DNA from: Candidatus Helarchaeota archaeon
GTDB lineage: Archaea; Asgardarchaeota; Lokiarchaeia; Helarchaeales; RDOG01
Reading direction: 5' to 3'
Assembly (NCBI GenBank): GCA_029838215.1
Contig: JALGVI010000001.1
Coordinates: 1 to 64,000 of the forward strand
Length of the DNA: 64,000 bases
Part shown: in pieces, positions 1 to 64,000 of the stretch
How positions within the stretch are numbered: position 1 is the stretch's first letter
Layout of the letters: each line of letters opens with the position of its first letter
Position numbers and translations under genes: made by a program
Notes under the pieces: model-generated
Databases searched by the model: none
The model's input: only the letters and a program-made list of their open reading frames with translations
Told to the model about the DNA's origin: nothing

Positions 1-143
1 AGACCAATAATTAGATAAGCGAGTGAACCCAAAACACCTTCTAAACTCCCGTAAGTTATCCACGCAAGTATTGAAACGCCAGTAATAAGAATTAAAATAA
101 GAAATCCTAAAGAAAACATTCGATTTGGCGATTTATCACTCAA
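1..143 (-). CDS. Partial membrane protein running off the left edge
   Basis: Manual translation from TTG143 (or ATG119): LSDKSPNRMFSLGFLILILITGVSILAWITYGSLEGVLGSLAYLIIG..., hydrophobic with no stop before position 1; not in the ORF track. Confidence 0.55.
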   Translation of the reverse strand, partial: MSDKSPNRMFSLGFLILILITGVSILAWITYGSLEGVLGSLAYLIIG

Positions 144-363
144 TTTTTTTCACCAGATTTTAGATTTAAGTTATTTATTAATTCGACATCGTGATTAAAA
201 AATGATAATCTCTTCTAAAGATTAAGCCATTGAAGTGATGAAATCGTGCGAAGTCCTGCAGGAATTTGTTAAAATCCGTGAAAGTAACCAAAATAACAAA
301 TTTTTTAAATAAAATTATCATTCTAAATGAAAAGAAATCTTACGGTAAGGAGCATAAAGAATA

Positions 364-672
364 ATGGTACAAAAAGCCCGTATTCGTCTTTCAAGCACGG
401 ATCCGACACATTTATTGAAGATTTGTAGTGAAGTAAAAAGGATTGTTAATCGAACAGGAGTAAAAATGGCAGGACCGATACCCTTGCCGACAAAAAGACT
501 GGTCGTGCCTGTTAGGAAGACTCCTTGTGGTGAAGGCACACCAACTTGGGAAAAATGGTCCATGCGGATACATAAACGGCTAATTGACATTGATGCCGAC
601 GAGAGGACCATGAGACAAATAATGCGGATCCGGATTCCTGAAGAGGTATTTATCGAGATAGAATTGAAATAA
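364..672 (+). CDS. rps10: 30S ribosomal protein uS10
   Basis: KARIRLSS...[22 protein letters not shown]...[15 protein letters not shown], archaeal uS10 signature. Confidence 0.98.
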
Positions 673-674
673 TC

Positions 675-690
675 GTTTTTTTTTGTTCAT
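675..690 (+). terminator. Oligo-T tract after rps10, probable archaeal intrinsic terminator
   Basis: Long T run immediately after the TAA at 670-672. Confidence 0.5.
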
Positions 691-2033
691 CTATTGAATT
701 TTTCTTCAATTTGTTTTGCGATCAGGACTAGTTCATCGAATTGTTTTAGTGGGAGTTCTTTTGTTTCGAAGACGACATGTTCGGTATCATAAAGCTCCCA
801 ATTCTCGTGCAAGAGCGAGATTCCATGATGTTCCGGGCGAGAATACAGGTCCGAACCAGGATATGGCGTTGCAATGAAGAAGTTGATACGGTCCATGCCG
901 GGTTGAAGATCAAGATTGTATAGGAATTCGAGTGTTTGGTGGAAGGTTTTGGTGGTTTCTCCCGGCAGTCCGATGACAAAATAAGCCTGAACTACAATTC
1001 CTGCATTTATTGCTTTTTGCACGCCTTTTCTTACGAGTTTTAAATCCTGAACTTTTCCATTTCGCTGCAACACTTCTTTGCTTCCTGATTCGATCCCAAC
1101 AGCAACGCCCTGACAATTTGCTTCCTTAAGAAGTGCAGCCTGCTTCGATGAAAGTTTATCAATTCGAATTTCTGCACCCCAGGGGAGTTCTAATTGCTTT
1201 TTTTTGTATTCGCGGCAGAATTTTTCCATGTATCCATCTTTCAGGTTCACGTTATCGTAGAGGTTGACATACTCGTAGCCGACTTCATTAATGGAATGAA
1301 ATTCTCGCACGACGCTTTCAATTGATCTAATTCGGACATTTGGGAATAATCGTTGCCGCACGCAAAAAGAGCATTTATAAGGACAGCCACGATTAATCAC
1401 GATGGAAGCGACTAAATATTTTGGATTCTTGATGAGTTGTCGCTCGATCATGGGTATTTCTTCCAGATTCACAGGGGGTGGCATTGCATTCTGAATGATT
1501 TCATCCCTTTTTCTCCACGTAATTCCTGGAGTCCTGATTTCCTGCGGAGTGGTTTGAAGTTCATGAAGTAGTGAAGGGAGTGAGTTTTCAGCTTCCCCCA
1601 CGGCGATGAGATCGATCCACGAGTTCTCTAGAAGCGTTTTTTCAGGCAAGAAGGAAACGTGCGGCCCCCCAAAAATGATTTTTGAATCAGGGGATGAATC
1701 ACGGGCAATTCTTGCAATTTTTAATGCAAGAGGGTAGGTATTCGTTAGACAGGTGAGTCCGATAACCTTTGGCTTCTGTTCAAGAGCTTTTTGAAGTTTT
1801 CCATGCGAGTGAATGGATAGGTCAATGAATTCTACGGAAAAACCTTGTTTCCTACAGGTCGTAAATAGCTGTAGAATGCCGTTTGGTGGTTCCCTATAGA
1901 ATTGCTTGGAGCTGGCTTCGAGTTCAGTTCGTGGATTAATGAGGAGGAGATCTAAAATTATAAGCACCTGACTTGAATTCATTTCTGCAAGAAAAGTAGT
2001 AAAGAAAATTTTAATGGAATTTCTTTTATCCAA
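687..2033 (-). CDS. B12-binding radical SAM protein
   Basis: N-terminal cobalamin-binding features (VIGLT, IIFGGPHVS, GEAE) and RGCPYKCSFC CxxxCxxC motif; true start may be downstream. Confidence 0.88.
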   Translation of the reverse strand: MDKRNSIKIFFTTFLAEMNSSQVLIILDLLLINPRTELEASSKQFYREPPNGILQLFTTCRKQGFSVEFIDLSIHSHGKLQKALEQKPKVIGLTCLTNTYPLALKIARIARDSSPDSKIIFGGPHVSFLPEKTLLENSWIDLIAVGEAENSLPSLLHELQTTPQEIRTPGITWRKRDEIIQNAMPPPVNLEEIPMIERQLIKNPKYLVASIVINRGCPYKCSFCVRQRLFPNVRIRSIESVVREFHSINEVGYEYVNLYDNVNLKDGYMEKFCREYKKKQLELPWGAEIRIDKLSSKQAALLKEANCQGVAVGIESGSKEVLQRNGKVQDLKLVRKGVQKAINAGIVVQAYFVIGLPGETTKTFHQTLEFLYNLDLQPGMDRINFFIATPYPGSDLYSRPEHHGISLLHENWELYDTEHVVFETKELPLKQFDELVLIAKQIEEKFNR

Positions 2034-2093
2034 GAAAAGTGGATCATTTGAGTTTATTAAGAAGAAAAGAAGAATTAGAGAAATTAGAAAAAA

Positions 2094-2387
2094 TTAACCG
2101 AAAAGAGCACCTAGTCCAACGGTTGATTCTTCTTCTTTCTTTTCTTCCTTCTTTTCTTCTTTTTTCTCTTCCTTGACTTCTGCGGCGGGAGCAGCAGCAG
2201 CAGCGACAGGGACTGCAGCGGTTTGAATGGCTTCCTTGATATCAACACCTTCAAGCGCGGCGACTACAGCTTTGACGCGCCCTGTATCGGGGCTTGCACC
2301 TGCAGCTTTCAAGATGGATGAGATACTGTCTTCATCAATTTTTTTGCCGACTTCGTTAAGGATGAGAGCCGAATACACGTATTCCAT
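2094..2387 (-). CDS. rpl12: Ribosomal stalk protein P1 (archaeal L12)
   Basis: [11 protein letters not shown]-terminus, Ala-rich hinge, acidic tail ending GLGALFG; GGAGG SD upstream. Confidence 0.97.
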
Positions 2388-3372
2388 GTTTCAACCTCCA
2401 TTTTTCTTTTTCTTCTTTCTTTTCTTTTTTCTCGTCAGTCTTAGTCTCTTCCGACGGAGTAGCAGAAGCTACAGAAACAATTCCTTCGGGTAGGGCATTC
2501 GGATCTTTTTCGAGTATCTTTGTAGCAAGAGCTTGTGCCTTGTAGCTTGCCATTCCCATTACATCCGAGATGAAATCATTCAAGATGATGGGAGCATTTA
2601 CCACGAGGTTTCGAGCTCTACCATGAGCTTTGATTAGAATCGGGATGATTGTATCAGGAGTTATCCACGAGATCTCAACAGCAAGCACGTGTGCATTACT
2701 GCCCGCAAGTTTCAATTGTTCAATTATTTCATCAAGGTCAATTTCAAAAGATTCTCGTGAAAGTAAGTCTTCGCCTTCAAGACCCGTGTAGATTTTTAAT
2801 CCAACCGTAATGGGCTGTATGCTTAAGCGTGAAAGAACGAGCGCAATGCTTCGGTCTACGGTTTCTCCTTTTTTCAATACCGTTTTATCTTCTTTTATCC
2901 AAATCATTCCGCTTTGAACACGAGTTTTTAGGCCCAATGTGGCTAATTCACTAATAATGGCGCCAGGCGGAAATCCCGTATTTCCAGCAGGTACAACTAT
3001 ATCTACGGGCGTGATATCTCCAGGTTTGGCGGCGATTTGCGCTTTGTTTTCGTCTAGGAATTTCTTAATCCTGAATACATTTTCTTTCGTAAAGATTATG
3101 GCTGAAGATCCTTCAAGATTATCAAGAAACTCCGCAATATTTTTCCTGTTCAATTCTTTTAATGCCAATTTAATCAGATTATTTTTCGCCATTTTGATGA
3201 CTGTGTTTATGGATCTTAGCTCTTTCCTGATTTTTTGGAGCTGCGGAGAAGGCATTTTTTCCATGCGGCATAATAACATCGTGGGATATTCATTAGCCAA
3301 CAGTCTTATTTCTTCGACAGCTCTTTTTTTCAAGGGTGAGATTTTCTTTTCATTTTTTGAGGTTACAGCCAT
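2356..3372 (-). CDS. rplP0: Ribosomal protein uL10 (P0) with aberrant C-terminus
   Basis: [39 protein letters not shown] motifs; lacks terminal GLGALFG and reads into rpl12. Confidence 0.95.
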
Positions 3373-3389
3373 GGCGCTTCAACACACAA

Positions 3390-4067
3390 TTATATAGCGA
3401 TTTTTACAGCAGGGCTCATGGTGGCCTTTACATATACAGATTTGAGATAATGTGAGCTTTTTTCAATATTTTGTATGAGAACATTATCAACAGCTTGAAT
3501 GTTCTCGCATATTTCTTCATCGGACATATCTTCAGTACCCACGACACATTGGACGACAGGATTTTTCTTGACTCTTAGGCGTACTGTTCGATTATAACGC
3601 TCAAGGATGCCCGCAATGTCTGCTTTGATTTCTATAATGCCTTCACCTTTCGGGGGTGCAAGGGGCATTTTCCCAGCAGGTCCGAGTGCGGGTCCCAGAT
3701 TCTTAGCCACCAGCCCCATTAATTCGCGGGCTACGATGAAGAAATCATATTCTTTGGCAAGTTTTTTCGCCATTTTTTTATCGGTCCCGAATTTTGCCAA
3801 TTCGTCCTTCTCTATTACTCGCGTGGCACCGGCATTTTTCGCTCGCAATGCTAAATCACCTTGGGCGATCACGCAAATCTTTCGTGGACGGTTCAATGGA
3901 TGTGGCAGTTTCAATTCCAGATTAATGCGATTCTTTGGTTGTTTTAAATCAATATCCTTTAAATTGAAGGTCACGTCGATAGACTGGCGAAAGTTACGTT
4001 TTTTTTCTTGGATTTTTTTCCGAATTTCACCAAGAGCTGCTAATATATTCTCTTTCTTAAGAGGCAT
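3390..4067 (-). CDS. rpl1: 50S ribosomal protein uL1
   Basis: RNFRQSIDVTFNLKDIDL, LGPALGPAGKMP, VYVKATMSPAVKI; ATG4067 preferred over GTG4076. Confidence 0.97.
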   Translation of the reverse strand: MPLKKENILAALGEIRKKIQEKKRNFRQSIDVTFNLKDIDLKQPKNRINLELKLPHPLNRPRKICVIAQGDLALRAKNAGATRVIEKDELAKFGTDKKMAKKLAKEYDFFIVARELMGLVAKNLGPALGPAGKMPLAPPKGEGIIEIKADIAGILERYNRTVRLRVKKNPVVQCVVGTEDMSDEEICENIQAVDNVLIQNIEKSSHYLKSVYVKATMSPAVKIAI

Positions 4068-4190
4068 CTGCCACACCGGTATTGGATTTATTCTTTCTTT
4101 CGATCATCAATTAATATTAATAGGTACTTAAAAAAGTTCCGAGATCCTTTCAAACGGATTTCTACTAAATGAAGAATTTCGTCCAAGTTC

Positions 4191-4673
4191 TCAGTCCACT
4201 AATTCATCATCATGAAGTCCATCATCAATTTCTTTTTGTACATCTTTAGGACTCTTTCCATCGACCGTAATTCCCATGGAGTAACAAGTTCCCAGTACAG
4301 TTTTTGTGGCGGCTTTTAAGGATTTGTCTAAAAATTGGTCCCTTTTCATTTTTGCTATTGAGATCAGTTGTTCAAATTCGATATCTCCAACAGATTCTTT
4401 TTGATTCTGCGCTCCTTTTGGAACTCCTGCTTCCTTTAGAATAAGAGCAGACACGGGAGGGCTCCCAACTATGATTTCAAAGCTTTTATCCTCACGATTT
4501 GCTATGATTGTTACGGGAATCTTTAGCCCTTCAAAGTCTTTCGTCATTTCATTAACCTTGTTCACTACTTGTAATACGTTGACACCAGTGGGACCCAGTG
4601 CAGGACCAATTGGAGGTCCTCCGCTTGCTTTTCCACCTTCAACCAGTGCTTCAATTGTTACTTTTTCAGACAT
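4191..4673 (-). CDS. rpl11: 50S ribosomal protein uL11
   Basis: GGKASGGPPIGPALGPTGVN, GTCYSMGITVDG. Confidence 0.98.
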   Translation of the reverse strand: MSEKVTIEALVEGGKASGGPPIGPALGPTGVNVLQVVNKVNEMTKDFEGLKIPVTIIANREDKSFEIIVGSPPVSALILKEAGVPKGAQNQKESVGDIEFEQLISIAKMKRDQFLDKSLKAATKTVLGTCYSMGITVDGKSPKDVQKEIDDGLHDDELVD

Positions 4674-4836
4674 TTTCGATCATCCATGGAATTTTCTATT
4701 CACGGCATTCATTAGTAGGAAATTAAATTTATTTGTTACAAAAAAGATTTAGTAAAAAAATATAAGAATTATGTACTTTGCAATTATTTACGTTTTAAAC
4801 TTGAAATGAACATCTTCTTTTCACTTCAAAGGAGGA

Positions 4837-5340
4837 ATGAAATACGTGGTGAAAATAGGTATCATGTCGGATTCACACGATAATATACAAGCAATAAAAA
4901 AAGCGGTAAAAATTTTTAATGATGAAAATGTCGCTCAAGTATTCCATGCAGGTGACGTGATTTCCCCTTTCATTGCATTCTTAGCCTTGAAAGATTTAAA
5001 ATGTGAATTCCATTGCGTTTTTGGAAATAACGATGGAGAAAAATTAGGGCTGATCAAGCAATTTGAAAACATTGGACAACATGTAGAAGGGGATTTTTAT
5101 AAGGCCACGCTTGCAAACAAGAAAATCATCATGTTTCATACACTAGATGATGAAATGATCGAAGCACTAGCGACCAAATTTAATGTTATCATTCGCGGGC
5201 ACGATCATCAAGCACGGGTGAAAAAAATGGGCGATTGTATCTTGGTCAATCCTGGAGAAACTTGTGGATATTTAACGGGGAAGGCTACCGTGGCAATCCT
5301 AGATTTAGAAAAGCTTGAAGCACGTATCGTGGAGTTATGA
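4837..5340 (+). CDS. Metallophosphoesterase (YfcE/MJ0936 family)
   Basis: DSHDN, HAGD, GNND, GHDH, NPG calcineurin-like motifs. Confidence 0.9.
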   Translation: MKYVVKIGIMSDSHDNIQAIKKAVKIFNDENVAQVFHAGDVISPFIAFLALKDLKCEFHCVFGNNDGEKLGLIKQFENIGQHVEGDFYKATLANKKIIMFHTLDDEMIEALATKFNVIIRGHDHQARVKKMGDCILVNPGETCGYLTGKATVAILDLEKLEARIVEL

Positions 5341-6242
5341 ACATGAGTGTAAATCAACTAGATGAAAAAACGAAATCAATTATCTTGCAAGCACAACAAG
5401 CAGAAATCACGGAACACCACATATATAAAAAATTAGCCAAATCAATGAAGGATCCTCACAACAAGCAAATTCTTCAACAAATTTCAAATGATGAAATGAA
5501 ACATCATGAATTTTACAAGAATATAACTGGAGTAGAACTTAAACCAAACAAGCGCATTCTTTGGAAATATGTCATCATTTCAAAAATCTTTGGAATGACA
5601 TTCGCCTTTAAATTAATGGAAGCAGGAGAAAAGGATGCTCAGAAACTTTACCAAAGTCTTTCTGATGCCATACCTGAAATCAAGAATATCATTCAAGATG
5701 AAATCAAGCACGAAAATGAATTGATCAATCTAATAAATGAAGAACGGCTAAAATATGTTGGTTCCATTGTCCTTGGTTTGAATGATGGATTAGTAGAGCT
5801 CACGGGAGCATTAGCGGGATTTACTCTTGCATTACAGTGGAATCCACTCATTGCAATGCTGGGTCTAATTACAGGAATTGCAGGATCGCTTTCAATGGGT
5901 GCATCTGAATATCTTTCTACGAAGTCGGAGAATTCTGGTGATAAAAGTCCATTTAAAGCCGCCATTTATACGGGTGGTGCATACATTCTTGCAGTCATAT
6001 TGTTAGTATTCCCTTTTCTGCTAATTTCACCTTTTGTTCCATTTAGTCTTTATATCAGCTTAGGAATGACCTTGATTTTCGGAATAATCGTCATTGCAGG
6101 ATTCACGTTTTATATTTCAGTAGTCCAAGAGCAATCGTTTAAAAAAAGGTTCTTGGAGATGGCAGCGATAAGTCTGGGAATTGCAACTGCATCGTTCTTC
6201 ATTGGTCTGCTCCTAAGAATCTTCTTTGGTGTCGACGTGTGA
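5337..6242 (+). CDS. Ferritin-like (rubrerythrin) domain fused to VIT1/CCC1 transporter domain
   Basis: N-terminal E...DEMKH...E...DEIKHE di-iron motifs; C-terminal IVLGLNDGLVE, SLSMGASEYLS and several TM helices. Confidence 0.88.
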   Translation: MNMSVNQLDEKTKSIILQAQQAEITEHHIYKKLAKSMKDPHNKQILQQISNDEMKHHEFYKNITGVELKPNKRILWKYVIISKIFGMTFAFKLMEAGEKDAQKLYQSLSDAIPEIKNIIQDEIKHENELINLINEERLKYVGSIVLGLNDGLVELTGALAGFTLALQWNPLIAMLGLITGIAGSLSMGASEYLSTKSENSGDKSPFKAAIYTGGAYILAVILLVFPFLLISPFVPFSLYISLGMTLIFGIIVIAGFTFYISVVQEQSFKKRFLEMAAISLGIATASFFIGLLLRIFFGVDV

Positions 6243-6343
6243 GATTACCTTTCCCACTTCTTTTTCATAAATAAATGCTGCTTGATAATATTCCCTGTTA
6301 TTGATTTGTAAAAAAAGAAGATTTTATTTTAAGAATTTTTTTT

Positions 6344-8152
6344 TCAGGAAATATTCTGTATTTTATATTCTGGCTTGATTTCAATGCCCAGTTCCTCGAG
6401 TTGGGAATCATCGACAATGCTTGGTGCTCCTCCAAGAGGTAAAATTGCCGATTTCGTTTTTGGAAATGCAATCACTTCCCTAATGTTATCTTCGCCGACC
6501 ATTAGCATTACGAGTCGATCGAAACCTATTGCAAGTCCTCCGTGTGGTGGTGCACCGTATTTTAATGCCTCGACGAGGAACGAAAAATTACGCTGAACCG
6601 TCTTTTCATCAATTCCCAATGCTTTAAACATTCTTTCTTGGATCTCAGGTTTATTTATACGAATGCTTCCGCCACCAAGCTCGAACCCATTTAGAACAAT
6701 GTCATAAGCATTTGCGATGGCTTCGGCTTGATTAGTATCAAAATTATTAATGAATTCTTTCTTGCAGGACGTAAAAGGATGATGCATTGCTACCCATCTT
6801 TCTTCATCTTCATCCCATTCAAATAGAGGAAAATCGATGACCCAGAGGAAATTAAACTTGTCCTGTGGTATGAGATCATGTTCTCTTGCTAATTTCGTGC
6901 GAACCTCACCTAAAGTTCGAAGGACGATTTTTTCTTCAGCTCCAACGAAAAGAATCAAGTCTCCTTCTCTTGCATCCATCCGCTTGATTATTTTTTGTAT
7001 TTGTTTTTCGTCAAGGAAGCGGGTTAATGGTGATTTTATTTTATCGCTTTTTATCGTGATATGTCCAATATCCTTGGCTTTATAATTCCTGACAAATCTT
7101 CGGAGCTGGCTGATGAGTTTCTCAAGTTTCTTTTTTGATAAATTTGCGAGTCCATCTGCCTTTATTGCCTTGATGCATCCTTTTGATTCGAAAATATCCT
7201 TGAAAATGGGAATGTCTTTTGGAATGAGATCCATTATGTCTTCGATTTCGAGTCCATATCGCGTGTCTGGTTTGTCCGTTCCATATCGTGACATTGCTTC
7301 CTTGTAACTCATGCGCGGAAACGGAGCTTGTAGTTTTACATTCAGGATCTTGTCAAATATTCTGACCATTATTCCTTCAACAACGCTAATGATATCATCT
7401 TGATCTATGAACGCCATCTCAAGATCAATTTGCGTGAATTCTGGCTGCCTATCAATTCTTAGATCTTCATCCCGCAAGCAACGTGCAAATTGATAATATT
7501 TATCAAAACCAGATATCATTAGCATTTGCTTGTACAATTGGGGCGATTGGGGAAGCGCATAGAATTTTCCTTTATGTATTCGACTGGGAACGAGATAATC
7601 CCTGGCACCCTCAGGCGTACTTTTCGTAAGCATTGGTGTTTCTATTTCCAAAAATCCTAACTCTTCCAGATACTTGCGGATCTCCGAAGCAATTCTTGAT
7701 CTTGTTTCAATATTTTTCTGAAATCGTGGATTTCGAAGGTCGATGTATCTGTATCGTAATCGGGAAAATATTTCCGAAGTCTGATAATCTTGCCAATTAT
7801 ATGGAAGAGTTTCACAAGCATTTAAGATTCGAATTGTTTTTACTTCGACTTCTATTTCTCCAGTGGCAAGGTTTTCATTTGTCGTTCCCTCGGGACGTTT
7901 TTTGACGATTCCTTTAATTTCAATGACGGATTCACGAGACAGAGACTTAATTTCTTTTTGTTCCTGCTCGTTGAATTTCGATAATTCCGCAACTAATTGA
8001 GTGATACCGTAATGGTCACGGATATCAATAAATATGGTACTGCCATGATCTCTAATTGAATGAGCCCAACCCTGCAAAATCACTTCTTTACTTACATCGG
8101 AAACGCGTAAACATCCGCAATCGGTTCTTTTTTTCATGAATTCAACACGCAT
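6344..8152 (-). CDS. aspS: Bacterial-type aspartyl-tRNA synthetase (probably non-discriminating)
   Basis: RDHG..FIDIRD, EGARDYLVPSR, LPQSPQLYKQMLM, RDEDLR.DRQPEFTQID.E, GAD insertion, GAPPHGG.A.G.DR; about 600 aa. Confidence 0.96.
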   Translation of the reverse strand: MRVEFMKKRTDCGCLRVSDVSKEVILQGWAHSIRDHGSTIFIDIRDHYGITQLVAELSKFNEQEQKEIKSLSRESVIEIKGIVKKRPEGTTNENLATGEIEVEVKTIRILNACETLPYNWQDYQTSEIFSRLRYRYIDLRNPRFQKNIETRSRIASEIRKYLEELGFLEIETPMLTKSTPEGARDYLVPSRIHKGKFYALPQSPQLYKQMLMISGFDKYYQFARCLRDEDLRIDRQPEFTQIDLEMAFIDQDDIISVVEGIMVRIFDKILNVKLQAPFPRMSYKEAMSRYGTDKPDTRYGLEIEDIMDLIPKDIPIFKDIFESKGCIKAIKADGLANLSKKKLEKLISQLRRFVRNYKAKDIGHITIKSDKIKSPLTRFLDEKQIQKIIKRMDAREGDLILFVGAEEKIVLRTLGEVRTKLAREHDLIPQDKFNFLWVIDFPLFEWDEDEERWVAMHHPFTSCKKEFINNFDTNQAEAIANAYDIVLNGFELGGGSIRINKPEIQERMFKALGIDEKTVQRNFSFLVEALKYGAPPHGGLAIGFDRLVMLMVGEDNIREVIAFPKTKSAILPLGGAPSIVDDSQLEELGIEIKPEYKIQNIS

Positions 8153-8450
8153 TAAGACTTGATTAGTAAGTTATTGGATTAGAGATTAAATTCTAAAAAT
8201 TTGATAAAAGTTTTATCACGAAGTTAATTAATCGTTCCTCTCTGATTAGATTTTCTTGCTTTGTAAAAAGAAGTTCGTTGCCCATGAAGCAAAATATTGA
8301 ACCAACTCCTCATTTAAGAAGAATAAATCGTTCTTTCAAAAATCCTTAATAAAAAATAAAAATGGTAAGATCGAAATGATCATGTAATTTCAGACTGAAG
8401 AATATTTTGTATTTTCCATGTACTAGGATAGAGAACGCGAGGTAAAAGAC

Positions 8451-9986
8451 ATGAGTAAATCGTTGGTAAAACCGTCAACAATATATATCACCGAAGTTGA
8501 TCGCCACGTCAACAATAAAATTCATGCTTGTTATAAAAAAAGTCTATTTGCTGGCACTTTTAATCCAAAATTTAAGAATACGAAAGCCGAAAAAATCATG
8601 GTTGAAGAATATAAGAAGGCACTTGGTAAGGTAATTGGAGACAAGAAATACAAGAAAGCGGTCATTAAATACAATGATTTAATGATAATGAAGAATTTTC
8701 ATCCCTCAATTTTAAGTTTAGATCTAAGAGCATTCCTGAAAGCAGTTGACACATTCGATATTGAAGAAAAATATCTCATTCCAAAACCTGGTGGCATTCT
8801 CCCGATTTTTCATAATTTAAAAATGCTGAACATGACCAAGCTCATGCAAGGATTGGATGAATATAAAATTATTAACGGAAATCGGCTAAAATTGCAACCA
8901 TATTTGACAAACAACCCCGACGTTCCAAAAGTATTCATTCCCAAAATTTTCGATAGAAACACGCTATTCATCATTTTTAACGACATTAAAACAAATAGTT
9001 TCAATGGTGCCACGATTGCAACAAAAGTAGCTGCTGTTGGCACTACAGGAAAGCGCTTGACATATCATCGCACGCTAGATCCTGATTCTGACTCAAAAAA
9101 GAATCTATTTGGCACGTGGTTAACCCTATATTGCCAAATTCTTGAGAAGATTTGCACGAAAGTCGCCACGGTAGCAAACCTCAAATACCACAAGGAAGGA
9201 AGTGACGTTTGCCAATCGACCTGCACATTCTTCGCTTCCTATCCAAATGAGAAGCCAATCATCCTTTCAGGTGATGGCATAGTACAGATCGATTATGCAG
9301 GTGAGCTCATTATATTTGGAAAACCCAGTTCCAACGTGATGAAGGCTTATCACGACATGTATGGTGGATATCCCGAGGTCCTAATGGATGGTAAAAAGGC
9401 CGATGAGCAACTACTTGCCATCCATAATGATGGGTCAAACATCGGCTATAATTTCCCCACGATAAATTTGAAAAAATATGAAAAGGTTTTTCCGGGACTT
9501 ACTGTTGAAGAGGACCAACAATGCATGGATGGCTGCTCAGGGATGCTGGATTATTCCTTGCAGATGAATATAGCACTCGGACTCTATGATTATCCGCGTC
9601 CCTGCAAGAATCGAATTAGGATCATAGCAGGTAAACCATTAAATCCAAAACCAAAGAAAAATGGAGAAATTTTAATTGCTCACGGCAATTGTGCAATAAA
9701 AGCGTGTAAAAAAGCTAAAATCAAACCCGATATAAAATTCGCAGGTTGTCCCGTGGGACCGATCCCATCGATTGTCATAAACTTCCTCATGCCCGGCTTT
9801 CCACATACTAATGACATTCGTTCGACTTACTTGCAATACGTTCCTACAATCTTCTTCGATGACATTACAAATACGTGGAAAACGTGGAAACAAGTCATGG
9901 GACTCATGATGAGTGGAAGGAACCTCGTGAGCATGCTTGACTTGATAAAGAATGTAGGCATGTTTAAGACGCGTTTTCTCCTTTAA
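8451..9986 (+). CDS. Divergent DUF362-like Fe-S protein
   Basis: IPKP, DIKTN..GATIATK, DGIVQID resemble DUF362 motifs; C-terminal CMDGC / HGNC / GCP cysteine pattern. Confidence 0.55.
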   Translation: MSKSLVKPSTIYITEVDRHVNNKIHACYKKSLFAGTFNPKFKNTKAEKIMVEEYKKALGKVIGDKKYKKAVIKYNDLMIMKNFHPSILSLDLRAFLKAVDTFDIEEKYLIPKPGGILPIFHNLKMLNMTKLMQGLDEYKIINGNRLKLQPYLTNNPDVPKVFIPKIFDRNTLFIIFNDIKTNSFNGATIATKVAAVGTTGKRLTYHRTLDPDSDSKKNLFGTWLTLYCQILEKICTKVATVANLKYHKEGSDVCQSTCTFFASYPNEKPIILSGDGIVQIDYAGELIIFGKPSSNVMKAYHDMYGGYPEVLMDGKKADEQLLAIHNDGSNIGYNFPTINLKKYEKVFPGLTVEEDQQCMDGCSGMLDYSLQMNIALGLYDYPRPCKNRIRIIAGKPLNPKPKKNGEILIAHGNCAIKACKKAKIKPDIKFAGCPVGPIPSIVINFLMPGFPHTNDIRSTYLQYVPTIFFDDITNTWKTWKQVMGLMMSGRNLVSMLDLIKNVGMFKTRFLL

Positions 9987-11176
9987 TGAGGAGACTTCAA
10001 GCGGGCGATAAAATATCCCGTTGTATCGTGAATATCGGGATAAAATCGCTGATATTTCTCTTTTTCTAAGCCCATTTCTCCTTCAGTCCCAATAAAGATC
10101 GGCTGTTCGTCTAATTTCCAACTAAATTTCTCCTTACAATATTTGATGTTAAGCTCATTTTCTTCGGGTTCCATTGTGCAAGTCGAATAGACGATTACTC
10201 CACTCGGTTTTACGAGCCTTGCTGCTAAATGAAGGAAGAATTTTTGATAATTTGAATGATCCACGATGTTTCTTGTGGTTGTTGTGTCAAAAAGCTTGGG
10301 TCGGATTCCCAATGCCGAGCATGGGGGGTCCACGATCAAGCGATCGACTTTTCGTTCCAAATTTAACTCTTCAAGTTTCTTTTTAATATTCTTGGTCTGG
10401 TATATTTCGACATTTGTAATCCCTAATCGTTCGATATTTTTCTGAAGTTTTCGTGTTCGGGACGGTGAGCGATCTAGCGCGATGATTCGACCTTCATTCT
10501 TCATTAATTGAGCGATATGAGTTGTTTTACCGCCGGGAGCCGCACAAAGATCAACCACAAGTTCTCCCGGCTTTGGTGCTAGGACATAAGAAGCAATCAT
10601 TGCAGGTAACGATTGATTAAACCAATATCCATCAATAAAAAGAGAATGTTCTTTTAAATTAGGAGTTCTATACGGAGATTCTAATACTTTTATTCCGATT
10701 CCCTTCTTTTGTTGAAGCAAGTCTTTTGAGTTCATCAGAGCTATTCCGTATCCGACCAACCTTCCATGAGGATCGACAATTGAAACGGGATCGCCTGCAC
10801 TGATCTTTTCCACGCCAATCACGCCCGGTCCAAAAAGGTCGGCTCCAGTAAACACGGATTCTGCGGCAAATTTGGCGATACGAACCGTTTTTCCCCGATT
10901 TTTGATTTCAAATGGTCCTTCAATTGGAAAATAGAGAGCCTCGGAAAGAGTGGAATGAGATTGAACGTGAATTCCCTCTTTTTTTAAAATGGATTTGACT
11001 TTTTGAGTACTTGTTTTCAAGGTATTTACTCGAATGAAAAAATATTTTGATGGTTTGCTTAAAGCCTGAAGAATCGGGATGACCCGTTTACCATATCGCT
11101 TGTTAAACCTCGTTATCACGTCGGGTGTAAACGAAAAACGTTCTACTAAAACATTTAGCTCTTGTTCTGAAAGCAT
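9983..11176 (-). CDS. RsmB/NOP2-family RNA m5C methyltransferase with PUA domain (NSUN6-like)
   Basis: VFTGADLFGPGV PUA, DLCAAPGGKT, DPPCSALG (motif IV), YSTCT (motif VI); ATG11176 follows the upstream stop. Confidence 0.9.
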   Translation of the reverse strand: MLSEQELNVLVERFSFTPDVITRFNKRYGKRVIPILQALSKPSKYFFIRVNTLKTSTQKVKSILKKEGIHVQSHSTLSEALYFPIEGPFEIKNRGKTVRIAKFAAESVFTGADLFGPGVIGVEKISAGDPVSIVDPHGRLVGYGIALMNSKDLLQQKKGIGIKVLESPYRTPNLKEHSLFIDGYWFNQSLPAMIASYVLAPKPGELVVDLCAAPGGKTTHIAQLMKNEGRIIALDRSPSRTRKLQKNIERLGITNVEIYQTKNIKKKLEELNLERKVDRLIVDPPCSALGIRPKLFDTTTTRNIVDHSNYQKFFLHLAARLVKPSGVIVYSTCTMEPEENELNIKYCKEKFSWKLDEQPIFIGTEGEMGLEKEKYQRFYPDIHDTTGYFIARLKSPH

Positions 11177-11177
11177 T

Positions 11178-12317
11178 TCATTCAAATCGGGCATATAATT
11201 GTTTGGCGATCTTGCCGACAGCTTCGTATGAATGTCGTTTTTGAATTAATTTTCTTGCTTGATTCCCAACCTTTTCCCCATATTTCTTATCTCTCAAGCA
11301 CGTTAATAGAAGATTCACGAGTTCTCTTTTTGAGTGAGCCGTAAATTCATATTCTGAATCAAAAACATTTGTAAGTCTGGGATCGTCAGAAATAACCGCC
11401 GGTTTTGCCATAGCCAGATATTCCAATAATTTGATTGAGATAAAGATTGGTCTTGAAAAAGATGCGTGGCTTTCACTTCGAAGTAGAATATTTACCAAGA
11501 TGTCGCAAATTGAATAGTATTTTGGAATCATTTCATGTGGTATTGCTCCCAGAAAGACAACATTTTCTTCTAATCCCATTTTCTTTACCTGTCTTTCGAG
11601 TTCAGGCTTGAAATATCCATGTCCTCCAATTAAGAATTTCGTGCTGGGGAATTCCTTCAATATCGTTGGTAGCACGTTAATTACTTGATGGATTCCTTGA
11701 TACCAATAGATTCTTCCGAAATATCCGATGATGTGCTCCGCATTAAAACGGTCTCGCAGTTTTTTATCAAAGATAGAAGGACTGAATTTATTCACGTCGA
11801 TACAAATGGGTAAGTGTACTACTTTTTTTTCTTCGACCTCGAAGGTTTCCAGTATGTATTGTCTCCAAGCCTCACTTAAAGTGACTATCGTATCCGTTTT
11901 ATTGATTGCACGTTGATCGTAAGCCTTACTCCTAAGACCGAAAAGACTCATTGGAATCAATGTGGCAATCAAAGGTTTTTTTACGAATCTTCGAAAAGCA
12001 AACACGGTATTTGATTGTCCTCTTAAATGATAAACATTCACATCCATTTTCTTATCTAATAATCCCAAGTACATGGATTGGAGGTGTTTTAAAATTTCAT
12101 ACTTGTAAAAAGGCGGTGGGATGTAAGGCATTTGTATCACGGGAATCTTTCCGATCTTGCGAACGCTGCCTCTTCGCGGCATGTAAAGTATGGTGCCAAT
12201 ATCAGCAGTTGATAGGGCTTCCATGTAGGACTTTAATTGAACTATATCTCCGGATGGAGTATCTAGCCTGCGATTCCATATGTAATACGCTACAAAGCAT
12301 ACGGTCATTACTGCCAC
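11178..12317 (-). CDS. GT4 family glycosyltransferase
   Basis: GYFGRI..YQG, KFLIGGHG, IKLLEYLAMAKPAV. Confidence 0.88.
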   Translation of the reverse strand: MAVMTVCFVAYYIWNRRLDTPSGDIVQLKSYMEALSTADIGTILYMPRRGSVRKIGKIPVIQMPYIPPPFYKYEILKHLQSMYLGLLDKKMDVNVYHLRGQSNTVFAFRRFVKKPLIATLIPMSLFGLRSKAYDQRAINKTDTIVTLSEAWRQYILETFEVEEKKVVHLPICIDVNKFSPSIFDKKLRDRFNAEHIIGYFGRIYWYQGIHQVINVLPTILKEFPSTKFLIGGHGYFKPELERQVKKMGLEENVVFLGAIPHEMIPKYYSICDILVNILLRSESHASFSRPIFISIKLLEYLAMAKPAVISDDPRLTNVFDSEYEFTAHSKRELVNLLLTCLRDKKYGEKVGNQARKLIQKRHSYEAVGKIAKQLYARFE

Positions 12318-12455
12318 GCATCATTTTTTGTTAATTCTTGTATCAAGGATCAAAATTGCCTTGTTTAGAAATTTACAATTGATAAAATATATCTTGTTAT
12401 TTAGGATTCCAGACCAAAATTTATGATTTTTTCATCAAGGACGAAATTAAGTGAT

Positions 12456-12470
12456 GAAAATATTTATATA
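12456..12470 (+). promoter_or_regulatory. BRE/TATA-like promoter of the PadR operon
   Basis: GAAAA-TATTTATATA directly upstream of the repeat array and the PadR gene. Confidence 0.6.
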
Positions 12471-12475
12471 TATTT

Positions 12476-12519
12476 GCTACGTATTCGCTACGTAGCCGTT
12501 ACGTAGTCACTACGTAGCG
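12476..12519. repeat. Four tandem 11-bp repeats with palindromic TACGTA core, putative operator array
   Basis: GCTACGTATTC / GCTACGTAGCC / GTTACGTAGTC / ACTACGTAGCG. Confidence 0.85.
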
Positions 12520-12544
12520 GCAGGTGGCAAAAAGGTGACTTGAA

Positions 12545-13036
12545 ATCGCGAAAATTGATTATTTAGTCTTAGCAAGTTTAAAAAATGGAGTGAAAAACGG
12601 TAAGGAAATAATGTCAGAATTATACACGGAATTCGGATTCATTTGGCAACCAAAAACTTCAATGGTATATCCAGCATTGCGAAAATTGAAAAATCGTGGT
12701 CTAATAAGAGAAAATAAAGAAAAATCTGATGAAATTACAAATGTAGGGACATATTACGAGTTGACGGAAAAAGGTTTACAAGAATTAAAAAAATTTCAAA
12801 GACCCTTTCATCCTCCACTTCCCTTTTTTCAAGGTCGTAAGTTCAAACCTTTATCAACTCCATTTAAAAGATTTCATTTTTGGGAAAAGTTTGTTGATTT
12901 TGAAACGATGATAGAGCATTTAATGACATATAGAGAACATTTAATGAAAGAACTAGAACGTATCGATAAAAAAGTACGAGAATTAAAAGAAAAGAAAGAG
13001 TATCAAGAAGCCCTTCAAGATATTGATATTCAATAG
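12545..13036 (+). CDS. PadR-family winged-helix transcriptional regulator (start uncertain)
   Basis: KIDYLVLASLKNG..NGKEIM, PKTSMVYPALRKL...GLI, YYELTEKG; the frame is open upstream of GTG12590 back to TGA12536. Confidence 0.85.
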   Translation: MAKIDYLVLASLKNGVKNGKEIMSELYTEFGFIWQPKTSMVYPALRKLKNRGLIRENKEKSDEITNVGTYYELTEKGLQELKKFQRPFHPPLPFFQGRKFKPLSTPFKRFHFWEKFVDFETMIEHLMTYREHLMKELERIDKKVRELKEKKEYQEALQDIDIQ

Positions 13037-13047
13037 GTGATCCTTCA

Positions 13048-13572
13048 ATGGACTTGAATAAGGATAGATCAAAAACGCTGTTAAAAAGTGAAGTTTTGAT
13101 AAAAAAAAGTTTTTCATCCGGAATCATTACCGATTTTTATCTTCAATTGGTTCCAAAGCTAATGGAAAAGCATAAAGATGAGCAAAAAGTTGCTGAAATC
13201 TTGAAACTTTTTGGAAGACGACTAATAATAAGATTTCAGGATTATTGGACCCCGGAAAGCAGGGATGTTGAGAGAATATTAAGAGAAACGTACAGGATAA
13301 TCATGAGAAGAAGTATGGGAAGAGTTATTTCAGTGGAAAAAAATCGGAAATGGATATTGGTAGATCCTGGTTGTATCTTGTGTGGAGACGGGACAAAAAC
13401 ATCTAATGGCTTGCATTATTGTGTTCTCATGGCAGGGTTATTTGAAGGGGACATAAATCATTTGAGAGAAAAGGAGGGATTTGAACATCTTCCTAAAATA
13501 AGGGCTAATACTATCGCATCAAGGTCTAATGGAGATAAGGTTTGCAAGCACGAAATCATTATGGTGGAATAG
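13048..13572 (+). CDS. V4R-domain protein
   Basis: CILC...YC..MAGLFEG...C pattern; GGTGA SD at 13036-13040. Confidence 0.7.
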   Translation: MDLNKDRSKTLLKSEVLIKKSFSSGIITDFYLQLVPKLMEKHKDEQKVAEILKLFGRRLIIRFQDYWTPESRDVERILRETYRIIMRRSMGRVISVEKNRKWILVDPGCILCGDGTKTSNGLHYCVLMAGLFEGDINHLREKEGFEHLPKIRANTIASRSNGDKVCKHEIIMVE

Positions 13573-13574
13573 AA

Positions 13575-14198
13575 ATGTTTAGATTTCTGGAACGAGAATT
13601 TAAAGACTTTTTAGGAGACTTAGGAAAAAGATTTGTTAGACGAACCCAGAAAAAAATGAATACATTATTCCTGAGCATCATGATCTTGGAATATACTCGA
13701 TTATCAGTGGAATTTTTGCATGATGGAAATTTGGAAGCCGCTTTAGAAGATTTTCATAATACGGGTAAAAATACTGGGAAAGGGATTATGGACGAGCATT
13801 TGGATGCAGCAAGTTATGTTTTATCAAAATCATTAAGCGAAACTCCTCGAATGGCTAAAATTTTTTGGTATATTGCAATGGGTGAGGATATACCAAGAAA
13901 AAACATTCGTTTCATTCCAAAAGGGACTGAGGGCAATGAGTATGACATACTTACTTGGACGTTCGAGAATTCTTGCATCTTTTGTGCAGCCTCAACAGAA
14001 GAAAAGGACATCGATATCAATAAAGAAAGCATGGGAAATCAGACTTGGGGTGGACAATGTGCAGGGATCTTTGAATCCATAATGCAATCTGTCCAAGACT
14101 ATGTTAGAAATGATTATGAGGTAAAAGTAGAGGAAACAAAATGCATTATGAGAGGCGACTCAGAAAATGAATACAAGATGTATTTCATTCCAAGATAA
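13575..14198 (+). CDS. V4R-domain protein
   Basis: CIFC...CAGIFE...VEETKCIMRGD V4R signature; ATG13575 preferred. Confidence 0.8.
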   Translation: MFRFLEREFKDFLGDLGKRFVRRTQKKMNTLFLSIMILEYTRLSVEFLHDGNLEAALEDFHNTGKNTGKGIMDEHLDAASYVLSKSLSETPRMAKIFWYIAMGEDIPRKNIRFIPKGTEGNEYDILTWTFENSCIFCAASTEEKDIDINKESMGNQTWGGQCAGIFESIMQSVQDYVRNDYEVKVEETKCIMRGDSENEYKMYFIPR

Positions 14199-14236
14199 AT
14201 GAAAAATAATGAATAAGAAGAAATAATCAAAATGAG

Positions 14237-15418
14237 GTGCATGTTATGATTAATACATGGGCTGAAATTCCAAAAGATCTTCCAGGAAGAAATTTTTTAC
14301 CACTAGGTGCTAACCACATCTGGAACATGTATCGAGAAATGGGATATGAAAGAGTAATGGAACTTACTTCCAATCTTTCAACGGATTTTTTGTATGATGC
14401 CTTTAAATTTAGGCTAGATGAATCAATTAAAACTTCAAAAGCATTAATGGAAGGAAGTCTTGAGACAGCACCGGAAAAAACGATGACATACATGTTCTTT
14501 CCTGCCATAACATCAATTTTAACTGATCTTCAGCAAGGATTGATGAAATTGGTATATGGAAATTCAGTTGATGCAGCATATGTCAATGTCAATGATTTCA
14601 CAGGGGAGCTTGCCTATATTTTGAACGTTCATTCAGAAGATGGAATACCAGTAGATTGGTGGATCATAGGACAAGATGATGAAATAATGAATAGACGTCA
14701 CAGAAAGCTTGGATATAAGATCAGAGAGTTGCCGAAAAAAAGTAAGGGCATCGTACAATGTGGCGAGAGGATTAAAGACATTTTAAGGGACATTCGAAAT
14801 GAGCGAGCCCCGCAATGGATAGGGTCTGAGTATTTGATAGCCATGGCATATGGATCTGCCACCATTGAACTTTATGCTGAACAAAGTAATTATGAAAGTT
14901 TCAAATCTATTTGGAGCGGATTAAATTCAAAGAGAATATACGGATTGCCAGATTATTGGTTTACCTATGTTCCGATGCCGTCAATATTGCAACTTTTTTC
15001 CTTATCTGAGCGAGCAGAGTTCATCCGCAAGATGGCGGGTTTAACCACAAAAGGTAAGTTTTACCTTCAACATGTTGAAGCTGAAGGGAAAAGGAACTTA
15101 AAAGAAAATTTTCCTGAACTATTTGAATTGGGAATTGAGAGAGTATTGGAGGAAATGGGAATTCCATTACCTGCAGCAACTTTAGGAGTAAAAGCCCCAA
15201 ATTTGAAAAAAAAGGAGACTTGGAATAAGGAAAAATTTGAGTGGATCTACCCAAGTAAAGCCAGATTTTTCAAAGCTGAGGATGTAGGCATGTCAATTGA
15301 TGAAGCTTGTAGCGGCATATTATTCGATGTTGATGAAAAAACACCAATAGATAAGAAATTATCAAGGTCGGATATAATTTCAACGGGAATTGGAAGAAAT
15401 ACAAAGCTTTGGAAATAA
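14237..15418 (+). CDS. Hypothetical soluble protein, 393 aa
   Basis: Long co-oriented ORF inside the operon; no motif recognised. Confidence 0.75.
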   Translation: MHVMINTWAEIPKDLPGRNFLPLGANHIWNMYREMGYERVMELTSNLSTDFLYDAFKFRLDESIKTSKALMEGSLETAPEKTMTYMFFPAITSILTDLQQGLMKLVYGNSVDAAYVNVNDFTGELAYILNVHSEDGIPVDWWIIGQDDEIMNRRHRKLGYKIRELPKKSKGIVQCGERIKDILRDIRNERAPQWIGSEYLIAMAYGSATIELYAEQSNYESFKSIWSGLNSKRIYGLPDYWFTYVPMPSILQLFSLSERAEFIRKMAGLTTKGKFYLQHVEAEGKRNLKENFPELFELGIERVLEEMGIPLPAATLGVKAPNLKKKETWNKEKFEWIYPSKARFFKAEDVGMSIDEACSGILFDVDEKTPIDKKLSRSDIISTGIGRNTKLWK

Positions 15419-15441
15419 AAGATAATTCTATGGTGAGATAA

Positions 15442-16695
15442 ATGGTTGATATTAGCAATATTAAGAATTTTACGGTCATTGGAGCGGGGTTAATGGGGGG
15501 CTATATAGCCCAACTTGCTTTATTAGCAGGTTTTGAGAAAGTGACAATAAACGACATACAAATTGAATCGATTAAAAAATGCGTGAGCCGAATTGTAAAT
15601 GGAGCATATGATGAAAAGGAAGGTTTAAAAGCAATTGAGTCTGCTGGAAAATTAGAATCGGGATTAACAACAGATATTCTTTTAAAAAGATTGAAAATAG
15701 AAATGGATTTGGCGCAAGCTGTTAAAGATGCAGATTTTGTAATTGAGGCCGTTCCTGAAGATCTGAAACTTAAACAAGAAATTTTTAAAAAATTAGGAAA
15801 TCTTGCCCCCCCACATGCCATCCTTGCGTCAAATTCTTCAACAATAAGCATAACAAAAATAGGCAAGCACTCAGGAAGACCTGAAAAAGTAGTTGGCATG
15901 CATTTTTTTGTACCACTTTTAAGGAATAGATTAGTTGAAGTGATCCGAGGGAAGTATACCTCAGATGAAGTCATGGATACATGTGTCACAATTGCTGAAA
16001 AATTTCCATGTCCTTATTTTAAAGAAAAAATGTATGTTGCCCGAATTGAAAAAGAGAGTCCGGGATTCATCATGAATAGAATTCTTAGTGTTCTTAGTAT
16101 TTACTTAAGTTGGCTTATTGAGCAAGCTCTTGAAAAAGGCATTACATTTGAACAGCTCGATGCTTACGTGTCAATTATTGGAAATGAAATGGGTTGGATC
16201 GCCCTCCTTGATTACAGCGGATTAGATATCATCTATGATGGCTTAAATTACTTGCATGAAGCACTTACTCCTGATATTGAGGCAAGTAAATTTATAGTTG
16301 AGAGGGTTAAATCAGGAAATCTTGGAGCCAAAACTGGAAAAGGATTCTTAGAATGGACCAATGGCAAGATACCAAAAACAGACAAGATCAAAAAAACCGA
16401 TCTTATTTCAATAGAACAGACCGGTCTAATTTCAATAGAGCAGTTAATAGATGCTTTAATGGCAATCATGCTAAATGAGGGGTGCAGATTATTAGAAGAG
16501 AGAGTCATAAGCGGGTATCGCGTGTTTAATAAGGTAATGTCGGCCATGAAATTGCCAAGTGCTTTTAAAATGGCTAAAAGAAATTATGAAAAATGGATTG
16601 TTCTGCTGGAGGAGTTGGCAGAAAAAACGGGCAAGAATTATCTCAAACCTTGTAAGTTAATGAAATCTGGAGAGTTTTTTAACATGAAAAATTAA
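15442..16695 (+). CDS. 3-hydroxyacyl-CoA dehydrogenase family protein
   Basis: VIGAGLMG, DFVIEAVPEDL.LK, LASNSS, GMHFF, PGFIMNR, GAKTGKGF. Confidence 0.92.
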   Translation: MVDISNIKNFTVIGAGLMGGYIAQLALLAGFEKVTINDIQIESIKKCVSRIVNGAYDEKEGLKAIESAGKLESGLTTDILLKRLKIEMDLAQAVKDADFVIEAVPEDLKLKQEIFKKLGNLAPPHAILASNSSTISITKIGKHSGRPEKVVGMHFFVPLLRNRLVEVIRGKYTSDEVMDTCVTIAEKFPCPYFKEKMYVARIEKESPGFIMNRILSVLSIYLSWLIEQALEKGITFEQLDAYVSIIGNEMGWIALLDYSGLDIIYDGLNYLHEALTPDIEASKFIVERVKSGNLGAKTGKGFLEWTNGKIPKTDKIKKTDLISIEQTGLISIEQLIDALMAIMLNEGCRLLEERVISGYRVFNKVMSAMKLPSAFKMAKRNYEKWIVLLEELAEKTGKNYLKPCKLMKSGEFFNMKN

Positions 16696-16708
16696 ATGAG
16701 GTGTTTCT

Positions 16709-17383
16709 ATGGTTAATATTCGTTGGTGTGGACAAAGCTGTTTCGAAATAAAAGGAAATGACGTGACTATTGCTACAGATATCTTCCCTGGATCTATGAT
16801 AGGGATTGCTACGCCCAATATTAGTGCTGATATCATACTTAGCTCTCATGGTCATCCTGATCACTGGAATAAAAGATTAGCACAAAAAATTAGTAAGGAT
16901 GACACAACATCAATCCTAAAGTGGAAGAATGGTGATCATGGGACAATTAAAGGGGTAAAAATCAAAGGGGTAGCAACAAGCCACGATGATAAGGGTGGTT
17001 TGATAAGAGGGGCAAATACGGTTTACGTGTTTGTGGTTGATGGCATCACGATCTGTCATTGCGGAGATTTGGGACACGTTCTAAACGAGAAACAACTAGC
17101 TGAAATTGGCGAGATCGATATTTTACTTATTCCAACAGGAGGAGTGTTTACCCTTGGGCTTAAAGGAGTAGAGAAAGTAATAGAGCAACTTAATCCAAAA
17201 ATTGCTATTCCAATGCATTATTACTTCAAAGGTCTTAGTGTCATGTTTAGGGTATTACACCCCGTAAGTAGATTTCTAAAAAAGGTAAACCAAAAAATAA
17301 ACGAATTAGATTCTTCGGAGGTTGATGTGAGCAAAAATAGCTTACCAAGTTCTACGGAAGTGTTCGTTTTAAAGCCCCCTTAA
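16709..17383 (+). CDS. MBL-fold metallo-hydrolase
   Basis: W.GQSCF, SHGHPDH, HCGDLG, IPMHY. Confidence 0.9.
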   Translation: MVNIRWCGQSCFEIKGNDVTIATDIFPGSMIGIATPNISADIILSSHGHPDHWNKRLAQKISKDDTTSILKWKNGDHGTIKGVKIKGVATSHDDKGGLIRGANTVYVFVVDGITICHCGDLGHVLNEKQLAEIGEIDILLIPTGGVFTLGLKGVEKVIEQLNPKIAIPMHYYFKGLSVMFRVLHPVSRFLKKVNQKINELDSSEVDVSKNSLPSSTEVFVLKPP

Positions 17384-17426
17384 CATTTTTTTATGAACTA
17401 AAATATTAAAAAAAAGGGATGATGAA

Positions 17427-18311
17427 ATGAAGGAATACAAAACTATATTTGATTTATTAGAACAGAAAGAATTGATCATGGTTCCTGGCGCATTTGATGC
17501 ACTTACGGCAAAGATAATAGAAGAGCAGGGTTTTCCAGCTGTTAGCATGTCAGGTTTTGGAACTTCTGTCTCCCAGTTAGGACTTCCAGACAGAGGATTT
17601 GTTACTCTGACAGAAATCGTGCAAACGGCATCTCGAATAGTTGATGCAATTAACATTCCCCTTATTGCAGATGCTGAAACGGGATTTGGCAATGCTCTTA
17701 ATGTCATTAGAACTGTTAAACAATTCGAAAAAGCGGGAGTTGCAGGGATTCACATTGAGGATCAAGTTTGGCCAAAAAGATGTGGACACATGGCGGGGAA
17801 AACCGTAATCGAGATCGATGAAATGGTTTCAAAGATAAAGGCAGCAATTGATGCTCGGAAAAGTCAAGATTTTGTAATTATAGCACGAACAGATGCCTTA
17901 GCTCCACTCGGATTTGACGTTGCAATAGAACGTTGTAAAATATATTTGGATGCTGGAGCAGACATGGTCTTTATTGATGGGCTGAGAAGAATGTCACATA
18001 TCAAGAAAATACCAAAACTCCTTAAAGATAAGCCCAACATCATCAACATGGGACCAAGAACTCCGAATTTATCAGCAGATGAAATAAAAAAGTTAGGCTA
18101 TTCCATAGCTGCTTATCCAGGAGCATGTCTTGTAGCCAAGATTTTATCCTGCAGGGAAGCCCTCAAAGAGCTCAAAGAAACAGGACGCCAAAGAAGTTTT
18201 ATAGACGTTGTTCAATCGTTTCCAAATTTTAACGTGTTTTTGGGAGATGCACTTTATAACGAATTAGAAAAGAAATATGCAGTAAAACAAAATAATTCTA
18301 CCGAGCTTTAG
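17427..18311 (+). CDS. Isocitrate lyase/PEP mutase family C-C lyase (PrpB / 2,3-dimethylmalate lyase-like)
   Basis: PGAFDA, DAETGFG, IEDQ..PKRCGH, IIARTD. Confidence 0.92.
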   Translation: MKEYKTIFDLLEQKELIMVPGAFDALTAKIIEEQGFPAVSMSGFGTSVSQLGLPDRGFVTLTEIVQTASRIVDAINIPLIADAETGFGNALNVIRTVKQFEKAGVAGIHIEDQVWPKRCGHMAGKTVIEIDEMVSKIKAAIDARKSQDFVIIARTDALAPLGFDVAIERCKIYLDAGADMVFIDGLRRMSHIKKIPKLLKDKPNIINMGPRTPNLSADEIKKLGYSIAAYPGACLVAKILSCREALKELKETGRQRSFIDVVQSFPNFNVFLGDALYNELEKKYAVKQNNSTEL

Positions 18312-18348
18312 AACCTTTTAAAGAATAATTCCATGAGGGATTTATGAA

Positions 18349-19617
18349 ATGAGTGGTCAGACAATAGCAGAAAAAATATTAGGAACGCATTCTCCTTCTG
18401 AAAGTGATATTAAACCGGATGATATCATTATCGCTAAAATTGACTTGGTAATGAGCCATATAGGAACTGCAAAGGTTGTTTTTGATTTCAATAAAATAAA
18501 ACCCCCTAAAAAGCGCAAGGTCTTTGATCCAAATAAAATCGTTGTGATTTTTGATCACTTCAGTCCAGCACCAACTGAAAGGTGGGCCTTGGCACACGAT
18601 TTTATACGAAAATTCGTAATAAAGAGAAAAATCAAACATTTCTATGATATTAAGGAAGGAATTTGTCATCAAGTTTTACCAGAAAAGGGACATGTTAGAC
18701 CCGGAATGTTGATTGTCGGCGGTGATAGCCATACTACTACATATGGAGCTTTTAATGCAGCAAGTTGTGGTCTAGGCAATACTGATCTGTTTTACGCATA
18801 TGTAAAAGGAGAACTATGGTTTAGAGTGCCTCACTCGATTAAATTTAACATTTCAGGAAAATTGCAGCACAACGTGATGAGTAAAGATATTATAATCAAA
18901 ATAGCAGGAGATCATTCTGCTAGAGTGGGAATTTACAAATCAATAGAATTTGCAGGAGAAGCAGTGGAAAACTTGAGCATCGCATCAAGAATGACGATGT
19001 CTAATTTTGCTCTTGAATTAGGGGCAAAGTTCGCTTTCGGACCTCCCGATCAAAAAGTCGTGGAGTGGGTCAAGCAAAGAACGGATGCTCCATTTGAACT
19101 AGTCAAACCGGACGACGATGCAGTTTACGATAAAGTGCTCGACATGGATGTTTCCGATTTAGAACCTCAAATTTCTTGTCCGCATACTGTTGATAATGTA
19201 AAAACTGTTTCAGAGGTCGCAGGAATTAAAATCAATCAGGCATTTTTAGGGTCATGTACCAATGCAAGATTCGAGGATTTAGAAATAGCCGCCAGAATTT
19301 TAGATGGAAAACGAATCCACAAGGATGTTCGAATGATAGTTACTCCTGCTTCGCAAGAAGTTTGGCTTAAGGCAGCGAAATCAGGAGTTGCTGAAAAATT
19401 GATCAACGCTGGTGCTATCATTACTAATCCGAGCTGTGGTGCTTGTTTTGGAGGATTCGGAGGAATTCTTGCTCCAGGGGAAAGATGCATATCTAGTTCT
19501 AATAGAAATTTTCAAGGTCGCATGGGAAGTCCGTCATCAGAAGTCTATTTAGGGTCTCCTGCTACTGTCGCAGCTTCAGCTCTAAAAGGAGTAATAACCG
19601 ATCCAAGGGATTACTAA
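18349..19617 (+). CDS. LeuC/HacA/DmdA-type hydratase large subunit
   Basis: DH, GICHQ, GGDSHTTTYG, GSCTN, CGACFG, SNRNF.GRMG, SPATVAASA. Confidence 0.93.
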   Translation: MSGQTIAEKILGTHSPSESDIKPDDIIIAKIDLVMSHIGTAKVVFDFNKIKPPKKRKVFDPNKIVVIFDHFSPAPTERWALAHDFIRKFVIKRKIKHFYDIKEGICHQVLPEKGHVRPGMLIVGGDSHTTTYGAFNAASCGLGNTDLFYAYVKGELWFRVPHSIKFNISGKLQHNVMSKDIIIKIAGDHSARVGIYKSIEFAGEAVENLSIASRMTMSNFALELGAKFAFGPPDQKVVEWVKQRTDAPFELVKPDDDAVYDKVLDMDVSDLEPQISCPHTVDNVKTVSEVAGIKINQAFLGSCTNARFEDLEIAARILDGKRIHKDVRMIVTPASQEVWLKAAKSGVAEKLINAGAIITNPSCGACFGGFGGILAPGERCISSSNRNFQGRMGSPSSEVYLGSPATVAASALKGVITDPRDY

Positions 19618-19630
19618 GAGGTGTTTAAAA

Positions 19631-20182
19631 ATGGCAGCATTATTGAGTGATAAATCAATTAAAAAATACAAGGAGAATATAAAGGGTAAAGTTTGGGTTT
19701 TTCCGGATAATGTCGACACAGATGTAATATCACCCAGCCAATATGCTGAAGATCTAAAAGGAATGCTGGACCATACTTGTGAAACTTTGATTCCAGATTT
19801 TCCCAGTAAAGTTAAAGACGGGGATGTTATTGTTGCAGGAACTAATTTTGGTTGTGGTTCGAGTAGAGAAACAGCCCCAATAATCTTTCAAGAGAAAGGT
19901 ATTGCTGCAATTATCGCAGAATCGTTTGCTAGAATCTTTTACAGAGCTTCTATAGCTCGAGCCCTTCCGATTTTAGAAGTAGAAGGAGTTTTAAAAGAAT
20001 TCCAGCAAGGAGATGAAATAAAAATTAACATTCCCAATGCAGAAATTACAAACTTAAGAACTGGGAAAACGTTAAAAGGAAAAAAAATCCATCCGATTTT
20101 ACTAAATATCCTTAAAAATGGAGGCTTGGAAAAGCAGCTTCTTGCAGAATTAAAGGAAAAACGACATCATGAAAAGGATTAA
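19631..20182 (+). CDS. LeuD/HacB/DmdB-type hydratase small subunit
   Basis: DNVDTDVI, AG.NFGCGSSRE.A, AESFARIFYR. Confidence 0.93.
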   Translation: MAALLSDKSIKKYKENIKGKVWVFPDNVDTDVISPSQYAEDLKGMLDHTCETLIPDFPSKVKDGDVIVAGTNFGCGSSRETAPIIFQEKGIAAIIAESFARIFYRASIARALPILEVEGVLKEFQQGDEIKINIPNAEITNLRTGKTLKGKKIHPILLNILKNGGLEKQLLAELKEKRHHEKD

Positions 20183-21314
20183 TTTTGCAGACACGCACGT
20201 TGAAGAAGAAGACGTGAAAGAAGTTGCGGACGTAATTCGATCGGGTTGGTTTACTCAAGGGGCAAGAGTTAAAGAATTCGAAAATGAATTTGCCCGATTC
20301 ATACATGCGAAACATGCAGTTGCTCTTTCGTCCTGTACCGCAGCTTTACATTTATCAATGCGTGCACTCGAAATCGGACCCGGTGATGAAGTTCTCGTGC
20401 CATCTCTGACGTTTGCGGCATCAGCAAATTGCGTGCTATATGTTAGAGCACGACCCATTTTTTGTGAAGTTGACCCAGAAACATATTGCATTGATCCAGA
20501 AGATGTGAAAAAACGGATTTCTACAAGAACTAAGGCAATCGTGATCGTACATTATGGAGGGCATTCTGTCAACATGGATCCCATCTTGGATATTGCAATG
20601 GAACACGATTTACGCATTGTTGAGGATGCAGCACATGCGCCAGGCACGCTTTATAAGGGAAGACCGGTTGGCACGTTAGGAGATATCGGTTGCTTTAGTT
20701 TCTTTTCGAACAAGAATTTAACAACAGGGGAAGGCGGTCTCATAGCGACGAATGAGAAGTCCTTGGCGGAAAAATGCGACCTTCTGCGATCCCATGGTAT
20801 CGATAAATCAACGTGGGAGCGATTTAAAAACTTGAGTTGGAAATATAACATCGTTGAACTGGGTTATAATTATAGAATGACAGAATTTGGAGCAGCATTG
20901 GGGCTCGTCCAGCTGAAACGTTTGCCCGAAATGAATGAAAAACGGAAAAAACTTGCATCTACATACTTCAAACAATTAGAACCATTACGTGAATACATTC
21001 AATTACCTTCCATCAGACCATATTCAAACCACATTTTTCACCTGTTTGTCATTCAAATCATTGAAAATTCTCCAGTTTCTAGGGGCACGCTTTCCGAGAT
21101 TTTAAAAAATGAACACGGGATTTCTACAAGCGTTCATTACATCCCCCTTCATCTACATCCGTTTTATCAAAAAACATTAAAGACAAGAAATGGCGATCTC
21201 CCTCAAACTGAAAAAATTAGTAAAAGTATTTTATCTCTTCCAATGCATCCAAATTTAAATGAAGATGACATAATATACGTCTGTGAAGCAATAAAATCCA
21301 TTTTTAAGCATTGA
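20169..21314 (+). CDS. DegT/DnrJ/EryC1/StrS sugar aminotransferase
   Basis: EDAAHA, FSFFSNKNLTTGEGG, GYNYRMTE. Confidence 0.93.
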   Translation: MKRINFADTHVEEEDVKEVADVIRSGWFTQGARVKEFENEFARFIHAKHAVALSSCTAALHLSMRALEIGPGDEVLVPSLTFAASANCVLYVRARPIFCEVDPETYCIDPEDVKKRISTRTKAIVIVHYGGHSVNMDPILDIAMEHDLRIVEDAAHAPGTLYKGRPVGTLGDIGCFSFFSNKNLTTGEGGLIATNEKSLAEKCDLLRSHGIDKSTWERFKNLSWKYNIVELGYNYRMTEFGAALGLVQLKRLPEMNEKRKKLASTYFKQLEPLREYIQLPSIRPYSNHIFHLFVIQIIENSPVSRGTLSEILKNEHGISTSVHYIPLHLHPFYQKTLKTRNGDLPQTEKISKSILSLPMHPNLNEDDIIYVCEAIKSIFKH

Positions 21315-21395
21315 TTTGACATAAAAACTCATTTTTTAAAAGAATTTTCATTTTTAATCAAATTTATATTCAATTGTAACCAATCAAAATTCATT

Positions 21396-22544
21396 ATGAC
21401 AGATAAAGATGAATTTGTATATCTTGATTTTGACACGATCTTTAATTTCATGAAAGATGTTTTCATTGGAATGGGAGTTCCTGAGGAAGATGCTGCCACT
21501 TGTGCAGATGTATTAATCGAATCAGATAAACGCGGGATAGATTCTCATGGTTGCAGCAGGCTGTTCATGTATTACGTGAGACTTCAAAGAAAACAACAAC
21601 TTCCTGTAACAAAACTTACAATTGTTAAAGAAACCCCTGGTACGGTTCGAATAAATGCAAATAATGGCATGGGACAAGTCGCTGCCAAGAAAGCAATGCA
21701 AATGGCTATCGATAAAGCAAAAAAAGTCGGAATTGGAATGGCGATCGTTGAAAACTCGAATCATTATGGCATTGCAGGTTATTATGCCTTGATGGCAACT
21801 AAACAAGATTGTATTGGAATGACTGGAACGAATGCACGTCCTTCTATTGCTCCTACTTGGAGCGTTGAACCCATGCTCGGCACGAATCCCTTTACGTTTG
21901 GCGTGCCCACCGATTGGGACTTTCCATGGATTGCTGATCACGCAACTTCAATCACGCAACGAGGCAAGATCGAGACTTATGCCCGGCTCAATAAAGATGC
22001 CGTGAAAGGTTGGGTAATTGATGAGAACGGAAATGCCGCTACAGATTCCAAGAAGATTTTATTAGACATGCTCGATTTCAAGGCTGCCTTAACTCCACTT
22101 GGAGGGATTGGCGAAGAATTAGGCGGACATAAAGGATATAACTATGCAACCTTTGTTGAAATAATGTCTTCATGTTTTACACAGGCAAACATGTTACAAG
22201 CATGCCTTGGAATCGGTAAAAACGGTGAATTCGTTCCATATAACTTAGGTCATTTCTTCATAGCCATGGATCCTTCGGCTTTCTGTGATATAAACGAATT
22301 CAAGAAGAAAACTGGGGACCTACTCCGTCAATTGGCAGCCGCAAAGAAACAACCAGGTGCAAACCACGTTTATGTCGCAGGTGAAAAGGAATTTCTTGCT
22401 TTTGAAGAACGCAAGAAAAGCGGAGTGCCAATTTCGAAAGTCACGCAAAAACAATTCCTCAAGATTCGGCATGAATTGAAATTAGAAAAATATGATTTTC
22501 CCTTCGATGTTGATTTTACAAAGGAAGATGCAACTGGTTGGTAA
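21396..22544 (+). CDS. Ldh2-family (malate/L-lactate/sulfolactate) oxidoreductase
   Basis: D.RGIDSHG, NSNHYGIAGYY, LGTNP, GGHKGY. Confidence 0.9.
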   Translation: MTDKDEFVYLDFDTIFNFMKDVFIGMGVPEEDAATCADVLIESDKRGIDSHGCSRLFMYYVRLQRKQQLPVTKLTIVKETPGTVRINANNGMGQVAAKKAMQMAIDKAKKVGIGMAIVENSNHYGIAGYYALMATKQDCIGMTGTNARPSIAPTWSVEPMLGTNPFTFGVPTDWDFPWIADHATSITQRGKIETYARLNKDAVKGWVIDENGNAATDSKKILLDMLDFKAALTPLGGIGEELGGHKGYNYATFVEIMSSCFTQANMLQACLGIGKNGEFVPYNLGHFFIAMDPSAFCDINEFKKKTGDLLRQLAAAKKQPGANHVYVAGEKEFLAFEERKKSGVPISKVTQKQFLKIRHELKLEKYDFPFDVDFTKEDATGW

Positions 22545-22556
22545 ACCAGTTCTAAA

Positions 22557-23264
22557 TCATTTTTTATTGAAAATCGTATCAAATTCCTCTTGGGCTCTTT
22601 CGTAATCATCAGGTCGTCCTATATCGAGCCAATATCCATCATATTTGTAACCCTTAACAATTTCACCAGAATTGATTAATTTTAAAATCAAATCGGGTAA
22701 ATCATAGTACTCGCCTTCAGGAATGTATTTTAATATTTTTGGCTCAAATACATAAATTCCCATGCTCACTCGATAATTAATGGACGGTTTTTCGGAATAA
22801 TTTATTAATTTTTGTGCATCATCGAGTTCAATGACACCATAATCAATCTTTACAGTTCGTTCGTGAAGGGCAATTGTTGCTATAGCTTTGCTTTTTTCAT
22901 GAAACTTGATTAATGCATTGAAGTCCAAGTCTGTCAAAACATCTCCATTCATTACGATAAATGTTTCGGTTAATTGATCACCAAGCTTTGATAATGGTCC
23001 CACAGTACCTAATGGCGTGTCTTCTTTTGAATATTTGATTTTAACGCCAAATTTGGAACCATCATTGAAGAATGCTTTAATGAGTTCTGCTAAATGACCT
23101 GTTGCAAAAATAAAGTCTTTAATTCCGAATTTTACAAGTTGCTTGATCAGGATTTCTAAGATGGGTTTATCACCGATAGGGACTAAGGGTTTTGGAAAAA
23201 CAACCGTATATGGTTTTAAACGCGTGCCTCTTCCCCCTGCAAGAATGACTGCCTTCAAATGCAT
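22557..23264 (-). CDS. Sugar-phosphate nucleotidyltransferase
   Basis: LAGGRGTRL.P...PKPL, PLGT.G, MNGD, WLDIGRP. Confidence 0.92.
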   Translation of the reverse strand: MHLKAVILAGGRGTRLKPYTVVFPKPLVPIGDKPILEILIKQLVKFGIKDFIFATGHLAELIKAFFNDGSKFGVKIKYSKEDTPLGTVGPLSKLGDQLTETFIVMNGDVLTDLDFNALIKFHEKSKAIATIALHERTVKIDYGVIELDDAQKLINYSEKPSINYRVSMGIYVFEPKILKYIPEGEYYDLPDLILKLINSGEIVKGYKYDGYWLDIGRPDDYERAQEEFDTIFNKK

Positions 23265-23273
23265 GAACCTCGC

Positions 23274-24275
23274 TTAAGTCACGTACATTTTCGTTTTATA
23301 TTGTTGTAGATTTGCTTTCAGCCAATTTATCGTTTTTCTTAACCCTTCATCAAGTGAAAAATTGGGCTTCCAATTAAGAATTTTCCTTGCTTTTGAATTA
23401 TCAACAAGCAATCGTTCAACTTCAGATTTAGGAGGTCGCTTGCGCTTGTCTTCGGTTATTATCTTTATTTTTTTATTCATTATTTCTGCGATCTTATTTG
23501 CCAAATCTCCTATCGAAATTTCAAAATTTGAACCGATGTTTATTTCTTGTCCAATAGCGTTGGACGTTTCGGCCATTTTCAAGAATCCATCAACAGTATC
23601 AAGCACGTAAGTAAAATCCCGCGTGGGATGTAATGAGCCCAAGTGGACTTCGTTCCCTTTAAATAATTGTGAAATGATCGTAGGTATAACAGCGCGTGCA
23701 GATTGACGAGGTCCATAAGTATTGAAGGGTCGTAGAATTCCTATCGGGAGGTCAAAAGACCTGTAAAAACTCTCAGCAATTTTATCAGCACCGATCTTAC
23801 TTGCGGAATATGGAGATTGACCCTGAAGAGGGTGTTTCTCATCAATTGGAACATATTGAGCCGTGCCAAATACCTCACTCGTTGAAGTATGAATTATCTT
23901 TTCAACAGGATATTCTCTTGCAGCCATCAAGATATTTAACGTTCCGAAAATGTTTGTTTCGATCGTTTCCCGTGGATGAATATAAGAATACGGGATTGCT
24001 ATCAAGGCACCCAGATGGAATATTAAATCCTGTTCTTTTACAAGTGCTCGGATGGCATCGGAATCGCGCATGTCCCCCAGAACGACATTTAATTGCTCTT
24101 GTTTTTCCTCCGGCAATAGTTCTAACAATCCCCAATCATTACGTGAATTGTACCGCACAAAAGCAGTGACATCAGCACCTAACTCGCATAGTCTTTCAGT
24201 TAAATGGCTTCCAATGAATCCGCCTGCTCCTGTCACCAATACTTTTTTCTTTTTCCAGTCCAGAACGATCACCAA
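23274..24275 (-). CDS. NAD-dependent NDP-sugar 4,6-dehydratase (LegB-like SDR)
   Basis: TGAGGFIGSHL, ALIAIPYSY, TSTSEV, QSPYSASK, RPFNTYGPRQS.RA. Confidence 0.9.
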   Translation of the reverse strand: MVIVLDWKKKKVLVTGAGGFIGSHLTERLCELGADVTAFVRYNSRNDWGLLELLPEEKQEQLNVVLGDMRDSDAIRALVKEQDLIFHLGALIAIPYSYIHPRETIETNIFGTLNILMAAREYPVEKIIHTSTSEVFGTAQYVPIDEKHPLQGQSPYSASKIGADKIAESFYRSFDLPIGILRPFNTYGPRQSARAVIPTIISQLFKGNEVHLGSLHPTRDFTYVLDTVDGFLKMAETSNAIGQEINIGSNFEISIGDLANKIAEIMNKKIKIITEDKRKRPPKSEVERLLVDNSKARKILNWKPNFSLDEGLRKTINWLKANLQQYKTKMYVT

Positions 24276-24320
24276 ATTATTCTATCACGATCTCATAAAG
24301 AATTCACTTGCAAGTATTCT

Positions 24321-25580
24321 TCATGTTGTTTTGTTAAAAAAACATTCTATTGCATTCACGAATTTTCTTGCGATTCCCATGCGTTCATATTTCTTGATTT
24401 TTTCGGGAACTTTTCCCCGTTGTAACTCATTTTTCGAATATCTATCAAATAACTCGAGAATTGCTTTCTTCAATCCTTTCACATCTTTAGGGTCAACAAT
24501 TGTTACATTTTCAAACAATCGCAAGAGTTCTGCATTCTCTGAATTCAGTGGAACAACTGCTAAAACATGATTTCCAGTTCTTAGATATTCAAAGCATTTA
24601 ACAGAATATCCAACCTGTTTGGCATTATTCTTGGCATGATATTGGAAGAGCAGGTTTACATGGGCAGAACATATCAGGTCTATCGCCTCTTTTTGCGGTA
24701 GATTGCCCTTGAATTCTATTATTTCGTCTAATCCCGCTTTTTTCATGTAGTCTTGAAATGGTTTCACCATCGAGCCTGCAAAAATGACTTGCATCTTCAC
24801 TTTCATTTCAGGATTTTCGTTAATTATTTCTTGCAATGCCTTAAAAAAAGGAATCGGATTATTCAAGTGGAAGCCATATAAGTTTCCAGCGTGTACCATC
24901 GTGAATTTATCGAATTTCACGAGCCGTTGATTGAGAAACATCTTTTCTTCATAACCATTCGTGACTATGAGCATTTTATTCTTCGAAATTCTTGCAAATT
25001 TTTGCCTTACTAAATTAATGCAACCAGAAGTTACAAAACTCAACAGGTCTGAATATTTTAAAATTAGTCGATCAAACATCATAGCCAAACGTCGGTAAAG
25101 TCCATTTGAATACGTGAGGTATAGATTTTGACTCCATACATCTCTAAAATCGGCAATCAAAAATTTTTTCGTGAACATTTTCAAAAAAAATGCAGTAATG
25201 AGGCAGCTATATGAAGGAACTGATGTGAGAAACACATCAATGTTATATTTTTTAAAAATATATAATCCTTTTATTACAGAGAGGAGCCCCCATGTAATAT
25301 TTCGATCGGGAAAGAGAAATTTATGCGATAACATGTTCAAAATAGAATGTCTATTAAGTGGTAACTCGGGAACGGTGTGAACTCTCACTTCTTTAGGGAT
25401 GTCTTTCATTCGCTTATAATCGTGCGCAAAATAGGGATTATTTCGAATTGTCAAGACATGAACCTTCCAATTATTTTCTAAAAAAGCATTAATGAAGCTC
25501 AAAGCCCGAGGAATTAACACGGATGAAAAGGGAGGAAATCTGTTGACCAAAATAAGAACGGATTTTTCTTTCTTTTTCAT
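24321..25580 (-). CDS. GT4-like glycosyltransferase
   Basis: ADFRD.W, VHAGNLY, KCFEYL.TG. Confidence 0.82.
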   Translation of the reverse strand: MKKKEKSVLILVNRFPPFSSVLIPRALSFINAFLENNWKVHVLTIRNNPYFAHDYKRMKDIPKEVRVHTVPELPLNRHSILNMLSHKFLFPDRNITWGLLSVIKGLYIFKKYNIDVFLTSVPSYSCLITAFFLKMFTKKFLIADFRDVWSQNLYLTYSNGLYRRLAMMFDRLILKYSDLLSFVTSGCINLVRQKFARISKNKMLIVTNGYEEKMFLNQRLVKFDKFTMVHAGNLYGFHLNNPIPFFKALQEIINENPEMKVKMQVIFAGSMVKPFQDYMKKAGLDEIIEFKGNLPQKEAIDLICSAHVNLLFQYHAKNNAKQVGYSVKCFEYLRTGNHVLAVVPLNSENAELLRLFENVTIVDPKDVKGLKKAILELFDRYSKNELQRGKVPEKIKKYERMGIARKFVNAIECFFNKTT

Positions 25581-25701
25581 TAAAAATCAACCGCGCTTTT
25601 TTAATTCTAAGGATTCTTTGTATTCTGAACATGATTCAAATTATTGATATTTCAAATATTCCTTTGAATAATGATTTAAATTAATTCGGATTTCGATTTC
25701 G

Positions 25702-26586
25702 ATGAAAAGAATCTTGATAATTGGTGCAAATGGGCTACTTGGATATAATCTCTATCAAAAATTAAAAGATAAATTTGAGATTTATACATGTTCTCGCACG
25801 AAACGGGTTGAAATGGAAAACTTTTTCCTCCTTGATATAATAGATAGCGAAAATGTTCGGAAAAAAGTCATTGAAATCGATCCAGATGTCATAGTATTGA
25901 CCGCAGCAATGACACGGGTCGATTTGTGCGAGAAAGAAAAGAGTAAAGCATGGGATGTCAACGTGGTTGGCACGCAAAATGTAGCCGAAGCCTGTCGGAG
26001 CATTAATTCGAAATTGATTTACATTTCAACGGATTACGTGTTTGATGGAACCAAGGGTAAATACGTAGAGAATGATACAACTAATCCGATATCTCATTAC
26101 GGCTTGACGAAATTAGAAGGAGAAAAAAGAGTAGGGGACTTATCAATAAATTGCATCGTTCGGACGAGCGTGATTTATGGATGGAATGAAGTTTTTCAAA
26201 GGCAGAATTTCGTGACATGGATGCTGAACCAATTGAAATCGGGGAAGAAATCAACCATCATCACGAAGTGGTACAATACTCCAACGTTAGTCGACAATCT
26301 ATCAGAGGGGATAATTCGAATTATAACAAAAGAAAAGACGGGACTGTTTCATATTGCTGGTGCGAATTGTATCAATCGATATGAATTTGCACTTGAAATT
26401 GCCAGAACGTTTGAAGAGGATATTTCATTGATTACACCTGTAGATAAATTGACATTATTAGCAAGGAGACCCGAAAAGCCTTGTCTGGATGTTTCAAAAG
26501 CTTCAACAGAGCTTGGTCTAAAATTACTTACAACGCAAGAAGGTCTAGATTACATGAAAAAAAACATAAAAAAATGGAAGAACTAA
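25702..26586 (+). CDS. rfbD: dTDP-4-dehydrorhamnose reductase
   Basis: GANGLLG, ISTDYVFDG, P.SHYGLTKL.GE. Confidence 0.92.
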   Translation: MKRILIIGANGLLGYNLYQKLKDKFEIYTCSRTKRVEMENFFLLDIIDSENVRKKVIEIDPDVIVLTAAMTRVDLCEKEKSKAWDVNVVGTQNVAEACRSINSKLIYISTDYVFDGTKGKYVENDTTNPISHYGLTKLEGEKRVGDLSINCIVRTSVIYGWNEVFQRQNFVTWMLNQLKSGKKSTIITKWYNTPTLVDNLSEGIIRIITKEKTGLFHIAGANCINRYEFALEIARTFEEDISLITPVDKLTLLARRPEKPCLDVSKASTELGLKLLTTQEGLDYMKKNIKKWKN

Positions 26587-26627
26587 TGTTTTTTTTACAA
26601 TAAATGAATTTTCGAGGTAAATTCTAC

Positions 26628-27089
26628 ATGAAATTAATTGATGGTGTCAAGATTAAAAAGCTCAGGGTCATTCCTGATGAAAGAGGACATTTGTCCGAGA
26701 TATTGCGTTCTGATGACGAAATTTACGAGAAATTTGGTCAAGTTTATTATACAACGGCATACCCTGGAGTAATAAAAGCATGGCATTACCACAAATTACA
26801 ATCAGACAATTTCACGTGCATTTTTGGCATGGCAAAGATCGTTCTTTTTGACGATCGAGAAGGATCTCCAACTAAGGGAGAGGTTAATGAATTCTTTGTT
26901 GGCGTGCACAACCCACTTTTAATTCACATTCCACCGCTAATTTACCACGGCTTCAAGTGTATTTCTGAGACCGAAGCCCTTCTCATAAACGTCCCGACAA
27001 ACACGTATAATTATGATGACCCTGACGAATACAGGAAACCATTTGACGATCCATCCATTCCATATTCGTGGGAAAGGAGAAATTATTGA
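26628..27089 (+). CDS. rfbC: dTDP-4-dehydrorhamnose 3,5-epimerase
   Basis: DERG, KAWHYH..Q.D, IPP..YHGF; ATG26628 after a GAGGT SD. Confidence 0.9.
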   Translation: MKLIDGVKIKKLRVIPDERGHLSEILRSDDEIYEKFGQVYYTTAYPGVIKAWHYHKLQSDNFTCIFGMAKIVLFDDREGSPTKGEVNEFFVGVHNPLLIHIPPLIYHGFKCISETEALLINVPTNTYNYDDPDEYRKPFDDPSIPYSWERRNY

Positions 27090-27090
27090 A

Positions 27091-28095
27091 TTGGAAACGA
27101 TTTTAGTTACCGGTGGGGCAGGTTTCATCGGTTCGAATTTCATCAGATTCGTATTAAGTAATTTCAAAGAATATCAAGTAATAAATCTAGACTTTTTGAC
27201 GTATGCAGGTAATTTAAGTAATCTAAAAGACGTTGAAACTGATAAAAAATATAAATTTATTTTTGGGGATATTTCCGATAAAAAGATCTTCGAAAGATTG
27301 CCGAAAAACATTGATTATATAATTAATTTTGCTGCGGAATCGCACGTTGATAGGTCCATTCAGGAAGCAGGAATATTCTTGAAAACAAACGTCCTTGGAA
27401 CACTGAATTTACTCGAACATGCAAGGTCAATTTCAATTAAAAAATTCATCCAAGTTTCAACAGATGAGGTTTATGGAAGTCTAGATGAAACGGGTAAGTT
27501 TTCCGAAACCACAAATTTGAGTCCGAACAATCCCTATTCGGCTTCAAAGGCTTCCGCTGATCTCTTCGTGAATTCGTATCATAAGACCCACGAAGTACCC
27601 GCGAACATCACACGATGTTCAAATAATTATGGTCCATATCAATTTCCGGAAAAGCTCATCCCATTGACCATAATGAGGGCACTTAATGACCAAGAGATCC
27701 CCGTATATGGAGACGGAACCAACATTCGAGATTGGATACACGTTGAAGATCACGCTCGGGGCATCATGACCGTGTTACAAAAAGGAAAAATTGGAGAAAT
27801 CTATAACATCGGAGGAGGAAATGAGATTCAGAACATAAACTTGGTAAAAAGCATCCTCTCTCAACTGAACAAACCATTTGATCTAATTTCTTTCGTGGAA
27901 GACAGAAAGGGGCATGATAAGCGTTACGCCATTGATTTCAGGAAAATCCACGAAAAACTCAGCTGGTCTCCAAAGATAGATTTCAAGAAGGGTCTTGAAA
28001 ATACGGTACAATGGTATAAAAATAACATTGACTGGATAAGGAACATTCAAGACGGGTCATACTTAAAAATTCGTGAACAATTTTTTAAAGGATGA
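27091..28095 (+). CDS. rfbB: dTDP-glucose 4,6-dehydratase
   Basis: TGGAGFIGSNF, AAESHVDRSI, STDEVYG, PYSASKA, RKGHDKRY; TTG27091 after GGAG. Confidence 0.95.
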   Translation: METILVTGGAGFIGSNFIRFVLSNFKEYQVINLDFLTYAGNLSNLKDVETDKKYKFIFGDISDKKIFERLPKNIDYIINFAAESHVDRSIQEAGIFLKTNVLGTLNLLEHARSISIKKFIQVSTDEVYGSLDETGKFSETTNLSPNNPYSASKASADLFVNSYHKTHEVPANITRCSNNYGPYQFPEKLIPLTIMRALNDQEIPVYGDGTNIRDWIHVEDHARGIMTVLQKGKIGEIYNIGGGNEIQNINLVKSILSQLNKPFDLISFVEDRKGHDKRYAIDFRKIHEKLSWSPKIDFKKGLENTVQWYKNNIDWIRNIQDGSYLKIREQFFKG

Positions 28096-28109
28096 TCTAT
28101 TTCTCGGAT

Positions 28110-29177
28110 TCATTCCAAAAATAGCTTTGATTGTTTGCCGATGATTAATTTATTCCCTTTTGGATAATGATCAGAGTCCAAAATCTCGCAATCCGTTCCG
28201 ATCAAGCAGTTCGTGAGTTTTTTCCTACACTCGATTTTGGTCCCTTGCATTATGATTGAAGATTCCAGTTCACAGTTTTTTAGCGTGCAATTATCTCCGA
28301 TGGCACAATAACTACCAACGAAAGCATTTTCTATCGTGCAATTCTCGCCAATTATGAGGGGGCCAATTAAATAACTGTTTTTCGAAATTGTCGTGTTTTT
28401 ACCAATTCTGACTCGACCTTTTACAGTAGTATCTTTCGTGACAGTTCCCTGAATGTCCGTTTTTATCAGATCCAATACTAGATGATTAGCATCCAAGATA
28501 TCTTCAGGTTTTCCCGTGTCCTTCCACCAACCCGTTATTATGTCCGCCTTCACTTTATATTTGTTCTTTAACAGCATGTCAATTGCATCAGTGATTTCCA
28601 GCTCATTTCGCCACGAGTATTTCAACTGGTCGATCATCTCAAAAACCATCTTCCTAAAGAAGTAAATACCGACCAGAGCTAAATCAGACTTAGGCTTTTT
28701 TGGTTTTTCTACCAAATTCAAGACATTTCCATCGGTATCCAGTTCTGCCACACCAAATCGTTCGGGATTTTTGACACGTGTCAGTAGTATGTGTGCATCG
28801 TGATTTGATTCTTCGAATTCTCGAACCAGTTCCTTGATGCTATAATTTAAAAGGTTATCACCCAGGATAACAACAAAGGGTTCATCTTTAACAAAATCTC
28901 TTGTCAATTTCACGGCATGAGCTATGCCGCGAGGGGCATCCTGTTCGACATACGTGATGTTTAGACCAAATTTAGAGCCATCACCCACTTTTTCCTTGAC
29001 TTCTTCTCGAGTTTCTCCAACAATAATGGCAACGTCATCTATGCCGGAAATCTTGATATCTTCGAGCAAATAGAAGAGTATGGGCTTGTTCGCCACGGGA
29101 ATCAATTGTTTTGCTTGAGTAAAAGTAAATGGTCTTAATCTGGTACCTGATCCACCAGATAAAACTACAGCTTTCAT
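28110..29177 (-). CDS. rfbA: Glucose-1-phosphate thymidylyltransferase (long form)
   Basis: GG.GTRLRP.T...AKQL.PVANKP, R.ELEITD, WWKDTG, C-terminal beta-helix. Confidence 0.93.
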   Translation of the reverse strand: MKAVVLSGGSGTRLRPFTFTQAKQLIPVANKPILFYLLEDIKISGIDDVAIIVGETREEVKEKVGDGSKFGLNITYVEQDAPRGIAHAVKLTRDFVKDEPFVVILGDNLLNYSIKELVREFEESNHDAHILLTRVKNPERFGVAELDTDGNVLNLVEKPKKPKSDLALVGIYFFRKMVFEMIDQLKYSWRNELEITDAIDMLLKNKYKVKADIITGWWKDTGKPEDILDANHLVLDLIKTDIQGTVTKDTTVKGRVRIGKNTTISKNSYLIGPLIIGENCTIENAFVGSYCAIGDNCTLKNCELESSIIMQGTKIECRKKLTNCLIGTDCEILDSDHYPKGNKLIIGKQSKLFLE

Positions 29178-29183
29178 TTTGCA

Positions 29184-30461
29184 TCACTTTTTTCGAGAGT
29201 TAGAATCACGATGATCAATTATTTCTTTAAAAAAATTCTCTAAACGATGGAAATTCTTTTCAAATGTAAGTTCCTTGTAATTTTTTAAGGCATCTCGTTC
29301 ATGTTTCTTCATGAATTCAGCATCAAGGAGCTTGTTTCTCAAGTCATTGATGTCATTATATGTGAATCCAAGTTTATATTTTCTTAACACGTGCTCGCAT
29401 GCACCGAAATAGCCCTTTGGTAAGACAATGGGAATCCCAGCAGGAATCGCAGACAAGAATCGTAGTGGGAGGCTGTTCCAGAATCGATCATATCTTCTAT
29501 TTATGTTATAAAGCACTATGCAAGCATCATATTTCGTCAAGTCATCTGCAAATGCTCCATTATATAGCATCTCCGTTGGATAACCCTTGAAGAAATGCAA
29601 GTAATCGTTTTTTGGAAACGTTCTGGTCGAATGAACGAGATGAAAGTGTATTTTTTGAGAAGTGATTTCTTGAACTTGTTGCCGGATGTCATCCCAATCT
29701 CTAAATTCAAAATCGGTGCGCCCAATAAACACTAAATGAGGTTCGTTATCGGTTTTGGATAACTTTTCAAGGCGTTTTTTGCAGAAATAACTTTCTTTAA
29801 AGTATTCCATTAAGACGATATCTTTTCCCTTTCCTTTTAAATTAAACTTGTCATTGAAATATTTCAACATGTAAGGTGATGAATGAATTCGACCATCTAA
29901 TTGCTTGAAAAAAGCTTCGTGGATCGGGTCTCCTCTCGTTCCATCTCCCACGATGCTCTGTCCGTAAGGATATGATTGTATGCTATGAACGATGGGAATG
30001 TCATATTTCCTCTTGATTATATTAATTTCAGCAATGATATTGGCTCCCCAGAAACTGAAAATGAGGTCAAACCGGTTTTTGTTTATTAACTTTTCAACTT
30101 GTCGCACGTTAAATCTTTTTAGGTTCCGATAATAAGAATATCGCTCATAGAATTTTCGTAAATGAATGCGAATCGACTCGAATTTGATTTTATTCCAAAA
30201 GAAAATTGTCAACCGTTTTTTATCAAGGACTTGAGGTGTTTGCTTTGTGGAATCAGCCGAAGAATTTGAGCCCTCGACAGATCTGTCAGGAGCGATGTAA
30301 AAATTCGTATATTTCAAATTCTTCATGAGTTCATCAGGGAGATTCACGCGGTTGGATTTATTAATGTTCAAGATCTCGATGTTGTATCCTTTCTCTCGAA
30401 GCATTGCAATATTGTTTGCCAGTAAATTAACTGAAAGAGGTCCCAGTATCAATATGTTCAT
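29184..30461 (-). CDS. Divergent GT-B-fold glycosyltransferase-like protein
   Basis: LVFIG, C-terminal NSLP.RFLSAIPAGIPIV resembling the GT4 donor-binding helix; cluster context. Confidence 0.55.
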   Translation of the reverse strand: MNILILGPLSVNLLANNIAMLREKGYNIEILNINKSNRVNLPDELMKNLKYTNFYIAPDRSVEGSNSSADSTKQTPQVLDKKRLTIFFWNKIKFESIRIHLRKFYERYSYYRNLKRFNVRQVEKLINKNRFDLIFSFWGANIIAEINIIKRKYDIPIVHSIQSYPYGQSIVGDGTRGDPIHEAFFKQLDGRIHSSPYMLKYFNDKFNLKGKGKDIVLMEYFKESYFCKKRLEKLSKTDNEPHLVFIGRTDFEFRDWDDIRQQVQEITSQKIHFHLVHSTRTFPKNDYLHFFKGYPTEMLYNGAFADDLTKYDACIVLYNINRRYDRFWNSLPLRFLSAIPAGIPIVLPKGYFGACEHVLRKYKLGFTYNDINDLRNKLLDAEFMKKHERDALKNYKELTFEKNFHRLENFFKEIIDHRDSNSRKK

Positions 30462-30482
30462 TTTATAGCCCTTGACATCATT

Positions 30483-31670
30483 TTACTTGGAAGAAAGCAA
30501 CTCGTATGCTTCTTTTAGAGAATGACACTCGGCTTGCCAATTATTCTGCCGGGCGTATTTTTTTACTTCTTTTGATATAGAAAGAAGTTTCTCCTTATTT
30601 TTAACACATTCGATTATTTTTTCGGCTAAACTTTTGGGAGAATTCCAATACGTGATGAAATCATCAACTTCTCTTAAATTATACATTGGTGTTGCAAGAA
30701 CTGGGAGTCCTAAAGCGAAGTATTCATATAATTTTACAAATGAGGTGACGTGACCGTCTAAATATTTCGGGTCCATACAAATAATTCCAGCATCACATTT
30801 TTCAAGGATGGTAAAGAGAATATCATGAGTTAAAAACCCCGTAAAATGAATAGAATCGGCAACACCCAATTCAATTGCCAATTCTTTTAAAGCATCATAT
30901 TCCGAACCTGCAATAACCAGTATAATTCTTTCATTTTTTAGGTATTGCATTGCTTTTATTAACAGTCTGATAGGTCTTTTCCTCCCTGCTAGCCCTCCAT
31001 GATAAATTACCTTGAAGATTTCTTTATTATTTAGGTCTTCCATGAGTTTTTTGTTTGCGAGATCAAGCGTCTCAAACCCATGACGGCCTTCCATCTCCGT
31101 GAAATCCACGACGTTGCGTAAGACTTTCACTTTATCGGGATTAATCCTCATTGCTTTCAGGTAAAATCTTGCCATCAAATCATGAGTAACGATGAAAAAA
31201 TTAGAAAATTTTGGAATAAATCGCTGGAATGGCAAGAATATGAAATATCGAAGCAAGTGATTGAGTTTTGATCTAAAAGAAGCCGTTTTAAAATTCGACA
31301 GGGCATATAGATCCCACGCTTCATGACTATCGTAGACCAGCGGAATTCCATGAACTTTTGAAATCAGAAGAGCCGGAATTGCCATTACAATATCATGGAC
31401 GTGTAACACTTGAGGACGAAATTTTTTAATTAAATCAAACAGTAAAAATTTATTTTGGAAAATATTTGGCAGTAATGTTCTGATTAGAAGATTTTTTATG
31501 CTCCCAAAAGATATTATTTCTATAAAACAGTCAAATACCTTTCTCTTTTTTATGTAAGGACAAATTATTCGAATCTCGTGTCCTTGAGTCTTCAAAAATC
31601 TTGCTTCCTTCTCGACTCTAGAATCGGGAAGTGGCGTGTGGGAAAGCATTAAAACTTTAATTTTTTGCAC
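30483..31670 (-). CDS. GT4 family glycosyltransferase
   Basis: DSRVEKEA, HVHD, YDSHE, VKLYEYFALGLPV. Confidence 0.88.
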   Translation of the reverse strand: MQKIKVLMLSHTPLPDSRVEKEARFLKTQGHEIRIICPYIKKRKVFDCFIEIISFGSIKNLLIRTLLPNIFQNKFLLFDLIKKFRPQVLHVHDIVMAIPALLISKVHGIPLVYDSHEAWDLYALSNFKTASFRSKLNHLLRYFIFLPFQRFIPKFSNFFIVTHDLMARFYLKAMRINPDKVKVLRNVVDFTEMEGRHGFETLDLANKKLMEDLNNKEIFKVIYHGGLAGRKRPIRLLIKAMQYLKNERIILVIAGSEYDALKELAIELGVADSIHFTGFLTHDILFTILEKCDAGIICMDPKYLDGHVTSFVKLYEYFALGLPVLATPMYNLREVDDFITYWNSPKSLAEKIIECVKNKEKLLSISKEVKKYARQNNWQAECHSLKEAYELLSSK

Positions 31671-31718
31671 CTTTCAAGTCATTTCAACGTAAAAAAATCG
31701 GTTATATATTTGTATTGT

Positions 31719-32819
31719 TTATTTTCCGAAGAACTCCTTGATTTTCAATATGACAAAATCCCTTTGTTCTGCAGATAATGATGGGAAGAGGGGAAGTGCT
31801 AAGATTTCATTGGCATATTTCTCGGTAATTGGTAATTCAACCTTGGAGAAAGGTTCTTGTTTGAAAATGGGTTGCTTATGAATTGGAACGGGATAATATA
31901 TTCCAGTTTCAATTCCATTTTGTTTTAAAAATTCACGTAATTCATCTCTTCTTTTTGATCGAATCACATATACATAATAAACCGAACGTGCCCATTCTTT
32001 TTCGATAGGAGTTGAGACAATTTCCTTTAATTCCTTGGTATAGACTCGAGCGTGTTCTCTTCTTTTATCGGTCCATTCATTTAGGTTTTTTAACTGTTCT
32101 TCTCCAATGGCACATTGAATCTCGCTCAAGCGATAATTTAATCCCAGATAATCGTGAAGGTATTTGGATTTACGTCCATGATTTCGAAGCACGTGAACTT
32201 TTTCATGAATTTCTTCATCATTGGTGACAATCATCCCTCCATCGCCGCCCGTGGTCATATTTTTCGAAGGAAAGAAGCTAAAACAACTAACATCCCCGAG
32301 TCCCCCGACTTTTTTTCCGTGATATAATGCGCCATGAGCTTGACAAGCATCCTCAATGACTTTTAAATCGTGCTTGCTTGCGATTTCCATTATCGGTTTC
32401 ATATCCGCAGGATGCCCGTATAAATGAACTGGAATGAGAACTTTAGTCCGTTCGGTGATTAAGTCTTCAATCTTGGTGGGATCCATGTTATAAATTTCCG
32501 GGTCGATTTCAGCAAATCTCACCTTTCCTTTTAAGAGCAATACGGGACTTGCAGTTGCAATGAAACTGTTAGATACCGTGATCACTTCATCGCCAGGATT
32601 TAAGCCTAATGCCATTAAACTGAGATGAATTGCCGCAGTCCCTGAACTGACTGCAGTGGCATGCTTTGCCTCGCAAAAACGTGCGAATTCAGTCTCGAAA
32701 TTTTTAGCATTCGGACCATTAATAAAACGAAGACTCTCTAAGGTCTTTATCACGGCTTGTTTCATTTGTTCCGTTATTGTAGGTCGACTAAGGGGAACTT
32801 TCATCTTTTCGTGCCTCAT
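31719..32819 (-). CDS. DegT-family aminotransferase (WbpE/WlbC-like)
   Basis: PVHLYG, EDACQAHGA, FSFFPSKN..GDGG, YYP.PIH.Q. Confidence 0.92.
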   Translation of the reverse strand: MRHEKMKVPLSRPTITEQMKQAVIKTLESLRFINGPNAKNFETEFARFCEAKHATAVSSGTAAIHLSLMALGLNPGDEVITVSNSFIATASPVLLLKGKVRFAEIDPEIYNMDPTKIEDLITERTKVLIPVHLYGHPADMKPIMEIASKHDLKVIEDACQAHGALYHGKKVGGLGDVSCFSFFPSKNMTTGGDGGMIVTNDEEIHEKVHVLRNHGRKSKYLHDYLGLNYRLSEIQCAIGEEQLKNLNEWTDKRREHARVYTKELKEIVSTPIEKEWARSVYYVYVIRSKRRDELREFLKQNGIETGIYYPVPIHKQPIFKQEPFSKVELPITEKYANEILALPLFPSLSAEQRDFVILKIKEFFGK

Positions 32820-32852
32820 TATAGATAAGATTTTAAGATCAAATCTTTTTTT

Positions 32853-33866
32853 TTATTTTCTCTTCAGAAAATCATCAAAATTTATGACTTTTTTTTCTTT
32901 CATTGATTCTACTGCTGCTTCGACCATTTCAATCGCTCGCACGCCCACTTCAGCACTCGCTACTGGCTTTTTTTTCTTCTCGATAGCATCATGAAAATCG
33001 GCATATTCGAGTTTCATTGGCTCTTCTTTTTCAATTTTAGGAAGTAATATGTCGCCTTCTCGAGTGGCCCACGTAAAGGTCCCAAAATCCGAATATTTTG
33101 GAATGATGCCCTTGTCATAAATCATTAAATCCTGACTAAGGGAGTTTAAAGTAATGCTTTTTTTCTCCCCAACGACAACAATGTTTCTTGTTTTCATCGG
33201 AGTCAACCAACTCACAGAAATTTGCCCAATAGTGCCCGTATGGTACTTTGTTGAGATAAAAGCCACGTCTTCTAATTGATTGTTAAAAAAAGTGCCACCA
33301 AAAGTAGACAATTCCGTTGGATATGGAATATCTAACACATCACTGAGAATATCTAGGTCGTGTATCGCATAATTAAAGATGGCTCCGCTATCATTTCTCG
33401 GCACGCGTAAGCCGAATCGATTGGAAGTCATGAAAAAAATCTTACCCAAATCGCCGTGCTTGATTTTTTCTTTGATGAATTTTATGGCGTTATTGTAGCG
33501 GAAAATATGACCGACCATTAACGTCAGATCAAGTTCTTCCGCCAAGTCCTTTAGTTCCCGAGCTTCTTTAGAACATAAAGTAAGAGGTTTTTCAACCAGC
33601 ACGTGTTTTCCCGCTTCCAAACTTTCTTTTACGAATTTATAATGCGTGTCGCTCGGGGTGCAAATAGTAACTGCTTGGATGTCCGCATCTGATAAAACAG
33701 AGTGATAATCTTTCGAAGTATTTACTTGATAGATCTGCTGGTACTTCTCAACATTTACTTGCTTAACATCGACTATGACTTTCAAATTAAATTGCATGGA
33801 TTCTTTTAGAACCCGTACGTGGTTCTTCCCCCATTGACCAATTCCGATAACAGCAATATTTATCAT
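32853..33866 (-). CDS. Gfo/Idh/MocA oxidoreductase (WbpB/WlbA-like)
   Basis: IG.GQWG.NH.R, LVEKP, VGHIFRYN, HD; ATG33866 preferred. Confidence 0.9.
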   Translation of the reverse strand: MINIAVIGIGQWGKNHVRVLKESMQFNLKVIVDVKQVNVEKYQQIYQVNTSKDYHSVLSDADIQAVTICTPSDTHYKFVKESLEAGKHVLVEKPLTLCSKEARELKDLAEELDLTLMVGHIFRYNNAIKFIKEKIKHGDLGKIFFMTSNRFGLRVPRNDSGAIFNYAIHDLDILSDVLDIPYPTELSTFGGTFFNNQLEDVAFISTKYHTGTIGQISVSWLTPMKTRNIVVVGEKKSITLNSLSQDLMIYDKGIIPKYSDFGTFTWATREGDILLPKIEKEEPMKLEYADFHDAIEKKKKPVASAEVGVRAIEMVEAAVESMKEKKVINFDDFLKRK

Positions 33867-34032
33867 GTCTTTCTCTCTTTCATTTTTATTGGAGATTTTC
33901 AGTAGTTTCTCCAAGACTTGTTATTTAAAACTTCTTAATAATCATGTTAAAACTGCATTGAAAGGATTTTAGGTCCAAGATCATACAAACATGAAAACGC
34001 AATTCATCAGGAGGCATATAAAACAACACAAG

Positions 34033-35148
34033 TTAAAATTTAGTGGCATGTTTTTTTAGAATTCGATATACTCTTTCGATTTTTTCAAGATTCTTGTCAA
34101 AATTTCCTCCTTTTTCCACTAATTTTCGAGCATTGTTCCCTAATGCATGTCTCTTTTGAGCATTTTCGATGAGCTTCCGAATTTTTTCCGTGAGTTTCCC
34201 AACATCCTTGCTTGGTACCAAAAAGCCGCTTTTTTCGTCCTCGATCCATTCGGAAACTCCACCCACATCAAAGGCAATGACAGGAAGTTCATTATACATG
34301 GCTTCTAACGTGGAGGCGGGACATCCATCGGAGAGAGATGTTGAAATGTAAATGTCTGCGGCTTGAAGATATTTTACGAGCAGTTTTTCGGATATAAAAC
34401 CCAAGAATTTCACGTTTTTCTCCAAATTCATCTTCTTTAGATGTTCCTTGATCACTTTTTGGGTTGGTCCCACGCCCGTATATACGAATTGTAGATTTGG
34501 ATAGTCCTTTTTCAATCGTTGGAGTGCCAGAATCTGATACACGTGTCCATAAATGGGCTTGAAAGCACGCATAGAAAGAATTATCGGGGAGTTTGGATCC
34601 AACCCTAATTCTGTTTTTAGAGCAGTCTTGTCCTTAATGGGTTCTAAATATTTACTCAGCTTGATTCCAACATAATTTACCATTATTCTTTTGGGGTTTC
34701 CGTGCAGTTTGATGACGTGCTTCTTAATATCTTCAGAAAATGCGTGAATGAAATCAGCAAAACGGATGGCATGAATGCTAAAAAACTTGTTTAGTGTAAC
34801 TTGGGAATGTTTTAAAACATCGGACCCTAATAACGTGATTAAAAGTGGGCGATCTCTTGTAAGAGCCGCTGTATTTCCATATAGTTTCAAATCAATAGCA
34901 TGTATCACGTCAGGTTTAAACTTCCTTATATAATACTTTAATAGAATGGCAGTTATCCACTTCTTGACGAAGGGAAAACCTATGTTCAAGATGGGAATGC
35001 GCGGTTGTAACAATTTATAACCGTAATCATTACTATCAAAAGATCTCTCAAACGTGAAGAGGCAAACATCATGTCCTTTATCATAAAAATATTTTACAAT
35101 TCGTTGGACATGAAGCATCCGAGAATTGCCTACAAACAGTATTTTCAT
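34033..35148 (-). CDS. GT4 family glycosyltransferase
   Basis: LLGSDV, DGCPASTLEAM...PVIAFDVGG. Confidence 0.9.
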   Translation of the reverse strand: MKILFVGNSRMLHVQRIVKYFYDKGHDVCLFTFERSFDSNDYGYKLLQPRIPILNIGFPFVKKWITAILLKYYIRKFKPDVIHAIDLKLYGNTAALTRDRPLLITLLGSDVLKHSQVTLNKFFSIHAIRFADFIHAFSEDIKKHVIKLHGNPKRIMVNYVGIKLSKYLEPIKDKTALKTELGLDPNSPIILSMRAFKPIYGHVYQILALQRLKKDYPNLQFVYTGVGPTQKVIKEHLKKMNLEKNVKFLGFISEKLLVKYLQAADIYISTSLSDGCPASTLEAMYNELPVIAFDVGGVSEWIEDEKSGFLVPSKDVGKLTEKIRKLIENAQKRHALGNNARKLVEKGGNFDKNLEKIERVYRILKKHATKF

Positions 35149-35187
35149 TGGACTTCACGGGTCGAAAAATTCATGATATTTTATTTT

Positions 35188-36294
35188 TTATCTTTGAGGT
35201 TTAATCGTTCGGTAAGGAAATACTCCACGTATGAATCCGAGCCCGAATCCTATATGAATTATTGGATACATGAGAATCAAGTAAATTGCGCCTTTTTTGT
35301 TTTCAAAGCGAGTGATAGATTTAACTGTAAAAAGCAAGGTTAACAAGAAGTATAATCCAAGAACTGCTACAAAAAACCATTGAAGAACCGTATCAAATGG
35401 AATATTTAAAAACGGAAAATTTCCAAGCAAATAATAACGAAAAAACACGTTCACAATGAGAGTTATTAGAGCAAGAATTCCAAATCCAAAAAGATAAATC
35501 ACGAATAATGTTGGAACCAAATAGTATATTCTAAAAGAATCGTGATGTTTTTTCGTTATGAGTGCTCTTGCTTGACCAAACTCGTACATTCGCTTGTAGA
35601 ATTTTTTTATTGTAGTTCTTCGATAGAACTTGACTTTTGCACGCGTGGTTGCCAGAATCTTATAGCCTTTCTTCCGTATGCGATAATTCATTTCAAAATC
35701 ATCGCCACTAAAAAGTTTTTCATCGTGCATTCCGACTTCCAGTAAAACCGACTTTCTATAAAAAGCAAAAGATACGGAATTCACTTCATATACATCGCTT
35801 TTTTTATCCGAAGTGATTTGTTTCGATTCTGCGGTTTGAAATCCTCCAAAAGCCGAGTTGAGAGCTATTTGTTGAGCTTCTGTAACAGGGTTGGCGTTAG
35901 CCGTTAGCGTCGTGCTTCCAACAGCTGCAACGTTCCTACCGCTCTCTATTAAAATGGTTGATAATGTCGATATCCAGTCATGAGGAGCAATTGTATGTCC
36001 TCCAATTAGTCCCAGAATTTCAGCCTTCGCTTCAAGTATTCCCATATCTAAGCCAGGAGATGCCAATTTTTTTTGATTATCTAGCATCTTGATGCGTCCA
36101 GGATGCATTTTCATGATATTCTCAATAATATTTCGCGTGTTGTCCTCCGACATTCCTTCCGCTATGATGATCTCATATCGATCCATGGGATAATCTTGAT
36201 TTAATAATGCCTCTAGACATTCTTGGATGTGCTTTTCTTCATTCCTTACAGGAATGATAATAGAAATAAAAGGAGTTTCTTCTTCGCTCATCAA
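35188..36294 (-). CDS. GT2 family glycosyltransferase with C-terminal TM helices (ExoA-like)
   Basis: IIPVRNEE, EGMS.D, GDDFEMN.RI, hydrophobic C-terminus. Confidence 0.88.
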   Translation of the reverse strand: MMSEEETPFISIIIPVRNEEKHIQECLEALLNQDYPMDRYEIIIAEGMSEDNTRNIIENIMKMHPGRIKMLDNQKKLASPGLDMGILEAKAEILGLIGGHTIAPHDWISTLSTILIESGRNVAAVGSTTLTANANPVTEAQQIALNSAFGGFQTAESKQITSDKKSDVYEVNSVSFAFYRKSVLLEVGMHDEKLFSGDDFEMNYRIRKKGYKILATTRAKVKFYRRTTIKKFYKRMYEFGQARALITKKHHDSFRIYYLVPTLFVIYLFGFGILALITLIVNVFFRYYLLGNFPFLNIPFDTVLQWFFVAVLGLYFLLTLLFTVKSITRFENKKGAIYLILMYPIIHIGFGLGFIRGVFPYRTIKPQR

Positions 36295-36310
36295 TCTTCA
36301 CGAAAACTGT

Positions 36311-36898
36311 TCATTCTCTTTTTTTCATTACTTTACAGGGATTTCCGAACGCAATTACATTAGGGGGAATATTCTTCGTCACAACTGAACCTGCACCGAT
36401 TAAGCTATTTTCGCCGATTTCTATCCCGGGCAAGATAATGGCACCCGAACCAATGGAACATTTCTTCCGGAGAATTGGTCCAATCAAAACAGATTTATCC
36501 CGTGCGGGCGGAAATTTATCATTCGTGGTTTTTGCAAATGGTCCCATAAATACACCATCTTCAATCGTGACACCCCACGTGACATACACGCCGCTTTGGA
36601 TGCTGACGTTATTTCCTATATTGCAATTTCCATCGATTATGCTATTCGTGCCGATTATCACGTTATTTCCAATGGTTGTTTTTTCTCGAACCATTATATT
36701 ATGACCGGTGATAAATCCATTACCTATCACGACACCACCATATATGATAGAACCTGAACGAATCGTAGCGTTTTCACCAATTATTAAAAGTTCATCATTG
36801 ATACCCAGCTCAACATTATTTCCAATTTCAGTATCTTTACCAACCTTGACTTGTTCGTGGAAAATCACGTTTTTACCCAATTTTATAGATTCATCCAT
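36311..36898 (-). CDS. Hexapeptide-repeat N-acetyltransferase (WbpD/WlbB-like)
   Basis: Repeated IG.N hexads, IEDGVFMGP...TND..P, AFGNP. Confidence 0.9.
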   Translation of the reverse strand: MDESIKLGKNVIFHEQVKVGKDTEIGNNVELGINDELLIIGENATIRSGSIIYGGVVIGNGFITGHNIMVREKTTIGNNVIIGTNSIIDGNCNIGNNVSIQSGVYVTWGVTIEDGVFMGPFAKTTNDKFPPARDKSVLIGPILRKKCSIGSGAIILPGIEIGENSLIGAGSVVTKNIPPNVIAFGNPCKVMKKRE

Positions 36899-37124
36899 TC
36901 ATTTCAACAACCGAATTCTTTTTGACTACGTGAAGATCGTAAGATGATTTCGTTAATCTAGTTTATCTTCTATAATACAAACCTTTTTATTTTTTTAAAC
37001 ATGGTTTGATTTAGTAATTTTTGCTGAGTCGAAATGACGAAACGAATCAGACAAAAAAATTATTAGAATGTTTATGGTAATTTCTTAACAAATTTGTTGA
37101 TTCTGATAGAAAAGGGGCTATTAA

Positions 37125-37820
37125 TTGAAGCCAGACGTCTCGATTGTAATTCCCGCCTATAATGAAGAAAAGACAATATACAATTTAATCAAAGGTATTC
37201 ATGAAACGTTTAACTCGGGTTATGCCGAAATTATTGTCGTAGATGATGGTTCAACGGATAACACTACCAAATTAGCTGCAAAAATTCCAGGTATCAAAGT
37301 GTTGAAAAATGACAGAAATCTTGGCTATGGTGGTGCGATTCTTACGGGTATATTTGAAGCCAAAGGAGATATAATAGTAACCATTGATGGAGACGCGCAA
37401 AACAAGCCCAAAGAAATAAATTTACTCATTCAACCCATTTTAAAAAATGATTATGATTTTGTCGTTGGGGCTCGTCATAAGGGCATGACATTTAGTCCCA
37501 TTCCAATTTTTAAGCGGGTCGCCGAAACCGTCGTTCGTTTTGTGTTGAAATTCATGTATGGAATTGATATTTCGTACTCGCAAAGCGGCTTTCGTGCGAT
37601 GAAACGAAAGGTCTTACGTCGTATAATGCCCCTGTATGAGTATAAATTCGCTTTTAGCATGGAACTCTTAATGAAAACGGTTAAAAACGGGTTTCGGATA
37701 AAAGAAGTTCCCATTACGTTTATGGCCAGACCACACGGTTGTAGCCGTGTTAATGTCTTTAGGGATGGCTTAAGAATCATCTACGTGATGATAAAACACA
37801 TTTTAATGAAGGAAAAATGA
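37125..37820 (+). CDS. DPM1-like GT2 polyprenol-phosphate glycosyltransferase without TM anchor
   Basis: IPAYNEE, VVDDGSTD, N.GYG.A, DGDAQN.P, SQSGFRA, EVPI...R..G.S; no long hydrophobic segment. Confidence 0.85.
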   Translation: MKPDVSIVIPAYNEEKTIYNLIKGIHETFNSGYAEIIVVDDGSTDNTTKLAAKIPGIKVLKNDRNLGYGGAILTGIFEAKGDIIVTIDGDAQNKPKEINLLIQPILKNDYDFVVGARHKGMTFSPIPIFKRVAETVVRFVLKFMYGIDISYSQSGFRAMKRKVLRRIMPLYEYKFAFSMELLMKTVKNGFRIKEVPITFMARPHGCSRVNVFRDGLRIIYVMIKHILMKEK

Positions 37821-37822
37821 AA

Positions 37823-38488
37823 TTATTTTTCCGTGGACTCGTCTTTCTTTTCTTTCTTGTCAGGTTTATTATCGCTTATCGTGAAATAGATTAATAATAG
37901 GATGAGCAGACCGATGATAAAGATCACGACGTACTGTCCACCGAAAGAGGTTAACAATACTTGAGGCCACCCGATAAATGGAATGTTCAAGATCATTCGT
38001 CCGATCACTTGTCGCCTACCACTATAGAAATATGGAGTGGGATAAGTGTCTGCGGCATCATTATTGTCTCCTTTTGTCTTAAACCATTTGCCATTATAAT
38101 AGCTGTTATTATTTGCGGGTTGATTAATGATGGGCACGATGTCATTATCTTCATAAATTTCAATGACTCGATGGATGACAGGATATCCCGGTTTGGAACC
38201 ACCCCAAAAATCAGTATAAAAAATAATAATGTCACCGACTTGTACTTGATCTTCCGGAATGCCTTGAACAACTATGAAATCACCCACGTTGAGCGTTGGA
38301 ACCATGCTTGTAGAAATTACGACAGTATAAGGCATCTCGGTTTGAAGCGTGATCATTGAACCGAAAAAAAATCCTCCGACAGTTCCAAAGATAGTGCCGA
38401 TGATCAGGATTAGGACAAGGAACTTCTTCACGAGTGAGTTTTTAAAAAAATGTTTGAGTCGGTTTTTCGCCGTCATTTTTTCTGTCAT
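37823..38488 (-). CDS. Signal peptidase I (archaeal Sec11-type)
   Basis: VISTSMVPTL..GD (Ser), VIHRV (His), TKGDNN..D, IPFIGW. Confidence 0.92.
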   Translation of the reverse strand: MTEKMTAKNRLKHFFKNSLVKKFLVLILIIGTIFGTVGGFFFGSMITLQTEMPYTVVISTSMVPTLNVGDFIVVQGIPEDQVQVGDIIIFYTDFWGGSKPGYPVIHRVIEIYEDNDIVPIINQPANNNSYYNGKWFKTKGDNNDAADTYPTPYFYSGRRQVIGRMILNIPFIGWPQVLLTSFGGQYVVIFIIGLLILLLIYFTISDNKPDKKEKKDESTEK

Positions 38489-38509
38489 CTGACTTCAATC
38501 TGTCTTCCA

Positions 38510-39745
38510 TTAATCGCGTTCGGGTTTCACGCGACGAATATCTCTCGTAATGAACATGTCTGCAAGTAATGCAAATAGAAGAATTTGAATTCCCAAGATC
38601 AAGAGAATTGCACACAACATGACAAGTCCCACGTGGTATGCTCCAATGCCTGCCGCAGTGAGAAAGAGATAATATGCTCCGACCAAAATGCCCAATGCCA
38701 TAAAAACAACGCCAAATGAACCAAAAAGGGATAGCGGATGATAATCACGGTAAATTCGTAATCCTATTACGGAGACATTTAAGCCATAATCTGCAGGATC
38801 TGATATTAGACGGGATTTTCCAAAAGGTCTCTTGAGGAATTTCACGGGAACATCGATGAGTCGAAACCCTTCGTAAGCCGCTCTGATGATCATCTCCTGA
38901 GTATAGCTATAATTAGACGTGATGGGAATTTCTTCTAGGATTTCCTTACGGAAAGCACGAAAACCCGTTGCAGAATCAGTTAAATGAAGGTCGGTAAAGC
39001 GGTTAGTAGCCCATGTAAAGACTTTATTTCCGAGTTTTTTAACGAAACTCATTCTTTCAATAGACCCTTTTTCCATGAATCTAGAACCCAGTGCCAAATC
39101 TGCTTCATTTGACAAGATTGGTTGCAATAATTTTGGAATTTCATCAGGGTCATATTGTCCATCCGCATCAATCGTTATGACGATGCTTGCATCGAGGCGA
39201 AGTGCATTTTTAAACGCTTTTTTCATGGTCACTCCCAATCCCATTTGATAATCATTCGAAATCACCAAAGCTCCCGCATTTTTTGCAACTATAGCGGTCT
39301 TATCAGTAGAGCCATCATTTATTACAAGCACTTCTGTAACGTGTTTAAGCGTTCCTTTTATAACTGTACCAATAGAACCTTCTTCATTGTGTGCGGGGAT
39401 GATGGCAACGATTTTCGGCTTATCCATGAAATTTGGTAACTTCGTTGAAACCAAATAGGGCGCCTTCCTCTTGCGGTAAAAAAGCCTGCTAATGTAATGA
39501 AAAATTAAAGTTGCAAACCCACCTAAGAAACACCACCAAGAAAACATGATGAAGAGAGAAAGTACGTTAAATACAGGCCAAAATATGAGCGGCCAAGTAA
39601 ACGCCAAAATGATATAGTGCAATAAATTTGGATAAAAGATGAATATGTCGATGAAAAGAAATATGATCCCAATTAATAGAGACCCTACCAGCACTAGAAA
39701 TGCCAATGCTAACAGGGACCATGCAATGCTCCTGAGAATAGGCAT
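38510..39745 (-). CDS. DPM-like GT2 with N- and C-terminal TM segments
   Basis: IPAHNEE, NDGSTD, DADGQY.P, DSATGFRA; about 90 hydrophobic N-terminal residues and 2 C-terminal TMs. Confidence 0.85.
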   Translation of the reverse strand: MPILRSIAWSLLALAFLVLVGSLLIGIIFLFIDIFIFYPNLLHYIILAFTWPLIFWPVFNVLSLFIMFSWWCFLGGFATLIFHYISRLFYRKRKAPYLVSTKLPNFMDKPKIVAIIPAHNEEGSIGTVIKGTLKHVTEVLVINDGSTDKTAIVAKNAGALVISNDYQMGLGVTMKKAFKNALRLDASIVITIDADGQYDPDEIPKLLQPILSNEADLALGSRFMEKGSIERMSFVKKLGNKVFTWATNRFTDLHLTDSATGFRAFRKEILEEIPITSNYSYTQEMIIRAAYEGFRLIDVPVKFLKRPFGKSRLISDPADYGLNVSVIGLRIYRDYHPLSLFGSFGVVFMALGILVGAYYLFLTAAGIGAYHVGLVMLCAILLILGIQILLFALLADMFITRDIRRVKPERD

Positions 39746-39815
39746 GTCATTTTCTCCAGTTTCTTTTTGAATTTCAAATAAGAATTTAAATTTTTACGAT
39801 AAAAGTATTTATGTA

Positions 39816-41015
39816 ATGAAAGAAAAAAACAATCTCTCAATATTGATGATTACGCACAAGACAGAATCTTTTGTAAGGGACATTGCACGGTTTGTGCAGA
39901 AAAATGGACACGATGTATATTTATATGGTCCAATGCCATCCAAGAAAGATCTAAAACCTTTGCTTTCTTCGGGTGTAAAGTTGTTTCCCATGAATATAAA
40001 AGGTATTCTAACATCTGGAGAAAAAATTGGTGACAATTTTTTGAGTTCTCCAAGAAAGGAAATGATTAGGTTCGTTTTTGCTTCATTGAAGACACTCAGT
40101 AGAATTTTATTGACATATCGAGTTGATGTAATTCATGCTCATTGGGTACTTCCATCAGGATTCATTGCAGGTATTCTTTCACGCATCTTCAGGATCCCTG
40201 CCATCGTAACAGCACATGGACGTTCAATTTATTTGAATCCTCAAGTTGGTTTTATCGTGCCGCAAAAGCGCTATGCGAGAATTTTACTTGAAATGTCATT
40301 TCTAAATTTAAAAAAAATAGTAGCTGTAAGCAGAGATGCCATTTTTCATGCTCTCCAGCGCGGTGCGAAACAGGATAGGTGCGTGGTAATTTATAACGGA
40401 ACTGATGAACAATTATTTAATCCCGATGTTTCAGGGATGAACGTGAAATCAAAATGGGGACTGAAAAAGGATTTCGCACTTGTTGCGGTGAGAAAATTCT
40501 ACAAGCGAAAAGGATTACAATATTTAATTCAGGCACTCCCAGGCGTCATTGATGAAATCCCAGACGTGAAGCTAATACTTCTCGGGGATGGTCCATTAAA
40601 AAAAACCTTAGAACGCCAAGTTAAAGAATTAAACATTTCTAATCACGTGATTTTTACGGGAATGGTTCCCAATAGAAAAGTTCCAGAGTATTTAGCTGCA
40701 GCTGACGCGTGCTTGGTTCCTTCTTTAGAAGAAGGTTTCGGTGTTGCAGCTGTCGAAGCGATGGCAATGAAAAAACCCTTGATTAGCACGCAAGCGGGAG
40801 GATTAAGAGAAGTCGTTGATGAAAAAACGACAATACTTGTTCCTCCCCGAGATTCCCAGGCCATTGCTCAAGCAATCATTCGCTTGTGGAAGAACCCAGA
40901 AATGAGAAAAAAACTCGGTGAAGCCGGACGTAAAAAAGTTCTCCAAAAATTCAACTGGAACCGAGCTGCAAGAGAATATATTAAACTCTATAATCAAATA
41001 CTCAAGCATTCATAA
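39816..41015 (+). CDS. GT4 family glycosyltransferase
   Basis: IHAHW, EEGFGVAAVEAMA..KP.I.T..GG. Confidence 0.92.
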   Translation: MKEKNNLSILMITHKTESFVRDIARFVQKNGHDVYLYGPMPSKKDLKPLLSSGVKLFPMNIKGILTSGEKIGDNFLSSPRKEMIRFVFASLKTLSRILLTYRVDVIHAHWVLPSGFIAGILSRIFRIPAIVTAHGRSIYLNPQVGFIVPQKRYARILLEMSFLNLKKIVAVSRDAIFHALQRGAKQDRCVVIYNGTDEQLFNPDVSGMNVKSKWGLKKDFALVAVRKFYKRKGLQYLIQALPGVIDEIPDVKLILLGDGPLKKTLERQVKELNISNHVIFTGMVPNRKVPEYLAAADACLVPSLEEGFGVAAVEAMAMKKPLISTQAGGLREVVDEKTTILVPPRDSQAIAQAIIRLWKNPEMRKKLGEAGRKKVLQKFNWNRAAREYIKLYNQILKHS

Positions 41016-42341
41016 CGTAGTCTTTTTTCTTTTAGCAAGTAGAAGATTTTTCTGAGCAGAGACTGTTGCTCTTGCAAGAAGTAGCCATCCTTCTAGATCA
41101 TTATTTAGAGCAAAGGAAGTCACGCAGACATGGTTTAAGAATTTTCGTGCCATCTTTAATTTTTCTTCTTCTAAAACTAATTCTTGTGCGTCATTCACGT
41201 TCATTAATGCAGAAAGTAGCAGACACGCAGTTACGTAAACATAAAACCTTGGGGAGGCATATCCCCGATTAAAGATTCCTGTAATAATTCTACGAAAACA
41301 TCCATTTTTAATTTGGAATTTTAGATATTCATGAGCCTGAATGAACCGCGACAGAAGAGGTCCAACTAAACGAACCACGGCACGTTTATCCTTCAAGTAG
41401 TAAGATATATATTCTGAATAGAAATTGATTTTGAGATAATTGAAGAGATCAAAATTTACCATCTTTCCAATTAATTCACCTTTTGTGGCATGAGTTTTGA
41501 TCATATAACCCAAAACCGTGAGGAGATCTTTTTTTGTTTCCATCCAAACGCTTGCTAAGCCATTTTCAAAAGGACTTGAGATTGGTTTCAGTTTATAAGA
41601 AGTACAGGTTTTTACTTTCATTGTAAGATCAGGTATTTTTTCTTGAAGATCTGGCATTTTTCGTGAAAGTACTTGATCAAATAGTGAAGCTCGTTCTTCA
41701 TAAGTAGGGGCATAGAAATTCCCTGCTAAGGAAAGAGCAGTACAGATTTCGACATACGTCTTTGCACATTCATAAATCAGAGACTGTCCTTTCTTCGAAT
41801 CTGGAGTGATTTCAGAATCCCAAGGATTATTTTCTAAAAGTCCAATTAATTTGTTACAAAGAATTCGAATTCCGCTTACCCTTGCAATTCTTGCGGATGT
41901 TAGAGGGATGAGATGAAGTAAATTCTCACCATGTAAAATTAATCCATTTTTCTTCAACTCATAATTGCTCAGGTCAGGAGGGAGCTTGCGTAACTTTCGG
42001 CATGAAATGAACTCGATATTTATGTGAAAATCACCAGGGGCATGACCTTCATACCATTGGCTTGATATTCCCAAGATTGAATTCAAAGAATCAATTAACT
42101 GCTTGTATTTCGTTGAACTGATCTGCTCATCCGTGATCACGACCAAATCATAATCCTTCAGGGGAATAACCTGATTTGGTTCCTTAAAATAGACAGACCC
42201 TTCCCCACGAGCAAAACCTCCAGTTAATATAATAGCATTAACATTCACGATTCGAGTCCTAATCTCACCCACGATTCTTTGTAGTTGATTTTCAATGTAT
42301 TGATCAACTACCGGATCATCAAATTTTGAATATTTTCCCAT
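41010..42341 (-). CDS. Pol-beta superfamily nucleotidyltransferase-like protein with helical C-terminal domain
   Basis: ILTGGFARGEG...KDYDLVV (hG[GS]...DhD); ATG42341 after GGAG. Confidence 0.65.
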   Translation of the reverse strand: MGKYSKFDDPVVDQYIENQLQRIVGEIRTRIVNVNAIILTGGFARGEGSVYFKEPNQVIPLKDYDLVVITDEQISSTKYKQLIDSLNSILGISSQWYEGHAPGDFHINIEFISCRKLRKLPPDLSNYELKKNGLILHGENLLHLIPLTSARIARVSGIRILCNKLIGLLENNPWDSEITPDSKKGQSLIYECAKTYVEICTALSLAGNFYAPTYEERASLFDQVLSRKMPDLQEKIPDLTMKVKTCTSYKLKPISSPFENGLASVWMETKKDLLTVLGYMIKTHATKGELIGKMVNFDLFNYLKINFYSEYISYYLKDKRAVVRLVGPLLSRFIQAHEYLKFQIKNGCFRRIITGIFNRGYASPRFYVYVTACLLLSALMNVNDAQELVLEEEKLKMARKFLNHVCVTSFALNNDLEGWLLLARATVSAQKNLLLAKRKKTTL

Positions 42342-42363
42342 CAACACTCCTCTTTTTCGACAA

Positions 42364-43593
42364 TCAATTGAATGGTTTTCCTGGAAGTTTTAATTCATTT
42401 TGAAGGTTCATTAATTTCAAAATAGTTGGAACGAAGTCAATGAATTCTCGGTGTTCTTCATTTTTGGTAGAAGTGTTTTGCCCATCCTGACAAAGGAAGA
42501 ATGGATCTAATTCGGAATTCTTGACGGGATAACCGTGCATTCCCTTGATAAAATTTTTACCTTGATAATAATTAGGGGTTAGGAGCGTTCCCTTATCCGC
42601 TAAAAAGATTAAATTTCCATTTCGATCACGCATTTCTGGAGAAAAATTTAAGTGATACTCCTGCAATTCATCACCATTTAACACGTGTCCTCCTTTTAAA
42701 TTTGATAATTCTTCAGCAATTTCGCCAATCACCCTTGTATCTCGCACAAAAAATCGCCACAAAATAGAATCTAAGAAAGAATCAAATTTTGATCCGTGTT
42801 TTTTCCTAAGAGCTTTTAATATTGGTTGAACGGGAAGAGCTTGAGTTACATTCGTCATGCCGTGGTCCGAAAATACGATAAATGAAGGATTTTTAAGCAT
42901 TTTCTCAAAACCCTGCATAATATATTTGACTTGAGCATCAGTTTTCCTCAAGCATTCACGAGTTTGTCTTGAGCGTGTTCCCGTTCGATGTTGAACACCA
43001 TCTAAATTAAAAAACCTAATGAAATAAAAATCTCTTCTTGTATTGCTTCCCAAAATCTTCATGACTGCTTTCATCGTATCGGAGTCACCGTGAACGTTGG
43101 GGAAGTTTACAATTTCATATGAAATCTTATTTACGCGAAATACATCAAAGAGAGTCTTGACACGTCCCAAAGCACCCTCTTGATCAATCCGCTTTGGCAT
43201 GGCAAACGCAAATTTATGCAATTCATCCCATGGAATTAACGTGGTGCGAGGAAACTGTGAAAATCCATATATTTTCTTTGTAAGATGGCAGATAGGGGCG
43301 GTTAGGATTTTTCGGAGAGTCAAGTTTTTGATCTTGTCGAGAAAAATGTCCTGAATCCCGGTCATTAATGGATTTTTTGTCCATTGAAATTCTGAATGAG
43401 CAGGAGAATATTGAAAATCTGTCCAAATACCGTGAATCTCAGCATGTTGACCTGAAAATAATGTCGGTTCAATCCCTCGAAATGATAATAAGGGAGTTAT
43501 CCTTCCAAATATTGCTTTTTCAGAAAGATTGGAAAGGAAGGGAGTATTTTGATGCGTGATCTGCGAAAAACCCATTGCATCTACCATGATCAT
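42364..43593 (-). CDS. Alkaline phosphatase superfamily / nucleotide pyrophosphatase-phosphodiesterase
   Basis: VDAMG, LDGVQH, FSDHGM, GMHGY metal-binding motifs. Confidence 0.82.
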   Translation of the reverse strand: MIMVDAMGFSQITHQNTPFLSNLSEKAIFGRITPLLSFRGIEPTLFSGQHAEIHGIWTDFQYSPAHSEFQWTKNPLMTGIQDIFLDKIKNLTLRKILTAPICHLTKKIYGFSQFPRTTLIPWDELHKFAFAMPKRIDQEGALGRVKTLFDVFRVNKISYEIVNFPNVHGDSDTMKAVMKILGSNTRRDFYFIRFFNLDGVQHRTGTRSRQTRECLRKTDAQVKYIMQGFEKMLKNPSFIVFSDHGMTNVTQALPVQPILKALRKKHGSKFDSFLDSILWRFFVRDTRVIGEIAEELSNLKGGHVLNGDELQEYHLNFSPEMRDRNGNLIFLADKGTLLTPNYYQGKNFIKGMHGYPVKNSELDPFFLCQDGQNTSTKNEEHREFIDFVPTILKLMNLQNELKLPGKPFN

Positions 43594-43607
43594 TACAAGA
43601 GCTTTCC

Positions 43608-44441
43608 TCAGTGCTTCACGCCTCCTAAAATGATCTTTCCGTGCATGTATCCGGCAAGATAAGAAAGTGAAAGAAAAGCATCCAAGATATTATAACGTCG
43701 TTCTTTAGTAATGAGTTTTGGTTTGGCAACTTGTCTTGATTTAGAAAGCCCGCCATCATATGCTCTTGTCATTAAATTCTTAAATTTGGTTCGTTCACGC
43801 GGAATAATGTGAGAAACAACTACTTTTGGATCGTATATCACTTTATAAAATCCTCTTAAGCGCAAGCAATAATCAGTTTCTTCTCCGCCGAGTAATGTTC
43901 CAGGAATTCGTCCCAAGTTCGTATCAAATTTTCCAATGTTATCATAAACTTCTTTCTTCAAGGAGAAATTACACCCAATGACTTTCTCCGTGACCATCAC
44001 GTGATCACCTAAATCCATGAGTGATAACCATTCTCGCGCTAACACGGATTTCTTCACGATACTTGAAACGCGTTCACTCCAAATGGGCTGAATTTTACCA
44101 CCGACTATTCCAATTTTTTCATCGTTAAGGAATCGTTCTCTGATCCTCCCAACCCAATCATTTCTAGCAATGGCATCATCATCAATAAATGACACGATCT
44201 CGCCTTCGGCACTTTCAACACCAGTATTTCTTGCATGACTCAATCCCAGACGATCTTCATAAACAATCTTGAATTGAAACTCATCTTGCAGTTTCAAAAT
44301 CGTTTCACGATTCCTCGAATTTGTGATCACGATAACCTCATCGGGAGAACAGGTTTGATCCTTCAGGGATTGCAAGCATTGCTTCAAGAGCGGACCGCAC
44401 GAGAGAGTTGGAACGCAAACAGAAATTGATGATTCAGTCAT
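43608..44441 (-). CDS. GT2 family glycosyltransferase
   Basis: GLS.ARN.G, FIDDD, GCNFS, GGEETD. Confidence 0.9.
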   Translation of the reverse strand: MTESSISVCVPTLSCGPLLKQCLQSLKDQTCSPDEVIVITNSRNRETILKLQDEFQFKIVYEDRLGLSHARNTGVESAEGEIVSFIDDDAIARNDWVGRIRERFLNDEKIGIVGGKIQPIWSERVSSIVKKSVLAREWLSLMDLGDHVMVTEKVIGCNFSLKKEVYDNIGKFDTNLGRIPGTLLGGEETDYCLRLRGFYKVIYDPKVVVSHIIPRERTKFKNLMTRAYDGGLSKSRQVAKPKLITKERRYNILDAFLSLSYLAGYMHGKIILGGVKH

Positions 44442-44538
44442 TGCCAAATTTAACCTCAAACACATAAATAGCTTTAAACGATATTTAAAACTTGAAATTT
44501 CAACTAAGAAAATAGAGGGTCAAATCATTTCAGATGAC

Positions 44539-46038
44539 ATGATAATCACGCCAAAATTCACCAAAGATTCCATGTATTCATTAACTTGGTTGGTGATTTA
44601 CCGCCTTAGTGCATTAGTGGGGTCAATAATACTCGCAAATTTATTGTCTCCTGTCAAATATGGACTCTATGCAGATCTCATGGCTTGGGGTCTAATCTTG
44701 AGTTCATTTCTTACCTTGGGATTGCCTTCTGCACTGACCAAAATCATTTCAGAAAACAAAATAAAAGATCGAAAATTAAACGGCTCGATATTATTTATCA
44801 CTTTCATCATCATGGGCGTTCAATCCCTTGTCGTGTTCATATTTAACCTTATCATTTCCAATTTTTTTATTGCGATGTTTTACTTCCAGCCGTTTATCGA
44901 AATCCTTTTCATTTTAATTGGCGTGCGATTGCTCTTTTCTGGTCCTGTCACGATAAATCAAGGAATTTTCACGGGCTTTAAGGAATTAAAGAAGCTTGCC
45001 ATCATAATGTCAGTAGGGTATATCATTAGAATTCCCTTGATTCTTGGTTGTATATTAGTTTGGGATGTCCTTGGAGCATTTGTGGCTGAAATTCTCATAA
45101 ACGTGATTTTCTTTTGTTCGCTCATCTACTTTCTGAGGAAATTCTTGGTGAAAGAACACCTAGAATGGAACTGGAAAAAGGCTAAAGAGAGCATCCGCCC
45201 AATTTATTCCCTATCCTTGCCAATCTTCCTCACGGTTATTTTTCCGCTAATTGCAAATTGGGTTGGCTTTCGTTTTTTGGGCATGTTTCATGCAGAAACA
45301 TCTATCGGCATCTTCCAAATTGCATTCAACCTCGTCAGTTTATTACTCATAATTCCGACAGCCATCATTGCACCATTTTTACCACATATTACAGAACATT
45401 TTAATCAAGATAAAGAACGTTTTCGAATTTCCGTAAAAAAAATTTGTAAATTCTCCAGTTTACTCTTATTTCCAGCCATTATCACTATTGGTTTCTTAAG
45501 TCCTTTCATAATTTTAGTTTTTTATCCAAAATATTACTTGCTTGAAACCTTCACGACATTATTCATTCTTACATCGTATTCTTTTCTGGCTGCTTTAATC
45601 ACGATATATTTGCAGGTTCTAATAGCAACTACTTCAACCTCGAAGATTATCCTTTTTGAAATTATTAAGAGCGGCGTGCAATTGTTTGCCACGTTCGTGT
45701 TTGTTCCATTATATGGTCTTTACGGACTGAGCATCTCATTTCTCATGGGTGTTTTCTTTCAATATTCATGTTATATTGGGTTTTTTGGGTGGAAACTAAA
45801 GATTTACGAGCGGTTCTCATCAATCCTATTCGGTTTCTCGTTAGTCATGATTCTCGTCTTTATATTTCCCTACTTGACGCTCTTTTCAATTAGCTTGGTC
45901 GTGCCTCTCGTTATTGGAATTGTTACCATCGTCATCATCTCACTCTTCTCATTATTCCTGATATGGCGCGATGAAACCTGTCGGCAATACTTGGTTAACA
46001 TTTACAAGATGTTTTCGAGGGAGGGTAAAAAGGATTAA
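44539..46038 (+). CDS. Wzx/MOP-family oligosaccharide flippase
   Basis: Many TM helices, L.P..YGLY, LGLP.AL.K.ISE, GIFQIA. Confidence 0.88.
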   Translation: MIITPKFTKDSMYSLTWLVIYRLSALVGSIILANLLSPVKYGLYADLMAWGLILSSFLTLGLPSALTKIISENKIKDRKLNGSILFITFIIMGVQSLVVFIFNLIISNFFIAMFYFQPFIEILFILIGVRLLFSGPVTINQGIFTGFKELKKLAIIMSVGYIIRIPLILGCILVWDVLGAFVAEILINVIFFCSLIYFLRKFLVKEHLEWNWKKAKESIRPIYSLSLPIFLTVIFPLIANWVGFRFLGMFHAETSIGIFQIAFNLVSLLLIIPTAIIAPFLPHITEHFNQDKERFRISVKKICKFSSLLLFPAIITIGFLSPFIILVFYPKYYLLETFTTLFILTSYSFLAALITIYLQVLIATTSTSKIILFEIIKSGVQLFATFVFVPLYGLYGLSISFLMGVFFQYSCYIGFFGWKLKIYERFSSILFGFSLVMILVFIFPYLTLFSISLVVPLVIGIVTIVIISLFSLFLIWRDETCRQYLVNIYKMFSREGKKD

Positions 46039-47209
46039 CGTACTTCTTCTTACGGCTTATAACTATCCAAGCGCAGGGGGAATCTCTTCTTACATTGCAG
46101 TCCTGTCGAAAAGTCTGCAAAAAAGAGGCGTTAATACAGAAATTATTTCATTTAATTCAATGCATCTGTTCACTCAAATCTTTTTAAAAATTCTTTATAG
46201 CCTCCATCATGTTTCCCAACGTTTTTTTTATCCTTTATATCTGATTTGCTTGAAACGTGCCATTATCCTGCACCTGTTGATCCATCTCAAGTCTACAAGA
46301 CATGACATCATTCATGCTCAGGATCCACTGAGCCTTCAATGCGCGCGTGTTCTTAAATACCTGCAAGGGACGAAATTGGCTTTGACCGTGCACGGTTTCC
46401 TTGCTGCAGAGACGTTGATAAAATTTAAATCAAGTAGCCTCTTTCTAAAGAATTTTCTACTTGCTGAAGAGAAAAAAGCCTACTCCCTTGCCGATCAAAT
46501 AACGTGCGTGGAAGCAAGACGGAAAAAACACGTCTTAAAATTGATCAATAATTCACGAAAGGTAATTTCTCAAGCTAACTTCATTGATGGTTCAATGTTC
46601 AAGAAAAAACCCGCAAAATTTTTCGATGCCGCATTGCCGACCTTTCGATTCAAGATTCTCAATCCTAAACGACTGATTGAGTCTTCGGATCTTTCAACGT
46701 ATTTAGATGCTGCTAATCGCGTTCAACAGGTCCGCAACGACATTGCATTCATTTTAACGGGTTCTGGTCATTTAAAGAAGCAAATTCGAGAAGAAATTCG
46801 AAAGCGAAAATTAAAAAATGCATTTCTTTTCGATCCGATCCCCCATCATGTCATGCCCGTGGCATATAATTCCGTTGATTTAATAGTCATCACGTCTAGA
46901 CCAATAGGGGGGGTTACAGAAGGAATTAGCATTTCAATTCTTGAAGCAATGGCTTCTGAAAAACCAGTTATCGCTTCAGCCGTTGGAGGCTCACTTTCAA
47001 TAATTTCCGATGGCCAAGATGGTTACCTAATACCTCCAAGCGACCCCGTAACTCTTGCAGAAAAAATCCTTGAACTCATCGAAAACAAGACTCTCCGAAT
47101 CGAAATGGGGCGAAATGCTCGAAAGAAAATTCTTCTCAAATACGAACGAGATGAAGCAATAGAACGGATCTTGATGATATATCAGAAAACGTTGCAAAAT
47201 ACCTACTAG
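45971..47209 (+). CDS. GT4 family glycosyltransferase (start uncertain)
   Basis: YP..GGISSY...L, EGISISILEAMA..KPVIASAVGG. Confidence 0.88.
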   Translation: MKPVGNTWLTFTRCFRGRVKRINVLLLTAYNYPSAGGISSYIAVLSKSLQKRGVNTEIISFNSMHLFTQIFLKILYSLHHVSQRFFYPLYLICLKRAIILHLLIHLKSTRHDIIHAQDPLSLQCARVLKYLQGTKLALTVHGFLAAETLIKFKSSSLFLKNFLLAEEKKAYSLADQITCVEARRKKHVLKLINNSRKVISQANFIDGSMFKKKPAKFFDAALPTFRFKILNPKRLIESSDLSTYLDAANRVQQVRNDIAFILTGSGHLKKQIREEIRKRKLKNAFLFDPIPHHVMPVAYNSVDLIVITSRPIGGVTEGISISILEAMASEKPVIASAVGGSLSIISDGQDGYLIPPSDPVTLAEKILELIENKTLRIEMGRNARKKILLKYERDEAIERILMIYQKTLQNTY

Positions 47210-48327
47210 GAAAGGGACTTAAAAATTTCAAGATATCGAGAAAAATTTTTCCTCAAATCGTGATCGCGTCGAATTTTAGCATCATCAAACAATTTCACTT
47301 TTTCTCTAAATGATGGATCATTTACAATATCTTTTACATGTCGAGCAACCTGTTCATGATCACCAACATCAACGAGATACCCATTTCTCCCGGGAAATAT
47401 TAATTCGGGTATTCCTCCCACCCGAGTTGCAATGATGGGAATCCCTCTTGCCATTCCTTCTAACAAAACCAATCCCACGCCTTCATTCTTGCTGGTTAAC
47501 AGTAATACATCTGCCAAATCGTGATAATCCTTCAACATCCAAGGCGGAAGCGCCCCTAAAAAAAAGACACTATTGTCCAAACGCAATTTTTTCACCATTT
47601 TTTTTAATTTCTTCCTTTCAGGACCGTCCCCGATTATTAAAAGGCTAATGTCAATTCCATCTTTCACGATCAATTCCAGGGCTTTTATAACCACGTCGAC
47701 CGCTTTAATCGGCACTAACCTGGCGACGCACGACATCACGAATTCGGTCTTGACTCCCAATTTCTGTTTCAGGCGCCTTGAGTCTTTTTGAGAAATTGAT
47801 CTCGAACCGGCTCGAACGATACCGTGAGGGATGACGATGATTTTTTCAGGACGAGCGACGTGAACCAGTGCCAGATGTCTTAAGAACTGGTTGGGCGCGA
47901 TGACGCGATCCGCCTGAGAAAGAATCCATTTCGTGATAAAGCCGAACGTCTTTGAAAATCGGTACAATCCACCGCCGTGCGTGGTTATTATTAGTGGAAT
48001 CTTGAAAAACTTCTTGATCAATGCTGCCGAAAACCCTTCCGCAAGAACATCATTCGCCACCATCAATGACGGAAGCCCTCTCTTATTCACTTTTATAAAA
48101 TTCCAAAAATAACTCAAGACAAGTGAAATGAAACGAATTACCGGCAGATTAAGGAAAAATATTCCATTAGTGCCGGGCGACCGAGAAGAACGAAAACAAG
48201 ACTTGCGGACAAATACTTGAACACTTAACCCATTCCTCTCGAAGAAATCCCTTAATAACCCGGTATAGATCTCTTGACCACCAATATCAGGAGGATAAAT
48301 ACCTCTTGAGAACATGACAAGCTTCAT
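47206..48327 (-). CDS. GT4 family glycosyltransferase
   Basis: YPPDIGGQE, EGVGLVLLEGMA.G.PIIATRVGGIPE. Confidence 0.9.
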   Translation of the reverse strand: MKLVMFSRGIYPPDIGGQEIYTGLLRDFFERNGLSVQVFVRKSCFRSSRSPGTNGIFFLNLPVIRFISLVLSYFWNFIKVNKRGLPSLMVANDVLAEGFSAALIKKFFKIPLIITTHGGGLYRFSKTFGFITKWILSQADRVIAPNQFLRHLALVHVARPEKIIVIPHGIVRAGSRSISQKDSRRLKQKLGVKTEFVMSCVARLVPIKAVDVVIKALELIVKDGIDISLLIIGDGPERKKLKKMVKKLRLDNSVFFLGALPPWMLKDYHDLADVLLLTSKNEGVGLVLLEGMARGIPIIATRVGGIPELIFPGRNGYLVDVGDHEQVARHVKDIVNDPSFREKVKLFDDAKIRRDHDLRKNFSRYLEIFKSLS

Positions 48328-48545
48328 TTCAACTAATAATCTAATGCTATCCATAAAAAATCATTTCATGTTCCAAAGCAATTCTTGACGTGACTCAAAA
48401 TTAAAATATTCAGCTTTGAGAAGAATCCTCCGTGTAAACACGCGAACAATTAAATAGAACCCTTGAGCTCGATAATAAATCAGATGCTTTTTAAATCCCT
48501 TCGCACGATATCCGATTAGATACAAGCCCGAAACGAAAAGGCGAG

Positions 48546-49976
48546 ATGAAAAAGGGAATTAATGGTCGTGAGAGAAAAATGAGCGAATTCATTAAAATCG
48601 CAGAGAGAAGGTGGATCGACAAAGAACAACACCATTTTATTTATGAGAAAAGTTATACACCAGAACAGGATGAAGTACTTAAACGACAAGGTGTGGACGT
48701 TTGTGCCGTGACTGAAGTGCGCGGTAGAGAAATACATAACAGAATCGAGTTTAGAAAAGGATCAAGTGTCGCCGTCGTGCCTTGTCTCCACATTGCCGTC
48801 CTGCAGGTAATACATAACCCCGATTCGGAAAGTGGTTTTGAGGAAGTTTCGACCGAAGAACACCCCGACCTGCAGCAGTTGCTCTCGCCAGAGGATCACC
48901 ATTTTGCACTAAGATCAATGGTGCAGTGCCTGATAGAGAGGGGGATCCAAGACACGATGCTCGAATCCTTCAGGCGGGAACGCGAAACGGGCAAGGAACC
49001 GCTAGACTTCAACCACCTGATGCGCATGCAGATCGTAAAGGCACTCATGGAAATTGCCCCTGACGAAACGAAAGAGATGGCATTATTCCTGCTTGAATAC
49101 GTAACAAGTGGCAACCTCGAAAGAGTCAAAACATTTGATGAAGATTTTCATTATGTATTCTTGAGCCCGAAATTTGACTTTGCAGACTTGAAACGGTTGG
49201 ACAAAATCTGTGGGGGAATCCGAGAATTGAACGATGATCTCAAGCTAGATCTCCTTGGCAAAAGAAAACTCCCACTTTGGGCTTTAGAGAAACTGGCAGG
49301 AGATGAAGATCTCTGGATTCGCACCGAGATCGCAAGGAGAAAACACCTGCCAGAGTCGCTAGTTGTAGAATTGGCAGGAGACAAAGATCTCTGGATTCGC
49401 TGCGAGATCGCAAGGAGAGAAGACCTGCCAGAGTCGCTGGTTGTGAAATTGGCAGGAGACGAAGCTTGGGAGGTTCGTTGTGAGATCGCATGGAGAGATG
49501 ACCTGCCAAAGCCGCTGGTTGCAAAATTTGCAGGAGATGAAGATCAGATGGTTCGTCGTTGGATCGCAAGTAGAAGAGACCTGCCAGAACCGCTGGTTGT
49601 AAAATTGGCAGGAGACGAAAATCCCGAAGTTCGCAGTAAGATCGCAAGGAGAGAAGACCTGCCAGAGCCGCTGGTTGTGAAATTGGTAGGAGACGAAAAT
49701 CCCGAAGTTCGCAGTAAGATCGCAAGGAGAGAAGACCTGCCAGAGCCGCTGGTTGTGAAATTGGCAGGAGACGAAGATCCCGAAGTTCGCAGTAAAATCG
49801 CAAGGAGAAAACACCTGCCAGAGTCACTGGTTGTGAAATTGGCAGGAGACGAAGATCCCGAGGTTCGGCGAGCAATCGCAGGACGAAGAGACCTGCCAGA
49901 GGTATTGGTGAAAATGTTAGCAAATGACGAAGATGGAGATGTTCAGAGCGAGATCGAATTGAAACACGATCGCTGA
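48546..49976 (+). CDS. Protein with unknown N-terminal domain and C-terminal LRV/HEAT-like repeats
   Basis: 26-aa units LAGDEDPEVRxxIARRxDLPExLVVK. Confidence 0.8.
   Translation: MKKGINGRERKMSEFIKIAERRWIDKEQHHFIYEKSYTPEQDEVLKRQGVDVCAVTEVRGREIHNRIEFRKGSSVAVVPCLHIAVLQVIHNPDSESGFEEVSTEEHPDLQQLLSPEDHHFALRSMVQCLIERGIQDTMLESFRRERETGKEPLDFNHLMRMQIVKALMEIAPDETKEMALFLLEYVTSGNLERVKTFDEDFHYVFLSPKFDFADLKRLDKICGGIRELNDDLKLDLLGKRKLPLWALEKLAGDEDLWIRTEIARRKHLPESLVVELAGDKDLWIRCEIARREDLPESLVVKLAGDEAWEVRCEIAWRDDLPKPLVAKFAGDEDQMVRRWIASRRDLPEPLVVKLAGDENPEVRSKIARREDLPEPLVVKLVGDENPEVRSKIARREDLPEPLVVKLAGDEDPEVRSKIARRKHLPESLVVKLAGDEDPEVRRAIAGRRDLPEVLVKMLANDEDGDVQSEIELKHDR
49293..49976 (+). repeat. Coding tandem repeat, 78-bp unit, 8 full copies plus a partial ninth
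   Basis: Unit starts at 49293, 49371, 49449, 49527, 49605, 49683, 49761, 49839, 49917. Confidence 0.92.
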
Positions 49977-50100
49977 TTTACGGATTTAAATCGTGAGGCA
50001 GTACTGACAATCCTTTTAATTGATAAATCAATTTAGGGAAAGAAAGGCATTCTCTTCCATCAATGAAACTTTTAAAACAAAATTCCTTGAATGCAAGGAG

Positions 50101-50135
50101 AATAGATAAATAAAAATAAAAATAGAAAAAAATAG
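50101..50135 (-). terminator. T-rich tract downstream of the 50149 gene
   Basis: Minus strand reads tttttttctatttttatttttatttat after the stop. Confidence 0.45.
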
Positions 50136-50148
50136 GGATAGTATTTGT

Positions 50149-50469
50149 TTATTTCTCTTCTTCCTCATCCTCGAGCCCTAATTCTTCAAGCTCTTCTAAT
50201 GGTACGGGCGGTGGAGTCGTCAACATGGTCCATCCTATCCACATAGCTATGCCCAAGATTAATATCACGACGATCCACATTGGTAGAATGACGTAGAACA
50301 CCCAATGTGGTACCAGGAATGGTACGCTATATCGTAAATACGTGAACACTGGTACTATGACGGATCCCGCTTGTGTGACCAAGTGAGTAAGATATCCGAT
50401 TGAAAGGTAGATCAGCAAAACCAGTGCTACGATGAAGATCAGAGCTCCGTATATTTTGTCGCGTTGCAT
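50149..50469 (-). CDS. Small two-TM membrane protein, PIG-P/DPM2-like (proposed)
   Basis: MQRDKIYG + TM, then PHW..V.LPMW + TM ending IGWTMLTTPPP and an acidic tail. The CDS is clear; the family assignment is inference. Confidence 0.6.
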   Translation of the reverse strand: MQRDKIYGALIFIVALVLLIYLSIGYLTHLVTQAGSVIVPVFTYLRYSVPFLVPHWVFYVILPMWIVVILILGIAMWIGWTMLTTPPPVPLEELEELGLEDEEEEK

Positions 50470-50787
50470 TTTTTACACGAATCCTCAGAGTATGTCGTGT
50501 CTAACCATCAAAAAAAGAGCGACGGTCGAGTTCCTTACATACCGACTTGGTTTTTGAATATTAATTATATCAAGATAACATGAGATATAGGTTCTCACGT
50601 TATTGAAGTTTGTATTATAAATTTCGTATTATAAGTTTTATTGTGTTTTTGCATGGAATGGCTGGTTGGGGATTTGGGATGTTATTGGTTGTGTTTTTGG
50701 ATTATTGGGGGGGTTTCATTGATATTATAAATGTTTTTGCATAGAAATAGGGTAATATTATTGGATGGGGATGCGTGAGTGTTTATA

Positions 50788-51144
50788 TTAGATTTTTGAT
50801 TTCTTTTTCTTTATTTTTACTTTGAAGTTTGTGTCTTCGATATCTTCCAGGGGGATTTCGGGTTTTGCAGTCATTTTTTGCCATCCGATTCGCATCATGA
50901 TTATAAGAATGATTGATACAGCGATCCACATTGGTAGTATTACAAAAAATGACCAGTGCGGGATGAATCCATATATTTTAGGGACCAGTCCAGGTACTAC
51001 ATGGAAGATGATTTGATCCCATGGAGGGAAAATGTTTTCTCCTGCGAGGGTTACCAGTTGGGTGATGTATCCCAATGAGAGATAGATTAAAGCGGTTATT
51101 ACGACTATGAATACAAGGAGACCGTATATTTTATCGCGTTGCAT
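50788..51144 (-). CDS. Paralogue of the 50149 small two-TM protein
   Basis: Shares MQRDKIYG, IYLS.GY.T.LVT.AG, PHW.F.VILPMW, IGW; basic tail. Confidence 0.6.
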   Translation of the reverse strand: MQRDKIYGLLVFIVVITALIYLSLGYITQLVTLAGENIFPPWDQIIFHVVPGLVPKIYGFIPHWSFFVILPMWIAVSIILIIMMRIGWQKMTAKPEIPLEDIEDTNFKVKIKKKKSKI

Positions 51145-51292
51145 GTTTTTTCACGTGTCCACCAATTTTCATAGAACGGTGGGCATTTCATATTATAAGT
51201 TTAACTAGCATGTAAATGAAATGATTTGAAAAATAATACTTATTAGGAAAATAAGATGTATTTCAAGTGGACCAAGTTTAGAGGAGTGAACC

Positions 51293-52423
51293 ATGAAGTC
51301 AGGTTTGGATGATTTGGACAACATGTACAAGATTGATCCTGCAGGAATGACAGGTGTCATTGAGAGGTTTAGGGATAATCTTGAGCGTGCTAGAAAGATT
51401 GTAGATGAGTGGGAGCGTTCGAATGCAGATATATTGGCGAAGTGGAAGGAGTTCGTGTCGGATATTACTCATATTATTGTTGTTGGCATGGGGGGATCGG
51501 CGATCGGTGGAAATTTAATTATTGATTATTTGTACGACCGATTATCCATTCCTGTTTCAGTATTTCGAGAATATCGTCTCCCTAAATTTGTGAATAAGAA
51601 TCATTTAATCATTTTTGTTAGTTATTCGGGAAATACGGAGGAGACGCTTAGTAGTTTTGCGGATGCCATTTCTCGAGATTGTCATGTCTTGACGATTACT
51701 TCAGATGGGATGCTCGAGCGATATTCTCGGCGTTTCAACATTCCTTTTATAGATCTTCCGGAGGGTCTTCCTCCACGTGGTGCGGTGCCTTTTTTGTCCT
51801 TGCCTTTGTTTTTAGTCTTAGAGAAGTTGGGATTTGTTTCTGGCATTTCAAGTGAGTTGATGGAAGTTCTTGATGTCATAGACAAATTAATGGAGAAAAT
51901 CAATTCTAGGGTTCCAACTTCTCGGAATTTGGCGAAGCAGATCGCCCTTAAAATACATGAAACGATTCCGATAATTTATGCGCCTCCAGGTTATGCGAGC
52001 ATTGCGCGGCGTTATAAATGTCAGATTAATGAGAACTCCAAGAATCCGAGTTATTGGGATGTATTTTCAGAATTGAATCACAATGAAGTGGTTGGTTGGG
52101 AGCATCCTTCGGCTCTTACGAAGAATTTTAGCGTGATCTTGTTGCGTGCCAGCGACGAAACCGAATCGATTAAAGCAAGAATTGAATTGACAAGAAAGAT
52201 CATGCTTGAGCCAGCGGTCAAGGAGATCATTGAGATTAATGCGATGGGCAAGTCAAAGTTATCATCGCTCTATTCATTAATGGTAATCGGGGATTTCATT
52301 TCGTTGTATTTAGCGGTATTAAATGGTGTTGATCCCATGCCAGTGAATAGCATTAATCGGTTGAAGAAGGAATTGAAAGATCGAGTGAATCTAATCGAAA
52401 AAATTGAAAAAACCCTGCTTTAA
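51293..52423 (+). CDS. Bifunctional phosphoglucose/phosphomannose isomerase (SIS family)
   Basis: GMGGSAIGG, SYSGNTEET, K.QINENSK, ELNHNE.VGW. Confidence 0.93.
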   Translation: MKSGLDDLDNMYKIDPAGMTGVIERFRDNLERARKIVDEWERSNADILAKWKEFVSDITHIIVVGMGGSAIGGNLIIDYLYDRLSIPVSVFREYRLPKFVNKNHLIIFVSYSGNTEETLSSFADAISRDCHVLTITSDGMLERYSRRFNIPFIDLPEGLPPRGAVPFLSLPLFLVLEKLGFVSGISSELMEVLDVIDKLMEKINSRVPTSRNLAKQIALKIHETIPIIYAPPGYASIARRYKCQINENSKNPSYWDVFSELNHNEVVGWEHPSALTKNFSVILLRASDETESIKARIELTRKIMLEPAVKEIIEINAMGKSKLSSLYSLMVIGDFISLYLAVLNGVDPMPVNSINRLKKELKDRVNLIEKIEKTLL

Positions 52424-52697
52424 GTAGATTCATTCATCGGTACGTGAATGGACATACTTGATTGAGATGGGGAACGGAATTTCATCTTGATATATAAAGA
52501 AGGAGGAACAAAGCAAAAAATATAAATTCATTCTTTACTTTTGCACGTTATAAAATTTAATGTACCCTGAGGTAACAAAATCAGTTTGGAGCGAAAAAAA
52601 AGAACGATTTCACTTAAATGTCCCAAAAATGTGGAAGTTCGAGTCGCTTGATAAACGATGTAGAAATGAACGATGACGCAATGAGAATATTCGTGAG

Positions 52698-53114
52698 TTG
52701 GAAAGTTTGAGTAAGAGATTTAAGTATCGCGGTTATTCAATGGAAGAATTGGTAACTTTGCCCATGGATGAATTTGTCAAGTTAATCCCTTCAAGGCAGC
52801 GCCGTTCCTTGAAAAGAGGACTTCCCAAACGACAACAGAAGTTGCTTCAAAATCTACGACGTGCAAAGAAAGCCCTGAAAAAATCCCGGAAGGTCGTGGT
52901 AGTACGCACTCACGTGAGGGATATGATCATCACTCCTGAGATGGTCGGGCTTACCGTTGGCGTTCATAATGGAAAGGAGTTCATCAACGTCGCGATCACG
53001 CCAGAACACATTGGACACTACCTTGGTGAATATGCTCCGACGAACAAAAGAGTTTCTCACGGAAATCCAGGAATTGGTGCAAGTCGAGGATCGATGTATG
53101 TCCCCTTGAAGTGA
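52698..53114 (+). CDS. rps19: 30S ribosomal protein uS19
   Basis: FKYRG, RRSL.RG, RTH.RDMII.PEMVG, GHYLGE, GASRGS. Confidence 0.97.
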
Positions 53115-53245
53115 GATACTCAGCATTGGTTAGGTTATTTTAAGTTCTTTAACTGATTTTGCACGGAATTGAAAAATATTCCACTAATGAAGAGCTTGAT
53201 AATCAACCGACACATAAGATAAATCACGATTATTGTTGATTGAAG

Positions 53246-53710
53246 ATGTCGCCTGAATACGGATATAGCATTAAGAATCTGGACCCAGAAAAAACTTCGA
53301 AAGCCAGTGGACGAGATGTTAGATGCTCGCCAAAAAAGGCCCGAGAGGTTTGTAATGCGATTAAAGGAATGAAATTAGAGGACGCAAAAGAATATCTCAC
53401 GCGTGTCATTAGCTTGCAAGAAGCGATTCCTTTCAAGCGGCATAAGAAGAAGCGTGGTCACAAAAAAGGCTTGAATAAATGGTCTGCAGGTGGATATCCG
53501 CAAAATGCGGCCTATTACGTGTTCACCGTATTGGAAAATGCGGAAGCGAATGCGGAATATAAGGGCATGGATATCGACAAGGTTAAGATAAAGCACGCCG
53601 CCATTTCGAGAGGACCGCTGATCAAGAAAAACATTCCCCGAGCCTTTGGGAGGTCCACTGCTTATTACAAGCACCTCTCTCATATAGAAATTGTTTTAGA
53701 AGAGGAATGA
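53246..53710 (+). CDS. rpl22: 50S ribosomal protein uL22
   Basis: SPK..REVCNAIKGM, AIPFKRH, PRAFGR, HIEIVLEE. Confidence 0.97.
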   Translation: MSPEYGYSIKNLDPEKTSKASGRDVRCSPKKAREVCNAIKGMKLEDAKEYLTRVISLQEAIPFKRHKKKRGHKKGLNKWSAGGYPQNAAYYVFTVLENAEANAEYKGMDIDKVKIKHAAISRGPLIKKNIPRAFGRSTAYYKHLSHIEIVLEEE

Positions 53711-53714
53711 AAAC

Positions 53715-54407
53715 ATGCCAGCAAAGGAACATTTTATTACTCGTAGGATTAAAAAAACTCAAGTTGATGAATATTTCGAGAAGGAATTAGAAAAAGCAGG
53801 ATATTCACATATTGACATTCAAAAAACACCGTTGGGTACGCGCGTGATCGTTTTTGCGGCTCGTCCGGGTATTGTTATTGGGAAAAGAGGTAAAAATGTC
53901 AGGCAAATGACGCAGACCCTTGAGGAAGTTTATAACATCGAGAATCCACAGATTGAAGTTGCTGAGATCGAGAACCCCGAGCTTGATGCTCGAGTCATGT
54001 CGAAGCGATTGGCAATGAAGCTCGAGAAGGGAATCCATTATCGCAGAGCAGCATATTCGGTTCTTCGGCGCGTGAAGAGTGCCGGAGCAAAGGGAATTGA
54101 GATCACGATAAGTGGAAAGATAACAAGCCATCGTGCTAGATATAAGAAGTTTCGCGAGGGTTTCGTTGCAAAATGCGGAGAACCCGCGTTGTTATACGTG
54201 AGCCAAGGGATCGCCTACGCGATCATGAAAAAAGGTGTTATTGGCGTCAAGGTTAAGATCATGCATGATGCAGAATTGCTTCCCAATCAAGTCAAGATTA
54301 AATTGGACTTGAAGGAAAATATTTGTCAGAATTGCGGAGCAGAAGTTGCACCAGGAACGGTGACTTGTAAAGAATGCGGTGCAACCTTAATCACGGAATT
54401 AAATTAA
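53715..54407 (+). CDS. rps3: 30S ribosomal protein uS3 with C-terminal zinc ribbon
   Basis: AGYS...KTPLGT, RPG.VIG..G, GA.G.EI.ISGK, G..GVKV.I; tail CQNC...CKEC. Confidence 0.97.
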   Translation: MPAKEHFITRRIKKTQVDEYFEKELEKAGYSHIDIQKTPLGTRVIVFAARPGIVIGKRGKNVRQMTQTLEEVYNIENPQIEVAEIENPELDARVMSKRLAMKLEKGIHYRRAAYSVLRRVKSAGAKGIEITISGKITSHRARYKKFREGFVAKCGEPALLYVSQGIAYAIMKKGVIGVKVKIMHDAELLPNQVKIKLDLKENICQNCGAEVAPGTVTCKECGATLITELN

Positions 54408-54425
54408 CTCATGGAAGCGATATAA

Positions 54426-54635
54426 GTGGCAATCTTGCGAATTAAAGAAATCAGAAAAATGACTCCTGAAGAGAGAATGAAGAAATTAATGAATTTACAA
54501 AACGAATTAAGCAAGCAAATGGCATTAATCTCAAGCGGAGGAGCTTTAGAGAACCCTTCTAAAGCAAAAGTCTTGAGAAGAGCAATTGCTCGAATAAAAA
54601 CCGTCCAAAATGAAGAAAAGCTCGGCAAATCTTGA
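54426..54635 (+). CDS. rpl29: 50S ribosomal protein uL29
   Basis: ILR.KEIR.M, GGALENP, RRAIARIKT. Confidence 0.96.
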   Translation: MAILRIKEIRKMTPEERMKKLMNLQNELSKQMALISSGGALENPSKAKVLRRAIARIKTVQNEEKLGKS

Positions 54636-54644
54636 TGATAATTA

Positions 54645-54938
54645 ATGAAAATGACTCAAAAGGAAAAAAAAATCCTGATGCAAGAGTTGATAGGTGCGGA
54701 AATTCGGATTGAGGACGCAACGGACCCTCATTTGAAAAATCTCGCAGGAATCATCATAAATGAAACAAAAAACATGCTCATCATTTCAGAAAAAGAAACT
54801 CGAAAAAACAAGAAAATTCCCAAACGAACGGGAATCTTTCAAATAAAATTAAAGAATGGAATGAAAATCCGCGTGAATGGAAAACGATTGATAAACCGCC
54901 CGGAAGATAGGTTAAAAAAAATGAAGAAATCCCGTTAA
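54645..54938 (+). CDS. rnp1: RNase P protein component 1 (Rpp29)
   Basis: ELIG, G.II.ETKNML.I, IPK, L..RPEDRLK; conserved position between uL29 and uS17. Confidence 0.92.
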   Translation: MKMTQKEKKILMQELIGAEIRIEDATDPHLKNLAGIIINETKNMLIISEKETRKNKKIPKRTGIFQIKLKNGMKIRVNGKRLINRPEDRLKKMKKSR

Positions 54939-54952
54939 TAGGTGCATAAAAA

Positions 54953-55285
54953 ATGGTTCGTAACATAGGTGTGAGAGTAGAAACCCCAACAAAGACATGT
55001 AATGATGAAAAATGTCCTTTTCACGGTAAATTATCGGTTCGCGGAAGGATCTTTGAAGGAAAGGTCGTATCCATTAAATCCAAGCGAACAATTACCCTTA
55101 GACGTGAATTATTGACATTCATTCCAAAGTATGGACGCTATGAAAAACGCCATAGTAACATTCAAGCACATTGCCCTGATTGCCTGACTCCGATTGAAGG
55201 AAAAAAGGCAAAGATAATGGAATGCCGTCCCATCAGCAAGACCAAGAGGTTTGTTGTCATCGAATGTGAATCACCTGAAAAATGA
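54953..55285 (+). CDS. rps17: 30S ribosomal protein uS17
   Basis: C.D.KCPFHG.L.VRG, KY.RYEKR, ECRPISKTK.F. Confidence 0.97.
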   Translation: MVRNIGVRVETPTKTCNDEKCPFHGKLSVRGRIFEGKVVSIKSKRTITLRRELLTFIPKYGRYEKRHSNIQAHCPDCLTPIEGKKAKIMECRPISKTKRFVVIECESPEK

Positions 55286-55341
55286 TGATTAACAATAGAA
55301 ATTAGAATTTAAGGAGAAATGAACGGAAAAGAGGAATCAAA

Positions 55342-55767
55342 ATGGGTAAACGAAGAGTAAGAAAAGCAATGACATTGCTTCTGCCCAAGCTCTCAAGAGG
55401 AATTCCTACAAATGCAAAATTAAAGAGTTCTGATAATTCGGGTGCTCGAATCCTCAACGTGATAGCAGTAATTGGCATGAAGACGCGCCTGAACAGATAT
55501 CCAGCTGCTCACGTAGGAGATATGATAGTTGCTTCGGTGATAAAAGGTACTCCTGAAATGAGACGGCAAATAATTCGAGCCATCGTTATTAGGCAGCGAA
55601 AGCCCTTTCGAAGAACTGATGGAACGTGGATTCAATTCAGCGATAATGCAGCCGTGGTGACATCTCCTGCAGGAGATCCAAAAGGATCGGAAATTCGCGG
55701 TGTGATAGCAAAAGAGGCTGCAGAGCGTTGGCCACGATTAGCAAGCGTTGCAAGCAGCATAATTTAG
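55342..55767 (+). CDS. rpl14: 50S ribosomal protein uL14
   Basis: DNSGA, VGD...V.KG.PE, IRQRK..RR.DG, DNAAV, GPKGS-like, EAAERWP. Confidence 0.97.
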   Translation: MGKRRVRKAMTLLLPKLSRGIPTNAKLKSSDNSGARILNVIAVIGMKTRLNRYPAAHVGDMIVASVIKGTPEMRRQIIRAIVIRQRKPFRRTDGTWIQFSDNAAVVTSPAGDPKGSEIRGVIAKEAAERWPRLASVASSII

Positions 55768-55782
55768 AGGAGAACTATAAAT

Positions 55783-56184
55783 ATGAAGAAAACAAAAAAT
55801 CCGGGAAAAAATCGAAAGCGTCAGTTAAATGCTCCTTATCATCGTCGGACTCGCATTTTGAACGTTCACTTGCATCCCGATCTCATAATCAAGCACGGTG
55901 TTAAGCGCCTCCCACTCCAAAAGGGCGATTTTGTAATCGTCACGAAAGGTGAATTCAAGGGAATAGAAGGAAAAGTTGAAAAGATCAATCGAGGAAAGAT
56001 GCAAGTTTTCATTGAAGGTGTAAAAATCGACAAGAAAAGTGGAGGCGAATTTGATTTACCGATTTATCCATCAAATTTAGTAATAAGTAAATTAAATCCA
56101 AATGCAAAAGGCAAGACTCGTAACGAAATCATCAAGCGCAGGAAAAGAGAAGTTAAAGAAGTTATAGAAGAAGAATTGAGTTGA
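55783..56184 (+). CDS. rpl24: 50S ribosomal protein uL24
   Basis: P.K.RK...NAP.H.R, GD.V....G.FKG.EG, I.PSNL.I. Confidence 0.96.
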   Translation: MKKTKNPGKNRKRQLNAPYHRRTRILNVHLHPDLIIKHGVKRLPLQKGDFVIVTKGEFKGIEGKVEKINRGKMQVFIEGVKIDKKSGGEFDLPIYPSNLVISKLNPNAKGKTRNEIIKRRKREVKEVIEEELS

Positions 56185-56189
56185 GAAAT

Positions 56190-56936
56190 ATGGGTAGTAA
56201 AGGCGGATCTAAGCATTTAAAGCGATATTCGGTTCCAAAGTTTTGGGGACTTCATACCAAAGAGAAGACATGGGCAGTAAAGCCAATGCCAGGACCACAC
56301 GGCATAAATGAATCCATTCCTCTCTTGAATTTAATTCGTGATGTCTTCAAGTTAGCTAATACGAACAAGGAAGCAAAAATTGTTCTTTCCAAAAGAGAAA
56401 TCATGATTGATAACGTGATTCGCACGGAAGCAAAATTTCCGGTTGGTTTCATGGACACGATTGAAATTCCCAAGATAAAGAAGACTTATCGCGTTTTATA
56501 CAAGTATAGACGCGGGTTGGTACCTTTTGAAATACCTGAAGAAGAAAAAAACACGAAATTGTGTCGTGTTATTGGTAAAACAGTCTTAAAGGGAAACAGA
56601 TTACAGTTGAATCTGCACGATGGTCGAAACATCATCATATCAGATGATATTGAAAGAAAAGACGAGTTAAAAAATGTAAAAATTCGAGATGTATTAAAAA
56701 TCACGGTTCCCGATCAAGAAGTCTTAGATATCATCAAATTCAAGGAAGGTAATTTAGTATTAGTAACAGCCGGAAAGCATTTAGGACAGTACGGCGTGAT
56801 AAAAAGCATTATCCAGCGTTTAGGAACTCAAGCAAATACCGTTGTTATTGAAAGCAAGGATGAAACATTTGAAACGAAGCTGGATTATGCATTTGTATTG
56901 GGCGAAACGGAGCCCCTTATATCAGTTGATAATTAA
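56190..56936 (+). CDS. rps4e: 30S ribosomal protein eS4
   Basis: HLKR..VP..W, PGPH, PL..LIRD, FPVG.MD, LNLHDGRN. Confidence 0.97.
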   Translation: MGSKGGSKHLKRYSVPKFWGLHTKEKTWAVKPMPGPHGINESIPLLNLIRDVFKLANTNKEAKIVLSKREIMIDNVIRTEAKFPVGFMDTIEIPKIKKTYRVLYKYRRGLVPFEIPEEEKNTKLCRVIGKTVLKGNRLQLNLHDGRNIIISDDIERKDELKNVKIRDVLKITVPDQEVLDIIKFKEGNLVLVTAGKHLGQYGVIKSIIQRLGTQANTVVIESKDETFETKLDYAFVLGETEPLISVDN

Positions 56937-56950
56937 TAGAGGTTTATTTC

Positions 56951-57553
56951 ATGGACGAGGTTGATGACAACATAGTAATGGTGCCTCCCGAACGAGAAAA
57001 GGAAATCTTGGAAGACTGGGAAAAACATCCAAAAAGAATACCTAAAATAGCAAAGATAGCTGTTAATGTAGGTGTCGGTACAAGTGGTGTCAGGCTTGAA
57101 CGAGCAATGGCAATTTTAGAATCGCTTACAGGTCAAAAACCCGTTAAAAGAACCGCAAGACAAACAATTCGAGGTTTCGGTATAAGGCGGTATGAACCCA
57201 TTACTACAATGGTAACTCTTCGAGGCGAAAAGGCAGATGTCTTTTTGAGAAAAGTTTTGGAAATTGTAGATAACAGCATTCTCTACTCTTCCTTTGACCA
57301 ATTTGGTAACTTTTCTTTCGGAATCAAGGAACATATAGAAATTCCAGGAACGGTTTACGACCCAAACTTGGGAATTATAGGCATGGATGTTACCGTTGCC
57401 TTTGAAAGACAGGGTTATCGAATCAGACGTCGGGCATACAGAAGAAAGAAACTCCCTTCACGTCAGAAGTTGAATAAGGAAGAAACCATGTTATTCATGC
57501 AAAAAAATTATGGACTTTCATTCATAAAAGAACGCATTATCACTTACTATTAA
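56951..57553 (+). CDS. rpl5: 50S ribosomal protein uL5
   Basis: VNVGVG.SG.RL.RA, FD.FGNFSFGI.EHI.IPG..YDP.LGI.GMD. Confidence 0.97.
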   Translation: MDEVDDNIVMVPPEREKEILEDWEKHPKRIPKIAKIAVNVGVGTSGVRLERAMAILESLTGQKPVKRTARQTIRGFGIRRYEPITTMVTLRGEKADVFLRKVLEIVDNSILYSSFDQFGNFSFGIKEHIEIPGTVYDPNLGIIGMDVTVAFERQGYRIRRRAYRRKKLPSRQKLNKEETMLFMQKNYGLSFIKERIITYY

Positions 57554-57571
57554 TCAGGATGGACATGAAAA

Positions 57572-57718
57572 ATGGCAGGAAAGAAATATGGGAAAGGAAG
57601 CAGACAATGCACGATATGTGGGACTAGAAGAGCAATCATCCGCTCCTATGGTCTAATGATATGTCGGAGATGCTTTCGAGAACGAGCCTCAAAACTCGGC
57701 TTTAAAAAATATTCATGA
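57572..57718 (+). CDS. rps14: 30S ribosomal protein uS14 (Zn-binding, 48 aa; missed by the ORF track)
   Basis: Manual translation [48 protein letters not shown]. Confidence 0.97.
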
Positions 57719-57735
57719 ATATGGAGAAGAAGATC

Positions 57736-58128
57736 ATGGTGTTATTAGATCCCCTCGCCAATGCATTATCAAACATTCAGAATAATGAAATTGTTGGAAA
57801 ACAAGATGTTATTATCTCTCCAGCTTCGAAAATCATTGCAGCTACATTGAAAATAATGCAGCGCTTTGGCTATATTGGAGAATTTGAATATATAGATGAT
57901 GGACGTGCCGGCAAGTTTCAAGTACAATTGCTGGGTCGCATCAACAAGGTAAATGTCATAAAGCCCCGGTATTCATTGAAAAAAGATGAATTTGAGAAAT
58001 GGGAAAGTCGTTTCTTACCAGCCAAGGATTTTGGTTTACTAATATTGACGACTTCAAAAGGCATTATTTCTCATACTGAAGCTAAAGAAATGGGTATCGG
58101 TGGACGATTACTGGCTTACGTGTATTAG
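57736..58128 (+). CDS. rps8: 30S ribosomal protein uS8
   Basis: [23 protein letters not shown]...G.LI.TT.KG, GG.L..YVY. Confidence 0.97.
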
Positions 58129-58139
58129 AGGTTATAAAA

Positions 58140-58718
58140 ATGGGCAGACCCGAAATGATCCAAGAAGAAATTCCCATTCCAGAAAAGATCACGGTTGCAT
58201 TAGACGGCAAAATCATTTCCATAGAAGGTTCTAGCGGCAAAATCGTTAAAGATTTTTCTCATGCTAAGAATGTTGACATGGAAGTTAAGGATGATAAGAT
58301 AATTCTTATAACTTATTATCCAAAAAAGAAGGACGTTGCACTCATTGGAACCCTCAAATCCTTAATTAAGAACACGTTTTTAGGGCTGCTTGAAGGACCT
58401 TATATCGTTAAATTGAAGATTGTCTATTCTCATTTCCCGATCAACGTCTCCGTAAAGGGACCTGAAATCCTTATCGAGAATTTTTTGGGCGAGCGAGCTC
58501 CACGACGTGTTGTTAATAAATACAAGGATGTTGCAGTTCGGGTCGAAAAAGATGATGTTATTGTTAAAGGAGTAGATAAGGAGAGAGTAGGACAAGTGGC
58601 TGCAGATATCAGAAGAGCTACAAAAATCAAGAATAAAGATCCCCGAACATTTCAAGATGGAATTTATCCTTATCAAAAATTATTAGCAGAAAAAGAGATC
58701 TGGTCTCTCAAATTTTAA
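58140..58718 (+). CDS. rpl6: 50S ribosomal protein uL6
   Basis: YSHFPI, ENFLGER.PR, VGQ.AA.I, KD.R.FQDGIY. Confidence 0.97.
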   Translation: MGRPEMIQEEIPIPEKITVALDGKIISIEGSSGKIVKDFSHAKNVDMEVKDDKIILITYYPKKKDVALIGTLKSLIKNTFLGLLEGPYIVKLKIVYSHFPINVSVKGPEILIENFLGERAPRRVVNKYKDVAVRVEKDDVIVKGVDKERVGQVAADIRRATKIKNKDPRTFQDGIYPYQKLLAEKEIWSLKF

Positions 58719-58731
58719 AGGGCTGTAAAAA

Positions 58732-59181
58732 ATGGCTGAAAAAGAAAGGCTTCTCAAGTTACGAAAAAAAATGACGGCAAAACGCCCAAAATTCGTTCGA
58801 TGTGAAAGTTGGCGATATACTAGAGTAAAGTCAACTTGGAAACGCCCTATCGGGATTGATAGTCGAATGAGGCGAAAAGAAAAAGGCGTGGCAAGAACAG
58901 TAAATGTAGGATATAGAGGTCCTAAGAAGGTCCGCGGGTTGCATCCTACTGGCTTGGAAGAAGTGCTAATTCATAATTTAAAAGAATTAGAGGGACTACA
59001 CCGCAAGAAGCACATCGTCAAGATTGCGAGAACCGTAGGTGGAGCAAAAGCTTCAAAAATCATTGAGAAAGCCGACCACATGGGAATTCTAATTGCAAAT
59101 CCAGGAAAATACAAAATGATAGAAGAAGAACTCTTGATTACCCCAGAGATGCGAGAACTAGAAGAACTCACGGAGGAATAA
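58732..59181 (+). CDS. rpl32e: 50S ribosomal protein eL32
   Basis: KRPKF.R.ESWRY, W.RP.GIDS, GY..P..VRGLHP.G. Confidence 0.97.
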   Translation: MAEKERLLKLRKKMTAKRPKFVRCESWRYTRVKSTWKRPIGIDSRMRRKEKGVARTVNVGYRGPKKVRGLHPTGLEEVLIHNLKELEGLHRKKHIVKIARTVGGAKASKIIEKADHMGILIANPGKYKMIEEELLITPEMRELEELTEE

Positions 59182-59183
59182 AA

Positions 59184-59636
59184 ATGAAAGTAAATGTCCA
59201 ACGTGCAATGGCTGCAAGAGTTTTGAAAGTAGGTGTCAATCGAGTATGGATTGACCCGGAACGGGACGAAGAGGTAGCTATGGCCATCACGCGAAACGAT
59301 ATTCGCGGTCTGATTAATGATGGAGCCATAAAAAAAAGATATAAACGTGGTGTAAGTCGAGCGAGAGCAAGAGCCGTTCATCAAAAAAAGAAGCAACAAA
59401 AAAGACGTGGTGAAGGTAGTCGTAAGGGTAAAAAAACCGCCAAGATCTCTCGAAAACAAGCTTGGATTTTAAGAATTCGTCCGATCCGAAAAGAACTCAA
59501 GCGTTTACGCGCTCGCAGATCGATCACTCCAACAGTTTATCGAAAATTATATTTATTAGCCAGCGGTGGCACATTTCGTAACGTTTCTCACCTAACAAGA
59601 TACATTACGGAAAAGAAACTCTTTAGGAGACGATAA
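59184..59636 (+). CDS. rpl19e: 50S ribosomal protein eL19
   Basis: AARVL.VG..RVWIDP, A.TR.DIR.LI, GSRKG. Confidence 0.97.
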   Translation: MKVNVQRAMAARVLKVGVNRVWIDPERDEEVAMAITRNDIRGLINDGAIKKRYKRGVSRARARAVHQKKKQQKRRGEGSRKGKKTAKISRKQAWILRIRPIRKELKRLRARRSITPTVYRKLYLLASGGTFRNVSHLTRYITEKKLFRRR

Positions 59637-59638
59637 AA

Positions 59639-60232
59639 GTGGCAAAAGGACCGAGATATCGCGTTTATTTCCGCAGAAGAAGAGCTGGAAAAACGGACTT
59701 CTATTATCGAAGAAGGCTGCTTAGTTCAAGAATACCGCGTTTCATTGTCAGGAAATCATTGAAATATATTAGCATTCAAATTGCCGAAGCAGAATTAATC
59801 GGAGACAAAATTCTAATTTCAACGCACTCCAGCGAATTAAAAAAGAAATATAATTGGCCTTATGGTGGTAAAAACATCCCTGCGGCATATTTAACGGGAT
59901 TGCTTGCGGGATATAAAGCTCAAAAGGCAAAAATCGAAAAAGCCATCTTGGACATCGGTATTTATCGTCCAATCGTGAATTCCAAGTTATTTGCAGCCCT
60001 GAAGGGAGCAGTCGATTCTGGGTTTGACATTCCACACGGTGAAAATATCTTTCCTTCGGATGATCGCATCGCCGGAAAAGATATCGAGAATTATGCAAAA
60101 ATGTTATCTGAACAAGAATCAGAAGAGAAACCAAATCAATTTTCTCTTTACTACAAGAATAAAGCAGATCCAAGAAAAATATCTGCCACTTTTGAAAAAG
60201 TTAAACAACAAATCATTAAGGATTATTCATGA
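59639..60232 (+). CDS. rpl18: 50S ribosomal protein uL18
   Basis: GPRYRV.FRRRR.GKTD, N.PAAYLTG, LD.G, KGA.D.G. Confidence 0.97.
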   Translation: MAKGPRYRVYFRRRRAGKTDFYYRRRLLSSRIPRFIVRKSLKYISIQIAEAELIGDKILISTHSSELKKKYNWPYGGKNIPAAYLTGLLAGYKAQKAKIEKAILDIGIYRPIVNSKLFAALKGAVDSGFDIPHGENIFPSDDRIAGKDIENYAKMLSEQESEEKPNQFSLYYKNKADPRKISATFEKVKQQIIKDYS

Positions 60233-60243
60233 AGGTATAACTC

Positions 60244-60891
60244 ATGGCTCAGAGAAATAGGACTTTTGAAGTCGAAGAATGGAAACCAAAGACACGTTTA
60301 GGCAAGTTAGTTAAAGACGGGTACATAACTTCAATTGAAGAGATTTTCCAGAATTGCATGACTATAAAAGAGCCTGAAATCGTTGATATTTTGATTCCAG
60401 AAGGATTACAGGAAGAAGTTCTTGATATTAATTTAGTTCAAAAACAATCTGATGCAGGACAAAAATCACAATTTAAGACAACAGTCGTTATTGGAAACGA
60501 AAACGGCTATATTGGAATTGGAGAAGCAAAAAACATGGAAATTGGTCCTGCGATTAGAGCAGCAATATCAAATGCAAAATTAAATCTCATTCCCGTCCGC
60601 AGAGGTTGTGGAAGCTGGGAATGCACCTGCGGTGGTCCACATTCTCTTCCTTTCACGGTGGAAGGAAAATCAGGAAGCGTGAGATTAAAATTATTCCCCG
60701 CTCCGAGAGGATTAGGACTCGTAGTTGCAAAGATCCCGGCAATCGTGTTAAGACTAGCCGGCATTAAAGATGTATGGTCACATTCAAAAGGTCATACAAA
60801 AGCAACCATCAATTTTGCAAAAGCAACTTACAATGCTTTGAAAAACACGTATAAAATCATGTCCAAGGAATTGGACTGGGAAGTTTCTTGA
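60244..60891 (+). CDS. rps5: 30S ribosomal protein uS5
   Basis: W.PKT.LG..V, RRGCGSWEC, GK.GSV...L.PAP.G.GL, T..NFAKA. Confidence 0.97.
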   Translation: MAQRNRTFEVEEWKPKTRLGKLVKDGYITSIEEIFQNCMTIKEPEIVDILIPEGLQEEVLDINLVQKQSDAGQKSQFKTTVVIGNENGYIGIGEAKNMEIGPAIRAAISNAKLNLIPVRRGCGSWECTCGGPHSLPFTVEGKSGSVRLKLFPAPRGLGLVVAKIPAIVLRLAGIKDVWSHSKGHTKATINFAKATYNALKNTYKIMSKELDWEVS

Positions 60892-60910
60892 AAAAAAGGT
60901 GATATAAGAA

Positions 60911-61408
60911 ATGGCAGCCCAAAAGGCGATGGATAGAACAGAAAGGTTAGCAATAATTCGAATCCGAGGTAACGTTGGTGTCCGAAGAAGCATTCGCGAT
61001 ACGTTACAAATGTTCCGCCTATTTCGAGTTAATCATGCCGTAATTATTGACAACCGCAAGAGTTACATGGGCATGCTTAAAAAAACAAAGGATTATATAA
61101 CGTGGGGCAAGATAAACCGTGAGAGTCTCATCGAATTATTGCGAAAACGAGGAAAGTTGATCGGAAACGTAGATCTTACGGATGAATACGTGCAAAAATT
61201 TACGAGGTTTAAAAGCATTGAGGAGTTTGCCGATGCTCTAATGAATTTTGAAGTTGAATTAAAAGACCTCCCCCATTTAAAACCCGTATTTCGATTACGA
61301 CCTCCAAAAAACGGATTTAAAAAGAAGAAGAAACGCCCTTACCACGATAAGGGTGAACTGGGTAATCGGGACGAAGAAATAAATGAATTATTGATGAGAA
61401 TGGTATAG
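60911..61408 (+). CDS. rpl30: 50S ribosomal protein uL30
   Basis: IRIRG, TL..FRL..VN, GML...KDY.TWG, FRL.PP..G, G.LG.R. Confidence 0.96.
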   Translation: MAAQKAMDRTERLAIIRIRGNVGVRRSIRDTLQMFRLFRVNHAVIIDNRKSYMGMLKKTKDYITWGKINRESLIELLRKRGKLIGNVDLTDEYVQKFTRFKSIEEFADALMNFEVELKDLPHLKPVFRLRPPKNGFKKKKKRPYHDKGELGNRDEEINELLMRMV

Positions 61409-61422
61409 AGGAGATAGAAAAA

Positions 61423-61830
61423 GTGGTAGTTAGAAAGAAAAAACGTATTTCGAGGTTTCGCGGCTCCCGCACTCACGGTTATGGTCGTGTTGGACAGCAT
61501 CGTAAAAAAGGACAGCAAGGAGGGAGCGGCATGACTGGTTTAAAAAAGCATAAATGGATATGGACAGTCAAGTACGGAAAAGACTACTTCGGAAAACATG
61601 GATTCGTACCAAAAACCTCAACCATAAATAAAGTCATTAATTTAGGGGAGGTATCAGAATTGGCCGCTAAACACTCATTAACCGAAATCAACGTGAAAGA
61701 CTTTGGTTACGATAAAGTCTTGGGAAAAGGTAAATTGACCCAACCCTTAATCATCAAAGCAACGTTATTTTCAAAACAAGCTCTTGCAAAAATCGAAGAA
61801 GTGGGCGGAAAAGCCATCAGTCCTGAATGA
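61423..61830 (+). CDS. rpl15: 50S ribosomal protein uL15
   Basis: RGSRTHG.G, G..G..G..KHKW, YFGK.GF, KVLGKG. Confidence 0.97.
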   Translation: MVVRKKKRISRFRGSRTHGYGRVGQHRKKGQQGGSGMTGLKKHKWIWTVKYGKDYFGKHGFVPKTSTINKVINLGEVSELAAKHSLTEINVKDFGYDKVLGKGKLTQPLIIKATLFSKQALAKIEEVGGKAISPE

Positions 61831-61847
61831 TTTCTTGGAGAACCAAA

Positions 61848-63515
61848 ATGACAAGTTTATTTCTTAAAGCTTTATCTCCACTCATACGGATCACGCCCGA
61901 GGTTAAGCCTCCAGAGCGAGAGGTAAGTTTTAAGGAAAAAGTAGCATGGACTATCGTCGTTTTAGTATTATTCTTGATCATGTCAAACACGCCATTATTT
62001 GGCATTCCAAGAAATGCAGGAACGGATTATTTCTTCTGGTGGCGTGTATTGCTCGCATCTAGTAAGGGTACCTTGATGGAGTTAGGGATTAGTCCAATCG
62101 TTACAGCAGGACTCATAATGCAGATGCTCGCCGGATCGCAAATAATAGGTGTTGATTTCAACGATCCGGAAGATCGAGTTCTCTTTACAGGTGCCCAAAA
62201 AGTGATGGCCATCATTCTAACATTAGTCCAAATAGTTGCCTACTTGATGTTCGGAGCATTTGGAACATTACAACTCGATCAAATCGTTTTTGTCTTCATT
62301 CAATTATTTGCCGCAGGAATAGTTGTCATACTACTTGATGAGCTGTTACAGAAAGGTTGGGGGCTTGGAAGTGGAGTTAGTCTTTTTATTGCCGCGGGTG
62401 TTTGTCAAACAATCATATATGGAATGTTCTCCCCGATTCCAGCCTCTGGAGATGATAACTTACCCACGGGTATCTTCATTGCTTTAATCACCATGATATT
62501 TGCTAACTTATCGGGGCAAACCAGTCATTTCATATCGGGACCAGACCCCAGCACGCCAATCGCTGTTCCTAACACGTTCGATACAATTTGGTTACAGCGT
62601 CCTTGGAACCCTACTGCTTCTCTCAATCCCTTTGAGAATTTATATTTGAACATGCAATCCGTGAATCCCAATCTTCCCACGTTCATGGGATTTTTTGCGA
62701 CGATTGGTGTTTTTATTGTCGTGATATGGCTTGAAAGCGTGCGGATCGAGATACCGCTACAATATACCAGGTACCGTGGATTTAAAGGCAAGTATCCAAT
62801 CAAATTGCTGTACGTTTCAAACATACCTGTAATTTTAGTTCAAGCGTTATATGCTAATTTGTTATTCTTCTCTCAGATCATATGGGGGATTTTTGCATCT
62901 TCCAGTTCAATTTTTAGAAATACGCCCATTGGATATATCGTCATGCTTTTCGCTAATTTCGATAGTAACATACCTTCGGCACAAGGAGGTTTCTTTCTCA
63001 ATCCCATGCCAAGTTTCATATATTTTCTCACGCCGCCGCGCGGTCTGAATTATATATTTGGCGATGTATATGGATATCAATTAGGGATGGCGTTGTTCGG
63101 ACCTGCTGCGGCTCCAATCTTTGCGATGTTGGTGGGATTATTGCGAGCTTCTCTTTACACTCTAATCCTTGTTGTTCTTTGTGTATGGTTTGCAAAGGTA
63201 TGGATTGAGGTTTCAGGAATAGCGCCACGAGATGTTGCAGGACAGATTCTCAATGCTGGGTTGATGGTGCCCGGCTTCAGGCAGAATCCGCGAATTCTCG
63301 AAAAAATCTTGGAAAGGTACATTCCAACCGTCACGGTTATTGGGGGTATCATCGTTGGTGTTGTGGCGGCATTTGCCGATTTCTTCGGTGCCCTTGGAAC
63401 AGGCATGGGTGTTTTATTGACAGTAGGCATAATATATCAATATTATCAGATCATAGCTCAAGAGCAATTTGCAGTCGAATATCCCGGATTGCGAACACTT
63501 TTAGGCATGGAATAA
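61848..63515 (+). CDS. secY: Preprotein translocase SecY/Sec61alpha with enlarged loops
   Basis: GTLMELGI.PIVTAG, DELL.KGWGLGSG.SLFIA, YPIKLLY.SNIP, IPT.T..GG, GTG..LLTV.I. Confidence 0.97.
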   Translation: MTSLFLKALSPLIRITPEVKPPEREVSFKEKVAWTIVVLVLFLIMSNTPLFGIPRNAGTDYFFWWRVLLASSKGTLMELGISPIVTAGLIMQMLAGSQIIGVDFNDPEDRVLFTGAQKVMAIILTLVQIVAYLMFGAFGTLQLDQIVFVFIQLFAAGIVVILLDELLQKGWGLGSGVSLFIAAGVCQTIIYGMFSPIPASGDDNLPTGIFIALITMIFANLSGQTSHFISGPDPSTPIAVPNTFDTIWLQRPWNPTASLNPFENLYLNMQSVNPNLPTFMGFFATIGVFIVVIWLESVRIEIPLQYTRYRGFKGKYPIKLLYVSNIPVILVQALYANLLFFSQIIWGIFASSSSIFRNTPIGYIVMLFANFDSNIPSAQGGFFLNPMPSFIYFLTPPRGLNYIFGDVYGYQLGMALFGPAAAPIFAMLVGLLRASLYTLILVVLCVWFAKVWIEVSGIAPRDVAGQILNAGLMVPGFRQNPRILEKILERYIPTVTVIGGIIVGVVAAFADFFGALGTGMGVLLTVGIIYQYYQIIAQEQFAVEYPGLRTLLGME

Positions 63516-63540
63516 GATTAAATTTGAAATTAGGTGAGTA

Positions 63541-64000
63541 ATGAAAATGGAATCAAAATACAAATGGTTAATTGGTATTGCATGTGTGATTTTATTCACG
63601 ATCATTTTCTTCATTGCAGCGAATCCTTACATCAATCCCGTAATGATACCGTTTTGGTCAAGTATCCAGTCTTTTTTTCGCTCAAACTTTCTTGCTTCGT
63701 TCTTTTCGGTGATATTATATGCTTTTTTATTGGCTTTGATAACAAACCTACTCACTCGATCGATAGTCGACGTGAAACGAATGAAACGCTATACTACAGA
63801 AATCAACAAATGGAAAGAACAAGAGAAACGAGCAAAAGCCTTACGTGAAAAAGGACTTTTCGATAAAAAATTAGAAATAAAGGTAAAAAGAAAAAAGAAA
63901 TATATAGAGAAAATTCAGAGAAGTATGGCAACGGAACGCATGAAACCAACCGTCATCACTTTCGTGCCTTTTATTATTTTGTTCTTAATTTTAAATTACT
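63541..64000 (+). CDS. DUF106 / EMC3-TMCO1 (Oxa1 superfamily) membrane insertase-like protein, partial
   Basis: Manual translation MKMESKYKWLIGIACVILFTIIFFI...ALITNLLTRSIVDVKRMKRY..EI.KW...coiled coil...MKPT.ITFVPFII..., open to the window end; position after secY is typical. Confidence 0.85.
   Translation, partial: MKMESKYKWLIGIACVILFTIIFFIAANPYINPVMIPFWSSIQSFFRSNFLASFFSVILYAFLLALITNLLTRSIVDVKRMKRYTTEINKWKEQEKRAKALREKGLFDKKLEIKVKRKKKYIEKIQRSMATERMKPTVITFVPFIILFLILNY

Follow-up and report, generated by a model that had tools for sequence, protein, structure and literature searches.

A tandem pair of hairpin genes beside a glycosylation island

The window analysed here, a stretch of 64,000 nucleotides from a Candidatus Helarchaeota genome, carries two small adjacent genes on the same strand (Table 1), the products of which, P0001 and P0002, are paralogues (52% identity, BLASTP E 1e-32). 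Each protein opens with MQRDKIYG and a hydrophobic helix; farther on, a block PHW..(V/F)ILPMWI leads into a second helix. Hydropathy predicts two TM segments per protein. In an AlphaFold2 model (mean pLDDT 84), for which the family alignment served as input, the main helices span residues 3-33 and 56-84, and one short helix each lies in the loop and in the tail. P0001 runs from the N-terminal motif through TM1, a loop and a TM2 with WxxVILPMW to an intact tail (WIGWTMLTTPPPVPLEELEELGL) and an acidic end. P0002 has the same N-terminus and hairpin, followed by a degenerate tail (IGWQKMTAKPEIPLEDIED) and a Lys-rich end; its tail reads TAKPEIPLEDIED in place of TTPPPVPLEELE. The reading frames, the identity, the hydropathy and the model thus bear out the original prediction of two paralogous small two-TM proteins with shared motifs. 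That the duplication had carried 5´ flanking DNA along is borne out only in part. The first 26 coding nucleotides agree at 25 positions and about 10-20 nucleotides upstream are alike (..TT[C/G]GTG..AAAAA[A/C]ATG), but comparison of the 5´ flanks reveals no evident similarity farther upstream, so that the duplicated flank is confined to these few bases.

The pair lies beyond the edge of an island of GT2, GT4 and flippase (Wzx) genes at approximately 29-48 kb of the window, and is separated from the nearest GT4 by a gene for an LRV/HEAT-repeat protein that is absent from the other surveyed neighbourhoods and hence not recurrent. On the other side, a bifunctional-type PGI/PMI gene, which recurs in seven surveyed loci, is transcribed divergently from the pair and is followed by a ribosomal protein operon. 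The island, a TM-less GT2 within it and the PGI/PMI confirm the glycosylation context that had been proposed.

Table 1. Features of the window discussed in the text (coordinates are window positions)
Feature	Position	Strand	Description
TM-less polyprenyl-phosphate-type GT2	37125..37820	+	231 aa; Pfam GT2; partner candidate of the original prediction
Membrane-anchored GT2	38510-39745		411 aa; example of the PfDPMS/GtrB/ArnC type
GT4 nearest to the pair	47206..48354	-	Island edge; Pfam Glycos_transf_1 / Glyco_transf_4
LRV/HEAT-repeat protein	48546..49976	+	Between island and pair; Pfam LRV, E 1.7e-25
P0001 hairpin gene	50149..50469	-	106 aa; ORF and translation; canonical copy
P0002 hairpin gene	50788..51144	-	118 aa; ORF and translation; divergent paralogue
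PGI/PMI	51293..52423	+	Bifunctional type (SIS + bact-PGI_C); Pfam bact-PGI_C, E 3e-50
rpS19	52698..53114	+	Opens the ribosomal protein operon S19-L22-S3-L29...; Pfam Ribosomal_S19

Second copies of the gene are found in the taxonomic order to which this genome belongs, with a weak further case in one other family. A small tree pairs each second copy, on a long branch, with its first-copy counterpart from the same genome (here, 1.44 for P0002 and 0.11 for P0001), and the tail is degenerate in every second copy. Because of these long branches and degenerate tails, we take P0001 as the conserved, housekeeping member of the pair; P0002, whose recognition as a paralogue with a degenerate tail is new, is a recent, lineage-specific and fast-evolving duplicate, relaxed or re-purposed. 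The tandem pair of the window is an ordinary lineage-specific duplication of an Asgard family gene.

An archaeal family and its likeness to DPM2 and PIG-P

Among 5.8 billion proteins searched, homologues of nearly the same length numbered approximately 100, every one of them from an Asgard MAG; a profile search raised the number to approximately 2000. As had been suspected, annotation is vague: almost all of the former lack a name, and labels are of the kind "hypothetical protein" or "transcriptional regulator". Counted with one genome per species, the family is present in 340 of 400 Asgard genomes, and in 84 of the 90 of high quality, nearly always as a single copy. The window genome itself is related to Helarchaeota, with isolate LW55_61 as its neighbour at the level of family. 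It is also found in MAGs labelled Bathyarchaeia, including on a 732-kb contig; one such label, "Bathyarchaeota" for L171, proved to be a mislabel of a Sigyn-type Asgard genome with the same placement as G282. The family is ancient, nearly universal and normally single-copy in Asgard archaea, and extends to Bathyarchaeia.

What marks the family above all is the tail that follows helix 2, WIGWTMLTTPPPVPLEELE, which is nearly invariant. In the family alignment, the N-terminus reads x-[RK]-D-K-[IL]-Y-G, TM2 contains an invariant Pro (W-A-V-I-L-P-I-W-L), and the tail reads W-I-G-W-T-M-L-T-T-P-P-P-V-P-L-E-E-L-E before an acidic or Lys-rich run. The pattern W-I-G-W-T-M-L-T-T-P-P-P-x-P-L-E-E was used to define membership, and the peptide is also given as …WTMLTTPPPVPLEELEELGL. 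This tail is more strongly conserved than the helices, and the loop between the helices varies in length (~20-70 residues). P0001 (family HMM, E 1.4e-41) has the N-terminal motif, the Pro-containing TM2 and the tail, and P0002 (E 4.9e-32) has the first two of these with the tail degenerate. In a search for Rosetta-stone fusions to a glycosyltransferase, the longer forms that turned up were limited to six proteins with a DUF4332/HhH domain after hairpin and tail.

The original prediction likened the pair to two accessory subunits of the eukaryotic ER. DPM2 (PF07297) is the regulatory subunit of the eukaryotic type-II dolichol-phosphate-mannose synthase and an enhancer of the GPI-GlcNAc transferase (GPI-GnT), and PIG-P/Gpi19 (PF08510) is a subunit of the latter enzyme. 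The human-type Dol-P-Man synthase, which is TM-less, requires DPM2/DPM3. DPM2 and PIG-P both belong to the ER machinery for glycosylation and GPI anchors, and where they came from is relevant to the assembly of the eukaryotic endomembrane system.

The profile match that had been anticipated is found in relatives, but not in the window proteins themselves. The Pfam gathering cut-offs are 27.3 bits for DPM2 and 39.3 bits for PIG-P. In a Pfam scan neither P0001 nor P0002 had a DPM2 match at E<=10, and for PIG-P a score of 7.7 bits (E 4.2) was obtained with P0002 and no match at E<=10 with P0001. Among 53 aligned family members, however, 18 match PIG-P (best E 5e-11) and 18 match DPM2 (best E 4e-9). 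One relative, P0062, passes both cut-offs over the full length: clearly for DPM2 (32.6 vs 27.3 bits) and marginally for PIG-P (39.8 vs 39.3 bits), the latter being the best PIG-P score among the relatives, of which the others reach 25-37 bits. L056, from another lineage, scores 42.3 bits on DPM2, and P0071 (29.7 bits) and P0054 (29.0 bits) are likewise above that cut-off. For these Pfam-positive relatives, E-values of other Pfam families are worse by approximately six or more orders of magnitude. The window proteins are tied to the Pfam-positive subset by hhalign with probabilities of 99.8% (P0001, E 3.8e-29) and 98.4% (P0002, E 5e-15).

As shown by Wong et al. (2010), the two TM helices of the PIG-P model can produce false positives that look convincing, and PF08510 is named in both papers on the subject as a model prone to TM-driven error (Wong et al., 2010, 2011). 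Because of this warning, the consensus helices of PIG-P, as published in 2011, were compared with the family profile against 20000 shuffles each. The TM1 consensus lands at G8 (z 2.8; reached by 231 of 20000 shuffles) and the TM2 consensus at the W-A..P block (z 4.8; reached by 7 of 20000), and the two matches are collinear with the positions expected in the family profile. Several family members carry YWALAIP, which is identical to the PIG-P TM2 consensus, and the shared non-hydrophobic landmarks (D..YG ahead of TM1; WA...P within TM2) fall on columns that are invariant in the family, D4, G8 and P63. By the shuffle test, the likeness exceeds what composition would give.

Structure-based searches returned less. 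Foldseek with the AlphaFold2 model had no PDB match at E<=0.001; what it listed were generic hairpins, ATP synthase c subunits among them, and the structural match that had been hoped for did not materialize. Neither the family profile nor P0062, searched by sequence against the PDB, retrieved a DPM2, PIG-P or PfDPMS chain, and searches of the ESM Atlas by features and shape gave only archaeal clusters of the same family and generic hairpins. NCBIfam yielded only a sub-threshold BcsF match on TM1. One of the Atlas family clusters is auto-named DPM2-like.

The profile scores of the relatives, the hhalign probabilities and the shuffle test support the proposed kinship, and we consider homology of the family with DPM2 and PIG-P probable. 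We have placed P0001 and P0002 in an archaeal sister family of the eukaryotic DPM2 and PIG-P, as judged from the profiles, rather than in DPM2 or PIG-P proper because both are below the Pfam cut-offs. The relationship itself was not new. Kay et al. (Nature, 2025) tabulate PF07297 with "Asgard" as sister lineage and place the DPM2/PIGP duplication before LECA, dated to 2.51 Ga, such that descent of DPM2/PIGP from an Asgard gene is already known from the literature. For this reason, and given the presence of the family in Bathyarchaeia, the novelty originally claimed was too high. The two copies in family f15 were considered as a forerunner of the DPM2/PIG-P split; this is unsupported, one copy having a weak DPM2 match and the others none.

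The likeness differs from system to system. With DPM2, P0001 and P0002 share the architecture of a small protein consisting of one two-TM helical hairpin, and the family has in common with it an N-terminal D-x-x-x-G just before TM1, a Y-Y-T-like stretch in TM1 and W-A-x-x-x-P in TM2; members from several Asgard lineages exceed the gathering score across the full DPM2 model. The archaeal proteins differ in carrying a long, almost invariant tail (TTPPPVPLEELE and an acidic run) that is predicted to be cytosolic, and DPM2 is not known to carry such a tail. Their inter-helix loop is also variable (20-70 aa). PIG-P resembles the archaeal family in that the hairpin is followed by a conserved segment, predicted to be on the cytosolic side, whereas the archaeal tail motif is distinct and the family's own. 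Another two-TM family, Holin-X (PF07332, Phage_holin_3_6), is of similar size and is the best single-sequence Pfam match of P0001 (E 6e-4). P0001 and P0002 score 20.4 and 13.3 bits against its cut-off of 28.4, and a phage or lysis context is missing at the locus: unlike Holin-X, the archaeal gene is chromosomal, nearly universal and present once per genome as a rule, with housekeeping and sugar genes as neighbours.

A comparable hairpin exists within membrane-anchored enzymes. In anchored polyprenyl-phosphate GT2s (PfDPMS, GtrB, ArnC type), of which the island contains an example (Table 1), a C-terminal helical hairpin lies beside the catalytic domain of a Dol-P-sugar synthase; a detached anchor would, in concept, take the place of this hairpin. 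Direct derivation of the family from such an anchor was rejected on sequence (hhalign probability 0.5%, no PDB match to 5mlz). One structural neighbour of the hairpin in the Atlas is a GT2 fragment (TM 0.52).

Recurrent neighbours and the search for a partner enzyme

The neighbourhood survey comprised 48 loci from approximately 33 lineage groups, with 80 further named loci. S19 is found ~0.1-5 kb from the hairpin gene in 24 of the 48 loci and in 11 of the 33 lineage groups. In many cases the hairpin gene immediately precedes S19 in the same orientation (Helarchaeota, f2, f3 and "Asgardarchaeia"); in Thorarchaeota, a PMM and a TPR gene are placed between the two. Co-transcription is not evident, since the gaps to S19 are 136-282 bp. 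A search for sequencing runs that contain window positions 49900-52500 listed none. Of the 33 lineage groups, 15 encode a hexose-phosphate enzyme no more than 8 kb from the hairpin gene; in six of the 15, S19 is not nearby. These enzymes belong to four unrelated folds, namely SIS-type PGI/PMI, cupin PMI with PfkB kinase, PGM/PMM and GlmS. The tightest co-directional neighbours (61-93 bp) are GlmS and NAD-epimerases (two families each), a GFO/IDH/MocA oxidoreductase and, in a Lokiarchaeon, a GT4; GlmS is the immediate upstream neighbour in its two families. A CE4 polysaccharide deacetylase precedes the hairpin gene in Frey/Jord-type genomes, and in two Bathyarchaeia MAGs the gene is directly downstream of ThrRS. 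About half of the lineage groups (16/33) have neither sugar genes nor S19 nearby. That the gene is repeatedly linked to the head of the S19 operon and to these four types of hexose-phosphate enzyme is a new observation, and the neighbourhoods in many Asgard lineages support the suggested link to sugar metabolism.

No specific partner emerged, and here the original prediction fared less well. Across lineages, no glycosyltransferase family recurs as a neighbour in the survey. Adjacent GT4s, proposed as linked partners, are limited to the Hel/Loki class and are not clearly orthologous, with 24-38% identity to each other and to the window GT4. The TM-less GT2 at 37125 has as its best PDB match the catalytic domain of the Pyrococcus Dol-P-Man synthase (5mlz, residues 24-247, E 5e-23) and has no TM segment by hydropathy. 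Used as a query, it was found in 79 of 121 Asgard genomes and was missing in families that have the hairpin. A second short TM-less GT2 of the window genome (256 aa, contig C62) is sporadic (5/121 genomes), such that neither is co-distributed with the hairpin as a universal partner would be, and the proposal of the 37125 enzyme for this role was not sustained. Asgard genomes nevertheless commonly encode GT2s of 225-260 aa that are TM-less and Dol-P-Man-synthase-like, in the manner of the human-type enzyme.

Other components of the eukaryotic complexes were also sought. PIG-C (PF06432) was found in none of 151 Asgard genomes, a search that had no positive control genome, and neither PIG-C nor the PIG-A domain (PF08288) was found in the window genome, which is 94% complete. 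DPM3 was not detected above noise in the window genome by a model of low power that also rings in 11 control genomes. These results, which are new, leave the suggestion of a GPI-GnT precursor unsupported because no subunit that would accompany PIG-P (PIG-C, the PIG-A domain) and no DPM3 was found.

A proposed membrane dock and its alternatives

The best reading of these data in our analysis, held with about even confidence, is that the hairpin may serve as a DPM2-like, non-catalytic membrane dock for a cytoplasm-facing enzyme of lipid-linked sugar synthesis. The basic N-terminus suggests that both termini are cytosolic, such that the N-terminus and the C-terminal tail would be on the cytoplasmic side with two membrane-crossing helices between them. 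The hairpin would then dock or stabilize an enzyme making lipid-linked (dolichol-phosphate) sugars, most plausibly of mannose or hexosamine, and would bind this enzyme through the conserved juxtamembrane x-[RK]-D-K-I-Y-G of the N-terminus and through the invariant TTPPPVPLEELE peptide of the tail. The recurrence of mannose-pathway genes beside the archaeal family genes adds to the resemblance to DPM2. Against a dock stand the scores of the window proteins under both Pfam cut-offs, with a PIG-P model that is prone to TM false positives, the lack of DPM3 (a weak test), of a co-distributed TM-less GT2 and of a recurrent neighbour glycosyltransferase, and the half of the groups that have neither sugar genes nor S19.

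The ThrRS and S19-operon neighbours fit a general housekeeping gene equally well. The protein could be a membrane adaptor unrelated to glycosylation, e.g. a ribosome-, translocon- or targeting-associated hairpin with an invariant tail that binds a universally conserved cytosolic partner; ancestry of DPM2 and PIG-P may hold even so, the eukaryotic roles being later. In Helarchaeota, f2, f3, "Asgardarchaeia" and Thorarchaeota the gene leads the S19-L22-S3 operon and runs in its direction. This placement, the position after ThrRS in Bathyarchaeia, the near-universal single-copy distribution of the gene, and Sec61-beta and L40e a few kb away in Frey/Jord all point in this direction, as does the conservation of the tail above that of the helices, which is expected with a slowly evolving partner. 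Weak TMEM208/SND2 and EMC3 matches occur among family members, but the SND2 and EMC3 matches are far under the cut-offs and span TM and acidic tail, and no known ribosome-binding motif was matched. The S19 link is moreover missing in 22 of 33 groups, sugar-phosphate genes persist without S19 in six, and the gaps give no sign of co-transcription. We consider a housekeeping adaptor of this kind unlikely. Less likely still is that the two-TM likeness is convergent and without functional information, the family being an unrelated archaeal two-TM protein, possibly holin-like. The naming of PF08510 as an error-prone model, the Holin-X match, which is seen in 12 of the 53 members as well as P0001, and the generic hairpins from the fold searches could all be explained in this way. 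However, the DPM2 and PIG-P models, which are mutually related, match in register and at full length in several lineages and far ahead of all other two-TM families; the order-dependent matches beat shuffles; the non-hydrophobic landmarks fall on invariant columns; Holin-X remains under its cut-off and phage context is missing; and an independent phylogenomic pipeline gave the same assignment (Kay et al., 2025).

A different role is suggested by the conserved segment after TM2, which is present as in PIG-P and unlike DPM2, the PIG-P alignment of P0062 extending to model position 101 of 121. In what was the strongest form of the original prediction, the hairpin would be a PIG-P-like subunit of an archaeal, GT4-based complex resembling GPI-GnT and making lipids of the glucosaminyl-archaetidylinositol type. 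A co-directional GT4 84 bp downstream in a Lokiarchaeon, GT4s adjacent in Hel-type loci, GlmS immediately upstream in two families and a CDP-alcohol phosphatidyltransferase 2.3 kb away in one Bathyarchaeial locus are in keeping with such a complex. The adjacent GT4s belong to one class only and diverge widely, GT4s are abundant in any archaeal glycan island, and the searches for PIG-C and the PIG-A domain came back empty. We regard this role as very improbable.

To return to the DPM2-like dock, one more specific possibility, which we consider doubtful, is that Asgard archaea and Bathyarchaeia already run a split dolichol-phosphate-sugar synthase of the eukaryotic type (type II). The single hairpin ancestral to DPM2 and PIG-P would tether a soluble GT2 to the membrane through its invariant TTPPPVPLEELE tail, and the gene may be kept near sugar-phosphate enzymes and the ribosomal operon by a tuning of lipid-sugar supply to secretory protein synthesis. 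If so, eukaryotic DPM2 and PIG-P would be two specializations of one archaeal dock. What is added here to the known descent is the nearly universal single-copy status of the gene, an invariant and predicted-cytosolic peptide that could be used as bait, and the recurrent mannose- and hexosamine-phosphate neighbours. Because of these features, the ancestral function is directly testable in cultured Asgard strains.

The slot before the S19 ribosomal cluster

In many Asgard genomes (the window; loci L005, L007 and L009), S19 is the first gene of the ribosomal protein cluster (from 52698 in the window), no L3-L4-L23-L2 is found upstream of it, and the slot before S19 is occupied by the gene for the small two-TM hairpin protein together with sugar-phosphate enzymes. 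The gene for RNase P subunit p29 lies within the same ribosomal operon. The uS3 of the window (53715-54407) carries a C-terminal zinc-ribbon at residues 204-225 (Pfam Zn_Ribbon_1, E 1e-5). In the Helarchaeota contig L007, the match to the uS3 gene (9516-10176) is broken into two parts (9516-9605 and 9643-10149), and the gene call is just 115 aa; a frameshift or an assembly error may be the cause.

Hairpin genes in other contexts

Freyarchaeia and Jordarchaeia have a long-loop hairpin (140-148 aa in total), the gene for which is preceded, in the same direction, by that of a CE4 polysaccharide deacetylase and followed a few kb downstream by L40e and Sec61-beta genes. Two Bathyarchaeia-labelled MAGs (L199 and L151) carry the family's short form (89-93 aa), its gene co-directional with a threonyl-tRNA synthetase gene directly upstream; in L199, a CDP-alcohol phosphatidyltransferase gene is located ~2.3 kb upstream on the opposite strand. 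Six metagenomic proteins of 289-293 aa (P0190-P0195) are fusions in which the hairpin and its WIGWTMLTTPPPKPIEE tail are followed by a linker rich in Pro and Glu and then, at the C-terminus, by a DUF4332/HHH_5 helix-hairpin-helix domain. The neighbours at the fusion loci L090 and L091 (small ORFs and the gene for an N6/N4 DNA methylase) offer no clue.

Features of the hairpin loci and of the window
Feature	Locus	Coordinates	Strand	Remarks
Freyarchaeia/Jordarchaeia loci	L041	5972-7447
	L042	2546-3990
	L188
Hairpin-DUF4332/HHH_5 fusion	L090	6001-6882
	L091	4601-5482
Threonyl-tRNA synthetase and short hairpin	L199	1176-3279
	L151	895-3270
GT2, 411 aa	Window	38510-39745	(-)	~three TM segments at the N-terminus, two at the C-terminus
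ORF, 445 aa	Window	41010-42347	(-)	Within glycan island
LRV/HEAT-like repeat protein, 476 aa	Window	48546-49976

Glycan island and repeat protein in the window

Next to the gene for the 411-aa GT2 lie those for the 231-aa GT2, which has no TM segment, and for a signal-peptidase-like S26 protein (37823-38488), and thus one island holds both anchored and anchorless GT2s of the polyprenyl-phosphate type. The 445-aa ORF, for which a Pfam search returned no match at E<=1e-4, neighbours a type I phosphodiesterase/nucleotide pyrophosphatase gene (42364-43593). Approximately ten LRV/HEAT-like repeats in tandem (..LAGDEDPEVRSKIARREDLPEPLVVK..) make up the C-terminal half of the 476-aa protein. The several antisense ORFs that overlap its gene are spurious.
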